In this document: positions 1 through 64,000 of the stretch, in pieces
Numbering within the stretch: the first letter of the stretch is position 1
How the letters are laid out: every line of letters starts with the position of its first letter
Virus record (IMG/VR): IMGVR_UViG_3300045740_000123
Location: 1-64,000 of that record
Origin: a virus
Reading direction: 5' to 3' (one strand)
Length of the DNA: 64,000 bases
The notes under the pieces: model-generated
What the model was told of the DNA's origin: nothing
Database searches by the model: none
Seen by the model: the letters and a program-made list of their open reading frames with translations, nothing else
Program-made: the position numbers and the translations under genes

Positions 1-164
1 ACGACAGTTTGCGATGGTGCTGGCACCGTTTGCTTTTGTTGTTCCAGGGTCGTTTGGATGGCGCGTTCTCGCGCAAAAGCCTTGAGCTGCTCAATCTGCT
101 CAGGAGTCAACGACGCAAGGCTAAAGCCACTCGGTGGTGTGGACTGAGGAACCTGTTCTTCCAT
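1..164 (-). CDS. hypothetical protein, 5' part (runs off window)
   Basis: ATG at 164, open frame MEEQVPQSTPPSGFSLASLTPEQIEQLK... to window edge; not in ORF track. Confidence 0.55.
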   Translation of the reverse strand, partial: MEEQVPQSTPPSGFSLASLTPEQIEQLKAFARERAIQTTLEQQKQTVPAPSQTV

Positions 165-226
165 TTAATGACAAACCGTTTGCCAATACATTAACATTTA
201 AACAAAACTTGTCGAGGAATTTTGCG

Positions 227-655
227 ATGTCTTATGGAATCCGAAAAGGATTAGAGGATATTGCACATGAGCTGAAAGGGATCCGAGCCATTCTTAACAG
301 CTTTTGGGCCGAGCAATATAAGGATGGTAAACACGAGTACACCAATCCACAAGCTTACGCAGACGAGTATATCTCTACAGAAGAATGCGGTCGGCGCCTT
401 GGTGTTCGTGATCAAACAATCCGTAACTGGATTGCGGCTGGCAAAAAATCTCCCGATAAGGGGTGGCAGGAAGGTATTCATTACGTCAATATCCAACCCG
501 GTCAGAAAGAACGTCCAACCATCCGGATCGCCTGGAATCAACTGGTGCGCTCCTTTGCAAAAAACAAAGAAATCGAAGTCAAGGATTTCCGGGATGCAAA
601 GGGTAATCCGGCTTACACCAAGTCGACGCCAACCTTGGAAGATTTATACGAATAA
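227..655 (+). CDS. helix-turn-helix (excisionase/MerR-like) DNA-binding protein
   Basis: YISTEECGRRLGVRDQTIRNWI HTH pattern; GAGG upstream of ATG 227 favours this start over 134. Confidence 0.65.
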   Translation: MSYGIRKGLEDIAHELKGIRAILNSFWAEQYKDGKHEYTNPQAYADEYISTEECGRRLGVRDQTIRNWIAAGKKSPDKGWQEGIHYVNIQPGQKERPTIRIAWNQLVRSFAKNKEIEVKDFRDAKGNPAYTKSTPTLEDLYE

Positions 656-1158
656 TGGCTCATCGTTTCCAGGGAATCTGTATTGATCAGGTCACAATCA
701 CAAACTACGTGGAGCTTCTGCCGACATCGTTGGCGCTTCAAGTGGAAATGTTTCTACCGCCTGAGGGGTCATTCGATGATGAATGCTTGCAGCGGTACCT
801 TCTTAACCTAAAAAATTACGAAGAGGAGGACGCAAACTCTGGCATGACACTCGCCAATCGATTGCGGATGGCGTTTAAGGACATGAAACCAGACACCATC
901 TGTGGTAAATTTCCGCTTGCTGAATTGCCATTAAAACGCCGACTGCGTTGTGTTGCCGAGTATTTAATTCGATCTGGTGAGTTTGACAAGCTTCGTGACG
1001 AACAAGGAAGACTCATCAAAAAACGCGGAGTTCTTGGCAAGTTAGTTGTTATTTACAAACCTCTTCCAAAACTTGTAGAATCCCTTCTAAGACAAGGATT
1101 GATTACAGATGAATCGGCGCGAGAAGCTATTGGCATCAGTGATTGGACCAGAGCTTGA
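655..1158 (+). CDS. hypothetical phage protein
   Basis: 167-aa ORF coupled to previous stop (TAATG). Confidence 0.7.
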   Translation: MAHRFQGICIDQVTITNYVELLPTSLALQVEMFLPPEGSFDDECLQRYLLNLKNYEEEDANSGMTLANRLRMAFKDMKPDTICGKFPLAELPLKRRLRCVAEYLIRSGEFDKLRDEQGRLIKKRGVLGKLVVIYKPLPKLVESLLRQGLITDESAREAIGISDWTRA

Positions 1159-1495
1159 TCAGACGAAAGCTCGGATGCTTGATTCCACAATCAAGTTGAT
1201 CCTTGGTGACATGGGCCAAACTTACTGCCAGATGTGGGAACTGGAAGGCCCTGGTGTCATGGTGTTCCAGCCGACGAACAAAGAACGTTCGATGTTCTTC
1301 TGGACGTTGAAAGAAATCCATTCGGCTCAAGAGGATTGCGAACGCAGCAACGATGGTGATCTGGCCGAAAGCTTCCGCCGTATCCTGGGCGCTGCACAAA
1401 AGATCGATCCAAAAGAAAAAGCTGGTTACGTCATTAATGACGAAGATGGCATCCGTTATTTTGAGGTTGATTACAACCAGGCAACCGATCAATAA
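1109..1495 (+). CDS. hypothetical phage protein
   Basis: 128-aa ORF in same operon. Confidence 0.7.
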   Translation: MNRREKLLASVIGPELDQTKARMLDSTIKLILGDMGQTYCQMWELEGPGVMVFQPTNKERSMFFWTLKEIHSAQEDCERSNDGDLAESFRRILGAAQKIDPKEKAGYVINDEDGIRYFEVDYNQATDQ

Positions 1496-2082
1496 TGGCG
1501 ATTCCTAAATCTGGTTTCCGCAGGGAAGACTTAGAGCTCATTACAAATAAAGATTTGTCAATGTCCGCTCATGCTCTGATGGGCGGCATTGATCTTGATG
1601 TGGCAAGTTCCAGCCTGGCAAACGAGTATGTCGGCGCTGAACATTACTTCACCCCGACTGATGACGGTTTAAATAACCAGGATTGGTTTGGGAAAGTTTA
1701 TCTGTTTCCTCCCAGTGGTACCTATTTCTGGGATAAGAAAAATGATCGGTGGAAGATGACCAGGGGATCAGCTCGATCCATGGTTTCATCTCATGCCGTT
1801 TGGTTTCGGAGACTGTTTAAAGCATGGTATGACAACGAGATAGAACAAGGACTGTTCTTCTCCAATTGCCCTGACATGTTTAGGTACGAACAAAAGCTGT
1901 TTGATTTCCCGGTGTGCATTTTAAGAACTGCCCCAACCTTGATCAAAAATAGCAGCGAAGGAATAGCAAAACACAAAACCTGTACATCCTTTTTGGTTTA
2001 CCTGCAGCCCAAGGATTCCTGTGGGGAAGCCACTCAAAATTTCATTGATATCTACAGCGAAAAAGGCCGCGTTCTTTGTTAA
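1495..2082 (+). CDS. phage DNA N6-adenine methyltransferase-like protein (catalytic motif degenerate)
   Basis: IDLDVASS..AN....A..YFT..DDGL..DW.G.VY pattern; expected NPPY reads FPPS. Confidence 0.6.
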   Translation: MAIPKSGFRREDLELITNKDLSMSAHALMGGIDLDVASSSLANEYVGAEHYFTPTDDGLNNQDWFGKVYLFPPSGTYFWDKKNDRWKMTRGSARSMVSSHAVWFRRLFKAWYDNEIEQGLFFSNCPDMFRYEQKLFDFPVCILRTAPTLIKNSSEGIAKHKTCTSFLVYLQPKDSCGEATQNFIDIYSEKGRVLC

Positions 2083-2114
2083 ATCGCTTATATTTGAAAA
2101 GCTTTGGATGAACT

Positions 2115-2702
2115 ATGAGCGTTCTGTGTGATCGGGAGATTCGGCGTTTAGCGGAAGAAGAGGAGATGATTTCTCCTTTTCAAGATCGGCTGATCAGCGA
2201 AGAAGATGGACGACGTATCTTGAGCTATGGCCTTAGCTCTTATGGATACGACATCCGTTTATCACCGGAACAGTGCTTAGTTTTCGGGCGTATTTCAGAA
2301 GGTGAATGCGACCCCAAGGAATTCAAAGAAAACATCCTGGTTCCAGCCGAATTGCTGGAGGACGAAAAGGGCCGCTATTTCCTGCTGCCGCCCTATGGCT
2401 ATTGCTTGGGTGTTGCCAGGGAGCGCCTGAAGCTGCCACGTGATGTGACTGTGGTGGCAGTCGGCAAGTCCACCTACGCACGCTCTGGGATTCTGGTGAA
2501 CATCACCCCGGCAGAAGCTATGTGGGAGGGTTATCTCACCTTGGAGATCAGCAACTGCACTGGGCTCTTCAATCGGATCTATGCCGATGAAGGAGTGACC
2601 CAACTACTCTTCTATCGCGGTAATCCTTGCGAAGTAAGCTACCAAGACAGGAAGGGCAAGTATCAAAACCAAGCCCCAGAAGTGGTCTTTAGTAAAGTCT
2701 AA
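2115..2702 (+). CDS. dcd: dCTP deaminase
   Basis: SYGLSSYGYDIRL, GKSTYARSG, TPAEAMWEGYLTLE, YQDRKGKYQNQ motifs. Confidence 0.93.
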   Translation: MSVLCDREIRRLAEEEEMISPFQDRLISEEDGRRILSYGLSSYGYDIRLSPEQCLVFGRISEGECDPKEFKENILVPAELLEDEKGRYFLLPPYGYCLGVARERLKLPRDVTVVAVGKSTYARSGILVNITPAEAMWEGYLTLEISNCTGLFNRIYADEGVTQLLFYRGNPCEVSYQDRKGKYQNQAPEVVFSKV

Positions 2703-2715
2703 AAATTACAGTTGA

Positions 2716-3177
2716 TTAACCAAAGTAATCACTGTAGTTATAAGGCTTACCTGAATTGAACTGAGGTTTCGTGGGGTAGTTTACACTGCCCCTGGCACCC
2801 TGTGAATCTCCCAGGCTTGGTAGTTCCGTGCCCTTGTAGCTCATGGCGCCTTGTGGGACACGTGTACCAAAGATAGGGGATTGTACGTCAGCAGACTGCT
2901 GGTATTTGCTGGCAAGATTTGCAGCCTTAAGGAATCGTCTTACGCGATTTTGTTGAACAACATTTGCTGTATCTGCTGCTGCAGCTGTATTTTTTTCTTC
3001 TGCATCAAGACGCCGCGTATCAACGTCATAGTTTCTTTCCGGCGTTAGATCAGTTACGTCTCCACCGGAAGAACCCGCATCCAAGCGAGGGTCATAATCA
3101 AGACGACCTTTATAACCAATCTTTGTATCGACGGGTTGATTAGGACGTTCTTTAAGTGGGTCGTAGAATCTTGCCAT
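2716..3177 (-). CDS. hypothetical protein
   Basis: 153-aa ORF. Confidence 0.6.
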   Translation of the reverse strand: MARFYDPLKERPNQPVDTKIGYKGRLDYDPRLDAGSSGGDVTDLTPERNYDVDTRRLDAEEKNTAAAADTANVVQQNRVRRFLKAANLASKYQQSADVQSPIFGTRVPQGAMSYKGTELPSLGDSQGARGSVNYPTKPQFNSGKPYNYSDYFG

Positions 3178-3217
3178 GATAATATTGTAAACGAAGCAAC
3201 TTGCGCCAAGATATACA

Positions 3218-3574
3218 ATGCATAACCAAGCGGACTACTTTGACGGTCTTGGTCAGAGCATTATTGATGAAGTGATCTGCCGTTGTTTGAATCAAGCAAC
3301 GTTTGGAGAACCACTCGATAATGAAGAAAATGATGTACCATTGTACGATCAATATAATCGTGGCTTGGCATTATGCGAGCAAGGGATGGAGCGTCAGGAC
3401 TTGCAGCTAGAGGGGCGACGGCCCGGAATGACGGGTTACATTCCGTCGATGGAGGAAGCAACGGAGCGGTTCCCAGCTTCATCGCCACGACCGAAGACTC
3501 TGATTCTGGACTTGGGCGAACCAACGGAGGAGGAAAAGCTCCTGTCAGCGAAAAGACTTGGTTTGCTCCGGTAG
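3218..3574 (+). CDS. hypothetical protein
   Basis: 118-aa ORF with ATG start. Confidence 0.6.
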   Translation: MHNQADYFDGLGQSIIDEVICRCLNQATFGEPLDNEENDVPLYDQYNRGLALCEQGMERQDLQLEGRRPGMTGYIPSMEEATERFPASSPRPKTLILDLGEPTEEEKLLSAKRLGLLR

Positions 3575-3888
3575 ATCTAACTGATACCGAAGATTTTATT
3601 AGTGATTGCCCAGGGGGTGTTTGCCCTGTTCCCTGGGCTGTCAAAGAAGAGCCCCCTGTCGTCCAAATCGATAACGTCAATCATCCGTCTCATTACACAG
3701 ATGGTGGCATTGAATGCATCGAAGCAATTGAAGCTGCTTTAACCAACGAAGAATTCCGTGGTTATTGCAAAGGCAATTGTCTGAAATATATCTGGCGTGA
3801 AAAACTTAAAGGCGGTACCGAGTCACTGAAAAAAGCGCAGTGGTACTTGGATCGCCTCATTCAACTTGACGAAGCTCAGAAGGGCTGA
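3373..3888 (+). CDS. DUF3310-like protein (start uncertain)
   Basis: DNVNHPSHYT.GGIECIEAI...GYCKGN..KYIWR...KGG.ESL.KA.WYL signature. Confidence 0.85.
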   Translation: MRARDGASGLAARGATARNDGLHSVDGGSNGAVPSFIATTEDSDSGLGRTNGGGKAPVSEKTWFAPVDLTDTEDFISDCPGGVCPVPWAVKEEPPVVQIDNVNHPSHYTDGGIECIEAIEAALTNEEFRGYCKGNCLKYIWREKLKGGTESLKKAQWYLDRLIQLDEAQKG

Positions 3889-4175
3889 AGATCGTCGTCG
3901 TCTTCATCATCATCCATGATGCAGGCGGCGGCTAGCTCCACCAATTCAAGGTCAGTGGGTACATCGAAGGAAATGTCGATGTTCTCACTGGCCAAAATAT
4001 CTTTAATGGCAAACCACTCCATCAGGCGTTGATGGTAAAGGTTTAGAAGAGCTGCATATAACTGCTCCCATGTCATCTCCTGCGCTTGCAGCTCTGCACG
4101 ACGCATGGAGAATTGAAGCTCTAAAGGAAGTTCAAACTCTCTTGGTTCAACAGATCGCTCCATTCCAGATTGCAT
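3876..4175 (-). CDS. hypothetical protein, acidic C-terminus
   Basis: 99-aa ORF. Confidence 0.6.
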   Translation of the reverse strand: MQSGMERSVEPREFELPLELQFSMRRAELQAQEMTWEQLYAALLNLYHQRLMEWFAIKDILASENIDISFDVPTDLELVELAAACIMDDDEDDDDLQPF

Positions 4176-4199
4176 GGCTTCAATAAAACTATTTTAAAG

Positions 4200-4898
4200 C
4201 TAAATGTCGCAGATGCCTTGAAGTTCATCTGCCTCTACGGAGAAGAACTCATCCCATGGGGAGTCGTCAACCCTAAATTCGTTGGCAAATTCAGAGAGCA
4301 CGTAAGGGTTGATCTTCTCTTCCAGCTTACGAATTGCGTTGACCTGCCGCGAGGATGCCTCATAGTTGCGGAAGGCTGCCAGGAGAATTCCAAGGGATGC
4401 TCTGGGTGCAGAATCTAATTCCTGAACGAACAATTGAACCTCCTCTTTGCGTCTGTCAATGAGATTACCCACAACCTTATGGTCTTCATCAAAAACCCAT
4501 TGGCTCATCTCAGTTGTGACACCATGCCAATCTTCTTGTTCAATGCAATCAATCACGGCACTGTACAAGAAGGAATGCCATCCCACTGAATGAGCAAAGG
4601 AAATCAACGCCTGAGACATTGAACCATCAAGTCCCAAGTTAAGTTTGGTCAATTCGTTTTCCAGGACTTGCACTTCGTGGAAAAGGTACTCCAATGCCTT
4701 CTCCTTGGTGCACATTTGACCTGCTTTGACGGGCAAGCCGTCAGGATAATGCTGAGTCCCATACCCAATGGTATAGGGCTCAGCACCTGTCGATGGGTCC
4801 GGATACGCTTTCTCGTTAAACCCCTCGTATTTGCGGATTAAATTAATCGCGCAGCTAAGGTCGGACATGGGAATAACACTATTCCCACAATCATACAC
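4200..4898 (-). CDS. GH24 lysozyme (endolysin) with C-terminal extension
   Basis: LIRKYEGF..AYPD.....YTIGYG, ALISF..SVG, L..RR..E motifs. Confidence 0.85.
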   Translation of the reverse strand: MYDCGNSVIPMSDLSCAINLIRKYEGFNEKAYPDPSTGAEPYTIGYGTQHYPDGLPVKAGQMCTKEKALEYLFHEVQVLENELTKLNLGLDGSMSQALISFAHSVGWHSFLYSAVIDCIEQEDWHGVTTEMSQWVFDEDHKVVGNLIDRRKEEVQLFVQELDSAPRASLGILLAAFRNYEASSRQVNAIRKLEEKINPYVLSEFANEFRVDDSPWDEFFSVEADELQGICDI

Positions 4899-5030
4899 AA
4901 ATTATTTACCTTGGCCGCGAGTTTTTTTACGGCCATGATTAGGCAAAGAATGTAATCCCTGGCCTTGTCTTGTCTTTTTCGGCTTGGACTCAATCTTGAG
5001 AGATGCAGTCGACTTGGGTTTTGCCATGAT

Positions 5031-5318
5031 TTACCAGTTGTAGTTGCACGCCCACCATCCTGGAGTCAGTTTGTCCTTCTTCTCAGAACAGTTGTGACGC
5101 GCTTTGAAGTTAGCACGTCTTCCCTCGTCTTTATGCTGAAGAAAATCTTGATATCCACGGGCTCCAAAACGAACGATGGCCTCCTTACCGTTCTGGCAAG
5201 CCTTCACGACATACTTATGCTTATCACCTTTAGGAGCACGCTGCGGCTTGTTGCATGCCATCTTCTCCTTCTGATATCGCTTTGAAGCTGCAACAGCCTT
5301 CTTTGCCTTGTCCGACAT
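5031..5318 (-). CDS. small basic phage protein
   Basis: IVRFGARGYQDF..HKD..RRANFKARHNC...GWWAC..W, Lys/Arg-rich. Confidence 0.65.
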   Translation of the reverse strand: MSDKAKKAVAASKRYQKEKMACNKPQRAPKGDKHKYVVKACQNGKEAIVRFGARGYQDFLQHKDEGRRANFKARHNCSEKKDKLTPGWWACNYNW

Positions 5319-5688
5319 AATTAAGGTGCACTAAAGAATGTTCAGACTCTTTTTCCCAGGGCAGGATCTGAAATGGATCTTGGTCAATCCATCTTTCAAT
5401 TCTATTTAACCTAGCTTTAGAAAAGAAATCCTGCTCTAAGTACCACTCATGTAACTTATATGAAGCCTTAGATGCATTGCAACGACGGCAGGCTGGCACA
5501 AGATTTTTGCGTGTTGTTTCTCCTGATTTGTGTCGTGGTACAACGTGATCTAAGCTCGTTGCATCTTCACCGCAATATGCACATTTGTGGTTCCAGGACT
5601 TATAGATTTCGTCTCTAAATCTTTTCTTTGCTAATTTAGGAGTGACTTCAACGAGTAAGGCGATCGGCTCATGCTCGCTGTAATACAT
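5230..5688 (-). CDS. HNH endonuclease
   Basis: CAYCG...SLDHVVP...G.....NLVPACRRCNASK. Confidence 0.9.
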   Translation of the reverse strand: MYYSEHEPIALLVEVTPKLAKKRFRDEIYKSWNHKCAYCGEDATSLDHVVPRHKSGETTRKNLVPACRRCNASKASYKLHEWYLEQDFFSKARLNRIERWIDQDPFQILPWEKESEHSLVHLNYVGQGKEGCCSFKAISEGEDGMQQAAACS

Positions 5689-5827
5689 ACTCTTTAGCTG
5701 TCGTTAATTTATTCTAATTTCCTTTAGCTTTACAGAACTTTACCCGTAGGTTAAAAAAAGATGAATTCGCTTGACCGGGTCTATCCCTGCGTTACCGTAC
5801 AGGAGTTGTTCACCCTGACTTTAAGTC

Positions 5828-6055
5828 ATGGCTCAATCTAACGGCTGGGTTTCAGTCGCTCGTGCAGAAGAGCTCCTTGGCATCAACCGCAAGGAACTCT
5901 TCCGCATGCGTGATGATGGAACGCTGAAGCTGGGACCGCATTTCGCGGCTTTCCCTGAGACGCGTTCTCGTGATGGTTATCGCTGGAACGTAGAAGCCGT
6001 CAGGAAATCCCTGCGCAAACAAGAGCAGGAAAAGCAGATGGCATCTGTTGCTTAA
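5828..6055 (+). CDS. small HTH DNA-binding protein
   Basis: WVSVARAEELLGINRKELFRMRDDG excisionase-like pattern. Confidence 0.6.
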   Translation: MAQSNGWVSVARAEELLGINRKELFRMRDDGTLKLGPHFAAFPETRSRDGYRWNVEAVRKSLRKQEQEKQMASVA

Positions 6056-6485
6056 CCGGCTTGTAATACTGTTTGCGAATACTGTATGCCAATGTCAAAT
6101 CGGTTATGTTAACGCTTATCTCTTGATGAGCAATTAACCGATACAGGTGTGAAGAAAGGGGACTTATCCGACTCCACATTTTGTGGGGTCTTTTTTTGTC
6201 CAGAGAAAATAAAAGCACCCACTGTGGATGCAGTGGACGGATCGGACGTTTTTTGTTTTCCAAGATCAACGTCCCATCTGGACCCCAGTCGAAGTTTTCC
6301 AGTGCTTCAGGTTGGATGCCATATGTGGCGACCATCCCCAAAAGCCATCCAACATCTCTGGTGGACCTGCGGGAGGCCAGATTGAAATACTCGTCTACGA
6401 TCCGCTGGTCAATCGGTGGAGATTGAGACATGGTTGAGATGAGCAGGATTCCCGAACCATACAAGTCAGGGTGTCCTGCTGACAA
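6000..6485 (-). CDS. hypothetical protein (start probably near 6431)
   Basis: ORF track. Confidence 0.5.
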   Translation of the reverse strand: MSAGHPDLYGSGILLISTMSQSPPIDQRIVDEYFNLASRRSTRDVGWLLGMVATYGIQPEALENFDWGPDGTLILENKKRPIRPLHPQWVLLFSLDKKRPHKMWSRISPLSSHLYRLIAHQEISVNITDLTLAYSIRKQYYKPVKQQMPSAFPALVCAGIS

Positions 6486-6542
6486 TGGGTAAAGGAAGTC
6501 TTAATAAGTCTCGTGAGACTTAACATAAGTATACCTTAATTA

Positions 6543-8084
6543 TTAAGGAGTATAAGGTTTTCCGTCTTTATCAAACATTGTGAAGCCTTGCATGCGGATA
6601 TATTCAGCCGGAACATTGAACAGTTTCTGCATCATTGGCATCATCATTGGACCTTGACAGTTATATGGGGGCACATCCATGACTGATAACGATTGTCGTG
6701 TCATTAAGAATGCTTTTGCTTCTTTCTGTTCATTCTCTGTATCTTCTACCAATTTTTGCTCCCATGCAGCTATGCTTCCTTCTTCTACCGGAAAATCAGA
6801 AGGCTCTGGTGGGAAGGTATTATCTTTAAATTTAAGTGCGTAGATATGCTTGCAATAACGCATCTCATCTAGTAGAGGCGTCCAGTTATCTGTAATCGAA
6901 GTAATTGTTGATTGCGTTGAAGTGTAATCCTCATACCGAGGCATCCCTTCTGCAGTAGATCCAGGGATCGAAGGATCTGTTGTGCTTCTTAAGAAGGTGG
7001 CACCAAACTCTCTGTAAACACCGGGATTGTCTCGTGGGGCATTGTTATCAATTGTCGTCGTTGTAGATAATGAGAAAGGAACTGAGTATCCCGATGGCGC
7101 ATAAACATCCATCTTTCGGTTGACCGATGCAGATGTCATTGCGCTGTTATCAACCACACCACTTAAAGTTGTGACCTCAAATCGACCCGGCTTAACAGAA
7201 GCAATACTGCTACGCGGATAAATCTTTAAAGTCCCATCTGTCAAACGACGAGTAAAGGCATAATCACGGTGTGTAAAATCTTGGCAAGAACAGCAGAAAC
7301 GTGCTCCTGTAATTAAGTATCTCCCGACCTTAAAAGGTGCAGGCGATGGTGTGAAGTATTCTTGGTCGGGGCTTACCTCAACTGACCCAGCCTTGCGGAA
7401 CGTAAGGATTCCTGTTGTTGGATTCGTTGCAACCAAAACAGCCTGCACGTAGCCGTACCGTTTTTGGGTGGTCGGATCAATCGTATCTTTATCAATGATC
7501 TGTCCGCCAACTGTAATGACCCGATCCTCCAGGATCTCACTGTTCAGTGGAGTCAAACCTCCTGGAACACCTGGAACTGCCACGTAAAACGGAGGCGGAA
7601 GGGGGTTAGCAACACTCCAGCTTCCTGCAAGTTTTACATACCAATACGTTGAATCTTCCGTAATGCTTTCAACGTAAAGGTTCTGGTTCGTAATTGGATC
7701 TTTTAATTTATCCGATCGCATCGAGCCTGCGTAACGCCAACCGGCCCAGTGCATTCCTAGATCTTTATTGGTTGTTGGGAATCCAACGAAAGCACCTGAA
7801 ATGATCGGGTTTGGATTGACAACCGAGCTTGGTGTTCCAGACGGAACAGGAATTTGATACTGAAAGTTATAGGTGTAATCGTTGTCGTATGTACTTGCTG
7901 TGGCTAATTCATAGCCACGGCGCCAACGGGACCAAGCCGATTCACGGTTGATTGTACTCAAAGAATCAGGAATTGATCCCTTGGAAAATTCTGTTGTGAT
8001 TGGTTTTAAGCGAAAAGGATCCTTATCTTTCGCTCGTTGAAAGTTATTAAAGGATCCTATTTTACCGACCCCGTTGGAAGCCAT
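6543..8084 (-). CDS. putative virion-module protein with split SWIM-like Zn motif
   Basis: CSCQDF ... YCKHIYA separated by ~140 aa; lies in late operon. Confidence 0.6.
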   Translation of the reverse strand: MASNGVGKIGSFNNFQRAKDKDPFRLKPITTEFSKGSIPDSLSTINRESAWSRWRRGYELATASTYDNDYTYNFQYQIPVPSGTPSSVVNPNPIISGAFVGFPTTNKDLGMHWAGWRYAGSMRSDKLKDPITNQNLYVESITEDSTYWYVKLAGSWSVANPLPPPFYVAVPGVPGGLTPLNSEILEDRVITVGGQIIDKDTIDPTTQKRYGYVQAVLVATNPTTGILTFRKAGSVEVSPDQEYFTPSPAPFKVGRYLITGARFCCSCQDFTHRDYAFTRRLTDGTLKIYPRSSIASVKPGRFEVTTLSGVVDNSAMTSASVNRKMDVYAPSGYSVPFSLSTTTTIDNNAPRDNPGVYREFGATFLRSTTDPSIPGSTAEGMPRYEDYTSTQSTITSITDNWTPLLDEMRYCKHIYALKFKDNTFPPEPSDFPVEEGSIAAWEQKLVEDTENEQKEAKAFLMTRQSLSVMDVPPYNCQGPMMMPMMQKLFNVPAEYIRMQGFTMFDKDGKPYTP

Positions 8085-8087
8085 TCT

Positions 8088-8867
8088 TTAGAAGAAACCG
8101 CCCTGTGCGTAAATATGTGCACCTGGGGTGTAGCCAGAGATATTGGGACCTTCTGCAAATACACCCACATAAATACGATCGCCGCGCTCCAGGTAGATCC
8201 CTTTGTTACGCAAGGGGGCACTGGGACCAAGACCGTTTGTATTGCCTGCACTGGGCATTGGAACAGCTAGTTGTGGCATTACGTCCGAACAGTCCACAAC
8301 ACCACTACCTGCGGGGACAGTTTTACTGAAGAGAAGGCGGAAGTCGCCGCTTGCAGGAATTGGAGTGGTTGTATTACGCGTGTGATAAAACACAAACGTC
8401 ACTGCTGGTTGATTGGCATAAGCAGCAGTCTGATACGTAAAACCACTCACCGTTGCTCCAGAGTAGTTAATTGCTGTATTGACGCCCGTCAAAGTAGCTG
8501 CGCCGGTATAGGTGTAGTAACCAATTCCGCTCGCAGTTCCGTTCGTGAGAACAGTTGCAGACTGGACGTAAACAATCTGACCGCTAGCTAGTGCAATAAC
8601 AGTACCAGAAGTCGATGCGTTTACCGTATAATCTGGGGCGCGATAAGCGTCGTTGCGGGTAATCGTGATGGAATCAACCATTCCACCATTATTGTTATCC
8701 TCCGCAAGAGCTGCGTCCATGTCAACAAGAATGGAAGGAGCCTGCCCACCTTGCACAAATAAGGTGTTGCCTGCTTGGCTACCAACAGTCTGAGTGGTGA
8801 CTCGGACAGAATCAAACAGCGGACGATCAATAAAGAGTGGCTGTTTATTCGAACTTGTTGACGACAA
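8088..8867 (-). CDS. putative virion structural protein
   Basis: Thr/Gly/Ala-rich beta-type composition; late operon. Confidence 0.5.
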   Translation of the reverse strand: MSSTSSNKQPLFIDRPLFDSVRVTTQTVGSQAGNTLFVQGGQAPSILVDMDAALAEDNNNGGMVDSITITRNDAYRAPDYTVNASTSGTVIALASGQIVYVQSATVLTNGTASGIGYYTYTGAATLTGVNTAINYSGATVSGFTYQTAAYANQPAVTFVFYHTRNTTTPIPASGDFRLLFSKTVPAGSGVVDCSDVMPQLAVPMPSAGNTNGLGPSAPLRNKGIYLERGDRIYVGVFAEGPNISGYTPGAHIYAQGGFF

Positions 8868-8974
8868 TTCCTTTCTCCTTGTAAGTGCTACAACGGTTTT
8901 GTTACAACTATTTTAATAGGTGCAGCTCAATATCAGGCAAATAAAAAGACTCCACCGAAGTGAAGTCTATATCA

Positions 8975-9589
8975 TTAAAACTGTGTCAGAGCTTCCAGGA
9001 ACGGCGATCTGGGTGTAAACAGAGAAGCCGTCGAGACATCTGTTTCAACTTCAGTCAGTGGGCGCTGGAATGCAGTTTTTAAAATCTGCTCTCCCATCGA
9101 GGGTGTTTCTGACTGTTGATTGAATAACAGAGTCTTCAAAAGGAAACCTTTCAAGAAATCTTGAACGTTTGTTTTCTGTTCTTCTTGAGGCTGGGGCCTG
9201 GCTTGTGGGTTGGTACCACCAAGGATTGTTCGCACGTAATTTTGCGTTTCCTTGAAGGGTGGAATACCACCGTACCGTTCAACATTTCCTGGACCTGCGT
9301 TGTAAGCAGCCAGTGCTTTGTCGTAAGAACCAAACCGTTTCAGTTGTTGGCTCAGATAACGAGCGCCGCCAGTAAGACTTTGAACAGGATCGTATGGATT
9401 AGATACACCAAGCCCTTGCGCTGTGCCTGGCATCAACTGAACCAAGCCCATGGCACCCGCACCGCTTTTAGCTTGTGGGTTCCAGCCAGATTCCTTTTGT
9501 ACAAGGCGCAGAAAGATGTCTTCATTTACACCGAAGTCACGAGCTTTTTGTCTCGCAATTTCTTTAAGTTGTTCGCTGGTGTAAGACAT
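8975..9589 (-). CDS. lytic transglycosylase (SLT domain)
   Basis: [37 protein letters not shown]. Confidence 0.92.
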
Positions 9590-9801
9590 TGGTTTCTGCT
9601 TAACCTCCTACCCAATTTGAACTTGCCCTGAGACCAGGAATAAACACTGTTTGAAGAGTAAGTGCGACTGCCAGATGAGTCAGGGAACGTTTAACAAAAT
9701 TGGGGCAGAGAATCATGGTTTTAAAGCAACAACGCTGGCCCCCTTGAATCAGAGATTCGTGTCCAGCAGGCTGGGCTTACATGCAAAGCAATGCCAGAAA
9801 A

Positions 9802-10638
9802 TCAACGAGAATTGGCGCGAGCTAAAAGAGTTTCAAACAATTCGGCGCGTCGCTTGGCTGCAGGAGTCTCAAAATAATCTCCAGCTAACGATAATCCATC
9901 AATCGGTTGGAGCGCACCAGCCTGAGCATAAGATGCCTCCAGGGGATTGGTTGGAGGAGGCGCAACTGCAGGCTGAGCTTGGCCACTCAAGAACCGATTA
10001 AACATTTGTGCCTGAACCTGATTCTGAGGCGTACCAAAATCAGAGGCATCTAATGGGGTTCCTACAGGCTGTAAATCAGAAGCACCTGCGTAAGTTGGAA
10101 TGGACTGGCCAGCTCCTTCGCTTAGAAGAGAGTCAGGTGCAAAAGGTAAATCAGTCACAGGACCCATGGTTCCAGCACCAAGCTGACGTTGGATTGCATC
10201 GTATCCAGATTGACCTGGCTTAACTTTCGCAGCAAGTCCACCATGCTTGGCGGCCCACATTTGCATCCCAATATCTTCTGCGGATTGCACTTGCTCTGGG
10301 GTCGCTCCTTGTGCAGCAGCAATCTTACGAGCTGCTTCGTAGCGCTGTAGGTCTGGATTCTGTGCAGCCATCTGAGCAACACGAGATTTCTCTGCTGCGT
10401 ATGCACGTTCAGCAGGAGAAGCCAGTACAGCTGAAGTAGTTGTTTCAGAACCAGCTGGAATAGTCCTGGTAACAGGCTGAGTATATGGTTCTTTCTGACC
10501 AGGCCACTGATAAACGGATGCCGCCGGAGCACCTGCAGCTAGCATTTCAATAACACTTTTATCAGCAGGTTTCTGCCGTTGAAACACAGAAGAAACGGGC
10601 TGAGCAGCTTTAATAGCTTTAAAGATATCAATGGCCAT
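9802..10638 (-). CDS. hypothetical virion-associated protein
   Basis: 278-aa Ala/Gln/Pro-rich ORF. Confidence 0.55.
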   Translation of the reverse strand: MAIDIFKAIKAAQPVSSVFQRQKPADKSVIEMLAAGAPAASVYQWPGQKEPYTQPVTRTIPAGSETTTSAVLASPAERAYAAEKSRVAQMAAQNPDLQRYEAARKIAAAQGATPEQVQSAEDIGMQMWAAKHGGLAAKVKPGQSGYDAIQRQLGAGTMGPVTDLPFAPDSLLSEGAGQSIPTYAGASDLQPVGTPLDASDFGTPQNQVQAQMFNRFLSGQAQPAVAPPPTNPLEASYAQAGALQPIDGLSLAGDYFETPAAKRRAELFETLLARANSR

Positions 10639-10640
10639 GA

Positions 10641-11102
10641 TTAACGCCAGGTGTTGTGAAGATAAATACGAGAACCCACTGCAGTGTCAGCAGGGCCAGG
10701 TAAAGCTTGAATGAATTCCGCACCTGAGCGTTCATAACGGTATCGGGCTTGGAATGGATCCTTGTAGTTAGGTACGTATAAGATGCCAGCGAGACGATTG
10801 GTTTCGTAGAGATAAATCTCATCCCAAACCTTCAATGCCTCTTTGGCATTACTTGACCTAATTGTACGGTCAACATCACCAGCGATGTTTTCCAGTCGTG
10901 TTGCCGGAGCAGTCGCGACTTCTGTACGTTTCTCTGCCGTGTCACAACGACCGAGCTGAATAACAACTTTATCGTAAAAGTAAGAGTCAGGAACTGTATT
11001 CATCGCCTCTTCCAGGCGAGCGTAATCACCCGCAGGGACAGAGACAGTGAAATAACCCAGGTGATACCTGACGCGACTTTTATCGAAATCGCTTAGCTTC
11101 AC
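10641..11102 (-). CDS. putative head completion/adaptor protein
   Basis: 153-aa helical ORF downstream of capsid genes; function inferred from position only. Confidence 0.4.
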   Translation of the reverse strand: MKLSDFDKSRVRYHLGYFTVSVPAGDYARLEEAMNTVPDSYFYDKVVIQLGRCDTAEKRTEVATAPATRLENIAGDVDRTIRSSNAKEALKVWDEIYLYETNRLAGILYVPNYKDPFQARYRYERSGAEFIQALPGPADTAVGSRIYLHNTWR

Positions 11103-11141
11103 TTCTACTTGTCGTTATTGTTTAATTATAAAGTAAGGAAC

Positions 11142-11810
11142 CTATGCTTCAAAAGGCAGTGGACTTGAGATATAAGACTGCAAGAACATTTTGGCCGGAC
11201 TCTCAGCTGGAGAAAGTAATTCACCAAGCATGTTTTCCGTCATGCTTTCTTCAAAAGTTTTTGGTTTCTTGATGCTGGACTGTAATAAGCTCAACAAACC
11301 GAGGGTCAATAAATCTTCTTCACCTTCTTCTTTAGTTACCGGAAGTTGTGTAGAGGGAAGATCAGAAGACTCACCAAGCGTCTTCATATGACCCAAGCCA
11401 ATTTCATATTTATTGTCACCGGTCATAAACGTGGCCAGGTTTCCATAACCACCTTGATTAGGTTTAGGAATATATTTGCCACCACCTTCATAATAAATTG
11501 GAGTACCTTCTGGAAGAGCCCAATCTTCCCCCCGGTGGAAAGTACTAGCCCCTGCCGTTGGAGCAGAACGAGGACCAAATTTAGAAGTTAAGGTGATACC
11601 GGCAGCAGGGTTTAAAACGAATTTCCCTTGCGCATCTTTAATAAGGGCGGGAATTCTTTTTTCACCTATACGCAAACCGGATAAAGGAGTACGGATGGTT
11701 GCTGGGTCTAAATACTTACCCGTGGCAAGTTCCTTGACATAGACATGCTTATGTGGCCCGGTAGACGTACCAGTGGAACCAACCTGCCCTAAGTATTGAA
11801 TACCCGCCAT
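11142..11810 (-). CDS. M23 peptidase-like protein, apparently circularly permuted
   Basis: LGQVGSTGTSTGPHKH at N-terminus, followed by SKFGPR..HRGED, GGYGN and GHM motifs. Confidence 0.7.
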   Translation of the reverse strand: MAGIQYLGQVGSTGTSTGPHKHVYVKELATGKYLDPATIRTPLSGLRIGEKRIPALIKDAQGKFVLNPAAGITLTSKFGPRSAPTAGASTFHRGEDWALPEGTPIYYEGGGKYIPKPNQGGYGNLATFMTGDNKYEIGLGHMKTLGESSDLPSTQLPVTKEEGEEDLLTLGLLSLLQSSIKKPKTFEESMTENMLGELLSPAESPAKMFLQSYISSPLPFEA

Positions 11811-11837
11811 TATTCTTTTATTTTTAATTTTAAGACT

Positions 11838-11864
11838 AAAAAACCCCTGGTTTCCCAGGGGAAA
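11838..11864 (-). terminator. rho-independent terminator
   Basis: CCCCTGG-GAAA-CCAGGGG followed by T-run on minus strand. Confidence 0.75.
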
Positions 11865-11876
11865 TAAAGGTGCTTA

Positions 11877-12302
11877 TCAGACTCTGATTAAATCAGCAGA
11901 CAAGACGGCTTCCCAATCGACACGTTTAATTTGTCTGAGCTGTTCCAGGCTATTAAACTTTTCACCCGATAAAGACATCTGCAAATCTTTGATTTCACGA
12001 GCTGTCTTTAAGCCAATACCCTTAATATGATCAGCGATCATCTGAGGGGTTGCTGTATTGATGTTTAAACGCGTTTCTGGAGGAAAAGAACGAGGCTCTT
12101 CCTGTGCCGCCTTATCTTTGATTTGAAGCGTTTTAACCTTTTTGGTTGCCGCTTCATCTGGGAGTAATTCAGTCTTGTAAGCGGTGTAAAGGCGACCGTC
12201 CTGGTCTTCGACCATGAACCAATCGCCGTTATCCCATTCACTTACAACCTTGACACGGGCACCCGTTTTTTTGTGCTGGTAAAGCATAAAGACCAGAAAC
12301 AA
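11877..12302 (-). CDS. helix-hairpin-helix (ComEA-like) protein; start probably ~12287
   Basis: LNINTAT......IKGIG.KTAREI.......KFNSLEQL.QI. Confidence 0.75.
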   Translation of the reverse strand: MFLVFMLYQHKKTGARVKVVSEWDNGDWFMVEDQDGRLYTAYKTELLPDEAATKKVKTLQIKDKAAQEEPRSFPPETRLNINTATPQMIADHIKGIGLKTAREIKDLQMSLSGEKFNSLEQLRQIKRVDWEAVLSADLIRV

Positions 12303-12325
12303 TTTCTGGTCTTAGTTTAACTTAC

Positions 12326-13132
12326 TCAGCTGACGACGCGGTTGTTCAGATATGCATCGATATCTTCGTAACCAGGTGCGTCATCAGGTTGGATGTAGCA
12401 CACTTCAACCACGATGTAACCCTTGAGGCCTGCGCTCTGATCAGCGCTGGCGAGGTACACACCACCAGACACGCCGGTAGCGGTGTTGGTACCACGGGCG
12501 AACACCTTGAAGGTGGTAGCGCCGGTGATCTCCTTATACAGACCGGAAGGACCAACGCCGGTGGCGCCAGTGGCGGTCAGGAAAGGAGTGGTGCTCAGGG
12601 CCTGGGAACCAGCAGCGAAGAAGATCTTCGTAGCAGCGTCACCAGAGACGGTGGAGGTGAGGTTGGCCTGTGCGATAGGCTCGCCCACACCGGTCACGGC
12701 CACAGGGCCACTGTCGTTGCGGCAGAAGGTCACCACGTTGCCGGTAGCAGCGTAGATACCAGTAGCAGCACGGTTGTCACCCCAGCCAGAAGCCACAGAC
12801 ATCGCAGCGCGATAGATGTAAGCAGGCTGAGTGGCGCTACCAGAGATCACCATGCCGGTGATGTCGGGGCGGGTGTCGTCCTGGCGGTAAGGCGAAGGAA
12901 CGATCACGTCCATGGTTTGGCCATAGGTGGCGGCATCACCGGAAGCCCAGGTGATGGGCACATAACCACGCTGCTGGAAATAACGCCAGCCAGGAACGGC
13001 CAACACAGAAGTGGGGCCAGCCTTGGAAGCATTGTTGGTACCGTCATCGTTGGTATCGATGTTCTTGTACCAGCCGTTCAGAGCATTAGTCCAGTTACCT
13101 GGATAGATCTTTTTAGACGAAAGATAGGACAT
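12326..13132 (-). CDS. abundant virion protein (decoration or tail-tube-like)
   Basis: Directly after MCP, same high-expression codon bias, GGAG RBS. Confidence 0.55.
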   Translation of the reverse strand: MSYLSSKKIYPGNWTNALNGWYKNIDTNDDGTNNASKAGPTSVLAVPGWRYFQQRGYVPITWASGDAATYGQTMDVIVPSPYRQDDTRPDITGMVISGSATQPAYIYRAAMSVASGWGDNRAATGIYAATGNVVTFCRNDSGPVAVTGVGEPIAQANLTSTVSGDAATKIFFAAGSQALSTTPFLTATGATGVGPSGLYKEITGATTFKVFARGTNTATGVSGGVYLASADQSAGLKGYIVVEVCYIQPDDAPGYEDIDAYLNNRVVS

Positions 13133-13167
13133 TTATTTCTCCGTTTTATTTACAGATGATTTAATTA

Positions 13168-14325
13168 TCAGATGCTGCCGTCATCAGACACGAAGCTGTA
13201 AGCAGTGGTCACGAAGTCCTTGTTCAGGATCTCGAAGCCGGCGTACAGTTGCCAGATCAGGATGATGAAGCGGCTGAAGTCGTCGTTGTTGTTGATGAGC
13301 ACCTGGGCGTTAGGACCACCGATACCCACACCGATCGACTGAGGACCGAAGAAGTAACCTTGGGCAACTTCTTGGTTGGAGAAGGTGTTTGCACCGTCGC
13401 TGGCGAAGGTAGCAGACACAGTCTTGCTTGGGAAGTTGGTCGACTCGAAGAACTTCACGCCTTCGAACTGAACACCAGTCGGCATCACAGGCTCACCAGC
13501 CAGGAAGTAGCCCTGACCAGCTTGGGGACCCATGTAGAAGCTGGAGTTGTTAGGCATCATGGGGTTACCCATGTACATGCCTTGACCAGGATTGCCGCTG
13601 TAACGAGCGATCTCACGGAAGTCAGGATCACGACGCAGGTGCATCATGAAGGTGGGATCGCAGATGCAACGATACAGACCATCAGCGAAGGTAGGAACGT
13701 TGCGCTTACGCAGGTCCTTAACAACGGTCAGCAGGTCGGTACGCACCTGGAACTGCTGCACATCAGCGGTGTACTCAGCAGCGGTGTAGGAGATGGAGCC
13801 GTTAGCAGCTTTGTTCTTACCACCGGGGAAGTAGTAACCACCCTGGGTGCTGGAGGCTTCACCATTGGCTTCGGCTTTGGCGAGTTCATCAATGAACACG
13901 CGGTCACGCCAACGGCGGTAGTCGTCCAGCAGGGTCAGGCTACCGATGGACTGGTGGAACATGTTGAGGTTCCCGGTGTCCAGCAGCAGACGCTGAGCAG
14001 TGATCAGAGTCTCGCGAGCAATCTTGAAGGTGCTGGGCTGGGTCGGATCACCCGGGTCTGCAGGACCGGTGTATTCCTTAAGCACCACCAGGACTTTCTC
14101 CTTGGTGATGTTACGGCTGTTAGCGGTACCGATGGTCTGATCGGCAATACGCTCACGGCTGTCCTTCGTACCAGGGGTACCCCAGAACTTGTAGCGGTCT
14201 AACTGAACAGTCTGACCAGGCTGGCGAGTGAAGTCATGAACGACCACAGGCTCGACGGCCATTTCTGCGATATACGCAGGGTGGGGACGGTAAAGTTCCG
14301 CACCCAAGATTTTTGGAAAATCGTT
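13168..14325 (-). CDS. major capsid protein, exon 2
   Basis: Strongest codon bias, follows portal and scaffold; DFTRQPGQTVQL and DDFSRF..LIW..YAGF resemble phage MCP termini; begins NDFPKILGAEL with no ATG, in-frame stop just upstream. Confidence 0.8.
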   Translation of the reverse strand, partial: NDFPKILGAELYRPHPAYIAEMAVEPVVVHDFTRQPGQTVQLDRYKFWGTPGTKDSRERIADQTIGTANSRNITKEKVLVVLKEYTGPADPGDPTQPSTFKIARETLITAQRLLLDTGNLNMFHQSIGSLTLLDDYRRWRDRVFIDELAKAEANGEASSTQGGYYFPGGKNKAANGSISYTAAEYTADVQQFQVRTDLLTVVKDLRKRNVPTFADGLYRCICDPTFMMHLRRDPDFREIARYSGNPGQGMYMGNPMMPNNSSFYMGPQAGQGYFLAGEPVMPTGVQFEGVKFFESTNFPSKTVSATFASDGANTFSNQEVAQGYFFGPQSIGVGIGGPNAQVLINNNDDFSRFIILIWQLYAGFEILNKDFVTTAYSFVSDDGSI

Positions 14326-15149
14326 CTCCTGGTCTCTAGTTTCTTAGAGGGGTGGACTATCTCTTCATCCCTGAGGGATGCCGGACGCTAAATCTGGTAT
14401 TACGTAACAAGAACGTGTTACCCCCAGTAGTCTCTGCACCTTCCAATCACGCTTGATTGGCTTGGCTCAGGATTACCCTCGTCTTTACGTTAGGGCTTCC
14501 CTGAATTCATCCGGTTTGCACTCATCGATTGCTCGGTGAGGTGACAACGTTGAGCGTTCAGTTGAGGCATGTTAAGCTTTGGAAACTTGTTTATAAACAA
14601 TATGAATCCAAAACTTGTTCCTGGATTTGGTAATCTTTACTTAACGGAAGAAGGAAAGGCTTTCGAAAAACAGCTTGATCCCGACAATCAAGAATATTTT
14701 CGAGAGATTCCCATCAGATCAACCAGTGTTTATGACCGTATTTCAGTTCTTGTAGATGGAAAACGAAAAAGATTTCATCTTCACGTCTTGATGGCGGTTG
14801 CCTTTTTAGGATTAGATCTGCGTTCTCATGGAACCAGTAACTTTTCCTTACAGGTTGATCACAAAGATAACAACAAGAAAAACAATCGAGTTGAAAATCT
14901 AGAGATCGTTACCAAACAAGAGAATTTAACAAGAGCTTGGAAAAACGGTTGTTACGAAAACAATGGTTTTGCCAGTAAAGGGAAACCGAAAAAATCTTTG
15001 AGAAAGTTTTCTTCGGTCGATGTGGAGCAGATTAAGGCTTTAAAAGAAGCTGGTCTCTCTTATAGAAAGATTGCTGAAAAGTTTAACTGCAACCACGGAG
15101 CTATTTACCAAATCCTAAAAGGATATACCTACCAGGATCTGAACTAGCT
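14326..15149 (-). mobile_element. group I intron in major capsid gene
   Basis: P GAATTCAGGGAA, Q GGTAATCCTGAGCC, R GGTGCAGAGACTA, S GAAGAGATAGTCC in order; 5' splice after U, terminal G; IGS CGTTGTCA (14542-14549) pairs the junction TGAT|AACG with G.U at the splice site. Confidence 0.92.
14602..15147 (+). CDS. intron-encoded HNH homing endonuclease, antisense to intron (alternative start 14569)
   Basis: LHVLMAVAFLG...QVDHKDNNKKNNRVENLEIVT..EN plus C-terminal HTH. Confidence 0.9.
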   Translation: MNPKLVPGFGNLYLTEEGKAFEKQLDPDNQEYFREIPIRSTSVYDRISVLVDGKRKRFHLHVLMAVAFLGLDLRSHGTSNFSLQVDHKDNNKKNNRVENLEIVTKQENLTRAWKNGCYENNGFASKGKPKKSLRKFSSVDVEQIKALKEAGLSYRKIAEKFNCNHGAIYQILKGYTYQDLN

Positions 15150-15161
15150 ATCAATGAACAC
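15150..15161 (-). CDS. major capsid protein, exon 1 (MFID)
   Basis: GGAGG RBS then GTG TTC ATT GAT; joins exon 2 in frame. Confidence 0.85.
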
Positions 15162-15259
15162 TTTGGTTTATCCTCCAGTGTCAGTGTTTTTATCGGGTGA
15201 AAGATAAAGACACACGTGTCTTATCTAACAAAAATTTTAGCAGGTAGTTAACTTAAAAG

Positions 15260-15778
15260 TCACATGTACTGCATAGTTGGCACGCCCATACGAGCCATCT
15301 CGGTATTATTCGAGCTGTAGCTCTCAGGATCGATACCAGCCTGGAACCCTGGGATACCGATGGCACCAGCCAGACTTCCGGCGGCTAAACCACCGAGACC
15401 AGCGGCGCCTGCTGCAAGGGGAACACCAGCGATGGCTGCAGTCTCCCTGCTGACACCACGGTTGATTACATCAGCAATCGGACCCATGGCACCACGTACT
15501 GCAGCAGCGCGTTTGCTACCAGCAGGAACGTTTTGGCCAATGGCACCAAGACCTTCGATGGCCTGAGAAGCAAGTGCAGCACGGGCTGCGCCTGCATGTT
15601 TACCAGCAAGGCGTGCGGCACCAAGAGCACCACGAGCACCAAGGCCTGCAGCGACACCACCAAGCAGAGCACTACCTGGATCTTCGCCCTGTGCGGCAAG
15701 AGCCCCGCCAGCTACCAGACCGGCAGCGGCGGGGACTCCATATGCGAGCAGAGGACGGGTTTGTCCTAACGGTCGCAT
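15260..15778 (-). CDS. Gly/Ala-rich putative virion/membrane protein
   Basis: ORF 15260..15847; internal ATG (MRPLGQ) just after scaffold stop is the likelier start. Confidence 0.55.
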   Translation of the reverse strand: MRPLGQTRPLLAYGVPAAAGLVAGGALAAQGEDPGSALLGGVAAGLGARGALGAARLAGKHAGAARAALASQAIEGLGAIGQNVPAGSKRAAAVRGAMGPIADVINRGVSRETAAIAGVPLAAGAAGLGGLAAGSLAGAIGIPGFQAGIDPESYSSNNTEMARMGVPTMQYM

Positions 15779-15783
15779 GTGCC

Positions 15784-16707
15784 TCACTCCATCACGAAGA
15801 GTTTGTTGGACACAACGTTGGGCTGAGCCTGGTTCAGAACGCGCCATGCATTCTGGGGATCACGCGCCATGATGTCGTTGAAGGTGCCCCAGAAGTTTTG
15901 AGGCTGCTGAGGAGCTGCGGCAGCAGGGGGAGCGGGGAACTCACCATAAGCATATGGATCCACTTCTTCAGTGGGATAACCATACTGCTCAAGATCTGCT
16001 TCGCCTTCGTGAACAGGGTATGGACCTTCGGGACCAAAGAACCGAAGGGTGTAATCGCTGAGAACATCAGGGTTGGTCAGAATCTCGTTATAAGCAAGAT
16101 TCTCGGTATGAGACTGAACAGCAAATTCAGCGTAACCCTGAAGGGTTTCGGTCATCTCGGTACCCCAAGCCACGGCACTGTCAAGCAGTGCTTCGAGCTG
16201 GAGGGCGTAATTATTTAGAATTGCGGGAGCTTCGCTTCCGAACGCTTCGAGTACTTGCAGGCTTTCCTGACTGATCCCCTCCGAGGAGGTTGGGGAAGAG
16301 CTGGGCGAGTAGGCCTGGTTGGTTGACCAGGTCTGCGGAACCGATTGTTGCGTAGCTTGGCTGCTGCTCAGTCCGTAATTGGCCGGGGTATAGCTCGTCG
16401 GAGCTGACGGTTGAGCCTGGAACGGGGATTGAACTGGAGCGCTCAGCAGGTTCACTACTTTGTTGAACGCCGATTCCCATGGGTTGCTGCTCGGTGCTTC
16501 CGGTTGGGATTGGGGGGCGTACTGAGTAGGGGCTGAGGGTTGGTAAACCGGGGCCGCCTGAGGTGCTGCCACCTGGTAATTCGCCGGGGCTGCTTGGTAC
16601 GAGACCGGGGCTTGGCTCGGCTGGTAAGACGGAGTCACGTAGCTGCTCGGCGCTACTGCCGGAGTCGGGCTCGTCTGTGGGATCGATTGGACGGTAGCGT
16701 CCTGCAT
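15784..16707 (-). CDS. putative capsid scaffolding protein
   Basis: AGGAG RBS; P/Q/S/A-rich N-terminus, helical C-terminus; between portal and MCP. Confidence 0.6.
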   Translation of the reverse strand: MQDATVQSIPQTSPTPAVAPSSYVTPSYQPSQAPVSYQAAPANYQVAAPQAAPVYQPSAPTQYAPQSQPEAPSSNPWESAFNKVVNLLSAPVQSPFQAQPSAPTSYTPANYGLSSSQATQQSVPQTWSTNQAYSPSSSPTSSEGISQESLQVLEAFGSEAPAILNNYALQLEALLDSAVAWGTEMTETLQGYAEFAVQSHTENLAYNEILTNPDVLSDYTLRFFGPEGPYPVHEGEADLEQYGYPTEEVDPYAYGEFPAPPAAAAPQQPQNFWGTFNDIMARDPQNAWRVLNQAQPNVVSNKLFVME

Positions 16708-18457
16708 AACTCATCTCCTTTTGTAATGCTTCTAAGGTTCGATACAGATATGGAGTTAAATCCAACCTGGGATCTGCAGCCATCGGTAAATTCGGCGACT
16801 GCGGGTGAGGGGTCTGCATCAAACCCGCCACCAGGCGAGAGAACTGGGAGAAAGCACCCTGTAGTTCATTCACCATCCTGAACGGGAACCCAGATAGCAT
16901 CTCGGCCCGCTCCTCATCCGTCTTAGACGGGAAGAGGTATTTCAGTGCTTCAATGCTATCAACCCCTAATTCCTGAAGGTTTCTAACAACAATAGAGTTG
17001 TTCAAAACATCTTGCGTGGAATCTTCATAGACGGGACCCGTCCATCTCCACAGCATAGTCAAATCGCCATCAGGAATTAAACCCGTTACGCCAGGCGGCA
17101 CCTGGCGAGCATCAATACATGCGGCCAGGGCGGATTCAACTTGGCTTTCGAATTGAGCTAAGGCTTGTTGATAACCAGTCTTTTCCTCATTCGATGCCGT
17201 TGGAGCTGGTTCCACGGGTTGTTCAATACCCGTTGCAGCAGCAAGGGTTTTACGGAACAGCTGCTCTTCTTGATAAATAATTAACTCAAGACAACGACAG
17301 ATACCGTAGGTATAAACAGCCGTTGCTTTCTTCTTCGATGTTGCAGAAACACGTCCAAACAGGGATTTGTATTCTGTAGCAGTTACACCAGCAGAAATAG
17401 AAAGTTCGTCAACACCGCCAAGTGCAGTACGAATTTCTTCCCTAAAAGAACGTGCAAAATTATTTTGGTCCCCAGTGATTGCATCTGGGACGATATAACC
17501 AACACGATCGTTTGGCTCCAGGTTTGCGATCACACGAGGAACGCGGATCTGACCATCAACACCACGACTGATTGGATCTGCTTTAAACGCTGAGCGACTC
17601 AATGCACCCATCCCTGTAAAGCCAGAGTTGGCCGCAATGGAAGGACGCTGAACGACAGAGTCAGTCCCAGACTCCATCAAGTCTGTCTTGGGACGTGACG
17701 ACAGAAGTGTTGGGTTACCAAAGAACTGAACGTTCTTGCGCATGGTGCGCACCAACTCATCATGAATGATGATGTGATTGGCCAAAGCATCAAATTCGCC
17801 AAAACCTTCCTTGGCAAATCCCTTCGGATTATTGAAGATCTCAACGCAGGGAATAAAACCTAAAGTATTTTTAACTTTCTTGCTCTTGCCTGGGGTCACA
17901 TAAGCAGGAGCGTCAAAAGACATCTCACCTTCTGAGTGAGTTTCCTCGATCTCATCTGCCTTGATCGAAAGCCTGATGTAACGCTTGGCCCCTTGGTCTC
18001 CGGTGTTTGCAGCGCCTGTCAACGAAGCTGCATTAAGACCATCAACCATGCCGGAGCTACGCCGCACCCTGTAGCTGTAGATGATGACGACTTCTTCTAG
18101 TTCACCGTCAACGTTGTAGTAGCTGCGGTACTCATGCTCACGGAAGTAGTAAATTCTGTAATTATCTTTTGTAGGCCTGATGTAAAAGATGCCCTTACCA
18201 TCACACAGAAAATAATCCCAGATGGAATCCAGGCGAATATCAATTTGATTATATTTAACAACACGCTCAACAAAATCTTTGCGTTGAGCACCAAAATTGT
18301 CCTGACCAGGAAAAAACTCAACCCCTTGGCGAATGCCAAAAAGTTTCATCTGAGCAAGGTGGGACGCAACGATACCGGTGTCGACAGTTGTCGAACCGTC
18401 TTTATCCAGGTAGGAATTAATGATTTCCTGGAGCCTTACCTTTGCATCCGTGGCCAT
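16211..18457 (-). CDS. putative portal protein
   Basis: Size and position between terminase and scaffold/MCP; LGFIPCVEIFNNP...GFGEF resembles portal motifs. Confidence 0.7.
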   Translation of the reverse strand: MATDAKVRLQEIINSYLDKDGSTTVDTGIVASHLAQMKLFGIRQGVEFFPGQDNFGAQRKDFVERVVKYNQIDIRLDSIWDYFLCDGKGIFYIRPTKDNYRIYYFREHEYRSYYNVDGELEEVVIIYSYRVRRSSGMVDGLNAASLTGAANTGDQGAKRYIRLSIKADEIEETHSEGEMSFDAPAYVTPGKSKKVKNTLGFIPCVEIFNNPKGFAKEGFGEFDALANHIIIHDELVRTMRKNVQFFGNPTLLSSRPKTDLMESGTDSVVQRPSIAANSGFTGMGALSRSAFKADPISRGVDGQIRVPRVIANLEPNDRVGYIVPDAITGDQNNFARSFREEIRTALGGVDELSISAGVTATEYKSLFGRVSATSKKKATAVYTYGICRCLELIIYQEEQLFRKTLAAATGIEQPVEPAPTASNEEKTGYQQALAQFESQVESALAACIDARQVPPGVTGLIPDGDLTMLWRWTGPVYEDSTQDVLNNSIVVRNLQELGVDSIEALKYLFPSKTDEERAEMLSGFPFRMVNELQGAFSQFSRLVAGLMQTPHPQSPNLPMAADPRLDLTPYLYRTLEALQKEMSYAGRYRPIDPTDEPDSGSSAEQLRDSVLPAEPSPGLVPSSPGELPGGSTSGGPGLPTLSPYSVRPPIPTGSTEQQPMGIGVQQSSEPAERSSSIPVPGSTVSSDELYPGQLRTEQQPSYATIGSADLVNQPGLLAQLFPNLLGGDQSGKPASTRSVRKRSSRNSK

Positions 18458-18605
18458 TAACTATTTTCCTTTTTATTTACTTCAATCTTAGCAGCTTTCT
18501 TCTGTTGTTTCTTGTGCCAAAGCCAACGATCAAAATAAGCAAGCTCAGCAGGCGTAAAAAGCTCTGGATGCTTTAACGCCTCTTTTGCAAGCTTAGTTTT
18601 TTTCA

Positions 18606-19040
18606 TTAGACACCACGGATAACAAGAGGACTGGAGCCGGGGAGTAAAGGATTATTTTGAACGGGTACAGGGCGCCGACGACCATATACGCCTTCAATAG
18701 ACTGCTTGTTTTCACCAGGCAAAACAGGTTGCCCACCAGGGCCTGCACCTGGGATTACAAACTCAGCACCAAAAGGATTACCCGCCACACCGGAGCGCGG
18801 ATCGTGAAGGATAAAACGATCTCTATCTTGTTCTAATTGAAAAGGAGTATAACCAGGCAGCTGTTGATAATCAGATCTTGGCTGTACATTCAACTGGCTT
18901 GGATCAAAGCGAGCAGGTTGTACATTCATGCCACCACCGTAATACGGCATGGGAGCAAGCTCATAAGGTTCGCCACGATAAACCAGATCGTTAAACGCAC
19001 CAGCGTTGCCGAGATATCCGCCGTAAAAACCTTGTGCCAT
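18606..19040 (-). CDS. hypothetical protein
   Basis: 144-aa ORF. Confidence 0.55.
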   Translation of the reverse strand: MAQGFYGGYLGNAGAFNDLVYRGEPYELAPMPYYGGGMNVQPARFDPSQLNVQPRSDYQQLPGYTPFQLEQDRDRFILHDPRSGVAGNPFGAEFVIPGAGPGGQPVLPGENKQSIEGVYGRRRPVPVQNNPLLPGSSPLVIRGV

Positions 19041-19064
19041 GTATCTTTATTAGTTGCTTCTATT

Positions 19065-19247
19065 CTAATCTTCTAAAACTTCATATCCTTCCGGATCATT
19101 AACTTTGGTAAGAACAACGCCTTCACCACGGAGATCCCAATTGAGCAGATCACCTTCTTGCCAGCCCATCTCTTCCATCAGCTCATCGGGAAACGTGATA
19201 ATACAATCACCCGATTCGTCTTCTTCCACCTCGATGATGTAGGTCAT
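19065..19247 (-). CDS. AbrB/MazE-like small DNA-binding protein
   Basis: IITFPDELMEEMGWQEGDLL pattern. Confidence 0.7.
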   Translation of the reverse strand: MTYIIEVEEDESGDCIITFPDELMEEMGWQEGDLLNWDLRGEGVVLTKVNDPEGYEVLED

Positions 19248-19537
19248 TTTGTCAAAAGCTTTTCCATAAGCTTATCAAGCTTATTATTGATTTCGCGAAA
19301 ATTATCATGCATTTCTTGGATTTCCCTTAAAAAATCAACCTTCAAGACATAGTCCAGAGGCATGCGATTAATTTGATCTTCCAAGATATCAATCCTTCTT
19401 TTTTGAGAATTTGTGTAGTTAAAGGCCTGTTGAATATCTTGAGCATGTCTGCCAAGAATCTTATTGGCGACCCATGTTCCTGCGCTAACGGCCGAAACAA
19501 TCGCTGTCAACCCTAACGCAAGGTACTCCGGACCCAC
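19244..19537 (-). CDS. small membrane-anchored coiled-coil protein (holin-like?)
   Basis: N-terminal hydrophobic helix, coiled coil, YVLKVDF motif. Confidence 0.5.
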   Translation of the reverse strand: MGPEYLALGLTAIVSAVSAGTWVANKILGRHAQDIQQAFNYTNSQKRRIDILEDQINRMPLDYVLKVDFLREIQEMHDNFREINNKLDKLMEKLLTK

Positions 19538-19569
19538 TTGCTTTTAAAATCTTTTTTACTATTTTAGGG

Positions 19570-21096
19570 TTAGTAATCAAGATGAAGTTTTCCTTTTCGA
19601 GCAAGACCGGTTACCAGCCAAACCAATGCATCAACACAGTCGTCGTGACCACTAACACCAAAGTTTGTTAGCTCATCAAACACGTGCGTGAAGTTTCGGA
19701 AACGATTGAAAATAATCTTGCGTTCTTCAAAGAGGCCTACAATACCCCGGAAGCGGGCCAGCTTATCTGCACGGAAACCTTTAACCGGATGCCAGATTAA
19801 ATTGTCCAGTCCTTCACCGTTAATACAAACACGTTTAAAGTCTGCCTCCAGGGATGCCTGGTACTGGACAGCTTCTGACCAAATATCACATGTTGAATAC
19901 GTTGGAAAATAATTATCATTGGCATCTCTGCCAATAATTGACCAATCGTTTAGAAGTTCTTTTAACGCATCTAGTTTCTCCAGATTACCCATGACGCGTA
20001 AGCGGCGGTAATCAATGATATGAATACGATCGTCAATACGGCCACCAAGAATCATGACTGTGTAGTCATTTTTTTCTTTGGTACCTGCAGAAAGATCCAC
20101 CCCGATACCGAGCGTATCAAACTCTGTTGCGATTTCAGCCTTAACAATTAACTCTGGTGCCAGAGACAGTTCGTTCTGTCTGACAACCTGATTCATGTAC
20201 TGGAAAGAAAAAGCAATCGGTGCTTGCCGTTTCTTTTCTTTCAGGTAATCCAGTGACCACATCTCTGGCCAATATGATTCTTCGTCGCCTGTTTTAATAT
20301 CTGTTTGAATGGCTGATAGAACAATCTGCGTCCAGTTATTTTGCTCGTTGAATGTTGTCGCATGAATGTCATCATGTCGGAAGCGGGTTCCAAGACAAAT
20401 GGCCCTGCCTCCTTCAAACATGGTGGGAGCAATCACCGCGTTCCAGTTATCCTGCATGGTTTTACGGATATCTGGGTTTGAGATGTCCGCAGCAGATTTG
20501 ATGGCGTCATCAATCATCACAAGATGAGAACGCTTGGAGGTCACGGAACCCTTGAGACCTGCAGCGCAGAGGGTGAATTGTTCGTCACCTGTTACGTCAA
20601 TGCCAGCAAATTTATGGTCAATGGACCAGTACTCATTACTGGTTACGTTTTTAAGAAGGCGTACTGTGGGGAAAACTTCTTGATAACGTTTGCTTTCAAT
20701 AATACGTTTAATGGTTGCCGACTTGGATCGTGCAATATCAACCGTATATGAAAGATAAAGAATCTGCAGAGGTAATTTGGCTTGTGTATGAATGCCAATT
20801 GCCCAGGCAGTCAATAAACCAAGAACAGTAGATTTAGCTGATCCCCGTGGTGCCAGCAGATCAATATTGGGGCCAGCAATTTTAATTAGACAGCTGCTAT
20901 CTTCGTCCGTAACAAAGTGACGATGCCAATCTTGATGATGTTTTGCAGGGGGTTTATCAGCTACATACTCACAGAAAAATCCAAAATCTTGACGAGCGCG
21001 TTCGATCTCGTCATTGTTTTTGGCGGGCTTAACTTGATAATTTTTAGAGGCGGCACGTGCATTCCGCCTGTAAGCAAGGTGTAGGTAAGAAGGCAC
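19570..21096 (-). CDS. terL: terminase large subunit
   Basis: APRGSAKST Walker A, VMIDD Walker B, GTRF..DD, GVDLS, HDDCVDA nuclease motif. Confidence 0.92.
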   Translation of the reverse strand: MPSYLHLAYRRNARAASKNYQVKPAKNNDEIERARQDFGFFCEYVADKPPAKHHQDWHRHFVTDEDSSCLIKIAGPNIDLLAPRGSAKSTVLGLLTAWAIGIHTQAKLPLQILYLSYTVDIARSKSATIKRIIESKRYQEVFPTVRLLKNVTSNEYWSIDHKFAGIDVTGDEQFTLCAAGLKGSVTSKRSHLVMIDDAIKSAADISNPDIRKTMQDNWNAVIAPTMFEGGRAICLGTRFRHDDIHATTFNEQNNWTQIVLSAIQTDIKTGDEESYWPEMWSLDYLKEKKRQAPIAFSFQYMNQVVRQNELSLAPELIVKAEIATEFDTLGIGVDLSAGTKEKNDYTVMILGGRIDDRIHIIDYRRLRVMGNLEKLDALKELLNDWSIIGRDANDNYFPTYSTCDIWSEAVQYQASLEADFKRVCINGEGLDNLIWHPVKGFRADKLARFRGIVGLFEERKIIFNRFRNFTHVFDELTNFGVSGHDDCVDALVWLVTGLARKGKLHLDY

Positions 21097-21323
21097 AGGC
21101 CGAAGTAATCAGTAACTGAATACTAGCCTATTCTTCTGTCTCTTCTGTTTTTTTAGTTGATTTGTACTTACGTGCTTTATCTAAAGCAGCCTTACGCTTT
21201 TCTTTATCACTCATCTCAGAACCATCTGCGTTCTTGGCTTCCTTTTTGCGGAAGTGTTCAAGAAGCTGAGGAGGCATTTTGCCTTTTGCCATGACAGTTG
21301 TTTTTCTTTATTTTAACTTATTT

Positions 21324-21860
21324 TTATTCTTCTAATTGCATACGAGCCCAGACACTCATTGTTGCTTCATGTAGTGGGGCTTCGATGGGATCATCTTTGA
21401 AGATGAACATCAACTCACGAATGGCGCGATCTGCTCCAGCCATTAGAAGGCCCTTACGATCTTTGCCGGATGTATATTGTTCAACTTGATTGATGGTTCC
21501 ACGTAATTCTTTTTGCATGGCAGCAATACGCGCCACGCCAGAATCACGTTTCACGGCAAGGTTCTCAATGTCATCCCTAAGACGACGAATATCCTCTCGC
21601 ATCTGCTCAATCTCATCTAAGAGCATTTTGCGGTGGTCTGGCTTTGGATACCGTTCTTCTATCCAGGTTTCACAGGAAGGGATGCTTCCTACATAACCAA
21701 GGAATCTGGCATAAAGGAACGTCTCAATGACAGAGTAATTTTCTTTAGCAAAAGAATGGAAGGATTCCTGGACGCTTTTATCCAGGGAATCCAACCACTC
21801 TTGAAAACATTCAGAAGAAGTCAAAGCAGAGCTTTGCCTTTTAGTTGAAAATTTTAGCAT
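21324..21860 (-). CDS. coiled-coil protein, candidate terminase small subunit
   Basis: Helical 178-aa ORF upstream of terL; position only. Confidence 0.4.
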   Translation of the reverse strand: MLKFSTKRQSSALTSSECFQEWLDSLDKSVQESFHSFAKENYSVIETFLYARFLGYVGSIPSCETWIEERYPKPDHRKMLLDEIEQMREDIRRLRDDIENLAVKRDSGVARIAAMQKELRGTINQVEQYTSGKDRKGLLMAGADRAIRELMFIFKDDPIEAPLHEATMSVWARMQLEE

Positions 21861-22720
21861 CAGAAACGATATGCACCTGCTGCTTTCAAATAATCTCGGC
21901 TGCGATCACGCTCAGAGAATTCCTGAAGCTGCTGCTTTTGTTCTTCTTGAGAAGTCTGGAGTTTCTGCAGAAGGTCGGTAAACAGTTTCGGATCAAAAGC
22001 AGTTGATGCGTTTTGTTGTTGCAGATAACCTGCCAAATCAAACGAAGGTTCTGGAGGAGCCGGAGGCTCCTGACCACCTTGTTCCTTAAGTGCCTTCATT
22101 TCTTCTGTCAAACTCTCAAAGAGTGTCTTGAGTTCGTCCAGCTGTGTCGGCTCTGTTGCCACCTCTGTTGTTGTGGTAGTTTTAGGAGGGGCAGCTTCAG
22201 GCGTTTCAATGGCAGGAGTCTTGGTTTTGTTTTTGCGAACAAAGTCACGAACGCGCTGCAATTCTTTCTTGCTGTCGATTTTTCCAAAACCTAAAGTCTT
22301 GGCTGCATCTAAGTAAGCAGGATTTTTATTTGCATCTCTTAAATTTTTATTTAAACCGTCTTTACCTGCTTTGCCTATTGGGAGGCCAATACCCGGTAAA
22401 GTTTTTGGTGTTTTGTTTTGTTTTGATTGAGTTGAAGCCGCTTGCTTAGCCTTGCCTGGTTTTGTTCCTTGCAGAACATTCAGGATGGATTTATAAGTTT
22501 TAGGGTTTGTTACGGAAGCTTTGGCCGGGGCAGCTCCAGGGATGGTGTTCCTGGCAGTTCCCGTCGCAGCCGGAGAGCTTGCTTTTGCTGCTGGAGCACT
22601 TGCACGTGCTGCGGGGGCTGAAGCCTTGGCACCACCTCCTGCCTTAGCGCCACCTCCTCCCTTGGCACCGCCGCCTCCCTTGGCACCACCACCGCCTTTT
22701 CCGCCGCCGCCTTTAGCCAT
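21860..22720 (-). CDS. low-complexity Lys/Gly/Ala-rich protein
   Basis: N-terminal AKGGGG repeats. Confidence 0.65.
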   Translation of the reverse strand: MAKGGGGKGGGGAKGGGGAKGGGGAKAGGGAKASAPAARASAPAAKASSPAATGTARNTIPGAAPAKASVTNPKTYKSILNVLQGTKPGKAKQAASTQSKQNKTPKTLPGIGLPIGKAGKDGLNKNLRDANKNPAYLDAAKTLGFGKIDSKKELQRVRDFVRKNKTKTPAIETPEAAPPKTTTTTEVATEPTQLDELKTLFESLTEEMKALKEQGGQEPPAPPEPSFDLAGYLQQQNASTAFDPKLFTDLLQKLQTSQEEQKQQLQEFSERDRSRDYLKAAGAYRF

Positions 22721-22920
22721 GTCTCTTAGGGATTATGGGTCAATAAGAAGATTGGGTATCGGGTACGTTTTTAAGTTGTTCCCGAGATTTTTTTAGTTGC
22801 TCCAGGAGAACTTTAAAGTTCTGCGGATCAAAGGGTGCATTGATGGGAGACCCTGGTTTAACAAAAGAAGAAACGGTTTCTTCCATCTTTAGCAATGGTT
22901 TAATTATAACAGTTTAGATA

Positions 22921-23640
22921 TCAAGTAAATGCGTAGCCGATCAAGCCATATAACGCATTTGCTTGCTGCGTTTGTGCAAGATCTTTTGATGTTTTAGCAG
23001 AGATTAAAGCTTGCTCACGCGCAGACTTGGCTTGGATCTTATAAGGATCAATCTGAGTGGCGTACTCCATCTCAGCAATTGTAGAACCCTGTGCGCTATC
23101 TGGGCTTAACCCTGATAAGAAATCTTTGATGGAGGAAACAGGGTAACCGAAAGGTGACGTAGAAGATTGTTCGCCAGTCTGAGTAACTGTAGGAGTGGTC
23201 TTAACGTATTTACCGGTGGCTGGATCAGCTTTGTAGCGACCAGATTCGCCAAGAAAACGAGAGACTTGGCCAGATAGCTGCTTACCTAAAAATGTTTGAG
23301 CAAGGTAATCTTGTACGTCTTCTTTTGAATAACCTTGACTGGCGGCTTTTTTAACAGCTTCTGAACTGATGGGGCGACCATAATACCCATCAAACTCAGC
23401 AAAACCTGCTTTTTCAAACGCAGATTTTACTTTGCCTGTTAAAGCAGAAACAGGAACTGCGCCAGAAACTCGGTTTAAGTATTTTTCAAAGCTTTCCCCT
23501 TTTTTACCTTTTGTTGCTTTACGAAATTCTTTGTTGCTTATTACATCGTTGGGGCCACGATAACCAACGGATTTACCAATCTTGGCTTGTTTTGCAGAAG
23601 AAGGTTTTGCACCTGTTCTAAAAAGTTGTTCTAAACTCAT
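22921..23640 (-). CDS. hypothetical virion-module protein
   Basis: 239-aa ORF. Confidence 0.6.
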   Translation of the reverse strand: MSLEQLFRTGAKPSSAKQAKIGKSVGYRGPNDVISNKEFRKATKGKKGESFEKYLNRVSGAVPVSALTGKVKSAFEKAGFAEFDGYYGRPISSEAVKKAASQGYSKEDVQDYLAQTFLGKQLSGQVSRFLGESGRYKADPATGKYVKTTPTVTQTGEQSSTSPFGYPVSSIKDFLSGLSPDSAQGSTIAEMEYATQIDPYKIQAKSAREQALISAKTSKDLAQTQQANALYGLIGYAFT

Positions 23641-23686
23641 TGCTGTCTACCGTGCTACTTATAAGTATAAGATTAGAAAACAAAGA

Positions 23687-24454
23687 TCAGTAATTTAAAG
23701 CCGAGGATGGGGTGCTCCGGTTAAAGCGGAATGTACCGGTCATTGCACCATCAGCTGTGCGATAAGGCATCCCGTACTTGCCGCCATAAGGAAGATTGGC
23801 CATGAATGCAAGAGGATTAGAACGAATATATTCTGGGGAACTCATCAAAGCAGTGCCAAGGAATTCAGAGAATGCTTCAGGCGTTGCTGCTTTACCAACA
23901 GCTTGAGCTGCTTTTTCGTATCCTTGTAATTGACTTTCGCTTAATTGGCCCAGGCCAAGTTGTTGCGCAGCAAATTGAGTGAAAGGACGATAGCTTTGTA
24001 CGGTGCTGGTCGGAGTAATGCCACGGGTTGTTGAAGCAATCTGCCCTGCCACCTTAAATGTCTCAGGCAGTTTGTAAGCAAGTCCAAAATCTTCAAAACG
24101 AGAAGATGCTTCTTGAGGACTTAAGCGACCAGCCCCGACTTGATCCGTCAGATATTGAGCGTAATCTCCTGCCTGGCTAAAAATATTTTCTTCCCCTTTG
24201 CGTATATCAAATAAAGCACTTAAACCAGTCTCGCTAAGACGCTTAATCTGTTCCTGGGAAGATGTGCCACCAGATTTAATTTCCCCGGTAGGGAAACCAA
24301 ACTGATCTAAACGTGGCCTTCCATAAAATTCGGAAGTGCCGCCAGATTTATCTTTAGCGTCTTTTTCTTGAAAGTAGGAAGAAAGTCCAGGTGCCGCTGG
24401 CATTTGGGACTTACTGCCGGAAGTGGGAAAATATGACTTAACAGGTGCTGGCAT
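23687..24454 (-). CDS. hypothetical virion-module protein
   Basis: 255-aa ORF. Confidence 0.6.
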   Translation of the reverse strand: MPAPVKSYFPTSGSKSQMPAAPGLSSYFQEKDAKDKSGGTSEFYGRPRLDQFGFPTGEIKSGGTSSQEQIKRLSETGLSALFDIRKGEENIFSQAGDYAQYLTDQVGAGRLSPQEASSRFEDFGLAYKLPETFKVAGQIASTTRGITPTSTVQSYRPFTQFAAQQLGLGQLSESQLQGYEKAAQAVGKAATPEAFSEFLGTALMSSPEYIRSNPLAFMANLPYGGKYGMPYRTADGAMTGTFRFNRSTPSSALNY

Positions 24455-24491
24455 TTTTTTTACTCAATAATTATTATTTTAACTGAGTAAA

Positions 24492-25001
24492 TTAAAAAAG
24501 ATTTAACGGCGACACATAACCAGGCATTGCTGAAGATAGTTGTGCAGCATAATCTTGGACACGATCAAAGCGAGAAAGACCTCGATTGATTGCCATGGCT
24601 GGGTTATAGGCCTGGAATTCAGCTTCTTGCTGTGCTTGCTTGAACGCATTCAAACGATTTGCGGCGCCACCGGCACCAGTGTTATAACGCTGCGTAAGGT
24701 AATCAAAACCAAAGCCAGCCCATTCTTTGGCAAGCTCGCGACGGGTCGCTTCTTTTGAAGCTTGTTTGGTTGCTTCTGCAGCTTTTTCAGCAGCTTGTTC
24801 AGTCGCACTGGCAGCTTTTGACGCACCAAAGATAGAACCAGCTGCAGAAATACCGGCTGCCGCAAGTGGAATAAGTGGGAAAGCCATGGAAGAACTAGAA
24901 GCTGATGTAGTGGTAAAAGGGTTTTTTGATAAAGAATCAGCTACACCAGAAAACTGACCTGCTGTATCTATACCAAAACCGCCATCAAAGGGACCTGCCA
25001 T
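24492..25001 (-). CDS. putative internal virion/ejection protein
   Basis: LAAAGISAAGSIFGASKAA...QAA pattern resembles pilot/ejection proteins. Confidence 0.5.
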   Translation of the reverse strand: MAGPFDGGFGIDTAGQFSGVADSLSKNPFTTTSASSSSMAFPLIPLAAAGISAAGSIFGASKAASATEQAAEKAAEATKQASKEATRRELAKEWAGFGFDYLTQRYNTGAGGAANRLNAFKQAQQEAEFQAYNPAMAINRGLSRFDRVQDYAAQLSSAMPGYVSPLNLF

Positions 25002-25024
25002 GACTCAATTATAAAGGTAAAGAA

Positions 25025-25462
25025 TCAACCAAACGTCACACTACGACGCACAGGGTTGAACGGAGTGGCACGATAAATATCGGCAATCTGTCCAGGAATG
25101 GAGGCCAGAATTTGTTGACGTTGTGGGTTGTAGATCATGGTTGCAACTGATTCGGCGGTCTTGGGAATCAGGTTGACCAGATCACGCTTCATTTGCATAT
25201 CAAAAGCTTGCTTGGCTTCTTCGCCACGAAACTCTTTATATACATTCATGAGTTCACGTAAACGATCGGGGTCGTTATACATGTCCTCTTTGCGTTGCAT
25301 TTCAGTAACAAGCCAAGGAAGAATCTGTTTATCCGGATCGTAGGGGTTATCAGAACGTTCCTGTTGCTGCTGAAGCATTGAACCAAACACGCTTCCGTCC
25401 ATACCGGAAGAACCTGGTTCATTACCAGCAAGATTGGTAAACGGTAAGGAGAAAGGTGCCAT
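25025..25462 (-). CDS. hypothetical protein
   Basis: 145-aa ORF. Confidence 0.6.
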   Translation of the reverse strand: MAPFSLPFTNLAGNEPGSSGMDGSVFGSMLQQQQERSDNPYDPDKQILPWLVTEMQRKEDMYNDPDRLRELMNVYKEFRGEEAKQAFDMQMKRDLVNLIPKTAESVATMIYNPQRQQILASIPGQIADIYRATPFNPVRRSVTFG

Positions 25463-25473
25463 TGTTATTTATT

Positions 25474-26397
25474 TCAACCGATAGAGATGTTTGGTGAACC
25501 TAATGCAACAACATAAGGATTGGTTGCAAGCGCTTGACGCATGGTAGCGCCACGCTCACGTTGTGCACCAAGAGCAAGGTTGGATTGAGCGCCGACCATC
25601 ATCTGTTGCAGATAAGCATTGTTCTGGGTATTGATCAATGCTTGTGCACGAGTCAGCTGATCGTTTGCAAGTTTGGTGGTGATGGGAATCATCGCCCGCT
25701 GCATGTCGATCTCTTGCTGATTCTGGAACTGCGTCAAATCTTTAATGTTTGACGTAGTCATGCCCATCATGGTGCCGTAATACTCAAGCTGACGCTTTTG
25801 GTTACGGTTATCAAAATCTTGTTGGGCAGCAGCATCATTAAGATTGATGCGTCCCAGGGGAGTTTCAATGAAACGAGGAGGCTGTGCAACTTCCGTACCG
25901 GCTTTACCAGTAGGAGGTTTACCGGTGTAGGCAGAGACTGCAGCTTCTGCTGCACCGCCGCCAAGCATGCCGCCCAGAGCAGAGCCGGCAAGACCGCCGA
26001 TTACCGTACCAACGCCAGGAAGCAGGGCAGTACCTAATGCAGCACCAGCAGCACCACCTGCTGCGGAACCAACCAGGCCACCTGCTGCTTCAGCTGGACG
26101 ACCTTCCATCAGGGAAGGGATTGCCATCAGCGCACCACCAGCCAAGCCACCGCGCAGGCCAGCACGCATTGGTTTATTACGGATATACTCTCCAGCGCCT
26201 TTAGCTTTTTCCTGCACAGACTCAAGAGCAGTGCCGGTACCAGCCTGAAGATTTGCCATGAAATCTTGCAAACCTTGTTGAGCCCGTGCACGGCGGCTCT
26301 GAGATGGAGCAGTGCCACCAACCTCCATTACTTCACCGGAGACTGGATCCCCCATGTAAGTCTTACCGGTGGATGGATCCGTAAAAATGCGAGCCAT
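25474..26397 (-). CDS. glycine-zipper protein, putative ejection/core protein
   Basis: GGAAGAALGTALLPGVGTVIGGLAGSALGG and Gln-rich helix. Confidence 0.6.
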   Translation of the reverse strand: MARIFTDPSTGKTYMGDPVSGEVMEVGGTAPSQSRRARAQQGLQDFMANLQAGTGTALESVQEKAKGAGEYIRNKPMRAGLRGGLAGGALMAIPSLMEGRPAEAAGGLVGSAAGGAAGAALGTALLPGVGTVIGGLAGSALGGMLGGGAAEAAVSAYTGKPPTGKAGTEVAQPPRFIETPLGRINLNDAAAQQDFDNRNQKRQLEYYGTMMGMTTSNIKDLTQFQNQQEIDMQRAMIPITTKLANDQLTRAQALINTQNNAYLQQMMVGAQSNLALGAQRERGATMRQALATNPYVVALGSPNISIG

Positions 26398-26419
26398 CTA
26401 TTTGATTATTTCTTATATC

Positions 26420-27334
26420 TTAAATTTTATCAGTACTCATTTCGTATTCAGCAACTGTTGGTAATTTAGGACGATTACCAGCAGCAATTGCTTCGTTAAC
26501 AACGTTGCCGGTGGTTACGCCAAGCACAGATCCAACTGCGCCACCAATTGCCCCACGAATCGCACGTGTTTTAGGAGTACCTCCACCGGCAGCGGCAATC
26601 TTCGCGCCAGCTGTACCAGCAGCAAAACCTCCGACCATCGGAAGACTTACAGGGAAACCAAGCATTCGAACTTCTGGATGACCCTGAAGATTCTCCATAG
26701 TTCCTTTGACGATACCAAGACCAAGAAGGCCTTTTTCGTTATATAAGAAATTAAGGTAGTTACCATAGCGCTCAGGCGTTAAATCGGGAATCTCTTCTTT
26801 TGCAGTGGCATACTTTAAGGGGTCGCCAGTACGGCCAAGGAAGAAGCGTTCAAATAATTCCTGCACTGGTTGCGCAGTTTGTCGACGATCCTCTGCACCT
26901 TTTGGAGAATAGGTCTGAGCGTAACCTTCGGGACGAAACTGCTCTTCTGGATTAGTAATGTCATAGGTACCAGCGGCAGCAACGGCTGGTATGGCAATGG
27001 CAAGACCAGCTGCAGCACGGCCGGTAGGTGTGTCGATTTCTTTGACGCCTACTTCAGCGGCACGTTGAGCGATAGCAAGAGGATGGTTCCAACGCCACCA
27101 GTAGGTTCGCGTGCCGTCGTTACCAACGTCAATCAACATACGTGAGGTATAAGCACCAAGAAACTGACCAGGGGTTTCACGCGCTGAAATACCTTTTGCT
27201 TTGATAGCTTCTTTAAAACGCGGATCTAAAACACTTTCACCATATCCAAGTCCCTCACGGACCATACGGATCTGGGCGATGTCTGCTTTTTTAAAACCAC
27301 GTTTATATTCTTTTAAAAAATTAAGAGGATTCAT
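26420..27334 (-). CDS. glycine-zipper protein
   Basis: 304-aa ORF with GGFAAG..GAIGGAVGSVLG. Confidence 0.6.
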   Translation of the reverse strand: MNPLNFLKEYKRGFKKADIAQIRMVREGLGYGESVLDPRFKEAIKAKGISARETPGQFLGAYTSRMLIDVGNDGTRTYWWRWNHPLAIAQRAAEVGVKEIDTPTGRAAAGLAIAIPAVAAAGTYDITNPEEQFRPEGYAQTYSPKGAEDRRQTAQPVQELFERFFLGRTGDPLKYATAKEEIPDLTPERYGNYLNFLYNEKGLLGLGIVKGTMENLQGHPEVRMLGFPVSLPMVGGFAAGTAGAKIAAAGGGTPKTRAIRGAIGGAVGSVLGVTTGNVVNEAIAAGNRPKLPTVAEYEMSTDKI

Positions 27335-27906
27335 TAGCTTGCTCCTCCAGCCATAACAAGCTGATCAATGTAACCAGGGGGCAGATTGGGAAGCATCTTG
27401 GTTACTTGCTGACGGTAGTCATCAAGGAATGTTTGCTCAATACCTTGTGCCTGGAATTGTGTGCCAGGGGCAACAGCTTGTGGTACCTGCAGATTATTGA
27501 TGCCCTGACGTTGCATCATCTGTTGCATGATCTGTTGTTCCTGCGAAACCTGCGTGGGTTCCACCATCGAAGGAGCAATCAACCTACCTGCAACAGCTTC
27601 CGTTACAAAAGGAGAGACTAAGGAACCGCCAAGATTGGCCGCAGTCTCCAGGCGGGAAGGGACAAGTTCTTCTTCAAACTTGCCTGGTGCCACCTCAACG
27701 CGACGTGACTTGGGTGGGCGTAGTTTACGTGCTGCTGCAGTCAGTGGTAATGCTGTCGCAATATCCCCGAGACCATAAGCCAGGCCCATGCCAGGGCCGC
27801 CGGCCATTGCTCCAAACCCTGCAGATAACGCACTGCCCGCTGCAACGTTGCCTACAAGATCTTTATTGCGTTTAGCAAAGCTAAGGGCGCGAGCAAACGG
27901 GTTCAT
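27334..27906 (-). CDS. hypothetical Gly/Ala-rich protein
   Basis: 190-aa ORF coupled to next gene. Confidence 0.6.
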   Translation of the reverse strand: MNPFARALSFAKRNKDLVGNVAAGSALSAGFGAMAGGPGMGLAYGLGDIATALPLTAAARKLRPPKSRRVEVAPGKFEEELVPSRLETAANLGGSLVSPFVTEAVAGRLIAPSMVEPTQVSQEQQIMQQMMQRQGINNLQVPQAVAPGTQFQAQGIEQTFLDDYRQQVTKMLPNLPPGYIDQLVMAGGAS

Positions 27907-27941
27907 ATCAATACTCTTTTCTTTATTTTAATTTGAGTAAC

Positions 27942-28475
27942 TCAAGAAATTTGCGTTCCGCTCTGCACTGTTTCATCTACAGCTGCAGGCAGTTCAGGAA
28001 TCACCGGAGTGCCACCTTGCTGAACCATGGAACGTAAATAACCAAATGGATCCATATTGTCCTGACGAGGGAATGGATTTTTAGTTTTATCTTTAGGATC
28101 AATGATTGGACTTAAATTATAAAGTTCGTTCCAGGATGGATTGAAGTCTGGTTGCTGCTCTGGGAAGTTAGGTGTTTTGGGGCGTCCAATGAAAGGATCG
28201 TATTCAAAATCTGGAGAGAACCGTCCGAGATCAGGGAACTGAACGTAAGGTTCAGCGTTAGGGTCTTCGGAAACAAAGTTGAGTTTATTGCGTGTTAAGC
28301 GTTTGTTTGCTACAGCACGCAGCAATTCCGCCTGACCCATGCGAGATGGTATCCAGGGTGTCTCGGCGGATTGTGGTTTGACTGCATACTGATCGACTAA
28401 TTTACTTTTACTTTGGGAGTTGTCCGCAAAGTTAATGTAAATATTAGGTGTAGTCTTGGGGCGATCTAGTTTCAT
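27942..28475 (-). CDS. hypothetical Pro-rich protein
   Basis: 177-aa ORF. Confidence 0.6.
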   Translation of the reverse strand: MKLDRPKTTPNIYINFADNSQSKSKLVDQYAVKPQSAETPWIPSRMGQAELLRAVANKRLTRNKLNFVSEDPNAEPYVQFPDLGRFSPDFEYDPFIGRPKTPNFPEQQPDFNPSWNELYNLSPIIDPKDKTKNPFPRQDNMDPFGYLRSMVQQGGTPVIPELPAAVDETVQSGTQIS

Positions 28476-28690
28476 TCAGCTTTTTTCTTCTTATGTAAAC
28501 CTACAAGAGTTTTACGAAGATTAGCTTGCTTCACAGTTTTTTCATCGTATTTATCTGGATTTGATAAAACGTTTTCTTGAAGCTGGGCTGGCGTGATGCC
28601 ACGGGATTTAGCTTTAGCTGTGAAGGCACCTTCCTTCATCTCCATCCCTTGGATCCATTTTTTATCTTTCTTCTTTTCAGCCATGATCAA
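28472..28690 (-). CDS. small basic protein
   Basis: KKWIQ....KEGAFTAKAK...KQANL.KTL. Confidence 0.6.
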   Translation of the reverse strand: MIMAEKKKDKKWIQGMEMKEGAFTAKAKSRGITPAQLQENVLSNPDKYDEKTVKQANLRKTLVGLHKKKKAE

Positions 28691-30558
28691 ATACCAATGC
28701 CAAACTGTTTAAGAACTGATTGGGGATCGCGTCCCTCAATTGTAGCTCGACGTAATGCTTCGCTTACTTCCAGGGAGCGGCGTTTTTGTTCTGGTGTCGA
28801 TTTTATTGCCGTTTCAAATTCTGGGTAGCTACCACGGCGTAATGTCATCTTAGTTTCTTCGCGTTGTAAAGCAGTTGGACGAAGTTCAACATCAGCAATT
28901 GGAAAATCACGTGGCTCTACGCCATAAATACCAATGGAAGAACCAGTTTGAGATTCAGGGTCATACATTGCATAAGTACGGCCGCCACCCGTTTTTTGTT
29001 CTTCTAATTGAACGGCGGGACGACCGGTACGAATCTCAAGAGTTTCAGCAATGGGCTCGCCTGTAGCAGGGTTTATTTCAAAGAAGGGACGAATACCTTC
29101 TTGTTTTTGTAGTGGTTTGTACTGTGTGCCAAGTGCTTCCAGGGAACTCATCCGATCGCGAACATAAGCGCGTTCTGCAAGCGCATCACCTAAATCAACA
29201 TCAATAGATTCTGGGTTAAGCGATTGCTTTTCATATAACATCTTATTGAGCAACTTGGTATAATAACCACCTTGCTCAGGTTCATCCGCTGCAGCAAACC
29301 TTAACTGTGGTTCAAGCTGGTCAATTTCTTCCAGGCGGTTAGCAATTGCTTGTTTTTGTTCTCCAAGCGCGGAGATGCGGTTGGTTAAATTAATATCTTC
29401 TTCAATTAAATCGCCAACAAACTCACCTTGGCCAGTAGGTTGATAGAACTTACGGGTTGGAATAGTTTCTTCCAAGAGTTCTGTTTGAACGCGTGGTTGA
29501 ACAACCAATGGGGATGACGGTGTTGCAGATAGGCGACTTAATACGGCTGGATCACCTGTGGATGCATACAGCTCAACAGCTTCTGCAATGGATGGATCCA
29601 TGCCCATGACACGTTCCCGGCGGTAACGCCCTGGGATAGTGGCACCTAATTCTTCAAACTTCGTCTGAAGGAAAGATTGTGCCTGCTCACGAGGGCTAAC
29701 AGCAGCAGCAGGAAGGAGGGGAATAGTTTGCTGCTGGTTAACTGCATCGGGAGGAACGGTTGCTTCGCCCCAGGGGTCAGCAATGTTGAGCTTTTTGATA
29801 ACACGACCGGTCAGTTGATCTTCTCCAGATTCAACTGCGTTAATGAATTGATCCGCTGCAGCGGGTGCCTGGATTTTTTGCAGATCAGTCAATGATGTTG
29901 ATGTTGTCCCAAGGCGTTCAGCTGCACTAAGAAGATCTTGTTGAGCAGCGATGCGACGTGCAGCCTGCACTTCAGGAGATGGTGGATATTTCTTTTCGAA
30001 TGCAGCAAGTGCGGCAGAGCGATAACCAGGCTCTGGTTGACGTTCCCGATAACCAACCCCATACACGCGAGAGGCGGCAGCAGGGAAATTTAACTCCTCT
30101 GCAGTGGGTTCAGGCAGTTTAGAAACTAACTGACGCTTATATTGCTCAAATGCTTCCTCCTCTGTCGGCATTACACTGCGACCAGCAACCTTCGATGGCG
30201 CAGGTGGTGGTGTAGAAGGTGCAGGTTCTGCAGCCACACGGCGAACAGCCTGCTCCATGTCCGCAAGATTGGCTTGGCGTACACCAGCGGTTGCAGATTT
30301 GGCTGGACCTTTCGGGATTTGTTGCCGCCGACTCAGTAATGCCTTCGCACCAAACCCCGCACCAGCCAATGCACCTAAGCCAAGTGCTGCTGCACCCAGG
30401 GCTGCAAGAGGATTTGAGCTTTCTTGCTGTGGTTTAAGTTGATTACGGCGAAATTCAAGCACTTCAGGCGCCATTTCCGCCCGTTCTTCCGGACTTTCGG
30501 GCACCGGAGCCCCTGTTGCACGGCTATAGGCGTAAAAATCAGCAGGAGACAGCGCCAT
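28687..30558 (-). CDS. large hypothetical virion-module protein
   Basis: 623-aa ORF, first gene of leftward block. Confidence 0.7.
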   Translation of the reverse strand: MALSPADFYAYSRATGAPVPESPEERAEMAPEVLEFRRNQLKPQQESSNPLAALGAAALGLGALAGAGFGAKALLSRRQQIPKGPAKSATAGVRQANLADMEQAVRRVAAEPAPSTPPPAPSKVAGRSVMPTEEEAFEQYKRQLVSKLPEPTAEELNFPAAASRVYGVGYRERQPEPGYRSAALAAFEKKYPPSPEVQAARRIAAQQDLLSAAERLGTTSTSLTDLQKIQAPAAADQFINAVESGEDQLTGRVIKKLNIADPWGEATVPPDAVNQQQTIPLLPAAAVSPREQAQSFLQTKFEELGATIPGRYRRERVMGMDPSIAEAVELYASTGDPAVLSRLSATPSSPLVVQPRVQTELLEETIPTRKFYQPTGQGEFVGDLIEEDINLTNRISALGEQKQAIANRLEEIDQLEPQLRFAAADEPEQGGYYTKLLNKMLYEKQSLNPESIDVDLGDALAERAYVRDRMSSLEALGTQYKPLQKQEGIRPFFEINPATGEPIAETLEIRTGRPAVQLEEQKTGGGRTYAMYDPESQTGSSIGIYGVEPRDFPIADVELRPTALQREETKMTLRRGSYPEFETAIKSTPEQKRRSLEVSEALRRATIEGRDPQSVLKQFGIGI

Positions 30559-30678
30559 ATCCTTTAATTACTGAAAAATATTCCTTTTATTCTTTGTATT
30601 CTACCTTTTGTCGTTTAAAAAGAGTAAATGTCTTGTAAACTAAAGAGATATAAAACGTCAATGCGTTTATCAAGGTAA

Positions 30679-30891
30679 ATGGACGCCGAACTCCGAGGAA
30701 ACCGCGACGCAGTAGAAGGTGCAATTGAGGAAAGCGCACGTAAAATGCTGGCGAACGGTTCGAATCCTTTCGAAGTACAAAACTATCGGACGGAAAAGCG
30801 CCAGGAATTAGCTCGTGCTATACCTGATACACAGAAATATGCGCAGGCAACCAACCTTGCTGCACAATTTATTCAAAAGAAAGCAGCATAG
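30679..30891 (+). CDS. hypothetical protein
   Basis: 70-aa ORF with AAGG upstream, followed by terminator. Confidence 0.6.
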   Translation: MDAELRGNRDAVEGAIEESARKMLANGSNPFEVQNYRTEKRQELARAIPDTQKYAQATNLAAQFIQKKAA

Positions 30892-30919
30892 TACATAACA
30901 AAACACATAAAACGTAAGC

Positions 30920-30946
30920 GCCGAGGGTAATACCTCGGCTTTTTTG
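30920..30946 (+). terminator. rho-independent terminator
   Basis: GCCGAGG-GTAATA-CCTCGGC then T-run. Confidence 0.8.
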
Positions 30947-31364
30947 TCTGAATTTTTGGGCTAACTAGGGAAAATCGGTACAAAATTAGGGTTTTAGCAT
31001 TTTATTGGCTTTTTTGTTTAAAAGAATGGCCCCATAGCATCCAAATAGGGTATAAAATTACCTGACGCTTCTCCCACCGCCCAACCGGCAGAGTTGCTGG
31101 AGAGAAAAAAGAAAGCGTGGGGTAGATTACCAAGGGTAAGCGAGAGTAACCTAATGAGTTTTTAATAGTGTGAATATAGAAGACGACGAATGTGGGCTGT
31201 AATCACACGAAACACCCACGAAACGTCGCTTAGTATACTATTAACTACGGTAATTAGGTAGGAAATCCACGCGTTCTTAGTCTGCATATAAGACAGTGTG
31301 TATCTAACTGGATGATCGGGGGCTGCGCATCCGAACCACGCAGACGTTCCACAGCAACTCAGCC

Positions 31365-31553
31365 ATGCTTTTCTACGTCACAACGTCAGATGTTTACTGC
31401 GACGACTTCGCACCTGAATACACCACCAAATTCTTCAGAACACGTGAGGCTCTTGAGGCTTACGTTGTGACTCTTGAAGATGATGAGGTGCATTCAATGG
31501 GCGAATTAACTGAGCAGCAGCAGGAGCATTACTCCCAGCTGATTCCATTCTGA
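31365..31553 (+). CDS. small early protein
   Basis: 62-aa ORF after C/A-rich leader. Confidence 0.55.
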   Translation: MLFYVTTSDVYCDDFAPEYTTKFFRTREALEAYVVTLEDDEVHSMGELTEQQQEHYSQLIPF

Positions 31554-31793
31554 GTACCAGGCGTGATGCCGGGGGATCGAATCCCCCACTCAGCATTGCC
31601 ACACTCACGTGGCATCCACTCAACGCAACATGATTCGCCAGCGATTGTCCCAGCTCCTTGCTGTCGCCGCAGTCAAGGTAGCTCAAGACCAAACTCCTGA
31701 GAAGATCAAAGCTCAGCTCAATGTGCGTCGTGAAGCATTGGCCGTCGAGGTCAATGGTTACCGCAACGCACTGGCCAACCTCATCGCAGCTAA

Positions 31794-32060
31794 ATGACCA
31801 TGCAAGAAGCTATTAAGTCTCCAGTGATGATTTACGAGCCAGAACGTCCACGGGGCTATCGAGTCACGTGGTATGGCGGTGAATCAACCTATCTGCATTT
31901 CGAACGTTACCGTTATCCTCAAGATGATTGGTATGAAGAGAGTGTACAGTCTCTGTGCATGAACTTCCCAACAGGCGTCAAGGAACTGTATCAAGCCATG
32001 CTTGAGTTTTATGACGCCTCAATCCTTGAGGAGATGGAGAAGTTCGCACGCAGAACATAA
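31794..32060 (+). CDS. hypothetical early protein
   Basis: 88-aa ORF. Confidence 0.55.
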   Translation: MTMQEAIKSPVMIYEPERPRGYRVTWYGGESTYLHFERYRYPQDDWYEESVQSLCMNFPTGVKELYQAMLEFYDASILEEMEKFARRT

Positions 32061-32135
32061 GATTCTTGCTCTAAGGGGCTACGGCCCTTTACTGCAGGAC
32101 TCAACTCCTGCTTCGTTCAACTCAACTCAAGTCAA

Positions 32136-32531
32136 ATGTCTGACTACAAGAAGCTGCCTGACTTCCAGCAAACCGTACTGCACGGACGTATTGCTCACAT
32201 GGAGGTGGCTGAGTACCAGGATCGCAAGTTCCTTGCTGTATCCCTGGTGCACACCATCTCCGAAACAGCAGATCTCCGTATCAAGTTCACCAACAGCAAC
32301 GGGTTGCTTACGGCATACAACAATGGCACTCTTGTCGTAGGGCAAGAGCTGACCATCAGCGGTACCATCAGAGGCATTCGTGCCTTCTACATGAAGGAAG
32401 ATGTCCTGACTCCGCTCAAGATGCCGGAAGTGCAATTCCGTTGCATGAGTTATGCCTTTGGTTCCAAGCCTCAGCCCAAGGCAGAGGTCACACCAATGGC
32501 AGAACCTACGCTGGAAGAGATTCCCTTCTGA
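32136..32531 (+). CDS. SSB-like OB-fold protein
   Basis: TVLHGRI...VGQELTISG.I and acidic EEIPF C-terminus. Confidence 0.6.
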   Translation: MSDYKKLPDFQQTVLHGRIAHMEVAEYQDRKFLAVSLVHTISETADLRIKFTNSNGLLTAYNNGTLVVGQELTISGTIRGIRAFYMKEDVLTPLKMPEVQFRCMSYAFGSKPQPKAEVTPMAEPTLEEIPF

Positions 32532-33161
32532 CTGATCCCTGCACTTAACCCTTCCTTCCTGATACGAATTCGTATCGGACGGTGGGTTTTCTGCAGGCAT
32601 CTCGCCTGCTAGTCCACATTCCAACTCACATGACTCAACATGAAACACACAACACGTCTTGGACCCAACCGTTACATCAGACTTGATTCTTACGGTGAGT
32701 CCCGTCAAAATCGCCGTACCAACTTCCTTTGCACACTCTTCATCATTGCCATCGTGGCAATCACAGGTGGCGCAATGGTCGGCGTTGACATCACTGATCC
32801 AAACCTCTATCTCAACCAACAGAACAATGGGAATACACGTAGCCCTGGTCGCTGATCAAAGCGGTCGTTACGCCCATGTCTGGGGCACTGCACGGACCTT
32901 CAATCAATTCCACGAGCAACTCGAAGACATTGGCTGCGAGGTGATCGAGGATCAATCGAATGAATGGGACGGCTGCACCAGAGATGAAATTGCTGAGGAC
33001 TGCCTGTCAGTGCATCAGCTGCTCAACGACTCGGACTTCATCCCGCACGACTGACTACATCTGGTGTCCCGCAGACAGACCACGCTACGGCTGGTACTTG
33101 CATCCATGTATGTACCAGCTATTCTCTACCTGCATCCACTGCACTCATCTCAACCAAAGAC

Positions 33162-33668
33162 ATGGAAGCTCTTAGCCAACTCGATGTCACTGCACCAGAT
33201 CATGTCTCTGTCATTACCAGGGACGGCAAGGTGACGATCTCGGTGCTGAAGGATGGAACCTCAGTCACTCTGGGATTTCCTATCCGAACACCGTGGAATG
33301 AGTCAACTCCCCGTCCCCCTCTGCAGCAGACATCACCACAGGCTCAAGGCCGTGGGATGACCAAGGAAGAAGGCCTTGCTTATCTGCAGAAGCTCGCAGA
33401 TCAAGATCGTGCAAAGGCTACGACAACCACACGGATCAAACCTGTGGGTGCTCCTGGTACTACACATACGCGTTATCGCGGTCCTGTACCAAAGCTCACA
33501 CCCATTCATGTACGTGAGATCAAACAACTCATCAACGATGAGAAGTACATGGGTGGATGGACAAGCAAAACTCAGGCGTACCAAGCCATTGGTCGCCGTT
33601 ACAACGTGACAGGCTGCGCGATCAGTAATATCGCACGCGGTATTGCCTGGAGCGATATCAAAGTCTGA
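33162..33668 (+). CDS. hypothetical protein with C-terminal HTH
   Basis: KLT...VREIK...AIGRRYNVT..AISNIARG.AW. Confidence 0.6.
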   Translation: MEALSQLDVTAPDHVSVITRDGKVTISVLKDGTSVTLGFPIRTPWNESTPRPPLQQTSPQAQGRGMTKEEGLAYLQKLADQDRAKATTTTRIKPVGAPGTTHTRYRGPVPKLTPIHVREIKQLINDEKYMGGWTSKTQAYQAIGRRYNVTGCAISNIARGIAWSDIKV

Positions 33669-34022
33669 CACGCACAACCTGGGCCTCCACTCTTGAGAAC
33701 TCTTCTCAATAAGTGGTATAAGTCCCAGGACAAACACTCACTTCACTCAATTCAAACCATCACAAACATTGACATGCTCCAAGAAGATGCCATGTTCCCT
33801 TGGCTTGCCGATGGATCAATGGCAGATCTTGACAACAACTACAACGCAGACTTGCTCGATGCCATGGCTGATCAGTTCGAAGAACAAGAAGAAGCCATGC
33901 GTGAATCAGATCCACAAGAATGGGAGGGCTACGATGACGAATCGTAAGCACGAGGATGACATCTTCATCCACATTCTTGTCATCATTTCAATCCTCATTG
34001 AAACATTCATCGACGCAATCAA

Positions 34023-34391
34023 ATGTCTTACATCTCTGAACTCCAAAAGTTCTACCCCAAAACCTACAAAGCTCGTCTCGCCATCCAGCGATACGACACC
34101 CACATCGAATGGGAACATGAAGTCCCAACGACTGTCACCGTCCACGAAACCACGCTCAACTACGGCGGTCCAGAAGAAGGTGGTTGGTACTACCAAGCAG
34201 GACTCCCAGTCCTCACCCACTGCATCTTCTCCAAGAAGCAAGCGGTCCAAACCTTCATCCAATACTTCGACGAGTACGAGATCGCAGACCAGCCAAGCCT
34301 CGGGCTCTCGACGACGTACCACAACTACGAAGTCAACTTCGCCAACGGATACGCTACTGTCTATCCCGAATCTAGACCTCACTACTGCTAA
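34023..34391 (+). CDS. hypothetical protein
   Basis: 122-aa ORF with YGGPEEGGWYY. Confidence 0.6.
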   Translation: MSYISELQKFYPKTYKARLAIQRYDTHIEWEHEVPTTVTVHETTLNYGGPEEGGWYYQAGLPVLTHCIFSKKQAVQTFIQYFDEYEIADQPSLGLSTTYHNYEVNFANGYATVYPESRPHYC

Positions 34392-34705
34392 TGGAAACAG
34401 CCGAAGGCTGCAATCAAATCATGGAAGCAGCATCGAAAGAAGACGTGTTGACGATGCAGACAACACAATCATTGCCTCAGGTTCGAGGACTAACCATCAA
34501 TCAACGCAACATTTATCTTTACTTCTTGGCACACAAGAAGAAGCATAAGAACACTCCGTGTTATGTACCACGGTGTTCAACACAAGTATCTCGGCTTGAT
34601 CAATATCTCAACGCATTGGTCAAGCTGGAACAATACGGTTTGATGCGTGTAGACAGAACCAGTGATAACTACACTGGCTGGATCATGCTCGAACCAAAGA
34701 ACTAA
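34391..34705 (+). CDS. hypothetical protein, possible winged helix
   Basis: LTINQRNIYLY...YLNALVKLEQYGLMRV. Confidence 0.5.
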   Translation: METAEGCNQIMEAASKEDVLTMQTTQSLPQVRGLTINQRNIYLYFLAHKKKHKNTPCYVPRCSTQVSRLDQYLNALVKLEQYGLMRVDRTSDNYTGWIMLEPKN

Positions 34706-35593
34706 TCCTCTACGTCATATAACACTTCCGTTATACAAGCAATAATCAAACCTGGGCATCACCGACGTAAGTACTGTGTGTAAGTCCCAGGGTTTAATCC
34801 AACCTCCACTCAATTCATCATGGATCAAAACGAGTATTACTACCTTGCAGAAGTTCACTCCATCTTGAAGAATGTGCTGGCTCGCGAGAGCAAGCGCCAT
34901 GAGATGGACGAACATCTTGCACCACACGCCAAAGGTGTAGTCGAAGAGATCATCACCATGCTGGAGGAAGAACTCGACTATGACCCAACTCCAAATGAAC
35001 CAGGTGAACCACCCATCACTGCTGCAGAAATGCACGCAGCTGCATGGAAGGAGCACCAGGCTATGCACTCATAAATCAACTGATATCTAGGTCAGCCCCC
35101 TGGACCCCCGGAGGGGAGTACCAGGGGGATACCTTTAGTTCTATAAGAAACTATTATCTATCAACCCTAAATCAATCCTTGACAACCCTGGTAGACTTCC
35201 ATCACTAATCACCTACTCAACTCATGTCTAACAACAAACCAATCATCCCCAACTCCGTAGATCCTCAAAAGCTTCAGTTCATGCAACTGACTGCAAAGAT
35301 GAAAGAATCTGCAGACAAATATGGCATGGGATTCATCGGGGGCTTTGTTGCCCCCGATGGAGAAGTCTTCTACATGTCAAATATGAATGATGAAGACACC
35401 CAGGCATTACTCCCTGATCAACTCAAATGAAACAAGTTATTTACAAGGAGATCATTAGTATTGATGGCAGGGAATATACAGTTAGCAACTGTGATTATTC
35501 CGAATCAATTTATGAACTAATCCATGACAATATCTTGGAAGATGATAACCAAGAAATTGTCAATCACATTGTTGATGACATTGTTAATTCACA

Positions 35594-35791
35594 ATGACTA
35601 AACGATCCATCATCAGTTTTGATCGCACTATCCATGGTGTGAACATCACCGAACACGGTGTTAAATCACTGACTAAAGCAATCAAGCTTGGGCCATTCCA
35701 ACTGACACTCAATGCCAATCCCAATGGCATCAAAGGATCAGTCAGTATCCCTGGCACTGGACTAAGTATTCCAAACATTAAATTAATCTAA
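35594..35791 (+). CDS. DUF4236-like small protein
   Basis: KAIKLGPFQLTLN...GIKGSVSIPGTGLS. Confidence 0.55.
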   Translation: MTKRSIISFDRTIHGVNITEHGVKSLTKAIKLGPFQLTLNANPNGIKGSVSIPGTGLSIPNIKLI

Positions 35792-36395
35792 AGAACTGGG
35801 CGTCTGTACTTGTTGTGCAAACAGCACAGAAGGAGGCAGTATAAGTCCCAGCTTCTGTCCACCTACTCAACTCAAACCATGTCACTTTATCTCGACGAAC
35901 TCACTCTGTTTGATCGCATCAACCTCGCTGCCTGCGCCATGCGCAGAGCATCGGAGAACACACTTGACGGCGATCGATTTCATGGAGAGTACAACAGTGC
36001 TCGTGCATGGAACAAGTACAAGTGTGTCATCACCAAAACGTATTCCTACGTGGATGAAGACTAATGACTAATCACTGTTCAGTACTTGCCATCGAAGATG
36101 CTCAATTCACTGACACTCATGTCACAGTTACAGCTCTTGTTGACGAAATGCGCCTACTCTATCGGGCGACTCGCTTCGATCCTGAAGAGTGGGCTCCTGC
36201 ATTGTGTACAGCAACTGTCGAACTGGATCCAGAGGAACCAATCCCTCTTGATGAAGATGGCTTCTGTACCTATCTTGATCACCTCGATCCTCAATGGCAA
36301 CTCGTTGACATGAGTGACGACTAATCAACTCACTCTAAATTAAACCTACGTCCTGGACATGACGTTAAACTGTCCATTTACTTTAGCTATCAATC

Positions 36396-36665
36396 ATGAA
36401 ACACCTGCTTTCATTGCTTGCACTCAACTTCCTTGTTGTACTGCCAGCTAATGCACAATGGGCCATGACATGTACCAGGGACCCAAACTCATCTGTCAAC
36501 CTACGCAACGGTCCATCCAAGAACAACACCATCATCGCCTCCATTCCAAACAGTCAATACCTCCGCGCATTGGACTGGGTATGGGGCGGTGATCAAGTCC
36601 GTTGGTACCGTGTCGAATACAACGGTCTTGTTGGTTGGATGCGTTCTGATTACCTCTGCCGATGA
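36396..36665 (+). CDS. secreted SH3b-domain protein
   Basis: Signal peptide (..PANA), VNLRNGPS...IIASIPN, WYRVEYNGLVGWMRSDYL. Confidence 0.85.
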   Translation: MKHLLSLLALNFLVVLPANAQWAMTCTRDPNSSVNLRNGPSKNNTIIASIPNSQYLRALDWVWGGDQVRWYRVEYNGLVGWMRSDYLCR

Positions 36666-37063
36666 CAAAGAAGATCATTCTTGGTATCGCTGTCTTCATT
36701 GGTTTCATCATTGCTTGCGCTGGTGTAGCAACTATGCAAATGGTCATGGGTTCTTTGATACCCAATAACCAGCCTGATCCAGACGGCAAGCTTGAACCTG
36801 ATCCTCAGGAGAAATCCAAACAGGAATGGGAAACCAAGCTCAAAGAAGACGGACAATCAGAGTCATCCACTAAACAGGAGCCAACACCACAACCAACGGA
36901 ATCCACACCGCAACAAACACCACTTGTTGTTGAGCAGCCTGTTGCACCGCAACCAGTTCCTGCTCCGCCACCACCACGTGCCCTGACAACAGGTCCTGGT
37001 AACTTTGATGCACCTCCTGCATACTACGCACCGTCTGGCGCCACTGGCCCAGGCAATATGTAA
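36662..37063 (+). CDS. membrane-anchored Pro-rich protein
   Basis: N-terminal TM helix, P/Q/T-rich tail. Confidence 0.65.
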   Translation: MTKKIILGIAVFIGFIIACAGVATMQMVMGSLIPNNQPDPDGKLEPDPQEKSKQEWETKLKEDGQSESSTKQEPTPQPTESTPQQTPLVVEQPVAPQPVPAPPPPRALTTGPGNFDAPPAYYAPSGATGPGNM

Positions 37064-37066
37064 CTC

Positions 37067-37807
37067 ATGAAACTCAGAATGATTGCACTCATCTCAGCCA
37101 TTGTTGGCAGCAGTTCTGCTGTTGCAGTACATACTGTCAACAACATGATTGCTCATCACAATGAACAGCAAGATCACCTGCGTTCATTGATGTATGCACA
37201 ACCACTGGAGCAAGGGCCTGGTGACATGGCTCTCGCCGTACCAGATGGGATGCTTCCCCTGGATGCAACACCCACTCCTGGTGCGCCTCCTGAGCCAGGC
37301 TCCGAGCGACCTGTCATTCAATTCAAGAACAACATCATCCTGCCAACGCCAAGCAAGCGGCCATCCGCAAAGCTGCTGCTGATTCGCACCAATGAAACCG
37401 TTAAGCAAACCAAGGATCCAATCTGGAAACTACAGTTGGTTGCCAACGGTCAAGTCCTGGACAGCATGCCTGCATTAACAGGACGTGCCTCGAAGCAAAC
37501 AGCGAATCGCAACATTGCTGGCAACAAATCACCATTGCCTAAAGGCACATACTCCATCGATCGGTACGGCATTGCCCGTGCACCATTCGATGATCCAGAA
37601 CTTGGTAAAGGATTCTGGGTACCAGTGATTCCTTTGTTCAACACCAATCGTTCAGCCCTTGGCTTCCACCAAGATCCAAGCTGGGGCAAACTCAATGGTG
37701 AGTCCGGTACCAGTGGATGCATTGGTCTGGAATCACCTGAGGCCACAGCAAAGCTGGTTGAATGGATCAAACATTACAACATTCAATTGTTAACAGTTGA
37801 ATCGTAA
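37067..37807 (+). CDS. L,D-transpeptidase-like (YkuD-type) exported protein
   Basis: PLPKGTY, GFH....SGTSGCIGL catalytic-type motif; hydrophobic N-terminus. Confidence 0.7.
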   Translation: MKLRMIALISAIVGSSSAVAVHTVNNMIAHHNEQQDHLRSLMYAQPLEQGPGDMALAVPDGMLPLDATPTPGAPPEPGSERPVIQFKNNIILPTPSKRPSAKLLLIRTNETVKQTKDPIWKLQLVANGQVLDSMPALTGRASKQTANRNIAGNKSPLPKGTYSIDRYGIARAPFDDPELGKGFWVPVIPLFNTNRSALGFHQDPSWGKLNGESGTSGCIGLESPEATAKLVEWIKHYNIQLLTVES

Positions 37808-37872
37808 TGTCATCACGTCCTGAGCACGACGTTAAACTGCTCACCACTACGAACCAACTACGAACTCAACTC

Positions 37873-39600
37873 ATGCATTTCCAACTTCCCTCTCATCTTC
37901 AACAAGAACTCCTGGCTTATGACCCAAAGCTCAAGGCTTTGGTGCGTGAGCAATCACCTAACAAGCCAACCAAGAAAGCAAAGTATCCACTCGGCAACAT
38001 CCCGCATCTCATCCCACATAACGTGGTGCGTGAATCAGATCAGCAAGCTGCGATTGATCACATCAACCAGCAGCTAGCACCAAATCGTTACCGGATATTT
38101 ACCACGCCTGTGGACGTAGCAACTCCTCAGGCCAGACTTAAAGTTATTGCCATCTTGTATCACTATGAACAAGTATGGTACGCAGCATGGCTGCCTCCGA
38201 AGAAAGAAGCTGATCAGTATGTGTATGGCCATGCCTACGCATTCAAGAACACATCAGCTGCTGCTAAAACTGCACCCCATCACATCTGGACCAGCAAAGA
38301 CAAGTGCATCGAGCACGAAGGTGCTCGTGGTGTCCAGACCTTTATTTACTCAATGAACATCACCAAAGGTGATATTGAATCAAGTGAAGGCAGTGGCTGG
38401 CGTGCCTATCAGTGGCAAGCAGCTAACCTTCACTGCCAAAAGGGACGCGAGATCCTTGAGCATTGCGTCCGTCCATATGAAGCAAGCCTACGGGAAGACA
38501 TGCCCACATGGTCTGACTCTCGTGGATTATTTGATCGTATTCGCTGCAAGAACATCTTTGATGCAGCTGATATGCCTCCGATGATGACTAAATGCCTGGA
38601 TATAGAGCAAGGCTTAACTGTTGATAACTTACTTAATGCAGCAATTGAATTCAACAAGAACCCTAACTTTCCATCATCAACGTTTTGTGTACTGGAAAGA
38701 ATCAGTCATATCATTTCCAAGCCAGCAATCAAGAAGCTGTTGCAAGCAGAGCTTGATCGTTGCACCCTTGCATACAATGACCCAAGTAATACTGAGCGCA
38801 AGCCAATTACTCAAGGCTTTAGAACATTTATTCATGTCATTGATTCCATTGATTGGATCAACAAAGTATGGCTTGACTGCCCACTTGATTACTACCAAAC
38901 CTATTACAAAGAACTTCGTTATATCAGACTGAGTCAAGTACGTACAAGCAGCATCAGCACCAACTCAAATGCATTTGTTGGTTGGCTACGTCAGCACATG
39001 CCTGTTGCATCGTTGTTCACAATGCTGCGTAAATATCTTGAAACTTATACACTCAAAGGTATTGATTCAGAAGTTGGTTATCCACGCGTTGGATTCTATG
39101 AACTGAATGACACATTCTCCATGGCAATCCGCATCCTTGACCATGGCAATGAACTCACGCCACCCAAACGGTGGCGCATCAATGAGTTCCATGACTATGT
39201 GCAAGCCGAGTCCTGGAAGATTCAGAATCCCAACGAATCATTGCGTCAAGATCTATTCCCTGAACCCATCAGGGTTACACGCAATGGTGAGACCTGGTCA
39301 TTCTTCCAGCCTGTTGATACACATCAGTTGGCTATGTGGGGTCAGGCCGTACGCAACTGCGTCGGCTCTGCATCACACTATGCCGATGACATCAAGAAGC
39401 GTAAACACTTCATCGTGCTATGCATGATTGATGGCAAGCCCACATTCACCATCCAGCTGGTGGTTGATATGGGTCTGATGTCAGTCAAGCAAATTGCTGG
39501 CGTTGCTAACCAGCGATTGACTGACGAGCAACGTGAAGCTTACACAGAAGCTTTCCGTGAGGTCTTGCAACAACGGGAGAAGCAGCTACAATCTGCCTGA
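37873..39600 (+). CDS. PcfJ-domain protein
   Basis: QLAMWGQAVRNCVG..Y, TIQL...VKQIAG.AN; ATG 37873 after leader pseudoknot preferred over 37807. Confidence 0.75.
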   Translation: MHFQLPSHLQQELLAYDPKLKALVREQSPNKPTKKAKYPLGNIPHLIPHNVVRESDQQAAIDHINQQLAPNRYRIFTTPVDVATPQARLKVIAILYHYEQVWYAAWLPPKKEADQYVYGHAYAFKNTSAAAKTAPHHIWTSKDKCIEHEGARGVQTFIYSMNITKGDIESSEGSGWRAYQWQAANLHCQKGREILEHCVRPYEASLREDMPTWSDSRGLFDRIRCKNIFDAADMPPMMTKCLDIEQGLTVDNLLNAAIEFNKNPNFPSSTFCVLERISHIISKPAIKKLLQAELDRCTLAYNDPSNTERKPITQGFRTFIHVIDSIDWINKVWLDCPLDYYQTYYKELRYIRLSQVRTSSISTNSNAFVGWLRQHMPVASLFTMLRKYLETYTLKGIDSEVGYPRVGFYELNDTFSMAIRILDHGNELTPPKRWRINEFHDYVQAESWKIQNPNESLRQDLFPEPIRVTRNGETWSFFQPVDTHQLAMWGQAVRNCVGSASHYADDIKKRKHFIVLCMIDGKPTFTIQLVVDMGLMSVKQIAGVANQRLTDEQREAYTEAFREVLQQREKQLQSA

Positions 39601-39859
39601 GCCCGCACGGTTTACCAGCCTTAGCCTCGATACTAGGGCTGGTTTCAACTATGACCGACTACACCGATGATCAGCTACTCGCCATGGCTATGGCCAACAT
39701 TGGCGAGTACATCACCGACAACTCACCTCAGTACATCTTGATTGAAGACGATCCTCGCAATGAGGATGACTACGACACATGGGAGTACGGCACTGAGCCG
39801 TTACCTCAAGACCACACTTGGCACTCCACATCGATTGATGTAGAGGTAAGTCCAAGTGA

Positions 39860-39888
39860 GGCCGACTAGCCCAACGGCAGAGGCAAGC
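39860..39888 (+). pseudogene. orphan 5' half of tRNA-Leu
   Basis: GGCCGACTAGCCCAACGGCAGAGGCAAGC duplicates 5' part of the tRNA at 40258. Confidence 0.8.
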
Positions 39889-40275
39889 ATGAAACTCTAT
39901 GGCCCATACACTCGCAAAGATGGCAGACAACATGTCATTCTTTACGAAAATGGCAAACGCAAAACAGTAAGCTATCCCAAGTATTTACTTGAGACAAAGC
40001 TTGGTCGATCCCTTTTGCCTCATGAAACCTGTGATCACATTGATGGCAATCCTTTAAACAATTCTTTAGATAACTTGCAACTGCTATCCAGAGCGGATAA
40101 CATACGCAAGCACGCAGCTCTTTTACCTGCAGAGCTGGGAACTTTCACTTGTCCTATTTGTTTGTGTTCATTTACAAAACGAATGCATAACACTAGGCAC
40201 AATCGAAAGCAAGGAAAACGTGGACCTTATTGTTCACGTTCATGTGCAGGTAAAGCTGGCCGACTAGCCCAATAG
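39889..40275 (+). CDS. HNH homing endonuclease
   Basis: LGRSL..HETCDHIDGNPLNNSLDNLQLLSR..N; CPIC...YCSRSC; stop lies in tRNA D-loop. Confidence 0.88.
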   Translation: MKLYGPYTRKDGRQHVILYENGKRKTVSYPKYLLETKLGRSLLPHETCDHIDGNPLNNSLDNLQLLSRADNIRKHAALLPAELGTFTCPICLCSFTKRMHNTRHNRKQGKRGPYCSRSCAGKAGRLAQ

Positions 40276-40335
40276 GAAGCAGGCAAGCGACTTAAAATCG
40301 CTCAAGTCCCGGTTCGAATCCGGGGTCGGCTACCA
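40258..40335 (+). tRNA. trnL: tRNA-Leu(UAA), short variable loop, encoded CCA
   Basis: GGCCGAC/GTCGGCT acceptor, AGCGA-CTTAAAA-TCGCT anticodon arm, CCCGG-TTCGAAT-CCGGG T arm, ACCA end. Confidence 0.9.
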
Positions 40336-40356
40336 ACCCAAACTCAATTCAAACCC

Positions 40357-40719
40357 ATGCAATTCTTTGCTGCTTTCAAGTCCCTCATCCCTGAGTTCCA
40401 TGCCTACTCAGATGAGGACAATCGCTACAATCTTGGTGCCACCTGGACTGCAGCCGATGGCCTGAAGGACTATCACAACCTGGAGCTACGGTACATCCGT
40501 AACTCAGAGCGTCTTGCTCTCCAGGGTGAGCCCTGTCCTGATGGCAGCTGGCGCTACGTCGAGCCCAATGGTGCTGTCCATACCATCAGTCCTGAACGTG
40601 CCAAGCACTTCATGGAGCAAACCCAAGCTCATGCCACACTCATGGTTGGCATGCTTGATAAGTTACGGGATGCTGGCATCCTGGATCAGATGGTGGACAC
40701 CACGGCAGAACCTGCCTAA
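40357..40719 (+). CDS. hypothetical protein
   Basis: 120-aa ORF after C/A leader. Confidence 0.6.
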   Translation: MQFFAAFKSLIPEFHAYSDEDNRYNLGATWTAADGLKDYHNLELRYIRNSERLALQGEPCPDGSWRYVEPNGAVHTISPERAKHFMEQTQAHATLMVGMLDKLRDAGILDQMVDTTAEPA

Positions 40720-41068
40720 GATCACTGCGGAATGTTCGGCCCCTGCATGTGCGGGGGTCTTTTCTTCATGATCACTCCAGCTCAGTCAGAGATAGTTACA
40801 GATGTAACTGAACTCATTGCAGATTGCATCCCTGATTCCGAATGGGATCGGGTGCGTCAAGCAATTGTCGAACGCATTGTTGACAACATGCCATCACAAG
40901 TCATGATGCAACTAACTAACAGCGTTGACAACTTTGATTTTGCTGAGCTGGTACTCAACACTCACTACAAAGAAGCACCAAACCTTGAGTTGATTGTCGA
41001 TGCATTCAAACTCATTGGTGCTGAACAAACTGCTGACCTGCTTGATTCACTAAACATTCAACAAGAGA

Positions 41069-41473
41069 ATGGCATTCCAGAAGCCAATCCTTCCTGACTG
41101 TCCTCAATGCAATCAACCTGAACTCAAAGTTATTGAATCCAGGAAGACTGGTCTATCAACAAGACGCCGTAAGAAATGCGGTTGCTGTGGCTACAAGGTT
41201 ACAACCCATGAAGTTACAGCAGACTTCTTTGAAGAAGCCAAGCGCAATCTTTATCTTGTTGAGCAGCTCCACAAACTCATGGCAAATCAACCACTCACAT
41301 CCGGGGTGGTTCCACCCCCATCTGGGGTGAGTCCATCTGAGTTCAAAGCACTCAACAAATGCAGTGACTGCCAGCACAACAAAGATGGTTGTTACTGCGC
41401 TTTTGATTTCCCTGAGTACGACACTGCTGAGTCGTACGATTGCAATCACTTTCAACTCTGGAAATCCAAATGA
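41069..41473 (+). CDS. NrdR-like zinc-ribbon protein
   Basis: CPQC....KVIESR.....RRRKKC..CGYK.TTHE. Confidence 0.7.
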   Translation: MAFQKPILPDCPQCNQPELKVIESRKTGLSTRRRKKCGCCGYKVTTHEVTADFFEEAKRNLYLVEQLHKLMANQPLTSGVVPPPSGVSPSEFKALNKCSDCQHNKDGCYCAFDFPEYDTAESYDCNHFQLWKSK

Positions 41474-41817
41474 CACAACAACATCCCATCACCCCATCTC
41501 CCGAGCTAATACAGCAGTGGATTGATCAATCTTTACTTGCTATCAATTATGACCATTGTATTGCTATCCGGGCCGCCCAATGGGGCGCAGACCAAGAGCT
41601 GGAGGCTTGCTGTGAATGGATTGCTGATTGGTACGGACATGGATGCAATGAGGTAATTGACAATCTCCGCACCTCACGCCGCCCCAAGCAGCCGAGCTTG
41701 AAGGAGCAGGCGCTGAAAGAACTGGCATGGGTTGACGAGCATCTCGACATGCCGCTGCACAACCACTGCAACGCTATTCACGCAATCCGCCGCGCACTGG
41801 AGCAGCTCGATGACTAA
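41470..41817 (+). CDS. MTQQHPITP-family small protein, copy 1
   Basis: Shares blocks with 44250 and 45702 ORFs. Confidence 0.7.
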   Translation: MTQQHPITPSPELIQQWIDQSLLAINYDHCIAIRAAQWGADQELEACCEWIADWYGHGCNEVIDNLRTSRRPKQPSLKEQALKELAWVDEHLDMPLHNHCNAIHAIRRALEQLDD

Positions 41818-42052
41818 CTTCCAAGCACTTTGCGCTGAACTGGTGAAACAACTGGAAGGATGGCAGTGCTATGCGAGCCCGGATGGCCCCAACGCTAAGG
41901 TGCTGGACCGCGCCCGAGCCGCCCTATCCCAGCCCAAGCCGCCGAGTTTGAAGGAGCAGGCGCTAGAGGCGTTAGCTCACATTCTCAATAACAGCTCTAC
42001 TCAACTTGGTGCAGACACCATCCGCCGCGCACTTGAACAACTCCCTGATTAA
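41810..42052 (+). CDS. mosaic small protein sharing SLKEQAL/IRRALEQL blocks
   Basis: PKPPSLKEQAL...IRRALEQLPD. Confidence 0.65.
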   Translation: MTNFQALCAELVKQLEGWQCYASPDGPNAKVLDRARAALSQPKPPSLKEQALEALAHILNNSSTQLGADTIRRALEQLPD

Positions 42053-42355
42053 TTCAATGACAACCAAACGCCAGTACGACTACACCATTGGTGATCGCGT
42101 AGCAGAGCGTCCCAAATCCCATGGTATCTTTGCTGTACGCAATGAAACCAAAGATCGTATTCAGCAGTACAGGTCCCAGCGCTATGGCACTGTTGTTGGT
42201 ATTAATCTGAAACCAAACAAGTCAGGTGCTAAGCAGAAGTTCTTGCTGATCAGGTGGGATCATTTGCAGACTCCCACGGAACATGCACAGATGAGGATCT
42301 GTCCTGCTGATCAACTCCAGCGTTTACAATCTGAGGGTTATGGATTCGAAGTCGA

Positions 42356-42712
42356 ATGAAAGTCGACAAGCCATGGGGTTGGTACAACACACTGACCCCA
42401 GAACAAACCTCATTGTTCCGTGGCTACCTCGTTAAAGAACTACACATCAACAAAGGCCATCGCCTTAGCCTTCAGCGCCATCAACACCGGTGTGAACACT
42501 GGATTGTTGTCAATGGCGAAGGATTGTTTGAGTGTGATGGCCGCACACAAATTGTTAATGAAGGTACTCACTTGTACATTCCAAAGCAATCAGTCCATCG
42601 CCTCACTGCAACAAACCAAGACATTCGCATTGTCGAAGTTCAATGCGGTGAAGTAATCTCTGAAGACGACATCGAACGTTTAGAAGATGATTATGAACGA
42701 TCACAGAACTAG
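42356..42712 (+). CDS. mannose-6-phosphate isomerase type II-like cupin
   Basis: KPWG.Y, RLSLQRH.HR.EHWIVV.G, IVEVQ.G....EDDIERLEDDY. Confidence 0.88.
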   Translation: MKVDKPWGWYNTLTPEQTSLFRGYLVKELHINKGHRLSLQRHQHRCEHWIVVNGEGLFECDGRTQIVNEGTHLYIPKQSVHRLTATNQDIRIVEVQCGEVISEDDIERLEDDYERSQN

Positions 42713-42898
42713 CATGATTCTTCAGTCTATTGTCTGGGGTTTAATCTTTGGAACATTCATTGTACTTTTCATCGCAATGATCTTTGATACGCCAGAAACA
42801 ACTAGAGAGAAATTCAAAGTTGTTGACAACTACAAAGGTTGCGATGTTGTTCAGTACAATGATCCATCACAACGCTATCAGTACTTCTTGCACTGCTC

Positions 42899-43537
42899 AT
42901 GAACGTTGACTTAACTTGGGTAACGCCCAATGCTGAAGAACTCATCGTTAAGATGGCACGGGTCTCAGCACCTAAGAACCAAGACAACATGGAGACAGCT
43001 CCAAAGTTGTTGCGTTACTTGATCAAGCACAAGCACTGGTCGCCATTTGAAATGGCAAACATGTGCGTAGAAATCGAGACGACGCGTGCAATCTCACCAC
43101 AGATTCTTCGTCATCGTTCGTTTAGCTTCCAGGAATTTAGTCAGCGTTATGCAGACACAAATGAACTGGGCTCAGCTGTTATTCCGCATCTACGTAGACA
43201 AGATCAGAAGAACAGGCAAAACAGTATTGATGACTTATCTTCTGATCTTGTTGGTACTTATTATCGACGCATCAGTGAACTGTATGAGAACGCAGAACAT
43301 CTGTATCGCGAGATGGTAAGCAATGGTATTGCCAAGGAATGTGCCCGTTCCATTCTGCCGCTATCGACACAGACCCGTCTCTTCATGAACGGTACACTTA
43401 GGTCTTATATACATTATTTACAAGTGCGAACTGACCCAAGTACTCAGCTTGAGCATCGACAAATTGCCTTGGAAATCAAAAAGATTTTTTGCCAACAGTT
43501 TCCAATTATTGGTGAGGCTGTATTTAGTGATCAATGA
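42899..43537 (+). CDS. thyX: flavin-dependent thymidylate synthase
   Basis: HWSPFEM, QILRHRSFSFQEFSQRY, AKECAR, TQLEHR. Confidence 0.95.
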   Translation: MNVDLTWVTPNAEELIVKMARVSAPKNQDNMETAPKLLRYLIKHKHWSPFEMANMCVEIETTRAISPQILRHRSFSFQEFSQRYADTNELGSAVIPHLRRQDQKNRQNSIDDLSSDLVGTYYRRISELYENAEHLYREMVSNGIAKECARSILPLSTQTRLFMNGTLRSYIHYLQVRTDPSTQLEHRQIALEIKKIFCQQFPIIGEAVFSDQ

Positions 43538-43995
43538 TTAAGCATTGTCGTTATTGTGAGCAGGATAAACCTTCTGCTCACTTTTCTCCACACCCACATA
43601 CAACTGATCGTTTAAGTAACAAATGCAAAGACTGTGTCAGTGTTTACAACAAACTTCGACATTCAAAAAGAACCAGAAAAGAACTGGATTTAATCAATGC
43701 AAAACGAAGAGCAAACAGAAACACATGGAAAACCGATAGGAAAAAACATTTCAAAAGAGCATATGGAATTACTGTTGAAGACTATGAGGTAATGCTGGTT
43801 AACCAAAATAGTGTTTGCAAGATTTGCAATAAACCATGCAAGTCAGGTAAAAGTTTAGCTGTTGATCATTGCCATGAAACCGGAAAGGTCCGAGGTTTAC
43901 TGTGTGCAAAATGCAACACAAATCTTGGACGTATCGAAGCATACCTTCGTGATCCTAAACCATGGGATGATTATCTTAAATCCTACGAACCTTAA
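43534..43995 (+). CDS. endonuclease VII-type homing endonuclease
   Basis: YGIT..DY..M...Q...CKIC....LAVDHCHETGKVRGLLC..CN..LG. Confidence 0.9.
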   Translation: MIKHCRYCEQDKPSAHFSPHPHTTDRLSNKCKDCVSVYNKLRHSKRTRKELDLINAKRRANRNTWKTDRKKHFKRAYGITVEDYEVMLVNQNSVCKICNKPCKSGKSLAVDHCHETGKVRGLLCAKCNTNLGRIEAYLRDPKPWDDYLKSYEP

Positions 43996-44014
43996 CCATT
44001 ACCACTAATCACCC

Positions 44015-44230
44015 ATGCCCGTAACAACAATCAAACGCTGTCAATATGAATCCGAGTGGTGGTGGACAGTTGAAGACTGCGTTGCCGAGTACGACGTAGA
44101 GCCTGGCTCTGGCCTCACCATCAAGTATCACGACGACAATGATCAAGTGGGTGAGATAAAGCTAAGCCTTAGCAAGGAAGACGCTCTTCTCATTCGTGAT
44201 GCAATCAATCAGCTTTATCCGCCCTCTTAG
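44015..44230 (+). CDS. small hypothetical protein (cassette)
   Basis: 71 aa, flanked by conserved junctions. Confidence 0.65.
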   Translation: MPVTTIKRCQYESEWWWTVEDCVAEYDVEPGSGLTIKYHDDNDQVGEIKLSLSKEDALLIRDAINQLYPPS

Positions 44231-44249
44231 CCGCTTCTACTAATCACCT

Positions 44250-44486
44250 ATGACACAACAACATCCCATCACCCCGTCTAACCTTTCACCACAAGCCTGG
44301 GTTGTATTAGAAGCAGCCTATCAAGCACCTGACGGTAGGAACGCCACTCGCCAATGCGTTGCCGCCGCCCTGCGAGCTGCTGCGAATGAATTGGGCTATC
44401 GCATCATCTACGACGACGGTGACACCGAGTACAGGATTGATGTCACTGATCTGCTAGCCATTGCCGCCGAGCTTGAAGCCCAGTAG
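44250..44486 (+). CDS. MTQQHPITP-family small protein, copy 2
   Basis: Same N-terminus as copy 1; C-terminus shared with 46212 ORF. Confidence 0.7.
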   Translation: MTQQHPITPSNLSPQAWVVLEAAYQAPDGRNATRQCVAAALRAAANELGYRIIYDDGDTEYRIDVTDLLAIAAELEAQ

Positions 44487-44500
44487 TCACCTTCACTTCT

Positions 44501-44734
44501 ATGTCTGACAAGAAATCAACCAAGAAAATCGAGCGTTACAAGCTCGAAGCAGCATTCGTCTCCCTGGCGGACTACGACGTAACCACCAAAGGCGACGACT
44601 TCATGGAAGTGTCCATGTGGCACAACGGTGAGGGCTTCGATGTCATCGTCAACAGCAATGGCGAACAACGCTTTTGCCTGACATGGGGGCAGTACAAGGC
44701 GCTCAAGACGCTCGTAAAAGAGCTGGACGGCTAA
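44501..44734 (+). CDS. small hypothetical protein (cassette)
   Basis: 77 aa, DFMEVSMWHNGEGFDV. Confidence 0.65.
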   Translation: MSDKKSTKKIERYKLEAAFVSLADYDVTTKGDDFMEVSMWHNGEGFDVIVNSNGEQRFCLTWGQYKALKTLVKELDG

Positions 44735-44760
44735 GCCCAGTAGTCACCTTCCCTAAATGA

Positions 44761-44889
44761 ATCCACTACCTTGATCTCCGCTGCTCCAATGGAACTCAAC
44801 TCGAGCACCAACAAATTGCCAGAGCAATCAGAAAAATCTTCTGTGAACAATTCCCAATCATTGGAGAAGCTGTGTTCTCAGCAGATTAA
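44761..44889 (+). pseudogene. thyX: displaced second copy of thyX 3' end
   Basis: Translates IHYLDLRCSNGTQLEHQQIARAIRKIFCEQFPIIGEAVFSAD*, paralleling thyX C-terminus. Confidence 0.9.
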
Positions 44890-45144
44890 TGACTTGATTG
44901 AAAAGTACGAGGAGCCCGAGCAAGCCCGTCAGTTTTTAATGAAGGCTGGCGTCATTGATGAAGACGGTAATCTAATGCCTCCATGCCAAAAGACCCCAGA
45001 GAAAACTCAGGGGCCATTGGATGAATGGAGATCAGAAGGTCGCGGCGCTTTGTTTTTTTAATTCAGTAACAGCATGCTTGGACTCCACATCCTTGCGCGT
45101 CTGCTTCTTCCGTTTGTCTACCAGGTAGACGATCAGTGCTTTGT

Positions 45145-45297
45145 TCATTTGATTTGACCTCCGGTGACAAAGGGAAAGTAGCAAACGTTACGGTAGGTCA
45201 GACAGAGCCAGGGACGGTGGGCTAAGTTCCACCAGGCTTTGTCTGCCTTGGCCTGATCCTCTTGGTTGTATTTGCAACCACGATACGTTAACGTCAT
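45145..45297 (-). CDS. DUF4278-like small protein
   Basis: MTLTYRGCKY...LTYRNVCY duplicated motif. Confidence 0.75.
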   Translation of the reverse strand: MTLTYRGCKYNQEDQAKADKAWWNLAHRPWLCLTYRNVCYFPFVTGGQIK

Positions 45298-45304
45298 GGG
45301 TTTT

Positions 45305-45318
45305 GTATCTATTGATAC
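45305..45318. promoter_or_regulatory. putative NtcA box
   Basis: GTA-TCTATTGA-TAC (GTA-N8-TAC), 7 nt upstream of DUF4278-like ATG. Confidence 0.6.
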
Positions 45319-45701
45319 GGAAACTATATGACGATTGATGTATATGATGTCGTTCACCTGGTAACACAACTCAAAAGTTTAATGAAAGGTTTTGGTTCAA
45401 CTCAACAACCAACAAAGTCAGCAGCGTATTGGATAGCTGCTTATGCCAAAGACAACGAAGATGAACCACTTGGTGTGGTTAAGAAAGTCTTGACCTATAA
45501 ACCAGGACAGGACAAAGAACTCTTGATGATTCGTTACTGCAATTCAGTAATGAAAATCAACCGAAACATATGGGAGATGTTGGTCCACCAAGGACCAACT
45601 GAGATTCCAGACTCTGGTGACCAAATTGTTTTACGATTATCCAGGGAAAAGTTCAAGGGTTCTGCTCAAGTAAACTGACTAGCCATTACCACTAATCACC
45701 C

Positions 45702-46052
45702 ATGACACAACAACATCCCATCACCCCACCGCAGGAGCTGATTGAACAATGGGTGGACGAGTACATACATACCAAGCCAGACTGCACTGCTCCGCAGCTT
45801 GTTGCCGCCCGCTCCGCCCAATGGGGCGCAGACCAAGAGCTGGAGGCGTGCTGTGAGTGGCTGGAGCAGCAGACTCTGTGTGGCCACCAAGACTTGCTTC
45901 CTTCATTCCGCGCCGCCCGCCGCCCCAAGCCGCCGAACTTGAAGGAACAGGCGCTTGAAATCGTGAGGAAAACTCCAGTCAACAGCGCCGCACTTTATTC
46001 CTATGAGCACGTAGAAATCATCCGCCGTGCACTGGAGCAACTCAATGACTGA
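45702..46052 (+). CDS. MTQQHPITP-family small protein, copy 3
   Basis: AQWGADQELEACCEW, RRPKPP.LKEQAL, IRRALEQLND. Confidence 0.7.
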   Translation: MTQQHPITPPQELIEQWVDEYIHTKPDCTAPQLVAARSAQWGADQELEACCEWLEQQTLCGHQDLLPSFRAARRPKPPNLKEQALEIVRKTPVNSAALYSYEHVEIIRRALEQLND

Positions 46053-46211
46053 ACTACAGCACACTGACGAGGATCTTGATGAGTTTGCCACCTTCTGGTG
46101 GCGACCGGAAACAGATGACCTCACCGTTGCCACAGCAATCGAAAACGGCCAAATGACGGCGTTTGTTAGGGCTGTAGCTACATGGCTTACCGAATAGTCG
46201 CTTCCACTTCT

Positions 46212-46457
46212 ATGTCTGATCTTTCACCCGCTGCAGAAGCAGTTCTAAATGCCTACATGGATAACTGTGGCTGGCTAGATGGCCCTCTGCAAAGGGATTA
46301 TCAATGCGTTGCCACCACCCTGCGAGCTGCTGCGGATCAGGTGGTGCCGGAGGAGCCGCTTTACGGGGGTGATCAGCGCTGGATGTTTGAGCGCGATGCC
46401 CGCCAGGATTGTCGTAAGAAACTCCTCGCAATCGCTGATGAGCTTGAAACCCAGTAG
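46212..46457 (+). CDS. mosaic small protein (LSP.A..VL.A / LRAAA / LLAIA.ELE)
   Basis: Paralog of C-terminal part of 44250 ORF. Confidence 0.65.
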   Translation: MSDLSPAAEAVLNAYMDNCGWLDGPLQRDYQCVATTLRAAADQVVPEEPLYGGDQRWMFERDARQDCRKKLLAIADELETQ

Positions 46458-46826
46458 TCACCTTTATTAAAAGCTAAGCCGTGTGTGGAACCACGGCTCT
46501 ATGCTCTCCAGCTCAGACCAAGCTTCACGAGGCAAGGCCCTGACCGTTGCTGGTTACGGGTAACGCCCATGAAGTACAAAGGGCTTCCAAATCCTACATA
46601 AATGTTTTATATTTGCACTGGTTCTGCAGACCACTCGTGGCCACGAGTTAACCAGGAGGTGCAGAGTGGAAGCTGCACCTTTGACAAAAACGATGAAGCA
46701 AGCTGGGGAGTAAGGGCCGACCCTTACTTAAAATCCGTGAACGGGATCCCTAGCCCTTCATCACTGGACCTGAGCAAGTCCATAAACTACTCATAAGCTC
46801 AGCTTATCAATCAACTCAACTCAACC

Positions 46827-47597
46827 ATGAAACTTCTCAAGTTCTCCAAAGGCAATGGGAAGCTCAGCAACCGTCTGATCTTTAGCTTGCCTGCTGGCTA
46901 CTCATGCCCACACGCTGGTGTGTGCAAGACCTTTGCTGATCGCACCACTGGTGCCATCACTGACCTGCCTCAGTACACAGGTGTGACAGCTGAACGGGAC
47001 TTCCGTTGCTTTGCTGCCATGGCAGAGGTACGGCCTAACGTACGGGAAGCACGTTGGCACAATTGGGATCTGCTGCGTGAAACCATTCACATGAATGGGA
47101 ATCAAGCCATGTTGATCCGTGATCTGATCGACCTCTCACTCTTGATGCAGCCGCCGAAAGATCTGATCCGCATCCATGAGTCTGGTGACTTCTGGACTGA
47201 GAACTACATGAAGGCTTGGATGATGGTTGCTCAAGGCAGACCCGAGCAGAGGTTCTATGCCTACACCAAATCCCTTGGGATGTGGTACAACCTGCGTGAC
47301 ATGATCCCATCCAACTTCTATCTCACTGCATCGCACGGTGGTACGCTCGACTACTTGATGGACAAGTATCCTGAGGTATTCACCAGGGTTGCTCACGTTG
47401 TGTACACAGAAGAACAAGCCGCAGAGCTTGGTCTTGAGATTGACCATGACGACAGCCACTGCCTTGGCGACAAGCCCTTCGCACTGCTGGTCCATGGCTC
47501 CCAGAGGGCTGGCTCTGAGGCAAGCAAGGCCCTTGCTCAACGTAAGAAGGATGGTGGATTTGTGGGATACAACAAAGCAAAACAGAAGACAACTTGA
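46827..47597 (+). CDS. phage Gp88-like protein
   Basis: FSLPAG.SCP, C.A, IRIHESGDF, FYAYTK. Confidence 0.75.
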   Translation: MKLLKFSKGNGKLSNRLIFSLPAGYSCPHAGVCKTFADRTTGAITDLPQYTGVTAERDFRCFAAMAEVRPNVREARWHNWDLLRETIHMNGNQAMLIRDLIDLSLLMQPPKDLIRIHESGDFWTENYMKAWMMVAQGRPEQRFYAYTKSLGMWYNLRDMIPSNFYLTASHGGTLDYLMDKYPEVFTRVAHVVYTEEQAAELGLEIDHDDSHCLGDKPFALLVHGSQRAGSEASKALAQRKKDGGFVGYNKAKQKTT

Positions 47598-47818
47598 AGA
47601 ACCTTGACGGGAATGAAAGATCGGATAGCATCTGTCCGTCTTTCATTCTTTTATGTCTTACATCATTGCCACTTGGAAAAATGGCAGGCCATTTGCCATT
47701 ACTGCGGCAACCACTCAATTCGAATTAATTCCGTTAGATTCAGATGTAGCACTTAACAAGATCTTCTCTCATCCCTACAGGGCTGGAGCACAACAGATCT
47801 TGTCTTGGATTAATAAAA

Positions 47819-49684
47819 ATGACACGGACCTTGCCACTGAACAACTCGAAGTTCGAGATGAAGCCCAGTTCCGTAAATGACAAGTGGTATGTCTTTGACA
47901 TTGAGACGGATGGACTTTATGACAAAGCTTCCAAAGTTCACTGCATTGTCCTCTATGAGGTCAACAGTAACAGCGTTTTGTCTTTTGGTCCTGACGGCAT
48001 TGACAATGCTCTTGAGTATCTGCGTAACGCTGATGTTCTTATTGGGCATAACATCTGCTTTTACGACATCCCAGTCTTAAAGAAATTATTCCCAGACTTT
48101 GAAACTAAAGCACGCATCATCGACACTCTCATTTGTTCACGTTTGATCTGGCCCAAGGAGGTTCTCTATGAGCTTGACATCGAACAATATCCGGAAGTTC
48201 CAAAGGCAAACCGTGGATCCCCATCACTTAAGGCATGGGGATGGCGATTGGCCAGTCATAAAATCGACTTCAAGGACTTCACGGAATACTCCCAGGAGAT
48301 GCTCGACTACTGCATCCAGGACGTGGCAGTTACCTTTAACCTATGGCAACTCATTGCTTCTCAAAACTATGCAGACTCCGCCCTTCTCTTGGAGCATGAC
48401 TTTGCTCTGGCGATTAACCGACAAATTAGATCAGGTGTTCCTTTCGATTTGGATGCTGCTCTTGATTTGGTGGATGGCCTCCGAGCAAAAGAAGCAGAAC
48501 TTGAAGCACACCTAAAACAAATCTTCCCACCAATCAAACATGAAACAACATTCATTCCAAAAGTAAATAATAAAAATCGTGGTTATGTCAAAGGAGAACC
48601 TTTCACTAAGGTCAGCTATGAAGAGTTCAATCCTGGATCTCGTCAGCAGATTGCTGATCGACTGCGCAAAAAGTACGGATGGACTCCAGAGAAAACAACT
48701 GAGAAAGGAAATCCAAGTATTGATGATGAAGTATTAGAACGGCTTCCGTATCCAGAAGCTAAGCCATTGGCAGAATATATGTTGATTAAGAAACGTCTTG
48801 GTCAAATTGCTGATGGTAACAATGCTTGGATCAAACTATTCAACAACGACACTGGTCGTGTACACGGCGACCTTATTACTAACGGTTGCATTACTGGGCG
48901 CTGTGCACACCGCAATCCAAACATGGGTCAGGTCCCAGCAGGTTACTCCCCTTATGGAAAAGAGTGCCGAAGTTTGTTCGTTCCTCCTGACGGGTGGGAT
49001 CTCATTGGCATTGACGCTAAAGCACTTGAGCTACGTTGCCTTGCTGGATATCTCGCCTACTGGGATGATGGTGAATACGCAAAGCTGGTAACAGATGAAT
49101 CAATTGATATCCATACCTACAACCAAAAACAATTTGGTGTAGAGACCAGGGACATCAGCAAGCGTTTGCTCTATGGCATGCTCTATGGATGCGGCTCTGT
49201 AAAAGCTGGATCAATCATTGATCCCAATCTTAAAGATGAAGATGAACTGCGCATTCTTGGTCGTGATGCCATCGATGGTTTTATGCGTGGGGTGCCTGCA
49301 CTAAAAGCACTCAAGATGGAAATCGATAAAACCATTGGCCTACGTGGTTATCTCATTGGTCTTGATCGTCGTCAGTTGTATTGTCGTTCTGCATTTAAAG
49401 GACTAAATGTATTACTGCAATCAGCGGGCGCTATCTTAATGAAGCAAGTTGTTATTAACATCCAGAACAACATCAAAACAAACCTTGGTTTGGAATACGA
49501 TCACGACTGGCAACAACTGTTGATGGTGCATGATGAAGTGCAGCTAGCTTGCAAACCTGAATACACCGAAGCCATCCGGGAGCAGGCCATGCTTGCTTTC
49601 CCGCAAGCACAGGAATTCTTTGGATTCCGTTGCAGTATTGAGGGGGATTCCAGGGTAGGATCCGACTGGTCGCAGACCCACTGA
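47819..49684 (+). CDS. polA: T7-like family A DNA polymerase (start probably 47858)
   Basis: Exo FDIETDG, GHNI..YD, YCIQDV; polymerase DAKALELR, KRLLYGMLYG, VHDE. Confidence 0.95.
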   Translation: MTRTLPLNNSKFEMKPSSVNDKWYVFDIETDGLYDKASKVHCIVLYEVNSNSVLSFGPDGIDNALEYLRNADVLIGHNICFYDIPVLKKLFPDFETKARIIDTLICSRLIWPKEVLYELDIEQYPEVPKANRGSPSLKAWGWRLASHKIDFKDFTEYSQEMLDYCIQDVAVTFNLWQLIASQNYADSALLLEHDFALAINRQIRSGVPFDLDAALDLVDGLRAKEAELEAHLKQIFPPIKHETTFIPKVNNKNRGYVKGEPFTKVSYEEFNPGSRQQIADRLRKKYGWTPEKTTEKGNPSIDDEVLERLPYPEAKPLAEYMLIKKRLGQIADGNNAWIKLFNNDTGRVHGDLITNGCITGRCAHRNPNMGQVPAGYSPYGKECRSLFVPPDGWDLIGIDAKALELRCLAGYLAYWDDGEYAKLVTDESIDIHTYNQKQFGVETRDISKRLLYGMLYGCGSVKAGSIIDPNLKDEDELRILGRDAIDGFMRGVPALKALKMEIDKTIGLRGYLIGLDRRQLYCRSAFKGLNVLLQSAGAILMKQVVINIQNNIKTNLGLEYDHDWQQLLMVHDEVQLACKPEYTEAIREQAMLAFPQAQEFFGFRCSIEGDSRVGSDWSQTH

Positions 49685-49947
49685 TGGATTACCTTGACAT
49701 CACCAAAGTAGAGCAGTGTCCGGCCTGTGAAGTCAGCTGGATTCATTCCTATATTCCTCAAGAATCAATCGATAAAGGTTATTATTCACCTGATTCGAAA
49801 TTCTTTAGCCGTGTTATTGGTGTGGAGTATTTGGGCACTGACCGTGTTAATCATTATCAGTGTCCTGATTGTGGTAAATGTTGGAATCGAAAAGGTGAGA
49901 TGATTGAAGTTAAACATAAACCAGTTGATCTCTCGTCCTTGAGGTAA
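49684..49947 (+). CDS. small Zn-ribbon protein
   Basis: CPAC ... CPDC. Confidence 0.6.
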   Translation: MDYLDITKVEQCPACEVSWIHSYIPQESIDKGYYSPDSKFFSRVIGVEYLGTDRVNHYQCPDCGKCWNRKGEMIEVKHKPVDLSSLR

Positions 49948-49984
49948 GACGTTAAACTGCCTCTCACACAAACTGTTTGAATCC

Positions 49985-50797
49985 ATGAACCAAGTCTTTG
50001 TTTGCGCTGAAACTACTGAACAGCCCCGCGAGGTTTACACCTCAGCAACCTCAACTGCAATTCGATGCAATGTAATGTTGCCTCCTGTTGGCAACAAAGC
50101 AGCAACACCAATCGAACTTAACGTCTACGGCAAAAACTCTGAGCGTTTTGCACGTACACCTAAGGGTTCTCAGATTTACATCCATGGTGCAAAGCTTCGT
50201 TTTGATCTAGAGACCAGGACTTATTCGTTGCATGGTGGCATCATTGCTCCTGTTAACGAATCTTTCCCCATCTTTAATACAGTCATCCTCTCTGGACGCT
50301 GCGTTAAAGACATCAGTCAAGATGATTCGCGTGCCTTTAAGGCAACGGCTGATGGCCTGATGATCTGCAATCAAACCCTCTCCGTTAACACCGGACGTAA
50401 TCAAGCAGATCTCTTTAACTTCTACGCCATCAACTCAACAGATGACAAGTTAAACAATGCAGAACTGCTTGTTAACTTCACCCGTAAGGGCACTGGTCTG
50501 ACGATCCAAGGTCGTCTGGTTACAGATTCCTGGACGGATAAAGAAACCAAGGAACGTCGTATTGCAACCAAGATTCAATTGGTTTCGATGACGCTTGCTC
50601 CCAAGGTGGGAGATGGTGCTGCCAAAACGGTAACCAATCAGACAACCGTGACCTCTGATGACAAAGTAACCTCCCTCTGGGGTGGTCGCCGTGCAGAAGA
50701 AGCTGGTGACCCATGGACCCAGGCATCTGGTGGTGGTCTGCCTGATCTGCCAGGTCACTACGGTGCAGCACCAGATATGGAAGAGGTTCCATTCTGA
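49985..50797 (+). CDS. ssb: single-stranded DNA-binding protein with two OB-like halves
   Basis: MNQVF../NTVILSGR, KGTGLTIQGRL..DSWTDKET, EEVPF tail. Confidence 0.75.
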   Translation: MNQVFVCAETTEQPREVYTSATSTAIRCNVMLPPVGNKAATPIELNVYGKNSERFARTPKGSQIYIHGAKLRFDLETRTYSLHGGIIAPVNESFPIFNTVILSGRCVKDISQDDSRAFKATADGLMICNQTLSVNTGRNQADLFNFYAINSTDDKLNNAELLVNFTRKGTGLTIQGRLVTDSWTDKETKERRIATKIQLVSMTLAPKVGDGAAKTVTNQTTVTSDDKVTSLWGGRRAEEAGDPWTQASGGGLPDLPGHYGAAPDMEEVPF

Positions 50798-51092
50798 TGA
50801 CAACTCCAACTCACGATCAATTCACTCTGCTCTACGAAGATGAAGACACCAAGGTTCTTCATGAATTCAAAGGGGTCGTCGCTGACGATGTGATTCAACA
50901 CATGATTGATTTCCTCAAAGGGTGTGGGTACATGGAAGGCAGCATCTTTGAAACCATGAAGGAGCTGTCTGAGATGTACTTCGATTCATTAAGTACTCAG
51001 CAGTACGTGATGAAATGGGACAAGACTGAGGCAGAATGAGGCCACGTCCTGGGATGACGTTAAACTCATCCACCTCTGACTACGAAACAACC

Positions 51093-52109
51093 ATGACTTC
51101 TTCCATGACCACCAAGAAAACTGCTGCGCTTGCAACCCGTGGACTCGACTCCTTCCGGATGTTTCAGTCCAAAGAATTTGTATCTGGTTACCAGAACCTC
51201 GTCACCATTCAACCCCTAAACAAATCAAAAGTACGCGGATGGTTCATCCGTAAATCTGATCTTGATACCTGCGGTTGGACTGCAACTGAAGATCAGTTTG
51301 CTAAAGGTTCTGTCATTTGGGATTACAAGCAAACCTTTGGCATGGCTCCCAATACTTCCGTTGAAGAAGGCCTTAACTTCACTGAGCCACGCATTCAAAT
51401 CCTGCTGCGTTCTCCTCTGATGGTTGAAGAAACCACAGGGATGCGTCAAACGATTGGTACCTTTGAACACCCAGAGGTCAAGGAATTATTTGATGCTGAC
51501 AAGATTGCAGCCGACCTTGCCAACAGCAAGGGCGAGATGTACAAGCGTAAGTACAGCGTGCGCACTAAGTACCTCATCTACATCGTGACTGAGGACAACA
51601 AGCGTGCCCATAAGATCCCGATGGTCCTTACCCTCAAAGGTCTGAACGGCACTGATGTGTCCGATAAAGTCAAGATGTACGAGAAGGAAATGTCCAAGTG
51701 CCTGAGCAAGGCTCTGGATTCCGAAGTGCCCCTTGCCTTCAATGAAAAGTTCTACGCCACTACCGTATTTGCTCCGGTACTTGCCAATGAAATGCGTGGA
51801 GCCAACAACGTTGAGATCTGCGCAATTGAATCTTTTGACATCCCTGATTACAGCGACCAAGATGCCGCCATCGAATCGCTGAGCCGCATGTCGATTCCTG
51901 ATGAAGATCGCGAATCAACCTGGAAGTTTCAGGAAATGTTTGGTGATTACATCAACCAGCATGCACGGCAGGATGCAGAGAAACTTGGCGGTGCTTATGG
52001 CATCAAGCAAGGCGTGGAGATCCTGCCCGTCTCCCGCACCACCGATGCAGTCGATGTGAAAGCACTGCCTGCTCGTGATCCCCTCACCGGAGAGGACGAT
52101 TCACTTTGA
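51093..52109 (+). CDS. conserved cyanobacterial/cyanophage protein (DUF5895-like)
   Basis: RTKYLIY.V..DNK..H.IP.VLTLKG motif; ATG after leader pseudoknot. Confidence 0.5.
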   Translation: MTSSMTTKKTAALATRGLDSFRMFQSKEFVSGYQNLVTIQPLNKSKVRGWFIRKSDLDTCGWTATEDQFAKGSVIWDYKQTFGMAPNTSVEEGLNFTEPRIQILLRSPLMVEETTGMRQTIGTFEHPEVKELFDADKIAADLANSKGEMYKRKYSVRTKYLIYIVTEDNKRAHKIPMVLTLKGLNGTDVSDKVKMYEKEMSKCLSKALDSEVPLAFNEKFYATTVFAPVLANEMRGANNVEICAIESFDIPDYSDQDAAIESLSRMSIPDEDRESTWKFQEMFGDYINQHARQDAEKLGGAYGIKQGVEILPVSRTTDAVDVKALPARDPLTGEDDSL

Positions 52110-52361
52110 TGTAATGTCGGGGTTTCCCAAGTCGTTTTGTTCAACAGCTACGTTGTTGAAGATAAACATATCTTGGACTAAACCCCGTATTACGCCTTGA
52201 CGTTGAGTGGCAATCCTCGCCAAGAGGGTTGCCATTTCTCGTAACGTACTAACCGAATCACATTCTTGAATGGAACGTTTGATTTTTTCTTCCCAAAACT
52301 TATCATCAAGACTCGGTTCTATTTGAAATCTAGTTAAAGGTACGTATTTAATTTCGTCCAT
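52101..52361 (-). CDS. small helical protein
   Basis: 86-aa ORF. Confidence 0.5.
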   Translation of the reverse strand: MDEIKYVPLTRFQIEPSLDDKFWEEKIKRSIQECDSVSTLREMATLLARIATQRQGVIRGLVQDMFIFNNVAVEQNDLGNPDITSK

Positions 52362-52685
52362 TTTGTATTAAATTGTTACGCTTATTCTAATGCCTCAGTA
52401 AAAACCATTTCCAAACTTTACAAAGTATCAAGATTTACAGTCATGGACAACCCTGAAAAAGCTGCAGTTAAAGAAGGACTAACTACAGCTGTTATCGGCA
52501 GTGTTGCTGCCACACTCCTTGCTAATCCTGTTTGCTGGGCTGCTGTTATCTATGGAACGTATCGGATGGGTAAGGCAGCTTACCGGCGGGCCAAGATCAA
52601 TGCTAAGATCAAGGCGAACAAAGCGCTGGAGGACACGTCCTTCTGGCACGTTTGATTCCCACTCAACTCAATCCAACTCAAACCA

Positions 52686-53630
52686 ATGTCCGTCCAACAT
52701 CAGACTGAACTCAACTCGGCGCAAGCTCTTATTTATTCTCGCTCCAACATCCGGCGGGCGTATCCGGAATTTGATGACACCTCAATCGCTGGCATTTATC
52801 TGCGAGGCGATCATTGTCTTGTGGTGCGTCATGATGGCACTGAGCAAATCTACGACCGGTCACTAATCAAGACCGCGTTTCAGTCTTACACAAACCGTCT
52901 CAAAGATTTCTTTTCTTACCTTGGTCCCAATTACCGTGGCCCTAGTGTATGGCATAACAATGCTTACATTCTTTTTAAGGGCTGGAACTACTCGCACGCA
53001 CTCGGACACCTGACTTCCAATGCCAAGCTTCAGGCGCACTGGGCAGATAAATTCATACATGTATCAGACCCCGAAAAGATCAAAGTGCTCCTTCAGTCTG
53101 ACCAAACGGACTTGGGCCATTTGGTGGCGCCTGACGGACTTCGGCTTCCGAATCGGCCACTTGATATGGACGGTGAATTGGATGATGTGCAAGAACAACA
53201 GTCCTCGTTTGGTGAACCTAGTTGTTCATGTGGGTCCTTTCAACGCCAGCTTTCAAATCTATCTGCTTTCCAAGAAGAGATCCAAGGCTTTAAACCATGG
53301 TGCATCCACCTGACGTGGTTTAACAAATACAGGGAACTGCTGTGCAAGCGCACAGATGTACGGAATGCGAGTCCCAGCGGCACACCAGATAAGTGTGTTG
53401 CCTGGTGGTATGCACCGCCCGCTGATCACATCAGTGATGGACGCTTTGTTCTGCTCCATACCAAGTCCGGTGCTCAAGCTCCCCTCTCCCACTGGCGTAC
53501 CTACAAACCACAAGAGGTGTTCACACAACACCATGCCTGGGATCTTTTCTTCAATATGATGGAGGCTGGTTACACACCATTCCCTGGTGTCTCATTGCCA
53601 CAACTCAAAGCTGCTGTTAAAAAGCAATGA
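52686..53630 (+). CDS. SWIM-like Zn-finger protein
   Basis: CSCGSF...WCIH. Confidence 0.6.
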   Translation: MSVQHQTELNSAQALIYSRSNIRRAYPEFDDTSIAGIYLRGDHCLVVRHDGTEQIYDRSLIKTAFQSYTNRLKDFFSYLGPNYRGPSVWHNNAYILFKGWNYSHALGHLTSNAKLQAHWADKFIHVSDPEKIKVLLQSDQTDLGHLVAPDGLRLPNRPLDMDGELDDVQEQQSSFGEPSCSCGSFQRQLSNLSAFQEEIQGFKPWCIHLTWFNKYRELLCKRTDVRNASPSGTPDKCVAWWYAPPADHISDGRFVLLHTKSGAQAPLSHWRTYKPQEVFTQHHAWDLFFNMMEAGYTPFPGVSLPQLKAAVKKQ

Positions 53631-54011
53631 CGGACGAAGAGTTGTACGAGCATGCACTATCACTTGCTATGAAAGTATCCGAGCAACCCATGATGTTGTC
53701 CAACGGCAAATACTCTTTGCACCTTGAGGTTGATGAAGACACCTACTGGGGTCTGATTAAACTTGGCGCAGAGATCAGGACTGATTGTGAAACCTATGCA
53801 GAAAACATCCTCATTGGGCATGTCGAATCCGGACTCGATCGACAAGCTACAGATTGAATGCATTGATGAAGAGGATGGTTCCGCAACCATCCGTATTGAT
53901 TGGGATGAAACAGATCCTGATCTCCAATGGTGGACCGACTTGGGTCCAGAAGGACAAGAAACGTTTATGATTGATGCGCTAACAAACGCACTCGATTCTT
54001 ACTCTTAGGTT

Positions 54012-54647
54012 ATGGCCTTCCAAAGCGTCTGGTATGAGACTGAACTTCCTTCTGAAGTCATCAGGCTTGTTGAATCTGTACTCGAAGAAAAGTATGACGA
54101 AGATCTAATCAACTCTGTTGTTGGTGAAGGGGGCGGCGGTGTCATTAATGAAAAGGTTCGCAAAGCAAAAAATGCTTGGCTTCCTGCCAGCCATTGGGTT
54201 GCAGGTTTTGTTATGCATTATGTCAACTTAGCTAACCTCCAAAACTTCCGTTATGACATCATTGGTCTGGATGGTCAATCTGCTCAGTACACCGTCTATG
54301 ACAAAGGTGAGTTCTACAACTGGCATGTAGATCAAGGCATCTCATCTTTCTATAAACCTGAACATAACAATGGTCATGGTTTTAGTGAAGAAGTTATTAA
54401 GGATGACATCATCCCCAAAGGTGAGCTGGTCCGTAAACTTTCGTTCTCTCTTCAGTTATCTGATGAAGATGAGTACAAAGGTGGTGATCTACAAATCATG
54501 GATGAAGGTGAATCAATGTATGACGTTCCCAAAAAGAAGGGACTTCTGGTTTGCTTTGACTCCAGGGCTCGTCACCGCGTTACAAAAGTAACGTCTGGTC
54601 GCCGTAAATCCTTGGTAGGCTGGGTCGTTGGACCTCGTTGGCGTTGA
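54012..54647 (+). CDS. 2OG-Fe(II) oxygenase
   Basis: QYTVY..GEFYNWHVD, RKLSFSLQLS...EY.GG, HRVTKVTSG.RKSLVGW. Confidence 0.92.
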   Translation: MAFQSVWYETELPSEVIRLVESVLEEKYDEDLINSVVGEGGGGVINEKVRKAKNAWLPASHWVAGFVMHYVNLANLQNFRYDIIGLDGQSAQYTVYDKGEFYNWHVDQGISSFYKPEHNNGHGFSEEVIKDDIIPKGELVRKLSFSLQLSDEDEYKGGDLQIMDEGESMYDVPKKKGLLVCFDSRARHRVTKVTSGRRKSLVGWVVGPRWR

Positions 54648-55057
54648 CCTTTCTTCGAATCATGGCATTTGATACCTACGGACTTAGTACTGAACAGTAC
54701 GTAAAGTTCTTCAAAGACAACGTCAGGCTTTCTGCCAGGCTTTATCTGGATACTTGCAACATCCTTTCTGCTGAAGGTGCTGGCAATGTTGATTTCAAAA
54801 CAGTTCTTGATATGTATCAAGAAGCTGTCTATGCCGCTAACGATGACTGTCGCAAGTACCAAAAGATCAACAACCCTGAAGCCATCAAGGACAATGACAT
54901 CTTTGGCTTGACCCCTTCCAGGGAAGAGCTGATGGAGGAAATCAAGTCTGTTAACGCCAAGGTCGAAGCCTTGACTGACTACATTGCTGAGTTGGTCAAG
55001 GTCACAGCCAATGGTCTCAACGGCTTGGCCGAAACCTTTGATGAGGCACTGACTTGA
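54638..55057 (+). CDS. hypothetical protein
   Basis: 139-aa ORF. Confidence 0.55.
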   Translation: MALTFLRIMAFDTYGLSTEQYVKFFKDNVRLSARLYLDTCNILSAEGAGNVDFKTVLDMYQEAVYAANDDCRKYQKINNPEAIKDNDIFGLTPSREELMEEIKSVNAKVEALTDYIAELVKVTANGLNGLAETFDEALT

Positions 55058-55268
55058 CAGGCCTGGTAGACTGACGGTTCCCACCGGGAGTGGGCGTCCT
55101 GGTCATGACGTAAAACTGACCACACCTTCTAATCAAATTCAACTCATGTTTGAAACTTTTCTTGGCGCTCTTATTCCTGTTGTTAAAGATTTACTTTGGG
55201 CAGCGGCAGGCATGCTGCTGACCTACGCAATCAACAAAATTCAATCTCACTTCCAACACATCTGAGTC

Positions 55269-55982
55269 ATGTCTCAAATCACCAAGACTAAGCTTGAGGA
55301 CCTTAACGTCATCAAGCTGTACGAGCACTATGGTGCCCTGGAGCGCTCTCTTCCTCTCCTCACTCCTGAGTCCCAAGAACTGGCAAAAGCTGAGCTGGAA
55401 GCTTGTGCCGACCTGCGTTCAGAAAAGATTGATCGCATTTACTACGCAATGGCAGCGCACGAAGATGCCTTGGAGCGTATTAAAAAAGAATCTGATCTAA
55501 TCACACAGGCTAAGAGGCATCACGAATCACAACTACAGTCTCTTAAAAATCTATTAAGCTGGCTGAGGCGGGTGCTTCCGTTGGACACCAGCCGTATTCA
55601 AGGCAAAAATTATGAGTTTGTCCTCAGCAAGAAAAAGGAACTCACGGTCGAGATCACGTCAGATCCAGAGTTTTGGCACTCTGACGAAAGAAAACTTTAT
55701 TGCATTGAACAAGAAACAACCACAACCAAACGAGTCGTGGTACGTTCAATGTCGGGAACAGTCATCTCAGAAAGAACTGAACCCAAAACTAAACTCGAAG
55801 TACTCCCAAATCTCGATGCAATCCGTAATGCCTATCAAGAAGGACGCCCCATCCCGCACGGTGTCAAAGTGGAACAGCAATATGCAGTCCGAAAAAACAG
55901 AATCTTCACCACTAAGCGGATGGCCGCACAAGCACCCGAATATATCGGAGAACTTCTATCAGAACCTGACGGCGCCGAATGA
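55269..55982 (+). CDS. Gp157/Gam-like coiled-coil protein
   Basis: SEKIDRI...IKKE..L...K, PNLDAIR.A...G..IP.GV. Confidence 0.65.
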   Translation: MSQITKTKLEDLNVIKLYEHYGALERSLPLLTPESQELAKAELEACADLRSEKIDRIYYAMAAHEDALERIKKESDLITQAKRHHESQLQSLKNLLSWLRRVLPLDTSRIQGKNYEFVLSKKKELTVEITSDPEFWHSDERKLYCIEQETTTTKRVVVRSMSGTVISERTEPKTKLEVLPNLDAIRNAYQEGRPIPHGVKVEQQYAVRKNRIFTTKRMAAQAPEYIGELLSEPDGAE

Positions 55983-56258
55983 TCTGGAAGATGCTCACAT
56001 CCTTATGTCCTGCTACCAGCAGGCAGTAGACGACTTCCGTCTACAAATTCAAATGGTTGAGATGGAACTCTCCATGCTTTGCCAAGGAGAAGAGCCACCT
56101 GCTTACCTGGAATCCAAGGTGGATGAGCTTGAATCTAAAAAACTCAAGCTCATGAGCGGTATGCGGTACAACCAGAATGCACGCAATGCTTATTGGTATG
56201 TCACCGCACGGGGCAATAAATAAACTGCAATACAATAAGTAGATGCAAGAGGAGTCCC

Positions 56259-56516
56259 ATGGGCGGCGATCCAGTTCTGAACAAGTTAATTGCTGGGTTT
56301 ACCAACGATGGGACTCCTTTAGCTGCAACCATTGGTTCAAAGATTGAGAATGGTGTCGTCATCTTGACGGCAGCCATGCTTGCTAATGAAAACCTTGCAG
56401 CTTCCATGGATGCAGAAGAAATGGTAGATGCTGCAATCAATTATTACAACATCATTCAAGAACGCATTGGTTACTACGAAAGTACCAAAGTTCAATCTTT
56501 AGAGCGTCTAATCTGA
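56259..56516 (+). CDS. hypothetical protein
   Basis: GAGGAG RBS, 85 aa. Confidence 0.6.
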   Translation: MGGDPVLNKLIAGFTNDGTPLAATIGSKIENGVVILTAAMLANENLAASMDAEEMVDAAINYYNIIQERIGYYESTKVQSLERLI

Positions 56517-56748
56517 TTAAAGTTTGCTGCTAAAGTATTTTGGTCTTCAATGGTTTAGATGGAACCGGTAACTGTGCCTAAGTTGACTGTCTCGTTTGCA
56601 GTTGACGTTGATGTGGAGTACAACTCCTTTGGCGGCAAAACAGCAGATGAGATTGCAGAGGCCTTGCAAGATGGTCTTGATGACCTTTTGTTTGAACTCT
56701 CACCTAACGTCAAAGGTGTCTATACTTCTGTCACAGCGGTGAATTTCA

Positions 56749-57048
56749 ATGACTGACGACCTTGCTAAAAAACTGAAAACTGCTGGTGCTTTTGATACGC
56801 CCTGGCTGAAAGAACAACTTCTCAACTGGGATGTTAAGGCTGAGCAGAAGAAAGCTGATTTCATGGAACACATGTATCAGTGTTCTGCACGTACCAATGG
56901 TCTTTACACTGGTCTGTGGCAAGACTTCTGCCTTAAAGAGGCAGGTCCCTACTGCCGAGATGAATTCTATAATCGCATTGAATTCATTGAAAAACTAAAG
57001 GCTGGAGAGTTTGATGATCAGGAAATGCAAATTCCTTTGACTGTTTAA
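56749..57048 (+). CDS. hypothetical protein
   Basis: FMEHMYQCS.R.NGLYTGLWQ. Confidence 0.6.
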   Translation: MTDDLAKKLKTAGAFDTPWLKEQLLNWDVKAEQKKADFMEHMYQCSARTNGLYTGLWQDFCLKEAGPYCRDEFYNRIEFIEKLKAGEFDDQEMQIPLTV

Positions 57049-57597
57049 ACAACATTCGTTTTTAGAATAGAAGGACGCGATCAAGCGTCTTTTTTATTTT
57101 TATATGGACTCCCGCAGCTCAATCGATTTACTGCGTCAACTTGATATCAACTACATCATTTACGTCGCATTGTCACATGATGACAAATGTAAAGATCCCG
57201 TTTCCGCCGAATGGCTTCAGGGTTATCATCAAGCAGTAAATGATGCCTCTGAATTCCTGCGCAATGGCAAACCTTGAAGACGTTTACGCACAAGCTTCTG
57301 AACTGTTCCCCAGTAAAAGGTTGGCCCAGGAGACGGCAAATAAAATCTTTAACGAGTCCAAGCAGTCGGCAAAGAACAGACTAGAAGAGTACCTGGGTGA
57401 TACCATTTCTGAATTCGTTGATACCAATTGCCTGACTGGTGAGGAGTTCTACGAGGTTCTCGTGGACTGTGTTCGTAAGAACTGGGAGTACTACCAGCGC
57501 AATGCTGACTGCAATAAAAACCTTCTTAATCTATTGAAACCACAATCTTCTGTTGAACTAGAAGAATACACAAAGAAATAAATTTTGTTTTGTGTTG

Positions 57598-57631
57598 CAT
57601 CCGTCTCGATCAGAGGCGGATGTTTTTGTTT
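57598..57631 (+). terminator. rho-independent terminator
   Basis: CATCCGTCTC-GATCA-GAGGCGGATG then T-run. Confidence 0.7.
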
Positions 57632-57670
57632 GTCTATACAAAGTAGAATAATAAAAACGAATTAATAGAC

Positions 57671-58990
57671 ATGCCTGTATATAGAGACCCTACAGATAAA
57701 AACCTGTATCACGTCCATAAGGTACAGACTTGTAGTGGTCGGCCGTTAGAAGTAACGACGGCAAGTGGCAACATTGTTCAGGTAACAACTGCTGGCACAA
57801 CTGCAGGTGATGCTTTTGGTCGTACTCGTGTATCCGAACCATTAACGCTCTTTGATTCCAGCCATCGTTATAGCGATAATGGACTGTGGGCAACTGCGAC
57901 AGGTGTTGGATCTGACGCAACGTTTAATGCTAACGCTGGCCTTGTTGAATTAAATGTACCAACAACATCTGGTGGTTACGTTAAGCGTGAAACCAAAAAG
58001 GTTTTTGCGTATCAGCCAGGGAAATCCTTGTTGGTCCTTTCGACTTTTACATTGAGTCCTGCTAAGACTAACCTGCGTCAGCGGGTTGGTTATTTTAATG
58101 ATGACAATGGACTTTATATTCAATTAAATAATTCGACCCTTGGTTTTGTTGAGCGTAATTCCGTAACTGGAACCCTAGAAGAAACAGTTGTTAATCAAGC
58201 CGATTGGAATATAGACAAGCTGGATGGCACCGGACCATCCGGTATAACACTTGATATCACCAAGGCTCAAATCTTTTGGATGGATATTGAATGGTTAGGA
58301 CTTGGAACAGTGCGTCTTGGTTTTGTGATCAATGGCGTATTTATTCATTGCCACTCTTTCCACCATGCAAACTTAATTACGAGTACCTATATCACCACGG
58401 CATGCCTACCGTTGCGGTATGAGATCGAAAACCTTGATACAACCTCAAGCAACAGCACATTAAAACAAGTATGTTCCACCGTTATTTCAGAGGGTGGATA
58501 CGAGTTGCGGGGTCGGCAAAATGCTATCGGAACCCCAATTAATTCACCACGAACCTTGACTTCTACTGAAGTTGTTTATCCAATTGCTTCCATCCGACTT
58601 AAAACAAGCCCTGACCGTCTTGATGCAATTGTCATTCCGACTGCCGCAAGCATACTTGGTTCTGGTAACAATGCATACTTTGAATGGCGCCTGCAAAGCC
58701 ATGCCACAACATCGGGTGGTACTTGGACCAGTGCAGGGGCCGATTCTTCTGTTGAGTACAACCTCAGCGGAGTTAGTACCAGTGGAGGAACTACCCTTGC
58801 TAAAGGTTACATCTCGTCCACAACACAAAGCAATAACTCCATCAATATCTTGAAAGCTGCTCTGTTTCAATTCCAGCTGCAGCGCAATGGGCTGATTGGT
58901 ACTCCAGAAGAATTCAGTCTTTTGGTTCAAACTGCAGACGCTAATAGTCAAGTATATGCATCAATTGACTGGGAAGAAATTTCTCTTTGA
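57671..58990 (+). CDS. putative virion-associated protein
   Basis: 439 aa, DAFGRTRVSEP.TLFDS, YQPGKS, WLGLG.VR.GF; Thr/Ser-rich. Confidence 0.6.
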   Translation: MPVYRDPTDKNLYHVHKVQTCSGRPLEVTTASGNIVQVTTAGTTAGDAFGRTRVSEPLTLFDSSHRYSDNGLWATATGVGSDATFNANAGLVELNVPTTSGGYVKRETKKVFAYQPGKSLLVLSTFTLSPAKTNLRQRVGYFNDDNGLYIQLNNSTLGFVERNSVTGTLEETVVNQADWNIDKLDGTGPSGITLDITKAQIFWMDIEWLGLGTVRLGFVINGVFIHCHSFHHANLITSTYITTACLPLRYEIENLDTTSSNSTLKQVCSTVISEGGYELRGRQNAIGTPINSPRTLTSTEVVYPIASIRLKTSPDRLDAIVIPTAASILGSGNNAYFEWRLQSHATTSGGTWTSAGADSSVEYNLSGVSTSGGTTLAKGYISSTTQSNNSINILKAALFQFQLQRNGLIGTPEEFSLLVQTADANSQVYASIDWEEISL

Positions 58991-59016
58991 TAGACTGGTA
59001 CCACTGATTAAAAGCT

Positions 59017-59568
59017 ATGTATACTCCTGGTCCTCAAGTGGTTCCTGCGCCTGAAGCAGCGCCAATGCAGCCTGTTCCAGAACCTCAGGCAAAGCCAAAA
59101 GGCCCTGCCCGTTCAAAGAATGGTGATGTCGGGGCCTTTATCCAGCAGTGCATCTCCTTGGCTTCTTACCTCAAGGAACTTCAGACACAAGCCCATCTTA
59201 TTCACCTGAACTACGAGGGGTCGAACTTCCTCGGGGTGCATGCTTTCCTTGGAGATCAGTACGAGGCTCATCAGACTCAATTTGATACGTTGTCGGAATT
59301 CATCAGGTCTATGGATTACCTGATGCCTATGTGTGCCAGGGGTCTAGCCGATGCTGGTCCTGGCATCCAGCACGTTACCAGCTACAAGGGAAGCGATCAG
59401 CTCACCACGTACTACAAAAACCTGGAAGAGCTGGGCATGAAGACCAAGAAGCTGGAGCCTATTGCTGCCAAGGTGGGTGCTATTGATATCCAGAACTACA
59501 TGGCTGAGCTGTGTGGTCAAGCCTTTAAGGCTGCTTGGCAAATCAAAGCTACACTTAGGACTTCTTAA
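59017..59568 (+). CDS. Dps/ferritin-like protein
   Basis: HLIHLNYEGSNFL.VH.FL..QYE.....FD.LSE.IRS, KAAW.IKA. Confidence 0.8.
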   Translation: MYTPGPQVVPAPEAAPMQPVPEPQAKPKGPARSKNGDVGAFIQQCISLASYLKELQTQAHLIHLNYEGSNFLGVHAFLGDQYEAHQTQFDTLSEFIRSMDYLMPMCARGLADAGPGIQHVTSYKGSDQLTTYYKNLEELGMKTKKLEPIAAKVGAIDIQNYMAELCGQAFKAAWQIKATLRTS

Positions 59569-60013
59569 ATTTTTGCCCTGGAATAACTGGTTGCATTACT
59601 GCGTCGTAATGTGACCAACCAAGTTTTAATCGTCGTTCAATAGTCTGACGTTTAAGGCCTATTTCTAGCGCCCATTCTTTAACTGTTTGGCATTTGCCAT
59701 CAATGGTTATATAAATACACATTGAACGATTTCTGTTTTGTTCAATGCGTGTTGCCCATTTGCAATTATCTGGAGAATAACCTTTGCTTAAATTAATGCG
59801 TTCAATAGAGTATTCTTTACCAGGTCGTTCTCCCATGTCCATTAAAAAGTTTTCAAAACTATTCCATCTATCACAAACTTTAATTCCTTTTGCACCATAT
59901 CTTTCGTAGGCTTTTGTATTTGGATTATTACATCTTGAGCGCATATTATGCCAAGTAGAATGAGTCAAAGAACGAATACCGTTTGTCGAATGGCCATGTC
60001 GTTGAGCGCTCAT
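59555..60013 (-). CDS. HNH-like homing endonuclease
   Basis: W.NMRSRC.NP....Y.RYG.KGI.VC.RW..FENF..DMG.RP...SIERI....GYSP.NC.WAT...Q.RN. Confidence 0.8.
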   Translation of the reverse strand: MSAQRHGHSTNGIRSLTHSTWHNMRSRCNNPNTKAYERYGAKGIKVCDRWNSFENFLMDMGERPGKEYSIERINLSKGYSPDNCKWATRIEQNRNRSMCIYITIDGKCQTVKEWALEIGLKRQTIERRLKLGWSHYDAVMQPVIPGQKFKKS

Positions 60014-60043
60014 TGCCAAGGTTGCGGAAGTAACCAGTCTAAC

Positions 60044-60067
60044 AAAGCCACGTTGCGCAATGGCTGA
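60044..60067 (+). pseudogene. displaced 3' end of Dps-like gene
   Basis: AAA GCC ACG TTG CGC AAT GGC TGA = KATLRNG*, versus KATLRTS* in gene; TGA overlaps next ATG. Confidence 0.7.
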
Positions 60068-60927
60068 TGCCAAACATCTTTCAAAACTTTCTTAACCAAG
60101 TAACTTCTGGTTATCGCCAAGCAGATAAACAGTTGGGTGGATGGTTGCCAGGGGGTGGCACTGCTTCTCCTGTGACGCGTATAGTATTCCCTCCTCAAAG
60201 CTTTCCTGCCAGAAGCAAAGAGCTTCAACAAATGACAGGCGTCAAAGGACGTTTTGTAGATATTGATAAAACCCCGACAATTACGCGACAAATTGCACAA
60301 ACAGTGGCTCCACTGTGGGGATCGCAGCCCTATGCAAACCCTTTGATTGGCGAGGTTGGCGCCCCCGGTTATAGGGGAGGAGCAACACCAAGAGAAAGAC
60401 ACTTAGAAATTCATGAGCTTGGTCATTTAAATCCAGCCGATAAAGGCATCTATAGTTATTTAGGCGTAGCTGGAAGATACTTGCAAGGACTTAGCAACAG
60501 CACTGGTAACTTACCTGTTGTTGATCTTTTGGCTGGTAAACTAATGAAACATTTTGATGCACAGGAGGAAGACCGTGCAGAACGTTTTGCAGCTCGTTTT
60601 GCAACCCAAGGAAATTATCCTGCTCCTCAAATAAACCCTGAAGGAACCTCTGCCTATGGAGATCGGCTAAGAAAAGAAGGTAGTGAGATGAGCGAAAATG
60701 CTGTTAGTAGAATGCTTAATCCTTGGGGAATCCCTGAAAAAATAACCGGGCTTGTAAATCAACAACGGGCATCTATTCTACAAAATGAATTATCACGCTC
60801 ACTTCCTATTTATCGGGAACGTTTTGGAGGGGAAACCGAGCTTTCTCCAGAAAATTTAAAAGAAACAGAACGTCTTAACAATTTGGCAAAGCAAATAGAA
60901 GCTTTAGGAATTCAACCAAGGTACTAA
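60067..60927 (+). CDS. hypothetical protein with HExxH motif
   Basis: EIHELGH...EEDRAERFA. Confidence 0.55.
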   Translation: MPNIFQNFLNQVTSGYRQADKQLGGWLPGGGTASPVTRIVFPPQSFPARSKELQQMTGVKGRFVDIDKTPTITRQIAQTVAPLWGSQPYANPLIGEVGAPGYRGGATPRERHLEIHELGHLNPADKGIYSYLGVAGRYLQGLSNSTGNLPVVDLLAGKLMKHFDAQEEDRAERFAARFATQGNYPAPQINPEGTSAYGDRLRKEGSEMSENAVSRMLNPWGIPEKITGLVNQQRASILQNELSRSLPIYRERFGGETELSPENLKETERLNNLAKQIEALGIQPRY

Positions 60928-61181
60928 GTTACTGACCAGTGCTCAAGCCTGTGGCAATTGCAGCATAACGGGATGCACTTGCTGATCTCTTCTTCTACTC
61001 GGCCCCAGCCGTAGCCATGGTTCACCATGTCAGATATGTTGTTATCCTTGTCTCCAATGTGGTGAAACTCTAAGACACGGTGATCATCCAACCCACACTT
61101 CTTGCACTGCAGAGTCTTCTTGTACTCCAGAAGCTTCTGTCGATTCTTGTTGATACGTTCCTTGGATTGACTCCAGGGCAT
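60924..61181 (-). CDS. small HNH-like protein
   Basis: CKKCG.....LEFHH...EEISKCIPLCCNCHR..H. Confidence 0.8.
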   Translation of the reverse strand: MPWSQSKERINKNRQKLLEYKKTLQCKKCGLDDHRVLEFHHIGDKDNNISDMVNHGYGWGRVEEEISKCIPLCCNCHRLEHWSVT

Positions 61182-61233
61182 TCATAGCTTTATTGGTGTA
61201 ATTAATATAACGCTTTTATTGGAATTGTTGATA

Positions 61234-61270
61234 TCGGAGATGCAGGATTCGAACCTGCGACCCTCTGCTC
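61234..61270 (-). pseudogene. 3' half of interrupted tRNA (Pro-type acceptor)
   Basis: GAGCAGA-GGGTC-GCAGG-TTCGAAT-CCTGC-ATCTCCG-A. Confidence 0.88.
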
Positions 61271-61662
61271 TATTTAGCTTTTTGTTTCTTCACCTCTCTT
61301 TGCTTTTTACCCGCCTGGCTTTTTGCTGTTTTGCACAAATCACACCGACATCCATATTTGGAATACGACCAAACTGTCCCATGTGTTTGTCGTTTTTCGT
61401 TGGTCCAGCCTTTACCATAACTTCCTTCTTCTAAAGTCTTAATGTGATGACAGGGTTTGCAAAGTAACTGACACTTTTTAAGTTCTGTTTCTAATGTATC
61501 CCAATGGGTTGACCACTTGCAGCTAATATCAAAACTTTTAGAAGTGTGATCTATGTGGTCAATATGCAACAAATCAGAACAGCCGCATTTAATGCAAACA
61601 CCCCCAAGAAAATCAATCATCTCTTGGCGACGTTTTTTGTAATCAGAAATTTTTGAAACCAT
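61270..61662 (-). CDS. HNH endonuclease inside tRNA
   Basis: LGGVCIKCG....LHIDHID...ELKKCQLLCKPCH..KT; HGT...Y..YGCRC..C; ATG 61662. Confidence 0.88.
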   Translation of the reverse strand: MVSKISDYKKRRQEMIDFLGGVCIKCGCSDLLHIDHIDHTSKSFDISCKWSTHWDTLETELKKCQLLCKPCHHIKTLEEGSYGKGWTNEKRQTHGTVWSYSKYGCRCDLCKTAKSQAGKKQREVKKQKAK

Positions 61663-61667
61663 AAAAA

Positions 61668-61738
61668 TCGGGGTGGAAGGTACTGCCCCTTCTCCTCCGC
61701 CTCCCAAAGACGGCGTGATACTTTTCTACTACACCCCG
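61668..61738 (-). tRNA. trnP: atypical tRNA-Pro(UGG)
   Basis: CGGGGTG/CACCCCG acceptor plus A, CCGTC-TTTGGGA-GGCGG anticodon arm, GAAGG-GGCAGTA-CCTTC non-canonical T arm, weak D arm. Confidence 0.75.
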
Positions 61739-61755
61739 AGGGGTCCGATCAATTT

Positions 61756-61788
61756 AGCAGATGCGCTACCAAACTGCGCTAATCCCCG
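61756..61788 (-). pseudogene. 5' half of interrupted tRNA (Pro-type)
   Basis: CGGGGAT-TA-GCGC-AGTTTGGTA-GCGC-A-TCTGC-T; pairs with 3' half at 61234-61270. Confidence 0.88.
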
Positions 61789-61912
61789 GTGTTAGGGCGA
61801 GAGTGTCTGCCTACGATGATCTACGATGCAGCCGAGGGGACTCTTCGTTTAATACGACGTTCCTTGTCGTACCCTTTGCAGCCCCATCGGAAAGAGAGGG
61901 GGTACTTATTTA

Positions 61913-62461
61913 TTATACAGATTCATTGGGTGTTTTCCAGAAATAATCATCGCATTCTCCAAGCCGACCCCACTTCTCTTCCCGATAATCAATATCTTTA
62001 GTTAAAAAATCAATAGCGTTTTTCAATATTTGGATATTGTCTTTGGCGTGGCCAAGCATTGTATTGCATCTATGGCATAAAAGCCCTCTAACCTTGCCTG
62101 TTTCATGGCAATGATCTACACAAAATGTTTTCTTTGGAGCGGGACTGTTTGTTTTGCATATGGCGCAACAACCTTTTTGAATTTCCAGAATTTGTTTGTA
62201 TCTACCCCTAGGTAAACCATAGGAACGCAAACGATCAAGATCATTAGCGTGTTCTAAATTGTTTTGGCGCCATCGATTGTAATTTTCTTGATGGCGCTTT
62301 TTGTTTTTTCTTGACCATTCCCGGCTGTACTCGTTTGTACAAACACGGCACCAAGTATTTAAACCATCTTTGTTTTTCTTTGCTTTGTTAAAAGCATCCT
62401 TGGATTTAATCTCTAGGCATTTGGTGCATTTTTTCGTTGGGAGTTTGCCAGAAATAGTCAT
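61913..62461 (-). CDS. endonuclease VII-type homing endonuclease fused to displaced C-terminus of upstream gene
   Basis: CTKC..CRVC; YGL....Y...L..Q.GCCAIC....VDHCHETGKVRGLLC.RCN..LG; ends KWGRLGECDDYFWKTPNESV. Confidence 0.9.
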   Translation of the reverse strand: MTISGKLPTKKCTKCLEIKSKDAFNKAKKNKDGLNTWCRVCTNEYSREWSRKNKKRHQENYNRWRQNNLEHANDLDRLRSYGLPRGRYKQILEIQKGCCAICKTNSPAPKKTFCVDHCHETGKVRGLLCHRCNTMLGHAKDNIQILKNAIDFLTKDIDYREEKWGRLGECDDYFWKTPNESV

Positions 62462-63095
62462 CGCACTCGCCTAGGCGCCCCCATTTTAACGCTTTTTCAG
62501 AGTCAAAGTATCGAGTCGATACCTTAAAGTCTGGTGTCTTTAGATCGTGGTTGGTGAGCGATGGATCAACCATTCGACAACGATTGTTGGGATAAGCGCC
62601 AATTTGACCGTTGTCCAAAGCCACAATGTTGTGGGACTTATGCTCGTCAGGAAATTCCGCAAAGTAAAAATCCGGTTCGTTCCTATGAGGATGATAATTG
62701 TCAACCGTAAATAGGTATGTGCCTTTCATTACACCTGCACTACGTGTCATAACTTGAAACTCCATATTGAAGATCAAGTTCTTTTCGACAACCGTAAGAC
62801 CATGATCAAATCCATTCCAGAACTGCAGGTCAGTTAGCTCTAGGTCAGGAGTGGGTGCTTGAGGTTTGTCCGGATAATCTGGATCCCATGCCAGGAATGC
62901 ACTGATGGGAAGCTTGTCGTAAAGGGCTCCGTACTCAGTAAGATAAGTCTCAAACTGAAGTGCTCTACCAGTTAAAGATTTACAACTTACCCAATAACCA
63001 GGCGTATATTCACCATGACCGTCTCTTAGGTCACGTAAGTATTCACGCCTTACCCAAACCTTGACGGGCGGGACATTGGCCACAAGAGTTGTCAC
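62406..63095 (-). CDS. conserved hypothetical phage protein
   Basis: 229 aa; LVANVPP..VWVRREYL.D...GHGE, EHKSHN..ALDNGQ..AYPNNR. Confidence 0.7.
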   Translation of the reverse strand: MTTLVANVPPVKVWVRREYLRDLRDGHGEYTPGYWVSCKSLTGRALQFETYLTEYGALYDKLPISAFLAWDPDYPDKPQAPTPDLELTDLQFWNGFDHGLTVVEKNLIFNMEFQVMTRSAGVMKGTYLFTVDNYHPHRNEPDFYFAEFPDEHKSHNIVALDNGQIGAYPNNRCRMVDPSLTNHDLKTPDFKVSTRYFDSEKALKWGRLGECDDYFWQTPNEKMHQMPRD

Positions 63096-63221
63096 AAAAA
63101 ATCCCGGTGTATCATGCCGGGATCATAGCTTCCTTCCACGCTCTTGTGAGCACCACGTTCGTAACGTGGAGGGGTTTTCGACTATTACCCCTAGAGCGGT
63201 ATTGCTCCGCCTGTCAGCATA

Positions 63222-63428
63222 TCAGGATTTACTTCTTTGATAACGCCTTGCTGCGCGTCCAGCAAGTTTTGCTTTTCTGGTGTTTGGTACAAATTGTTTG
63301 CCTTCGCGGCTAGCCTCGCGTTTCTTTTGGTCAGTCTCTTGCCGTTCTTCTTTAGATAATGAGGCCCAGGCAGACTCAGGTAGATAACGTTTGGTGTATC
63401 CCTTTTGAATTGCTTTATCTGCCATCAT
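63222..63428 (-). CDS. small basic protein
   Basis: TKRYLPESAWASLS.EER.ETDQKKR...GKQFV.NT. Confidence 0.7.
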   Translation of the reverse strand: MMADKAIQKGYTKRYLPESAWASLSKEERQETDQKKREASREGKQFVPNTRKAKLAGRAARRYQRSKS

Positions 63429-63736
63429 TTACTATCCTTGTATTTCTTTGCAGCTTCTTTAGCTTTACCGCGCTTTTCATACTCATCTTTCGTCATCCAT
63501 TTCTCCTTGCCCCACTTCTCCAGGGACTTCTGCTTCTCACCTTTACCTCCTTTGTATCCACCGCCTGCACTCTTGTATTCCTGTGCCACAAGCTGAGCTT
63601 TTCTAGCCGAAATAATTAGTTAGCCTTACGGCTACGACCATTCTCCTGGTTTACCGCCACGGCCTTCACGCATAACTTTGTTTTTGATGCGCTCACGCAG
63701 GTCTGGTTTTGTGTACTTGCTTTTATCTTCAGCCAT
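63425..63736 (-). CDS. small basic protein (DUF5872-like) interrupted by 27-nt stop-containing insert; candidate translational bypass
   Basis: MAEDKSKYTKPDLRERIK...GGKPGEWS | ARKAQLVAQEYKSAGGGYKG...; not in ORF track because of internal stops. Confidence 0.8.
63608..63637 (-). other. putative ribosomal bypass (hop) element
   Basis: TCG TAG CCG TAA GGC TAA CTA ATT ATT TCG: matched codons, stop in TAGCC-GTAA-GGCTA hairpin. Confidence 0.7.
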
Positions 63737-64000
63737 AACTTCCTCGCTCTTTAAGATAAGTGACTGCGTTTGTCAATACATCTATATTATCACCAAATAA
63801 ACCTAAGGCTCTATTGCACTCTTTGCATAATAAACCTCTGAACTCATTGGTTTGATGATTATGGTCCATGGCTAAAGATTGTTTATCCTTGGGAGGCTCT
63901 TGGCAAATTGCGCATAAACCTTCCTGGGACTCAAACACAATGTCGTATTGCTCTTTTGTTATCCCTCTGCGTTCGTATTTTTTGTGATTATGATGCAATA
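63729..64000 (-). CDS. endonuclease VII-type homing endonuclease (5' part outside window)
   Basis: GITKEQY.....Q.GLCAIC.....LAMDHNH.T.EFRGLLCKECNRALG. Confidence 0.85.
   Translation of the reverse strand, partial: LHHNHKKYERRGITKEQYDIVFESQEGLCAICQEPPKDKQSLAMDHNHQTNEFRGLLCKECNRALGLFGDNIDVLTNAVTYLKERGSYG

Follow-up and report, generated by a model that had tools for sequence, protein, structure and literature searches.

A free-standing Endo VII-motif nuclease gene that probably invaded the thyX coding sequence of a freshwater cyanophage and supplied a replacement 3' end

A free-standing homing endonuclease gene (HEG) of the DHHRN type very probably invaded the coding sequence of thyX in a freshwater cyanophage and supplied the gene with a replacement 3' end. 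The locus lies in the window, which here means the whole stretch of 64,000 nt that was analyzed, and its components are listed below.

42899..43537, + strand: hybrid thyX, 212 codons and a stop in a single open frame
42899..43396, + strand: 5' part of thyX, native; identity to L002 423/498 nt and 152/166 aa
43397..43537, + strand: thyX 3' tract of foreign origin, no fewer than 43 codons, RS-Y-IHYLQVRTDPS...SDQ and stop
43534..43995, + strand: predicted free-standing HEG, 153 aa, PF02945, Endo VII (DHHRN) motif
43556..43581, + strand: hairpin of 10 bp followed by TTTTCT, within the first 50 nt of the nuclease ORF
43978..44756, + strand: secondary cassette insertion with linker motifs, three small ORFs and a new nuclease tail
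44015..44230, + strand: cargo ORF A, 71 aa, with copies in other contexts
44250..44486, + strand: cargo ORF B, 78 aa, from the ORF lists
44501..44734, + strand: cargo ORF C, 77 aa, with copies in other contexts
44757..44889, + strand: stranded native thyX 3' end; TGA at 44758-44760 (former Trp codon), then 42 codons and a stop at 44761-44889
44771..45061, + strand: ORF D, the gene behind thyX in relatives, overlapping the stranded fragment in the +1 frame

The product of the hybrid thyX matched the Pfam family Thy1 with an E-value of 2.7e-47 over profile positions 5-190 of 191, and it aligned end to end with the ThyX of PBCV-1 (PDB 2CFA; residues 11-208, E 1e-57). The foreign piece is in frame with the native upstream part and the product, whose C-terminal end reads ...IHYLQVRTDPSTQLEHRQIALEIKKIFCQQFPIIGEAVFSDQ, is full-length in both alignments; presumably this is a working gene. 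In a sliding comparison, the 5' part was 85-98% identical to L002, L219 or L221 in patches, and is thus itself a mosaic of alleles from related phages. Across the left joint, identity to L002 fell to 45-70%, while that to phage S-EIVl rose to 73-84%. This joint lies between 43392 and 43405 (43392-43404 in public contigs), and the foreign tract also exchanges Trp for Tyr at the codon preceding IHY. The original prediction, made from the sequence of this DNA, had 42 residues of the enzyme swapped; the replacement is real, but the foreign tract begins 4-12 nt earlier than assumed (43397-43405) and comprises at least 43 codons.

The working 3' end of thyX and the nuclease gene have similar GC contents at third codon positions (GC3 0.26 and 0.28), as opposed to 0.47 in the thyX 5' part and 0.43 in the fragment, and C-ending codons make up 0.09 of the working end versus 0.38 of the fragment. 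An AT-rich thyX end resembling the adjacent nuclease gene, a second, start-less end in C-ending codons, and a nuclease with three small ORFs lying between the two had all been described beforehand and are borne out by these values and by the coordinates above. The working end is 62% identical to L002 (74/120 nt) and 75% to S-EIVl. It is of foreign origin, because it forms a clade with the ends of S-EIVl, L227 and L205, because its GC3 departs from that of the 5' part, and because of the gene setting found in L227, which is described below.

Translation of 44761-44889 gives IHYLDLRCSNGTQLEHQQIARAIRKIFCEQFPIIGEAVFSAD followed by a stop; a TGA stands directly 5' of it and a start codon is absent. 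The fragment matched Thy1 positions 159-191 with an E-value of 4.8e-5 at 23.7 bits, slightly below the curated cut-off of 24.8 bits, and it matched ThyX residues 166-210 in a within-genome search (E 9.6e-15). When both ends were aligned to the thyX of relatives, as had been proposed, the fragment was nearest to L002, the closest nuclease-free relative (108/120 nt, or 90%, and 37/40 aa identical), and the working end was S-EIVl-like. The fragment and the working end share 78/126 nt (62%) and 29/42 aa (69%). In a tree of thyX ends built on 111 nt only, all ten nuclease-linked working ends formed one clade with S-EIVl, L227 and L205 (support 100/99), and all eleven fragments fell outside this clade, among the nuclease-free thyX ends. 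The fragment of the window grouped with L218_FRAG (95/82), and L002 was the next nearest row. Because of its 90% identity to L002, compared with 62% for the working end, and its position outside the foreign-end clade, the stranded fragment is identified as the native thyX end.

These data also bear on the view that the thyX end was duplicated in tandem and diverged in place, or that the fragment was left over from another thyX gene, with no foreign DNA involved. The identity between the two copies, taken alone, is compatible with old paralogues. However, the tree places the working end beside S-EIVl, L227 and L205 and not beside its own fragment, the two copies differ sharply in their identity to L002, and the composition breaks abruptly. 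Moreover, the fragment keeps its syntenic place before ORF D, which is 72% identical at the amino acid level to L002 6521-6739 and 71% to L003 6548-6745. An independent second thyX unrelated to the nuclease, which had been named beforehand as the finding that would overturn the insertion, likewise does not fit a fragment that starts at a recombination joint and then runs into the ORF following intact thyX in relatives. Duplication in place is considered extremely unlikely.

The right joint lies at Ser|Trp in all 11 contigs with this architecture, whereas their left boundaries differ. The fragment frame is open in all 11, with dN/dS of 0.03-0.29, a constraint that would fit selection, renewal by repeated homing, or overlap with ORF D and nuclease read-through. 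In the cargo-free relatives, the nuclease ORF runs directly into the ORF D frame (homologues P0002-P0007, 212-249 aa). Very short stretches of microhomology were seen at the joints: ATCTT, common to the nuclease end and L003-type thyX, at the right joint, and ATGrAT at the joint of cargo and fragment.

The nuclease gene begins within the thyX stop, where its ATG overlaps the stop codon (ATGA). Its product matched Endonuclease_7 (PF02945) at residues 71-137 of 153 (E 1.2e-21) and phrog_2633, an endonuclease VII family (E 4.7e-32). The N-terminal region contains a CxxC...CxxC zinc ribbon with a weak match to a Lar-like zinc-ribbon PHROG. When aligned to T4 Endo VII and Hpy99I, the protein was found to keep the four cysteines and the D, H, H, R and N residues; the motif reads C95-x2-C98, D111 H112 x H114, R120, C124-x2-C127, N128, and the T4 counterparts are C23/C26, D40, H41, H43, R54, C58/C61 and N62. 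The DHHRN motif was defined for F-CphI as CX2-4C, DH(D)H, a conserved Arg, CX2C and a distal Asn; in the endonuclease clade it lies in the C-terminal half behind an N-terminal region, whereas in resolvases it lies at the N-terminus (PMC6083498). Both family characters, the catalytic motif and its C-terminal placement, are present here. The protein is thus best described as a putative free-standing homing endonuclease with an Endo VII motif (DHHRN, F-CphI-like), with cleavage and homing predicted from sequence. The positions of the joints, at 43392-43405 and at 44757, suggest that it cuts the nuclease-less allele site-specifically. Among 10 homologues, dN/dS was 0.12-0.25, and the gene is intact and under purifying selection.

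The matches to Endonuclease_7 and to PHROGs named 'endonuclease VII' would also agree with a Holliday-junction resolvase of the phage itself, similar to T4 gp49, that stands behind thyX by chance and is not mobile. This is very unlikely: the motif lies behind a zinc ribbon in the C-terminal half, as in the endonuclease clade; the closest relatives L002-L005 and S-EIVl lack the gene, which does not belong to a conserved core; and three Endo VII-type ORFs are found in this genome.

A nuclease borne by an intron or intein was considered and rejected, since no intron family was matched in 42800-45200 (Rfam, even at E-values up to 1) and the thyX stop precedes the nuclease ORF. In one relative, L195, ThyX contains an HNH intein, unlike the present locus.

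The hairpin at the beginning of the nuclease ORF was detected by a terminator scan. It is kept at about -15 kcal/mol in L218-L226, and L227 has a different hairpin in the same place. It is a candidate terminator or attenuator that may limit nuclease expression. A single RNA run contained 5% of the sampled sequence words.

In the cultured-phage collection, no record contained this nuclease above about 38% amino acid identity, and the sole relative of the locus at the DNA level was the thyX of S-EIVl. Apart from the window's own record, the closest nuclease in IMG/VR (L082/L083) had 48% identity; it belongs to a GC-rich phage in which about 300 bp separate it from a preceding thyX, and no thyX duplicate was detected there. 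This layout hints at an association of the nuclease with thyX. Closer homologues, with their contexts, were obtained from a scan of metagenome contigs. The HEG, missing from L002-L005 and S-EIVl, is present in L218-L229, and the order thyX, HEG and fragment is shared by at least 11 contigs that stem from several projects. Cargo-free relatives, the search for which had been suggested with the original prediction, do exist: in at least nine metagenome contigs the nuclease abuts the fragment. Three forms carry differing cargo. In L227, an S-EIVl-like thyX (67% aa) is followed by the HEG (68% aa) without duplication, and the gene after the HEG is a homologue of the ORF behind the thyX of S-EIVl (E 3e-24). 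This clean intergenic position is likely the original context of the HEG.

Empty sites were also found. In HEG-less alleles from the public runs X3, X5 and X8, position 43404 is joined to 44761 with GTGG between them, so that the net difference of 1352 bp agrees with the insertion of about 1.35 kb that had been postulated. HEG pieces identical to the window and HEG-less joints occur together in these three runs, which were consulted as Logan contigs, not raw reads; the joints were accepted at 85% likeness and may stem from related phages instead of a single population. The window comes from an uncultured virus record, and an assembly chimera of two metagenomic thyX alleles had to be considered. 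Against this stand the same architecture in 11 or more contigs and a separately built Logan contig that covers 43039-44802 with zero differences, although its run may be the source sample. Of all the explanations weighed, a chimera is the one we credit least.

Compared with the window, the HEG of the relatives is 85-93% identical in nucleotides, the thyX 5' parts 66-84% and the fragments 64-89%; dS is 0.19-0.6 for the HEG and up to about 1 for the fragments. The nuclease gene is therefore less diverged than its flanks, as would be expected if it spread horizontally. Between the window and L222, the working 3' end is 75-85% identical in nucleotides with a dS of about 1.3, and the HEG has a dS of about 0.23. 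Because the working end is more diverged than the HEG between some HEG-bearing contigs, the two do not always appear to travel as one block.

Similar end duplications were found elsewhere. At the thyX of L205, a different nuclease, of the HNH type, is accompanied by a foreign end and by a fragment that is L003-like and shorter. In the genome studied here, an HNH gene lies inside a tRNA-Leu whose 5' part is duplicated, and a second Endo VII ORF has a tail in which the 3' end of the gene upstream of it is repeated. In L012, a near-identical duplication of the thyX 3' end surrounds a small non-nuclease ORF.

The last case is among the points that speak for a single event of illegitimate recombination or unequal crossover between this phage and a related one, in which the Endo VII gene was a passenger without a causal part. 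In this group, thyX shows strong mosaicism also at a distance from the nuclease, and nuclease activity is predicted from sequence. However, L012 has its second copy at the end of a contig, possibly through an assembly effect. In 11 contigs the edge of the duplication falls at the nuclease, the nuclease is under purifying selection and less diverged than its flanks, the other three duplications are linked to nucleases as well, and presence and absence map exactly to the edges of the unit. A passenger role is considered unlikely, although it is the most probable of the alternatives to invasion by the HEG.

The cassette insertion gives the nuclease a new tail of five codons and a stop (KSYEP); in cargo-free relatives, the match to the window breaks off after 43977 and resumes at 44757/8. 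ORFs A, B and C received no function from Pfam, PHROGs or the protein atlas. ORF A had no Pfam or PHROG match and only viral hypothetical proteins in the protein atlas, and copies with 90-96% amino acid identity occur in other contexts in about 20 viral contigs. ORF B shares its start (MTQQHPITP) and its end (...LLAIAAELEAQ) with paralogues in the window and in relatives, and otherwise showed short, linker-level matches. Its assignment to Tudor_5, the one Pfam match, was rejected as probably a chance hit (21.8 bits against a cut-off of 31 bits). ORF C had no family match in Pfam, PHROGs or the protein atlas, and copies with 88-96% amino acid identity occur in other contexts in about 18 viral contigs. 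Further copies of cassettes A and C, with 93-98% nucleotide identity, stand behind the same linkers in many other contigs, without the nuclease. A promoter scan gave fewer sites than in shuffled sequence.

Cargo content differs among the closest relatives: L220 carries one different ORF, and L228 carries others. The cargo-bearing nucleases formed one group with moderate support (85/93; 82% of bootstrap trees) nested among the cargo-free ones, in a tree whose root rests on one long branch, L227. Because of this nesting and the nine cargo-free relatives, the cargo ORFs most likely entered later, as small-gene cassettes at the joint of HEG and fragment. Whether cargo had been carried in or attracted later was left undecided in the original prediction, and the question is now largely settled in favor of later attraction. 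Loss of cargo by deletion in the cargo-free relatives would be the less likely course.

A sequence of events can be proposed for the invasion. In S-EIVl-like phages, the HEG would at first have stood as an ordinary gene in the space behind thyX, as it does in L227, and there it would have cut HEG-less thyX near codons 168-171 (Ser-Trp-Ile-His-Tyr). On transfer into the present phage group, where a different gene stands behind thyX, homology on the right-hand side would have been absent; the end of the HEG may for this reason have been joined illegitimately to the cut end of thyX, leaving the last 43 or so codons duplicated. Afterwards the unit could home into any susceptible thyX, with the 5' part of thyX as left arm and the fragment as right arm. 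The resident hybrid would be immune, since the working copy reads TCT TAT ATA (Ser-Tyr-Ile) and has many further changes, and since the fragment keeps only half of the target site; target site and immunity were both deduced from the positions of the joints. Production of the nuclease is probably low and would depend on coupling to thyX translation and on read-through of the hairpin. Cargo would have entered by linker-mediated cassette exchange at the joint of HEG and fragment. Cargo in this position lies between the two arms and would thus be copied along in any homing event.

A wider reading is offered tentatively, with slightly more doubt than confidence. In these freshwater cyanophages, free-standing nucleases of the DHHRN and HNH types may routinely invade coding and tRNA genes with substitute ends, the fragment serving as an arm and the joint as a landing pad for cargo. 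The stranded end may then be a right homology arm renewed from each recipient rather than debris, and in some lineages it may also hold the start of the next gene. Cassettes that land at the joint may join the driven unit, which would make the nuclease a gene drive for cargo.

Introns and inteins are regarded as the main vehicles by which HEGs gain entry to essential coding sequences. Replacement of a gene end, with the original left stranded, is a third route for HEGs into coding genes; full-text literature searches returned no report of it in phages, and it has so far been described in fungal mitochondria. The intergenic form in L227, at least nine cargo-free invaded forms, three forms that differ in their cargo, and the empty sites that occur in the same samples constitute a natural series in which target choice, co-conversion and cargo hitch-hiking can be tested directly. 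The thyX gene is a cyanophage marker and an auxiliary metabolic gene. The history of its 3' end can differ from that of the rest of the gene, and phylogenies and gene callers can be misled; several database proteins of 212-249 aa are read-throughs of nuclease and fragment.

The closest known systems are the mORF gene hybrids of fungal mitochondria: atp6 of Allomyces macrogynus, atp6, atp9, cox2 and nad3 of Glomus sp., atp9 of Rhizopus and cox2 of Mortierella (PMC3630166). There, as at thyX, an endonuclease ORF came with an in-frame foreign C-terminal piece, and the native C-terminus was left downstream (PMC3630166). The native piece is 91-98% identical to relatives in the mORF hybrids and 90% at thyX, and the inserted piece 64-81% and 62%, respectively (PMC3630166). 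The systems differ in host, which is a phage here and an organelle there, and in nuclease family, which is LAGLIDADG or GIY-YIG in the mORF hybrids. The thyX nuclease is a separate ORF coupled by ATGA, whereas several mitochondrial mORFs are fused in phase, and the thyX locus further has a later cassette array at the joint of nuclease and fragment, as well as population-level evidence of presence and absence. With an in-frame piece, a native end kept closer to relatives and a foreign origin of the inserted piece, the thyX locus can be regarded as the phage counterpart of these hybrids.

F-CphI is encoded next to psbA, and it cleaves where a group I intron inserts. The thyX locus, in contrast to that intron-linked target site, has no intron. 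We know of no gene end that is replaced or duplicated at the F-CphI locus. In other respects F-CphI, from cyanophage S-PM2, and the thyX HEG are alike: both are free-standing cyanophage nucleases of about 150 aa beside their target gene, and they are likened by layout and by an Endo VII motif (CX2C, DHxH, R, CX2C, N) in the C-terminal half (PMC6083498).

SegB, SegF and MobE, which represent intronless homing of the T4 type, are also encoded by free-standing genes beside conserved genes (PMC2330249, PMC2790892, PMC2988022). After a double-strand break in a genome that lacks the nuclease, the nuclease gene is copied and the flank is co-converted over a variable length (PMC2330249, PMC2790892, PMC2988022). 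The three genes are intergenic with homology on both sides, so that the flank is replaced and not duplicated. At thyX, by contrast, the right-hand homology would be provided by the 3' end of the target itself, kept as a second copy. A further case was reportedly described by Friedrich et al. in 2007, in which mobE lies inside nrdA of Aeromonas phage Aeh1 and yields a 'genes in pieces' ribonucleotide reductase; this is said to be an HNH gene within an essential gene of nucleotide metabolism, without intron or intein, and the enzyme is said to remain functional. In Aeh1, nrdA is split into two polypeptides that reassemble, whereas thyX stays whole by means of its substitute end.

The window is taken from an 85,144-bp record of an uncultured virus, of which it forms the first 64 kb; the record has direct terminal repeats and is rated complete. 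The region around thyX shows synteny to IMG/VR contigs L002-L005 and, at a greater distance, to S-EIVl (KJ410740), an Arctic freshwater Synechococcus phage. The public sequencing runs that contain this stretch are freshwater, sediment and drinking-water metagenomes. ORF, Pfam and within-genome matches bore out the gene order of the original prediction:

42899-43537: thyX, full-length Thy1 gene (Pfam E 2.7e-47)
43534-43995: Endonuclease_7 ORF (the nuclease), 153 aa (PF02945, E 1.2e-21)
44015-44230: cargo ORF A
44250-44486: cargo ORF B
44501-44734: cargo ORF C
44761-44889: stranded thyX fragment without a start codon and with a stop directly before it, encoding the last 42 ThyX residues (match to ThyX E 9.6e-15)

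Residues 11-208 of ThyX align with the solved PBCV-1 enzyme 2CFA, and the thyX stop overlaps the nuclease start in an ATGA. The thyX 3' tract before the nuclease (the working end) and the stranded fragment have 78 of 126 nucleotides and 29 of 42 amino acids in common. Their predicted difference in codon composition was also confirmed: GC3 is low in the working end (0.26) and the nuclease (0.28) and higher in the fragment (0.43) and the thyX 5' part (0.47).

The working end is foreign and the stranded copy native, as had been proposed. Compared with L002, the closest nuclease-free relative, the thyX 5' part shows 85% nucleotide and 92% amino acid identity and the fragment 90% nucleotide identity (37/40 amino acids), whereas the working end reaches only 62% of nucleotides. 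In sliding windows, identity to L002 falls from 85-98% to 45-70% at about 43396-43405, and from the same position identity to S-EIVl climbs from 25-60% to 73-84%, a similarity that extends past the thyX stop to the fourth codon of the following ORF. In a maximum likelihood tree of thyX ends (111 nt, 34 ends), all 10 nuclease-linked working ends formed one clade (support 100/99) with S-EIVl and the contigs L227 and L205 inside it; all 11 stranded fragments were placed outside, among the nuclease-free ends of the L002, L003 and L005 type. After the fragment comes ORF D, the small gene also found behind the intact thyX in L002 and L003. The L002 identities, the sliding-window break, the tree and the position of ORF D therefore exclude the alternative that the fragment derives from an unrelated second thyX.

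ORF D (window 44771-45061; L002 6521-6760; L003 6536-6754) and the native thyX end overlap, ORF D being read in the +1 frame. Its ATG is present at the same position inside thyX in L002, L003, L005, the window, L218, L219 and L224-L226 and absent in L220-L223, and the tail WRSEGRGALFF before the stop is kept even where the middle varies. Its true start may be supplied by the fragment. On the other side of thyX, a contig of public run X3 (depth 50) connects 42692 to 42899 without the 71-aa membrane ORF (window 42693-42898) between the cupin gene and thyX, and the cupin gene is missing from L205; variability also extends to the region upstream of thyX.

The nuclease can be aligned to T4 Endo VII and Hpy99I; D111, H112, H114, R120 and N128 and the four zinc cysteines are all in place. 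This D/H/H/R/N and cysteine motif is the defining feature of the DHHRN family, whose founding member is cyanophage F-CphI (PMC6083498). The catalytic motif lies in the C-terminal half, behind the CxxC...CxxC region, a position typical of the endonuclease clade and unlike the resolvase clade (PMC6083498). The nuclease gene was not found in L002-L005 or S-EIVl, and no intron was found at the thyX-nuclease locus. Metagenome protein homologues are 63-94% identical, and dN/dS values of 0.12-0.25 among ten DNA homologues indicate that the protein is kept functional by selection. Within the first 50 nt of the ORF, a 10-bp hairpin followed by TTTTCT (43556-43581) is conserved in nine homologues (L218-L226); in L227, a 68%-identical homologue, its place is taken by another hairpin, of 12 bp. 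This hairpin behind thyX may act as a terminator or attenuator.

The ORF after thyX in S-EIVl (L001 4627-4640) has the same ATGA overlap and MIKH start as the nuclease (window 43534-43545), the remainder being unrelated; the common start may mark an old nuclease insertion point or a nuclease loss. The nearest IMG/VR homologue (L083 3028-4378, 48% aa), in a GC-rich phage, lies about 300 bp behind thyX, with one 91-aa ORF between and terS and terL directly after it. Thus far-reaching an association, over long distances, may exist between thyX and the nuclease lineage.

Nuclease contexts were obtained by scanning metagenome contigs. The order thyX-nuclease-fragment without cargo was found in L218, L219, L221-L226 and L229; in these, the match to the window breaks off after 43977 and resumes at 44757/8, with 2-3 nt between. 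L220 has the nuclease tail and right-hand linker of the window with one different small ORF, and L228 has other ORFs at the cargo position. In a nuclease tree rooted on L227, the three cargo-bearing nucleases formed one group (85/93) nested among cargo-free ones. Copies of cassettes A and C with 93-98% nucleotide identity turn up elsewhere in dozens of viral contigs, in no case together with this nuclease and always flanked by the same stop-linker-start motifs. For these reasons, of the two routes originally suggested for the cargo, later attraction is favoured over carriage with the nuclease: the cargo most likely arrived later, as an insert of about 780 bp at the junction of nuclease and fragment. 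With it the nuclease would have acquired a new tail of five codons and a stop, and the content of the insert would have been exchanged since. Read-through of the nuclease ORF into the +1 frame of the fragment and ORF D accounts for the length of several database homologues (212-249 aa); in P0011 the nuclease is fused in the ThyX frame, and in P0012 only the last few fragment codons remain.

L227 carries an S-EIVl-like thyX (67% aa), the nuclease (68% aa) and a homologue of the S-EIVl post-thyX ORF (47% aa, E 3e-24), with no duplication of the thyX end. This arrangement is the ordinary one for a free-standing gene in an intergenic position, and the nuclease with its adjoining thyX end could plausibly have come from such a locus. 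In all contigs of the invaded group the right joint is constant at a Ser|Trp codon boundary, and the left boundary and thyX 5' parts are mosaic. Nucleases of invaded relatives are 85-93% identical to the window in nucleotides, thyX 5' parts only 66-84% and fragments 64-89%. The fixed right joint, mosaic left side and less diverged nuclease fit a single illegitimate join at the start and, after it, repeated homologous transfers in which the extent of co-conversion varied.

Alleles with and without the nuclease occur in the same public runs. Logan contigs of four public runs, aligned to the window, gave joints from 43392-43404 to 44757-44767. The joint 43404>44761, with GTGG between, restores AGG TCG TGG ATC CAC and hence an intact thyX lacking the nuclease. 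Runs X3, X5 and X8, from three studies, contain this joint as well as nuclease pieces identical to the window. In run X1, the possible source sample, a contig covers 43039-44802 with zero differences. All nuclease-linked working alleles read TCT TAY ATA CAY TAT (Ser-Tyr-Ile-His-Tyr) versus TCN TGG ATM CAY TAY in native alleles, a candidate basis of immunity of the hybrid.

We propose that the nuclease cuts uninvaded thyX near the Ser-Trp-Ile-His-Tyr codons and that the thyX 5' part and the stranded fragment serve as arms for break repair. The hybrid thyX would be immune to cutting, and any DNA between the two arms would be co-mobilised. Stop-start coupling and the conserved hairpin and U-tract would keep nuclease expression low. 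That the stranded fragments keep an open frame and a low dN/dS can be explained by renewal at each homing event, by the overlapping ORF D or by nuclease read-through.

Similar end duplications were found at other loci, in the window and in L205 (IMGVR_UViG_3300035670_000219), a 61-kb relative whose thyX lies between two different nucleases (757-2756). The features at these loci are:

L205, 960-1481: Endo VII-type ORF, upstream of or overlapping the strongly diverged thyX 5' end
L205, 2025-2756: HNH-type nuclease ORF, on an ATGA overlap behind the foreign thyX 3' end (phrog_1035, E 1.4e-15)
L205, 2603-2710: shorter, L003-like stranded thyX fragment (81% identical to the L003 end)
Window, 39861-40335: HNH ORF inside tRNA-Leu(UAA) (HNH about 39889-40275)
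Window, 61913-62461, minus strand: second Endo VII-motif ORF (PF02945, E 2.7e-25)
Window, 61270-61707: HNH-like ORF after the second Endo VII ORF

Up to about 1900, the L205 thyX shares 95-98% identity with L003 and L221; beyond that, its end is foreign and AT-rich. Its HNH-type nuclease, which showed no BLASTP similarity to the window nuclease, continues in frame into the +1 frame of the stranded fragment. The tRNA-Leu locus is the mirror case of thyX in the same genome, the 5' end being replaced in the tRNA and the 3' end in thyX. The 5' part of the tRNA is duplicated, one copy on each side of the HNH ORF: its first ~29 nt, GGCCGACTAGCCCAA..GGCAAGC, lie directly before the HNH start, and a slightly different copy overlaps the HNH stop as the 5' end of the intact tRNA-Leu (40258-40335). 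The second Endo VII ORF terminates in KWGRLGECDDYFWKTPNE, a copy of the upstream gene's 3' end; its C-terminus KWGRLGECDDYFWKTPNESV repeats the C-terminus KWGRLGECDDYFWQTPNEKMHQMPRD of the upstream 229-aa ORF (62406-63095, minus strand), with about 84% nucleotide identity over about 55 nt. It is a further nuclease with a duplicated neighbour end, here fused in frame.

In L195 (4510-6132, minus strand), ThyX contains an in-frame HNH-domain intein inserted in the RHRSFxFQE|...|SQRY motif, with C...HN/S boundaries. These phages harbour several kinds of mobile element in thyX. In L012 (4588-5661), a 91-aa membrane ORF comes after thyX, and behind it the last ~66 thyX codons are repeated almost without change; this second copy ends 15 nt from the contig end and is either a nuclease-free end duplication or an assembly effect.

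A literature search including two recent phage-nuclease surveys, incomplete in coverage and no proof of absence, yielded no phage example of an end-replacing nuclease insertion. The finding is real and well supported, mechanistically ordinary in principle, and new for phages and for the DHHRN family. The natural series of locus states is unusually complete. The same architecture is known from fungal mitochondria, in the mobile-ORF gene hybrids (Allomyces atp6; Glomus atp6, atp9, cox2 and nad3), in which the foreign C-terminus comes with the nuclease ORF and the native C-terminus is left downstream (PMC3630166).

Follow-up and report, generated by a model that had tools for sequence, protein, structure and literature searches.

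Mobile group I introns occur in the tRNA anticodon loops of bacteria and phages, and intron-encoded HNH enzymes such as I-HmuI are known. In organelle genomes, homing-endonuclease insertions can bring along a duplicate of the gene end that they displace. The essential nrdA gene of Aeromonas phage Aeh1 is split without any intron by a free-standing HNH gene, mobE, and is one of the 'genes in pieces'. Homing endonuclease genes are thought to persist in essential genes only through self-splicing introns or inteins, or else between genes. mobE is mentioned in two further papers (PMC2330249; PMC2790892). Phages T4 and T6 encode SegB, a free-standing GIY-YIG homing endonuclease whose gene lies within the cluster of tRNA genes (PMC2330249; PMC13096335). 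According to the former paper, T4 SegB cuts tRNA genes via the TΨC motif GGTTCRANTCC, attacks the tRNA genes of relatives without SegB, and is preferentially inherited with the flanking tRNA genes (PMC2330249). HNH-type site-specific endonucleases, F-TflI/II/IV, are described within the tRNA region of phage T5 (Akulenko et al., 2004, cited in PMC2330249). Archaeal split and intron-containing tRNAs are cut at a bulge-helix-bulge and rejoined by splicing endonuclease and ligase, with the anticodon kept (PMC4390854; PMC3218864).

The locus considered here lies on the minus strand of the window, that is, the whole analysed stretch of 64,000 nt (positions 1 to 64,000 of IMG/VR virus record IMGVR_UViG_3300045740_000123) from an 85-kb lake phage. 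It is best read, with good though not full confidence, as an intron-less 'cut and replace' homing cassette that has split a canonical tRNA-Pro gene and carries a second tRNA-Pro. A literature search for a tRNA plus HNH cassette of this kind found no published description. The features are as follows.

61756..61788, minus strand: 5′ half of the outer canonical tRNA-Pro(UGG), positions 1-32 (acceptor 5′ strand, D arm, anticodon-stem 5′ strand and U32).

61271..61755, minus strand: inserted cassette of 485 nt replacing U33-G36 (TTGG), delimited by alignment to contig L016.

61752..61758, minus strand: left copy of the direct repeat GCTAAAT; GCT is outer G30 C31 U32 and AAAT the first cassette bases.

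61739..61755, minus strand: 17-nt linker AAATTGATCGGACCCCT between outer U32 and the inner tRNA, read directly.

61668..61738, minus strand: inner non-canonical tRNA-Pro(UGG), 71 nt (Rfam tRNA model, 37.5 bits, above the gathering score of 29; ARAGORN in mitochondrial mode).

61270..61662, minus strand: HNH endonuclease gene of 130 aa plus stop (PHROG 4234 'HNH endonuclease', E 4.5e-32, residues 9-129), with ATG at 61662-61660 and stop TAG at 61272-61270.

61272..61278, minus strand: right copy of GCTAAAT, formed by the last HNH codons GCT AAA T-AG.

61234..61270, minus strand: 3′ half of the outer tRNA, positions 37-73 (G37, A38, anticodon-stem 3′ strand, variable loop, T arm, acceptor 3′ strand and A73).

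Read directly on the minus strand, 61788-61756 is CGGGGAT TA GCGC AGTTTGGTA GCGC A TCTGC T and 61270-61234 is GA GCAGA GGGTC GCAGG TTCGAAT CCTGC ATCTCCG A. Acceptor and anticodon stems pair between the two pieces, which are one canonical tRNA-Pro at exactly the coordinates given in the initial annotation, made from the letters alone. That annotation also had the anticodon missing, and U33-G36 are gone from both halves, with the 485 nt in their place. Identity to intact tRNA-Pro genes extends over 32 nt of the 5′ half in nine IMG/VR contigs and over 35 nt of the 3′ half in six. Among split outer genes the 3′ strand of the anticodon stem reads GCAAT, GCGTT or GCAGT, the gene of L018 has a D arm 3 nt longer and a 4-nt variable loop, and L019, L118 and L119 have a disrupted anticodon stem; the intact outer alleles keep all pairs. 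No helix prolongs the anticodon stem between the two ends of the cassette in the window, where A and G come directly after U32:A38. Judged from these sequences, the outer gene decays only where it is split, and the canonical tRNA-Pro(UGG) gene of this phage is dead, destroyed by the cassette in its anticodon loop. It appears beyond repair by any splicing, because U33-G36 have been removed and the anticodon is in neither half.

The cassette is ordered as linker, inner tRNA, TTTTT and HNH gene, and its split architecture is repeated in independent assemblies (L018, L019 and L117-L121), the composites known being a small sample of seven contigs in two cassette classes. Three other studies supply contigs that cover the cassette and run across its 5′ junction. 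Among the contigs listed for four runs the 5′ junction is bridged and the 3′ junction is not, the latter being supported by the IMG and metagenome assemblies. An assembly artefact does not account for the architecture. Read joints that skip about 490 nt proved to be generic intact tRNA-Pro genes (24-38 nt at 85% likeness) and were excluded as an empty allele of this phage. The single run labelled RNA-Seq is probably DNA and gave fragments only.

An intact tRNA-Pro in relatives, for which the initial annotation had proposed looking, is present in L016 at the same locus. This contig has four nucleotides (1452-1455, TTGG) where the window has 61755-61271. Its positions 1331-1451 align with the 5′ half and upstream flank at 95.9% and its positions 1456-1791 with the 3′ half and downstream flank at 88.7%, and both sequences have the same 80-nt RNA element upstream and the same downstream flank. 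The cassette of L117 matches that of the window at 482/485 positions (99.4%), whereas the outer halves match at 28/33 and 32/37 (60/70), with acceptors that change in coordination (CGGGGAT/ATCTCCG versus CGAGATG/CATCTCG); the L117-type allele is found intact, with the same flanks, in L201-L204. The reverse holds for L121, whose halves agree with the window at 33/33 and 35/37 positions and its cassette at only 351/485. This second class (72% identical) occurs in the window's allele and in others, and its members, 93-96% alike, lie in three unrelated downstream contexts. Presence and absence at one precise site between the same flanks are seen in the window, L018 and L117 (occupied) and in L016 and L201-L204 (empty). 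Every junction is identical, after U32 and before G37, and this holds for two cassette classes differing by 28%, for no fewer than three outer alleles and for a minimum of three flank contexts. Sequence comparison thus indicates entry of one and the same cassette into two or more outer tRNA-Pro alleles. IMG/VR yielded no unsplit version of the outer allele of the L118 type (CGGGATA...), only L007 came up when the canonical gene was screened for short 'footprint' insertions following G36, and megablast against cultured phages returned no close genome relative, only purM at 78% in Synechococcus phage S-EIVl.

The first linker bases, AA(A/G)(C/T)TG, are common to both cassette classes, and the CCCC run of the linker co-varies with the 5′ acceptor strand of the inner tRNA in the second class (ATCCC with GGGAT). 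The GCTAAAT repeat, first noted as marking both junctions, is indeed present at 61758-61752 and 61278-61272, and its place at both exact junctions is unlikely by chance (roughly 4e-4 by our own estimate; the window holds 7 occurrences of the heptamer versus 8 expected by chance). It is nevertheless not conserved as a junction mark across relatives, L117 matching it at 6/7 positions and L018 at 5/7, and the second cassette class retaining no more than TAAG. A target-site duplication was considered and rejected, because the left GCT is the tRNA's own and the empty site reads GCTTTGG; nor do relatives keep the repeat.

The 485 nt could be taken for an intron, the inner tRNA-like fold being part of it and the outer tRNA being joined with the help of a degenerate ribozyme or of proteins from host or phage. 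Group I introns of bacteria and phages do occur in tRNA anticodon loops, often with HNH or GIY-YIG genes on board, the two outer acceptor strands are paired in the minimum-free-energy fold, and ARAGORN, run in intron mode, can press the two halves into a 72-nt 'tRNA-Leu(aag)'. We consider this reading very improbable. A search of 60500-62500 against group I and other intron families gave no match even at E<=10, as opposed to 97 bits for the true group I intron at 14333-14574 in the window; the absence of a visible group I core and of likely splicing had been claimed from the outset. The ORF reaches the last base of the insert and leaves about 90 nt for a ribozyme core. U33-G36 are in neither exon, hence no junction gives a proline anticodon: where the intact allele has CTGCT-TTGG-GAGCAG, the window has CTGCT-(485 nt)-GAGCAG, and joining gives no complete anticodon loop. 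The broken outer anticodon stems of L019, L118 and L119 also speak against splicing. The 'tRNA-Leu(aag) with a 483-nt intron' that ARAGORN proposes is a forced fit and was discarded: it has an A:G mismatch, position 26 is dropped, and its anticodon varies by contig (aag, cta, aac, taa). Manual inspection for a bulge-helix-bulge at the junctions CUGCU/AAAUUG and CUAAAUA/GAGCAG found at most 3 A-U pairs and no 3-4-3 motif, and junction sequences differ in the second cassette class.

Between the halves lies a complete and very different tRNA with anticodon UGG, as first described, and the Rfam score places it within the family. ARAGORN -mt, the relaxed mitochondrial mode, calls it Pro(tgg); the default mode misses it and reports no tRNA-Pro in the genome. 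It has C1:G72, A73 and the anticodon loop UUUGGGA, and no encoded CCA. In all variants the D loop is AAAAGUA, with a single G and no GG, and the T loop is GGC(A/G)GUA (GGCAGUA in the window), without TΨC although C56 and R57 remain, so that the elbow set G18 G19/T54 Ψ55 C56 is incomplete throughout. Bacterial ProRS identity nucleotides are A73, C1:G72, G35 and G36. Across the inner tRNA variants C1, G70 in 71-nt numbering (= G72), A73, UGG and G37 are invariant. Both sides have changed in 6/21 pairs and 94.6% of cells are paired, a level matched by 0/500 shuffles; the acceptor and anticodon stems, 100% paired across 8 variants, both show covariation. The pattern of substitutions indicates that the inner tRNA is under structural selection. 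It is the sole tRNA-Pro in the 85-kb genome, where CCA makes up 35% of Pro codons.

A mobile element with an inner RNA that does not decode is another reading, and a rather improbable one: the RNA would be an RNase P/Z processing handle for the HNH mRNA, or a decoy for host tRNA nucleases, and the phage would have lost tRNA-Pro function. The D loop without GG, the T loop without TΨC and the failure of default tRNA finders would fit such an RNA, and so would the HNH start codon 5 nt downstream. Endonuclease genes in the tRNA clusters of T4 and T5 are thought, in one account, to be controlled by transcript processing (PMC2330249). Against this, the UUUGGGA loop, C1:G72 and A73 stay invariant while the stems co-vary, and C56, R57, one D-loop G and A14/A21 are kept, which would still allow an elbow contact. 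The RNA is also found free-standing, without the HNH gene, in 13 other phage contigs, where it takes the place of the relatives' canonical tRNA-Pro; it thus behaves as an allele of the canonical gene. A tRNA-Pro without GG and TΨC was found in more than 20 contigs. The initial annotation had called the inner gene the cassette's own replacement 'isoacceptor'. The cassette does carry it, but the same type is a common lone allele at the locus, so the spare was probably not invented by the cassette; and the term isoacceptor does not fit, the anticodon being the same UGG on another body.

The HNH gene starts five T's after the inner tRNA, and its stop TAG abuts the 3′ half as originally stated, its G therefore being G37 of that half. 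Pfam PF01844 matches the window protein below the cut-off (E 0.33), and 11/19 close homologues match it, at best with E 2.9e-4. In 19 sequences D36, H37, H40, H73, C24, C27 and C69, the catalytic DH...H and zinc-binding CxxC...CxxC columns of the ββα-metal core, are invariant or nearly so. The AlphaFold2 model (pLDDT 84) has a strand at 33-37, a strand at 65-69 and a helix at 70-80; the highest-ranking Foldseek entries are without exception HNH nucleases (Cap5, Cas5-HNH, T4 endonuclease VII, GVE2 HNH and T5 SciA), weak matches with E >= 0.2. A sequence search of the PDB found no relatives. The gene is intact in 7/7 composites with dN/dS of 0.03-0.27, values indicating that it is under purifying selection.

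A tRNA gene lies on the same strand within 150 nt of 81/134 distinct HNH homologues, and by this count the PHROG 4234 HNH family lives in phage tRNA clusters. Its clades each track one tRNA identity, irrespective of the side on which the tRNA lies, and the nearest relatives outside composites, including that of the cultured Stenotrophomonas phage Marzo, all abut tRNA-Pro(UGG). Most members sit between whole tRNA genes, where their stop codon runs into the 5′ end of the following tRNA, so the usual target of the family may be the tRNA 5′ boundary and not the anticodon loop. Remnant tRNA halves and independent composites were found for Thr, Lys and Val, the composites being L147 (Thr) and L041 (Lys). 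With L117 in the other tRNA-Pro allele, the order half, tRNA, HNH and half thus recurs in metagenomes, where the initial annotation had suggested searching for it.

An accident of recombination deserves consideration at this point: a free-standing HNH gene and its neighbour tRNA-Pro may have been pasted into a second tRNA-Pro by an illegitimate event, the nuclease having its target elsewhere and the scar spreading by descent and flank recombination. The usual place of the family between tRNA genes, the abundance of other endonuclease genes in the region, and the varied partial tRNA remnants beside family members (L039, L127, L124 and L153), which look like messy recombination, agree with such a scar. 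Yet we regard it as unlikely, given junctions that are exact to the nucleotide across the classes, alleles and flank contexts listed above, a cassette far more alike than the halves around it, a second outer allele that exists intact, and HNH clades that track tRNA identity.

The homing element first proposed is supported, each prediction that sequences could address being borne out: the intact empty site, the recurrence in metagenomes, the lack of a ribozyme and of the anticodon, and selection on both inner tRNA and HNH gene. In the cut-and-replace reading, the targets of the HNH enzyme would be unsplit canonical tRNA-Pro genes of relatives infecting the same cell, cleaved at or close to the anticodon region. 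Repair would draw on the cassette-bearing genome, with the two outer tRNA halves and the matching flanks as homology arms, and both the cassette and the 4-nt deletion would be copied to the new allele. The carrier genome is proposed to be immune because its own target site is split. D-loop GG and GGTTCRANTCC are DNA motifs common to all ordinary tRNA genes; the canonical gene has the latter and the inner tRNA does not. The inner gene is presumably unseen by the nuclease, because every stem departs from the canonical gene's and both motifs are absent. The inner tRNA would keep CCA/CCN proline decoding through the ProRS identity set C1:G72, A73, G35 and G36 plus G37, and is probably co-transcribed with the HNH mRNA, tRNA 3′ processing leaving an HNH message with a 5-nt leader. 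The locus occurs in three allelic states, namely canonical, composite and non-canonical alone, which would respectively be the susceptible state, the carrier, and a resistant state without the nuclease. Cutting of the intact allele, sparing of the inner gene and charging of the inner tRNA are all predictions of this reading. The non-canonical tRNA is commoner alone than in the composite; it may simply be the old neighbour of the HNH gene and not an adaptation to the nuclease. The first insertion needs an illegitimate event, whose course is not reconstructed.

More generally, PHROG-4234 HNH genes may form an undescribed class of cut-and-replace elements on phage tRNA genes, each lineage bound to one tRNA identity, invading without an intron and carrying or adjoining a nuclease-immune copy, with recurrent attack driving the loss of conserved D- and T-loop motifs; we give this generalisation even chances. 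If recurrent attack is the cause, the canonical elbow would be dispensable in a working tRNA of bacterial type. The locus offers a case for studying the extent to which a tRNA body may diverge (G18/G19 and T54/Ψ55 missing) while still replacing the canonical tRNA. Natural empty, occupied and resistant alleles make it a concrete, testable case for nuclease targeting of tRNA genes and for the study of tRNA allele turnover in phage populations. Phage tRNA inventories and the codon-usage arguments built on them miss such genes, because ARAGORN in default mode reports no tRNA-Pro here.

The locus shares with SegB a selfish nuclease gene among phage tRNA genes, and differs in that SegB is a GIY-YIG enzyme and, as described, lies between whole tRNA genes, splits none and carries no spare of the destroyed target. 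With F-TflI/II/IV it shares an HNH endonuclease encoded inside a phage tRNA cluster, although the description of these enzymes in PMC2330249 mentions no split or nested spare tRNA. Archaeal tRNA genes are likewise interrupted at the anticodon loop, whereas the present gene belongs to a bacterial virus and has neither the splicing motif nor the anticodon. The pieces of Aeh1 nrdA reassemble as proteins into a working enzyme, unlike the tRNA halves here, which lack the anticodon and are decaying. Gene-end-duplicating insertions also carry a replacement sequence and compensate at the DNA level for damage to the target, but theirs is a partial protein-gene end and not, as here, a complete and highly diverged RNA gene. 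The window has an example of this kind in its endonuclease VII gene (61913-62461), which five relatives lack and beside which lies a 71-nt duplicate of the upstream ferredoxin-like gene's 3′ end. Mobile group I introns share with the cassette the insertion into an anticodon loop, the immunity of a split target and the use of exons as homology arms; in contrast, the cassette has no ribozyme, U33-G36 are deleted, and function would be kept not by splicing but by the second gene that it carries. The locus would thereby represent a third route into an essential gene, in which the target is broken and a substitute gene is brought along.

The window comes from a single contig of 85,144 nt, derived from a freshwater, cyanophage-like virus; the sole near-match to it from a cultured phage is in purM (Synechococcus phage S-EIVl, 78%). 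In this virus, a tRNA-Pro gene of bacterial-type textbook form is split by foreign DNA, referred to here as the cassette, which consists of four parts.

61874-61795, minus strand: conserved structured RNA, 80 nt, directly 5′ of the tRNA
61788-61756, minus strand: outer tRNA-Pro, positions 1-32
61755-61271, minus strand: cassette, 485 nt
61755-61739, minus strand: cassette linker, 17 nt, the 5′-most of the four parts
61738-61668, minus strand: inner tRNA, 71-nt cloverleaf, anticodon UGG
between inner tRNA and HNH ORF, minus strand: five T's
61662-61270, minus strand: HNH ORF, 130 codons (PHROG 4234, E 4.5e-32)
61270-61234, minus strand: outer tRNA-Pro, positions 37-73

This layout bears out the initial annotation of a split tRNA-Pro without its anticodon, since positions 1-32 and 37-73 of one tRNA flank the 485 nt and U33, U34, G35 and G36 are in neither half. 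The complete inner tRNA that it described scores 37.5 bits on the Rfam tRNA model (gathering score 29) and is read as Pro(tgg) by ARAGORN in relaxed mode, and the HNH stop does abut the 3′ half, the G of TAG being G37 of the outer tRNA. By default, ARAGORN detected neither the outer nor the inner tRNA; its call of a 'tRNA-Leu(aag) with intron' has to be forced onto the halves, and the anticodon so predicted differs between contigs.

IMG/VR exact-match scans with each half returned 15 contigs, and in 14 of these the loop TTTGGGA connects the halves, making an ordinary tRNA-Pro(UGG). The intact allele, for which a comparison with related phages had been proposed, is present in L016 (L-numbers denote other viral and metagenome contigs), which shares with the window both the RNA element upstream and the flank downstream; by BLAST, window positions 61875-61756 and 61270-60936 correspond to L016 1331-1451 and 1456-1791, and the 485 nt of the window correspond to 4 nt, TTGG, or U33, U34, G35 and G36. 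The cassette is an insertion into a formerly intact tRNA gene, accompanied by loss of the anticodon. Because the anticodon is absent from both halves, the outer tRNA cannot be restored by any splicing. Intron families, group I included, gave no match at the locus even at E≤10, in agreement with the earlier failure to see a group I core, and the same search detected a genuine group I intron of 97 bits elsewhere in the window; the cassette has no ribozyme. That intron (Rfam RF00028; 14333-14574, minus strand) is directly upstream, on its own strand, of a capsid-like ORF (13168-14307, minus strand) and adjoins an opposite-strand ORF of 192 aa (14569-15147, plus strand) resembling an HNH/AP2-type endonuclease. 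The remaining contig of the 15, L007 (IMGVR_UViG_3300019487_000019, 183 kb), bears at 2946-2999 a canonical tRNA-Pro(UGG) in which G36 and G37 are separated by 28 nt able to form a hairpin, TAAATGCCTTCGTAAGAGGACATTTTCC, the sole case of its kind in IMG/VR; this insert shares with the cassette its 3′ boundary and initial TAAAT, and may represent a footprint or a mini-intron, or be due to chance.

The order of tRNA half, tRNA, HNH gene and tRNA half, for which a metagenome search had been proposed, recurs in seven further assemblies (L018, L019 and L117-L121), and the cassette with its 5′ junction is also covered by contigs from three other studies. The cassettes form two classes of 485 and 458 nt, which are 72% alike (HNH identity 69%); in both, the insertion begins right after U32 and ends right before G37. 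Between the window and L117, the cassettes agree at 482/485 positions and the outer halves at 28/33 and 32/37, with a coordinated change of the acceptor strands (CGGGGAT/ATCTCCG vs CGAGATG/CATCTCG). Because a dead gene cannot gain compensatory changes, the two outer genes were different intact alleles, each a recipient of the cassette; the intact L117-type allele with the same flanks is found in L201-L204. Conversely, the window and L121 have a common outer allele (33/33, 35/37) and different cassette classes (351/485), and the second class occurs in three unrelated downstream contexts. On this comparative evidence, the cassette has been transferred between alleles. All seven composite loci that were compared, those of the window and six relatives, have an intact HNH ORF (dN/dS 0.03-0.27), while the outer gene, once split, decays: GCAAT, GCGTT or GCAGT replaces GCAGA as the 3′ strand of the anticodon stem, and in L018 the D arm is lengthened and the variable loop shortened. 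The direct repeat GCTAAAT, thought to mark both junctions, is real in the window, but relatives retain only 4-6 of its seven bases, the empty site lacks the word, and the GCT of the left repeat is tRNA sequence; the repeat is not a target-site duplication.

A pattern of the inner tRNA's D arm, loop and variable region matched 16 stretches in IMG/VR, in 13 of which the tRNA is free-standing, with neither outer halves nor an HNH gene after it. In several flank contexts it takes the exact place of the canonical gene (L025 vs L016; L022 vs L010, L012 and L015; L023, L026, L027 and L036 vs L009), and the locus has three allelic states. In the eight distinct variants, pairing of the acceptor and anticodon stems is complete (100%), two-sided changes occur in 6 of 21 pairs (reached by 0/500 shuffles), and the loop UUUGGGA, C1:G72 and A73 are invariant. 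Judged by these patterns, the inner tRNA is a real gene under selection and an allele of the outer tRNA. Selection acts on both cassette genes. In the inner tRNA, the D loop, AAAAGUA, lacks GG and the T loop, GGCRGUA, lacks T54-Psi55; C56, R57 and a single G in the D loop are all that remains. This tRNA is the only tRNA-Pro of the genome, the other tRNA being Leu(UAA); CCA and CCT each account for 35% of proline codons. The linker C-run just 5′ of the inner tRNA (window 61739-61755; L019:2906-2924) changes in step with the 5′ strand of the inner acceptor stem (ACCCC with GGGGT; ATCCC with GGGAT), so an alternative hairpin competing with the acceptor stem could form; with two classes only to compare, the co-variation may be chance.

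The HNH alignment has invariant D-H...H and CxxC...CxxC columns, and the best fold matches of its structure model (pLDDT 84) are all HNH nucleases, though weak. From its gene neighbourhoods, the family appears to be a tRNA-gene specialist: 81 of 134 distinct homologues in viral and metagenome contigs have a same-strand tRNA within 150 nt, and as a rule the HNH reading frame stops at, or just inside, the 5′ end of the tRNA that follows. Clades in a weakly resolved FastTree phylogeny track one tRNA identity (Leu-CAA, Tyr, Arg-ACG or Pro-UGG), with the tRNA on either side. The closest non-composite relatives (47-57% identity) all adjoin tRNA-Pro(UGG); they include one in the cultured Stenotrophomonas phage Marzo, where the annotated HNH gene and tRNA-Pro overlap by 24 nt. 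Another homologue lies between tRNA-Thr genes in Cluster C mycobacteriophages. For Thr (L147) and Lys (L041-43) there are complete composites that arose independently, and several members are flanked by partial tRNA remnants.

L127 and L039: 5′ half, HNH, intact tRNA-Pro
L153: 5′ half, HNH, tRNA-Val
L124: tRNA-Pro, HNH, minihelix-like remnant

The L124 remnant (2400-2460), downstream of the HNH homologue, has its acceptor 5′ strand CAGGAAG nearly fused to the T arm, followed by the acceptor 3′ strand CTTCCTG-A-CCA, the D and anticodon arms being deleted.

We infer that the HNH enzyme would cut intact canonical tRNA-Pro genes, and that repair from a carrier would copy the cassette with the outer halves as arms. 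The inner gene would escape cleavage, because it differs from the canonical gene in each stem and is without the motifs that tRNA genes all share; GGTTCRANTCC, the motif recognised by T4 SegB (PMC2330249), is in the canonical gene and not in the inner one. Proline decoding would come from the inner tRNA. More speculatively, the four lost bases may be the trace of an original staggered cut, and the free-standing non-canonical allele may have supplied the spare or, alternatively, may be what is left at the end, once the nuclease gene has been lost; as both tRNAs start with CGGG and end with CCGA, microhomology deletions would be possible.

A stretch of 3.1 kb contains at least four nuclease genes, including the following.

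60924-61181, minus strand: HNH ORF, 85 aa (PHROG 2255, E 1.7e-20), ~50 nt downstream of the tRNA-Pro locus
61913-62461, minus strand: endonuclease VII-type gene, 182 aa (Pfam PF02945, E 2.7e-25)
63729-63998, minus strand: endonuclease VII-like ORF (CxxC ... DHNH ... LLCxxCN), at the window edge

The PHROG 2255 ORF is kept in empty-site relatives (L016, L009, L023, L025) and is therefore a resident of the locus, outside the cassette. The 80-nt RNA (61795-61874, minus strand; GGGUAC.ACAAGGAACGU... ...CUCGCCC) has compensatory changes in 8 of 22 predicted pairs, and Rfam gave no match to it at E≤10. The T4-like cyanophages DSL-LC03 and S-CREM1 have this RNA too, as do many relatives, and in every case it is followed directly by a tRNA gene, whose identity varies (Val, Leu, Pro); an insert of 37-43 nt is present in its terminal hairpin in L018 and L119. 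The endonuclease VII gene is inserted at the 3′ end of a ferredoxin-like gene (62406-63095) and has on its two sides the copies (about 61905-61975 and 62432-62500) of a target duplication of ~71 nt, which re-creates the C-terminus of that gene, WGRLGECDDYFW.TPNE being present twice. The insert is missing from L016, L018, L117, L121 and L009, and is a second presence/absence element of homing type that supplies its target with substitute sequence.

Homing elements in tRNA anticodon loops are known in the form of group I introns, and so are elements bearing a duplicate of the displaced gene end, of which the endonuclease VII insert, 150 nt upstream of the locus, is an example. A full-text literature search returned no case in which a nuclease cassette without an intron splits a tRNA gene and brings a complete spare tRNA. 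Comparison of the sequences gives good support for placing the locus with homing endonuclease elements; phage tRNA clusters with endonuclease genes are already known, as a passage of PMC2330249 describes for T4 SegB and T5 F-Tfl.

Follow-up and report, generated by a model that had tools for sequence, protein, structure and literature searches.

The locus described here raises the question of why a conserved cyanophage gene and the nuclease gene directly behind it, which are read in different frames, finish in the same peptide. The analyzed stretch of DNA (the window, 64,000 nt) comprises bases 1-64000 of a viral record of 85,144 bp that has direct terminal repeats and is estimated to be complete; the closest isolate to this phage is the Arctic-lake Synechococcus phage S-EIVl. 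Both open reading frames (ORFs) finish in KWGRLGECDDYFW(Q/K)TPNE; the C-terminal end of the host ORF is ...KALKWGRLGECDDYFWQTPNEKMHQMPRD, and that of the nuclease ORF is ...REEKWGRLGECDDYFWKTPNESV. A preliminary description of the sequence had proposed that an EndoVII nuclease is fused in frame to the displaced C-terminus of its host gene, and that the replacement end of the host gene doubles as the start of the nuclease. The features of the locus are as follows.

63095..62406, minus strand: host gene, an ORF of 229 aa (phrog_3704, E 1.7e-97)
62487..62501, minus strand: junction haplotype S-E-K-A-L directly upstream of U, linked to the nuclease; a candidate immunity polymorphism
62486-62433, minus strand: U, the upstream copy of the C-terminal block (KWGRLGECDDYFWQTPNE), 54 nt, read in the host frame
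62406..62432, minus strand: new host tail K-M-H-Q-M-P-R-D-stop, which is 5′ coding DNA of the nuclease read in the host frame
62461..61913, minus strand: ORF of a free-standing nuclease with the EndoVII motif (DHHRN family), 182 aa (PF02945, phrog_2633)
62327..62434, minus strand: N-terminal CxxC...CxxC zinc-ribbon of the nuclease, residues 10-45, a presumed DNA-recognition module
62000..62227, minus strand: EndoVII catalytic beta-beta-alpha-metal domain, residues 79-154, with the catalytic residues intact
61975-61922, minus strand: D, the downstream copy of the C-terminal block, in frame with the nuclease (residues 163-180)
61913..61921, minus strand: native last codons S-V-stop, now the end of the nuclease (native alleles end in ...TPNESVE*, ...TPNETV* and similar)
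61880..61912, minus strand: 3′ flank native to the host gene and continuous with D, an arrangement shared by relatives that lack the nuclease

The Host Gene and Its Duplicated End

The host protein has relatives in 113 phage records, cyanophages for the most part, and is 86% identical to the "PurM" protein of S-EIVl; the label of phrog_3704 proteins differs by record, being "PurM" (historical), "ferredoxin," or "transcriptional regulator." Searches of Pfam, NCBIfam, and PDB sequences returned nothing useful for this protein, and its AF2 model, obtained from a shallow alignment of 33 sequences, has a pLDDT of 33. In the phage P-SSM2, the homolog of the host protein adjoins a second, larger ORF that is likewise annotated purM. 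The last conserved block of the host protein, KWGRLG(E)x(D)(D/E)YFWxTPxE, does not vary across 33 close homologs, and a C-terminal LG..YFW.T..E block is still visible in the homologs of T4-like cyanophages at 53-56% identity.

This block is present twice in the window. U and D form a 54-nt direct repeat with a spacing of 511 nt, in which 44/54 bases (81%) are equal and the encoded 18 residues are the same bar one Q/K. Of the 10 differences, nine fall on third positions and are synonymous, and the remaining one alters a first position (CAA/AAA, Q/K), with pS = 0.93 and pN = 0.023 by codon, in agreement with the shared end and the predominance of third-position differences noticed in the preliminary description. 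Since the probability of at least 44/54 equal bases is about 7e-15 per offset, the repeat is no chance match. Among 48 distinct native alleles of the 54-nt block, the mean number of bases in common is 42/54 (range 34-53). The divergence between U and D is therefore that of two random alleles in the population, and the apparent recoding is ordinary allelic divergence; a special, "designed" recoding of U was rejected because the same block is equally diverged population-wide. Judged by their sequences, U and D are two alleles from different lineages.

The host and nuclease ORFs have 56 nt in common, which they read in different frames. The ATG of the nuclease (62461-62459) does lie inside U, as had been described, and the nuclease ORF ends on TAA at 61915-61913, the stop codon that natively closes the host gene. 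The new tail K-M-H-Q-M-P-R-D-stop of the host protein stands in place of native ends such as KGVE*. On the downstream side, locus L007 is colinear with 61975->61878 through its own gene end and flank, and the same holds for L006, L009, and L002.

The Nuclease

Assignment of the nuclease to the EndoVII group is supported by its match to PF02945, at 88.5 bits (cut-off, 23.6), and by the motif CX2-4C ... D-H-x-H ... R ... CX2C-N; all of the DHHRN-defining residues (Fang et al., 2018; PMC6083498) were found in the protein. In an alignment of 51 sequences, C99, C102, D116, H117, H119, R125, C129, C132, and N133 are invariant. The same is true of C38 and C41 in the zinc-ribbon, where C12 and C15 are nearly invariant and the pLDDT reaches 96-97. 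The AF2 model of the nuclease has a pLDDT of 88, with a fold that spans residues ~10 to 155 and a core above 93; its top Foldseek match is 3fc3 (Hpy99I), with an E-value of 2.4e-5, followed by 2qnf, 1e7l, and 1en7 (T4 EndoVII).

A Holliday-junction resolvase of the T4 gp49 type would be expected to have a C-terminal dimerization domain and no separate DNA-binding zinc ribbon, and to occur as a single conserved copy per genome. The sequence alignment between the nuclease and T4 EndoVII (gp49) is confined to gp49 residues 13-72, an N-terminal zinc ribbon is present, there are three paralogs in the 85-kb genome, and the gene is missing in most relatives; this assignment was therefore rejected. 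All three EndoVII paralogs sit beside duplicated or variable DNA. An endonuclease borne by a group I intron or an intein was likewise rejected, as the host ORF ends ahead of the body of the nuclease. No intron or known regulatory RNA was matched by Rfam in 60900-63300 even at E <= 1, and in a Pfam search of the cassette proteins PF02945 was the sole domain, with no intein splicing blocks. When 61700-63300 was scanned for promoters and terminators, the counts did not depart from the shuffle expectation.

Occupied and Empty Alleles

The preliminary description had proposed a comparison with homologs that lack the nuclease. The alleles surveyed were 80 IMG/VR loci with the host gene, together with three extra nuclease-bearing (HEG+) contigs from a metagenome scan by a nuclease-core profile. 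In 75/80 IMG/VR loci, and in the isolate S-EIVl, the block is present in one copy and the nuclease is absent (HEG-less). The same architecture as in the window, with a U-D spacing of exactly 511 nt, was found in L002, L115, L116, and L117, which stem from different samples and projects. This is the pattern of a homing gene, namely a presence/absence polymorphism at one precise site with co-converted flanks (five HEG+ against about 75 HEG-less).

The two copies behave differently among these alleles. U is uniform in the five HEG+ contigs (81-98% identical), in each of which it reads ECDDYFWQTPNEK and runs into codons that derive from the nuclease, whereas D is variable (67-85% identical), as are the tail and the flank behind it. 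In L115, the gene body is 92-93% identical to that of the HEG-less L021/L022, D is 94% identical, and the tail is identical (TPQEKSV*), but around U, between -16 and +57, identity is 96% to the window and only 73% to L021. Similarly, the gene body and D of L002 are closest to those of L006, and its U is closest to that of L004/5. It follows from the patterns in L115 and L002 that D and its flank are resident and that U, the nuclease, and a short upstream stretch were imported. Thus, the preliminary view that the nuclease is fused in frame to a displaced host end is borne out by the match of D and the tail in L115 to HEG-less relatives. For the window itself there is no close HEG-less counterpart, and the before/after argument is built on L115 and L002; between the window and L115, identity amounts to 76% in the 5′ part of the gene body, 84% in its 3′ part, 96% in U, 91% in the nuclease gene, 81% in D, and 56% in the flank. 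Among the HEG+ contigs, similarity of the nuclease is incongruent with similarity of the gene body.

The tails on nuclease homologs also follow the types of the resident alleles. Tails of 80 aa ending in ...KFDR match those of the HEG-less L043, L041, and L076, with P0005 corresponding to the L043 type and P0008 to the L076 type. The ORFs directly 3′ of the host gene in L006, L013, L029, L031, and L056 have no Pfam match. Both forms of the locus occur together in run X7, in which HEG-less contigs join 61975 directly to 62503 via V-E-H-A-P and a nuclease-bearing contig is also present; because these joints align at 88% likeness, they derive from related strains and not from the same genome.

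The nuclease ORF has host-derived sequence at both ends. Every HEG+ allele contains exactly one of two U-borne ATGs, formed by host codons in the +1 frame: GATGAC (Asp-Asp) in the window, L002, and L115, or AATGAA (Asn-Glu) in L116, L117, and most of the protein homologs. None of the 16 versions of the nuclease has a stop of its own, and the nuclease therefore reads through D to the native stop. The replacement end accordingly does double as the nuclease start, and the old stop codon is borrowed in all 16 versions, both as had been supposed.

Junction Haplotypes and the Predicted Target Site

The residues directly before the conserved block largely separate the two classes of alleles. The junction is E(K/R)xL before U in 5/5 HEG+ alleles and E(H/Q/C/S)(A/V)P in 70/76 HEG-less alleles (the 75 IMG/VR loci and S-EIVl), the other six having Leu; the association of this haplotype with the nuclease gives a Fisher p of 1.8e-5, which is uncorrected for relatedness, a confounder of the association. 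At D, the right half of the junction is native and the sequence to its left is that of the nuclease. Because of the split between HEG+ and HEG-less junctions and of the half-junction at D, the recognition or cleavage site is predicted to span the Pro|Lys junction. Such a site would be destroyed at D by the insertion and altered at U by the imported haplotype; from this haplotype association we infer both the position of cleavage and the immunity of U.

The six HEG-less alleles with a Leu junction are L003, L004/5, L011, L041, and S-EIVl. Apart from S-EIVl, which fits the pattern less cleanly, they are clear mosaics whose left part is U-type and whose right part is native-type, and the position of the crossover inside the 54-nt block varies among them. 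These mosaics suggest that the nuclease has been lost by recombination between U and D, and the resulting alleles would presumably be resistant.

A Model for the Invasion of the Host Gene

It is quite likely that a free-standing homing endonuclease cassette, without intron or intein, invaded the coding sequence of this conserved cyanophage gene. A feasible model may be that the mobile unit consists of U, the nuclease gene, and some 16-100 nt from the end of the gene body, and that it enters immediately ahead of the final conserved block of the host protein. In mixed infections, the nuclease would cut the Pro|Lys junction of HEG-less alleles or a site close to it, and repair off the HEG+ genome would then copy in U and the nuclease. 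U would restore a complete host protein, and its variant junction (SEKAL-KWG instead of VEHAP-KWG) may make it uncleavable. Translation of the nuclease would start at the ATG of U in the +1 frame, and D would add ~20 aa (up to ~85 aa in other alleles) that are predicted to be unstructured and are probably functionless. Because the downstream tails and the intergenic DNA are hypervariable, nothing to the right of the cassette is conserved except D, and for this reason D is the likely right homology arm. Recombination between U and D, or repair from U alone, would give rise to HEG-less mosaics that are presumably resistant.

The evidence for the imported nature of U also bears on the reverse polarity, in which the nuclease and D would be the mobile unit and U the resident end, the nuclease having inserted right after ...TPNEK together with a foreign gene end. 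The colinearity of U with the gene body would fit this possibility, as would the HEG-less L004/L005, which hold a U-like copy including the Gln and a native end KGVE* and may represent the lineage of first settlement by the nuclease, at the stop codon. Nevertheless, D, the tail, and the 3′ flank match the nearest HEG-less relative of each HEG+ contig and U does not, the types of D are diverse where U is uniform, and long resident tails are found behind D only, all of which makes such a polarity very unlikely. The overlap of the two ORFs could also be read as a recoding site, at which a +1 slip on the A-run (GAAAAAATG) would yield a fusion protein of host and nuclease. An A6 run is located exactly where the +1 frame enters the KKCTKC of the nuclease, but it is interrupted in L115 (GAAAAAGTG), an ATG in the nuclease frame is kept by each allele, and a search for a stimulatory element found none; a slip of this kind is extremely improbable.

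The least credible explanation is that the arrangement is an artifact or a local event, that is, a chimeric assembly of two strains or a tandem duplication that later diverged. The window does come from a metagenome-derived virus record, and many strains share samples. However, the 511-nt architecture recurs in five contigs from different projects, and an independent Logan contig of 654 nt from another study (run X3, record 3) equals 61921-62574 with zero differences and spans D, the nuclease, and U. In addition, the two copies have diverged to the level seen between unrelated alleles, and U stems from outside the resident background. Invasion by a cassette that carries its own gene end is preferred to these three readings.

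Sister Cassettes in the Same Genome

Two other loci of this phage resemble the cassette in the phrog_3704 gene, one of them in thyX.

43409-43537: thyX substitute end, 42 aa; the stranded original end is at 44761-44889

Just behind the thyX substitute end, at 43534-43995, lies an EndoVII gene that has a stop codon of its own. Furthermore, just downstream of D, the anticodon loop of a tRNA-Pro is split by a cassette with a second, odd tRNA-Pro and an HNH gene. The thyX and tRNA-Pro cassettes indicate that the patch strategy recurs in the same phage. A fused tail is found only at the phrog_3704 gene cassette, in contrast to the other two.

Is the Fused Tail Used?

The host-derived tail of the nuclease is probably a passive by-product of the insertion and not an adaptation, as far as the sequences and a structure model can tell. 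It is present only in the 11 closest of 120 homologs (69-92% identity); homologs with <=45% identity stop a few residues past the last helix of the domain and have no tail. Fusion to a tail was found at 0/86 loci of more distant EndoVII genes. The single true motif match among these loci, L135, is an intact host gene, and the other EndoVII gene there lies further downstream with its own stop. Among 1,920 isolate-phage records, of which the best match to the nuclease is 44%, none matched past residue 156, and the tail is absent in both paralogs of the nuclease within the same genome. These results dispose of the objection raised in the preliminary description, that EndoVII homologs at unrelated loci might natively carry the tail.

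It is tempting to speculate that the captured tail is functional, with the C-terminal motif of the host serving as a docking or regulatory peptide and the in-frame fusion being under selection. In its favor, 16/16 versions hold ...DYRE(E/D)|KWGRLG in frame through to the native stop, and all host-invariant residues are kept in 14/16 tails, even in tails of >=80 aa. The intactness of 14/16 tails at the protein level fits recent acquisition and also some constraint, and the in-frame junction, for which the prior chance is about 1/3, is kept in every version because it was inherited by common descent. On the other hand, the tail of L117, KLGHLGEKDDYFCK..., has three radical changes (W->L, R->H, and W->C), each of a residue that 33 host sequences keep invariant, and its U and nuclease are intact; F and I substitutions of an unusual kind occur in the tail of P0004, and P0013 seems to be without most of the tail. 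Tail residues 161-182 have an AF2 pLDDT of 47-58 without secondary structure and are predicted to be disordered, the lengths and sequences of the tails merely mirror the resident allele, and the nucleases of the other cassettes and the paralogs have their own stop. Function of the tail is therefore unlikely. The broader proposal that in-frame capture is adaptive, such that the nuclease would be recruited or regulated via the binder of the host motif and patch cassettes would offer a general route into phage coding sequence by which functions of host proteins are borrowed, is also decidedly unlikely; the 85-kb genome contains at least three patch cassettes (thyX, the phrog_3704 gene, and tRNA-Pro).

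Significance and Comparison with Known Systems

If the cassette model is correct, this locus represents a clean natural case, with before and after alleles, of a free-standing nuclease that occupies a conserved gene of a phage and uses neither intron nor intein nor translational bypass; the segment displaced by the cassette is supplied again by it, in a copy that presumably resists cutting. Such an arrangement would exchange gene ends between phage lineages and would leave behind mosaic alleles that are presumably immune. It also sets traps for annotation, in the form of nuclease ORFs with host-derived tails, chimeric ends of host genes, and short spurious homologies. Finally, it provides a predicted target (the VEHAP|KWGRLG codons) for the family of EndoVII-type nucleases, of which F-CphI is the only characterized member. 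A literature search, whose incomplete coverage makes it weak evidence, found no phage homing endonuclease with a duplicated substitute gene end.

Related solutions are known from other elements. When the phages 21 and e14 integrate into icd of E. coli, and in the attP of elements that use tRNA genes, the incoming element brings a 3′ end with mostly synonymous differences, and the original end becomes a downstream relic. Those prophages employ site-specific integrases, whereas nuclease-driven gene conversion is proposed for the present cassette, and its relic joins the nuclease ORF. Engineered "recoded rescue" homing gene drives follow the same logic, as a conceptual parallel only. In the T4 mobA/gene 60 cassette, the gene is reportedly split and read through by a 50-nt translational bypass, as Bonocora and colleagues are said to have described in 2011. 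The two cases have in common a free-standing nuclease within a phage coding sequence and extra sequence that keeps the host product functional, but the phrog_3704 gene remains intact thanks to its duplicated end and no bypass is involved. The T4 cassette is also discussed in a recent preprint (bioRxiv 10.1101/2022.08.31.505936).

Among EndoVII-type nucleases, F-CphI of the cyanophage S-PM2 (PMC6083498) is similarly free-standing, has its DNA-binding part at the N-terminus, and has the EndoVII catalytic motif at the C-terminus. By contrast, F-CphI adjoins psbA and targets an intron insertion site, and neither a patch nor a fused host tail is described for it (PMC6083498); no close sequence relationship between the two nucleases was evident in the isolate-phage search, where the best match was 44%.

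The closest counterparts in architecture are the mORF cassettes of fungal mitochondria, which have been reported in atp6, atp9, cox2, and nad3 of Glomus (PMC3630166) and in atp6 of Allomyces macrogynus (Paquin et al., 1994, as cited in PMC3630166), together with C-terminal duplications of atp6 and cob that adjoin homing endonuclease genes (PMC6279837). As in these cassettes, a foreign C-terminus, an endonuclease ORF, and the displaced native C-terminus follow one another in that order. The inserted C-terminus is in phase with the host gene and foreign in comparison with relatives, its differences being mostly synonymous, and the native C-terminus located downstream matches close relatives. There are some substantial differences, however: the setting is a phage, and the nuclease belongs to the EndoVII/DHHRN type instead of the LAGLIDADG or GIY-YIG type. 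The endonuclease ORFs of Allomyces and Glomus atp6 are in phase with the upstream gene, unlike the phage nuclease, whose start lies within the patch in the +1 frame. Moreover, the native end is usually an untranslated relic in fungi, whereas in the phage it is joined to the nuclease and read as its C-terminus.

Nuclease genes around the host gene

At the related locus L135 (positions 1-975 of metagenome contig JACCDY010902958.1), the host gene is intact and single-copy. Behind it come tRNA-Pro, tRNA-Thr and, next in line, a free-standing EndoVII gene of 149 aa that differs from the nuclease studied here (40% identity) and has a stop codon of its own. The region 3′ of the host gene acts as a hot spot for nucleases of several lineages. 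Three other related loci (L006, L013 and L031) carry further unexplained ORFs of 221-239 aa in this region, none of which matched Pfam. On the other side, the leader of the host gene (63094-63200, minus, 5′ of the gene) has very high summed contig depth over bins 63139-63195 in three metagenome runs, and Rfam gave a weak match (anti-hemB, E 0.046). This leader is possibly a structured element with wide conservation.

The window also contains the following:

14333-14574, minus: group I intron (Rfam RF00028, 97 bits)
59555-60073, minus: HNH-type nuclease ORF (phrog_3377)
60924-61181, minus: HNH-type nuclease ORF (phrog_2255)
63729-64000 and beyond (63744-64178 in G000), minus: third EndoVII paralogue (34% identity), truncated by the window end

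With the two HNH-type ORFs, both within 3 kb, the final 5 kb of the window hold five genes for nucleases.

Cassettes at thyX and tRNA-Pro

A duplicated gene end next to an EndoVII gene is also found in the thyX cassette region (42899-44889, plus):

42899-43537, plus: thyX, with a C-terminal 42-aa block at 43409-43537
43534-43995, plus: EndoVII gene, starting at the thyX stop
44761-44889: diverged second copy of the 42-aa block

This EndoVII is 34% identical to the nuclease studied here and has its own stop codon; three small ORFs precede the stranded thyX end.

Close to the host gene, tRNA-Pro(UGG) (61225-61791, minus) is interrupted in the anticodon loop, whereas it is uninterrupted in the relatives L009 (3924-3997), L007, L002 and L117:

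61788 to 61756, minus: 5′ half
61738 to 61668, minus: second, divergent tRNA-Pro(UGG)-like gene (Rfam, 37.5 bits)
about 61662 to 61270, minus: HNH ORF (phrog_4234)
61270 to 61225, minus: 3′ half

The split tRNA lacks the loop TTGGG, and the 485-nt insert between its halves contains the tRNA-like gene, which has an atypical T-loop and was not called by ARAGORN, together with the HNH ORF. The tRNA-Pro cassette follows the identical logic of “bringing a substitute” as the host-gene cassette.
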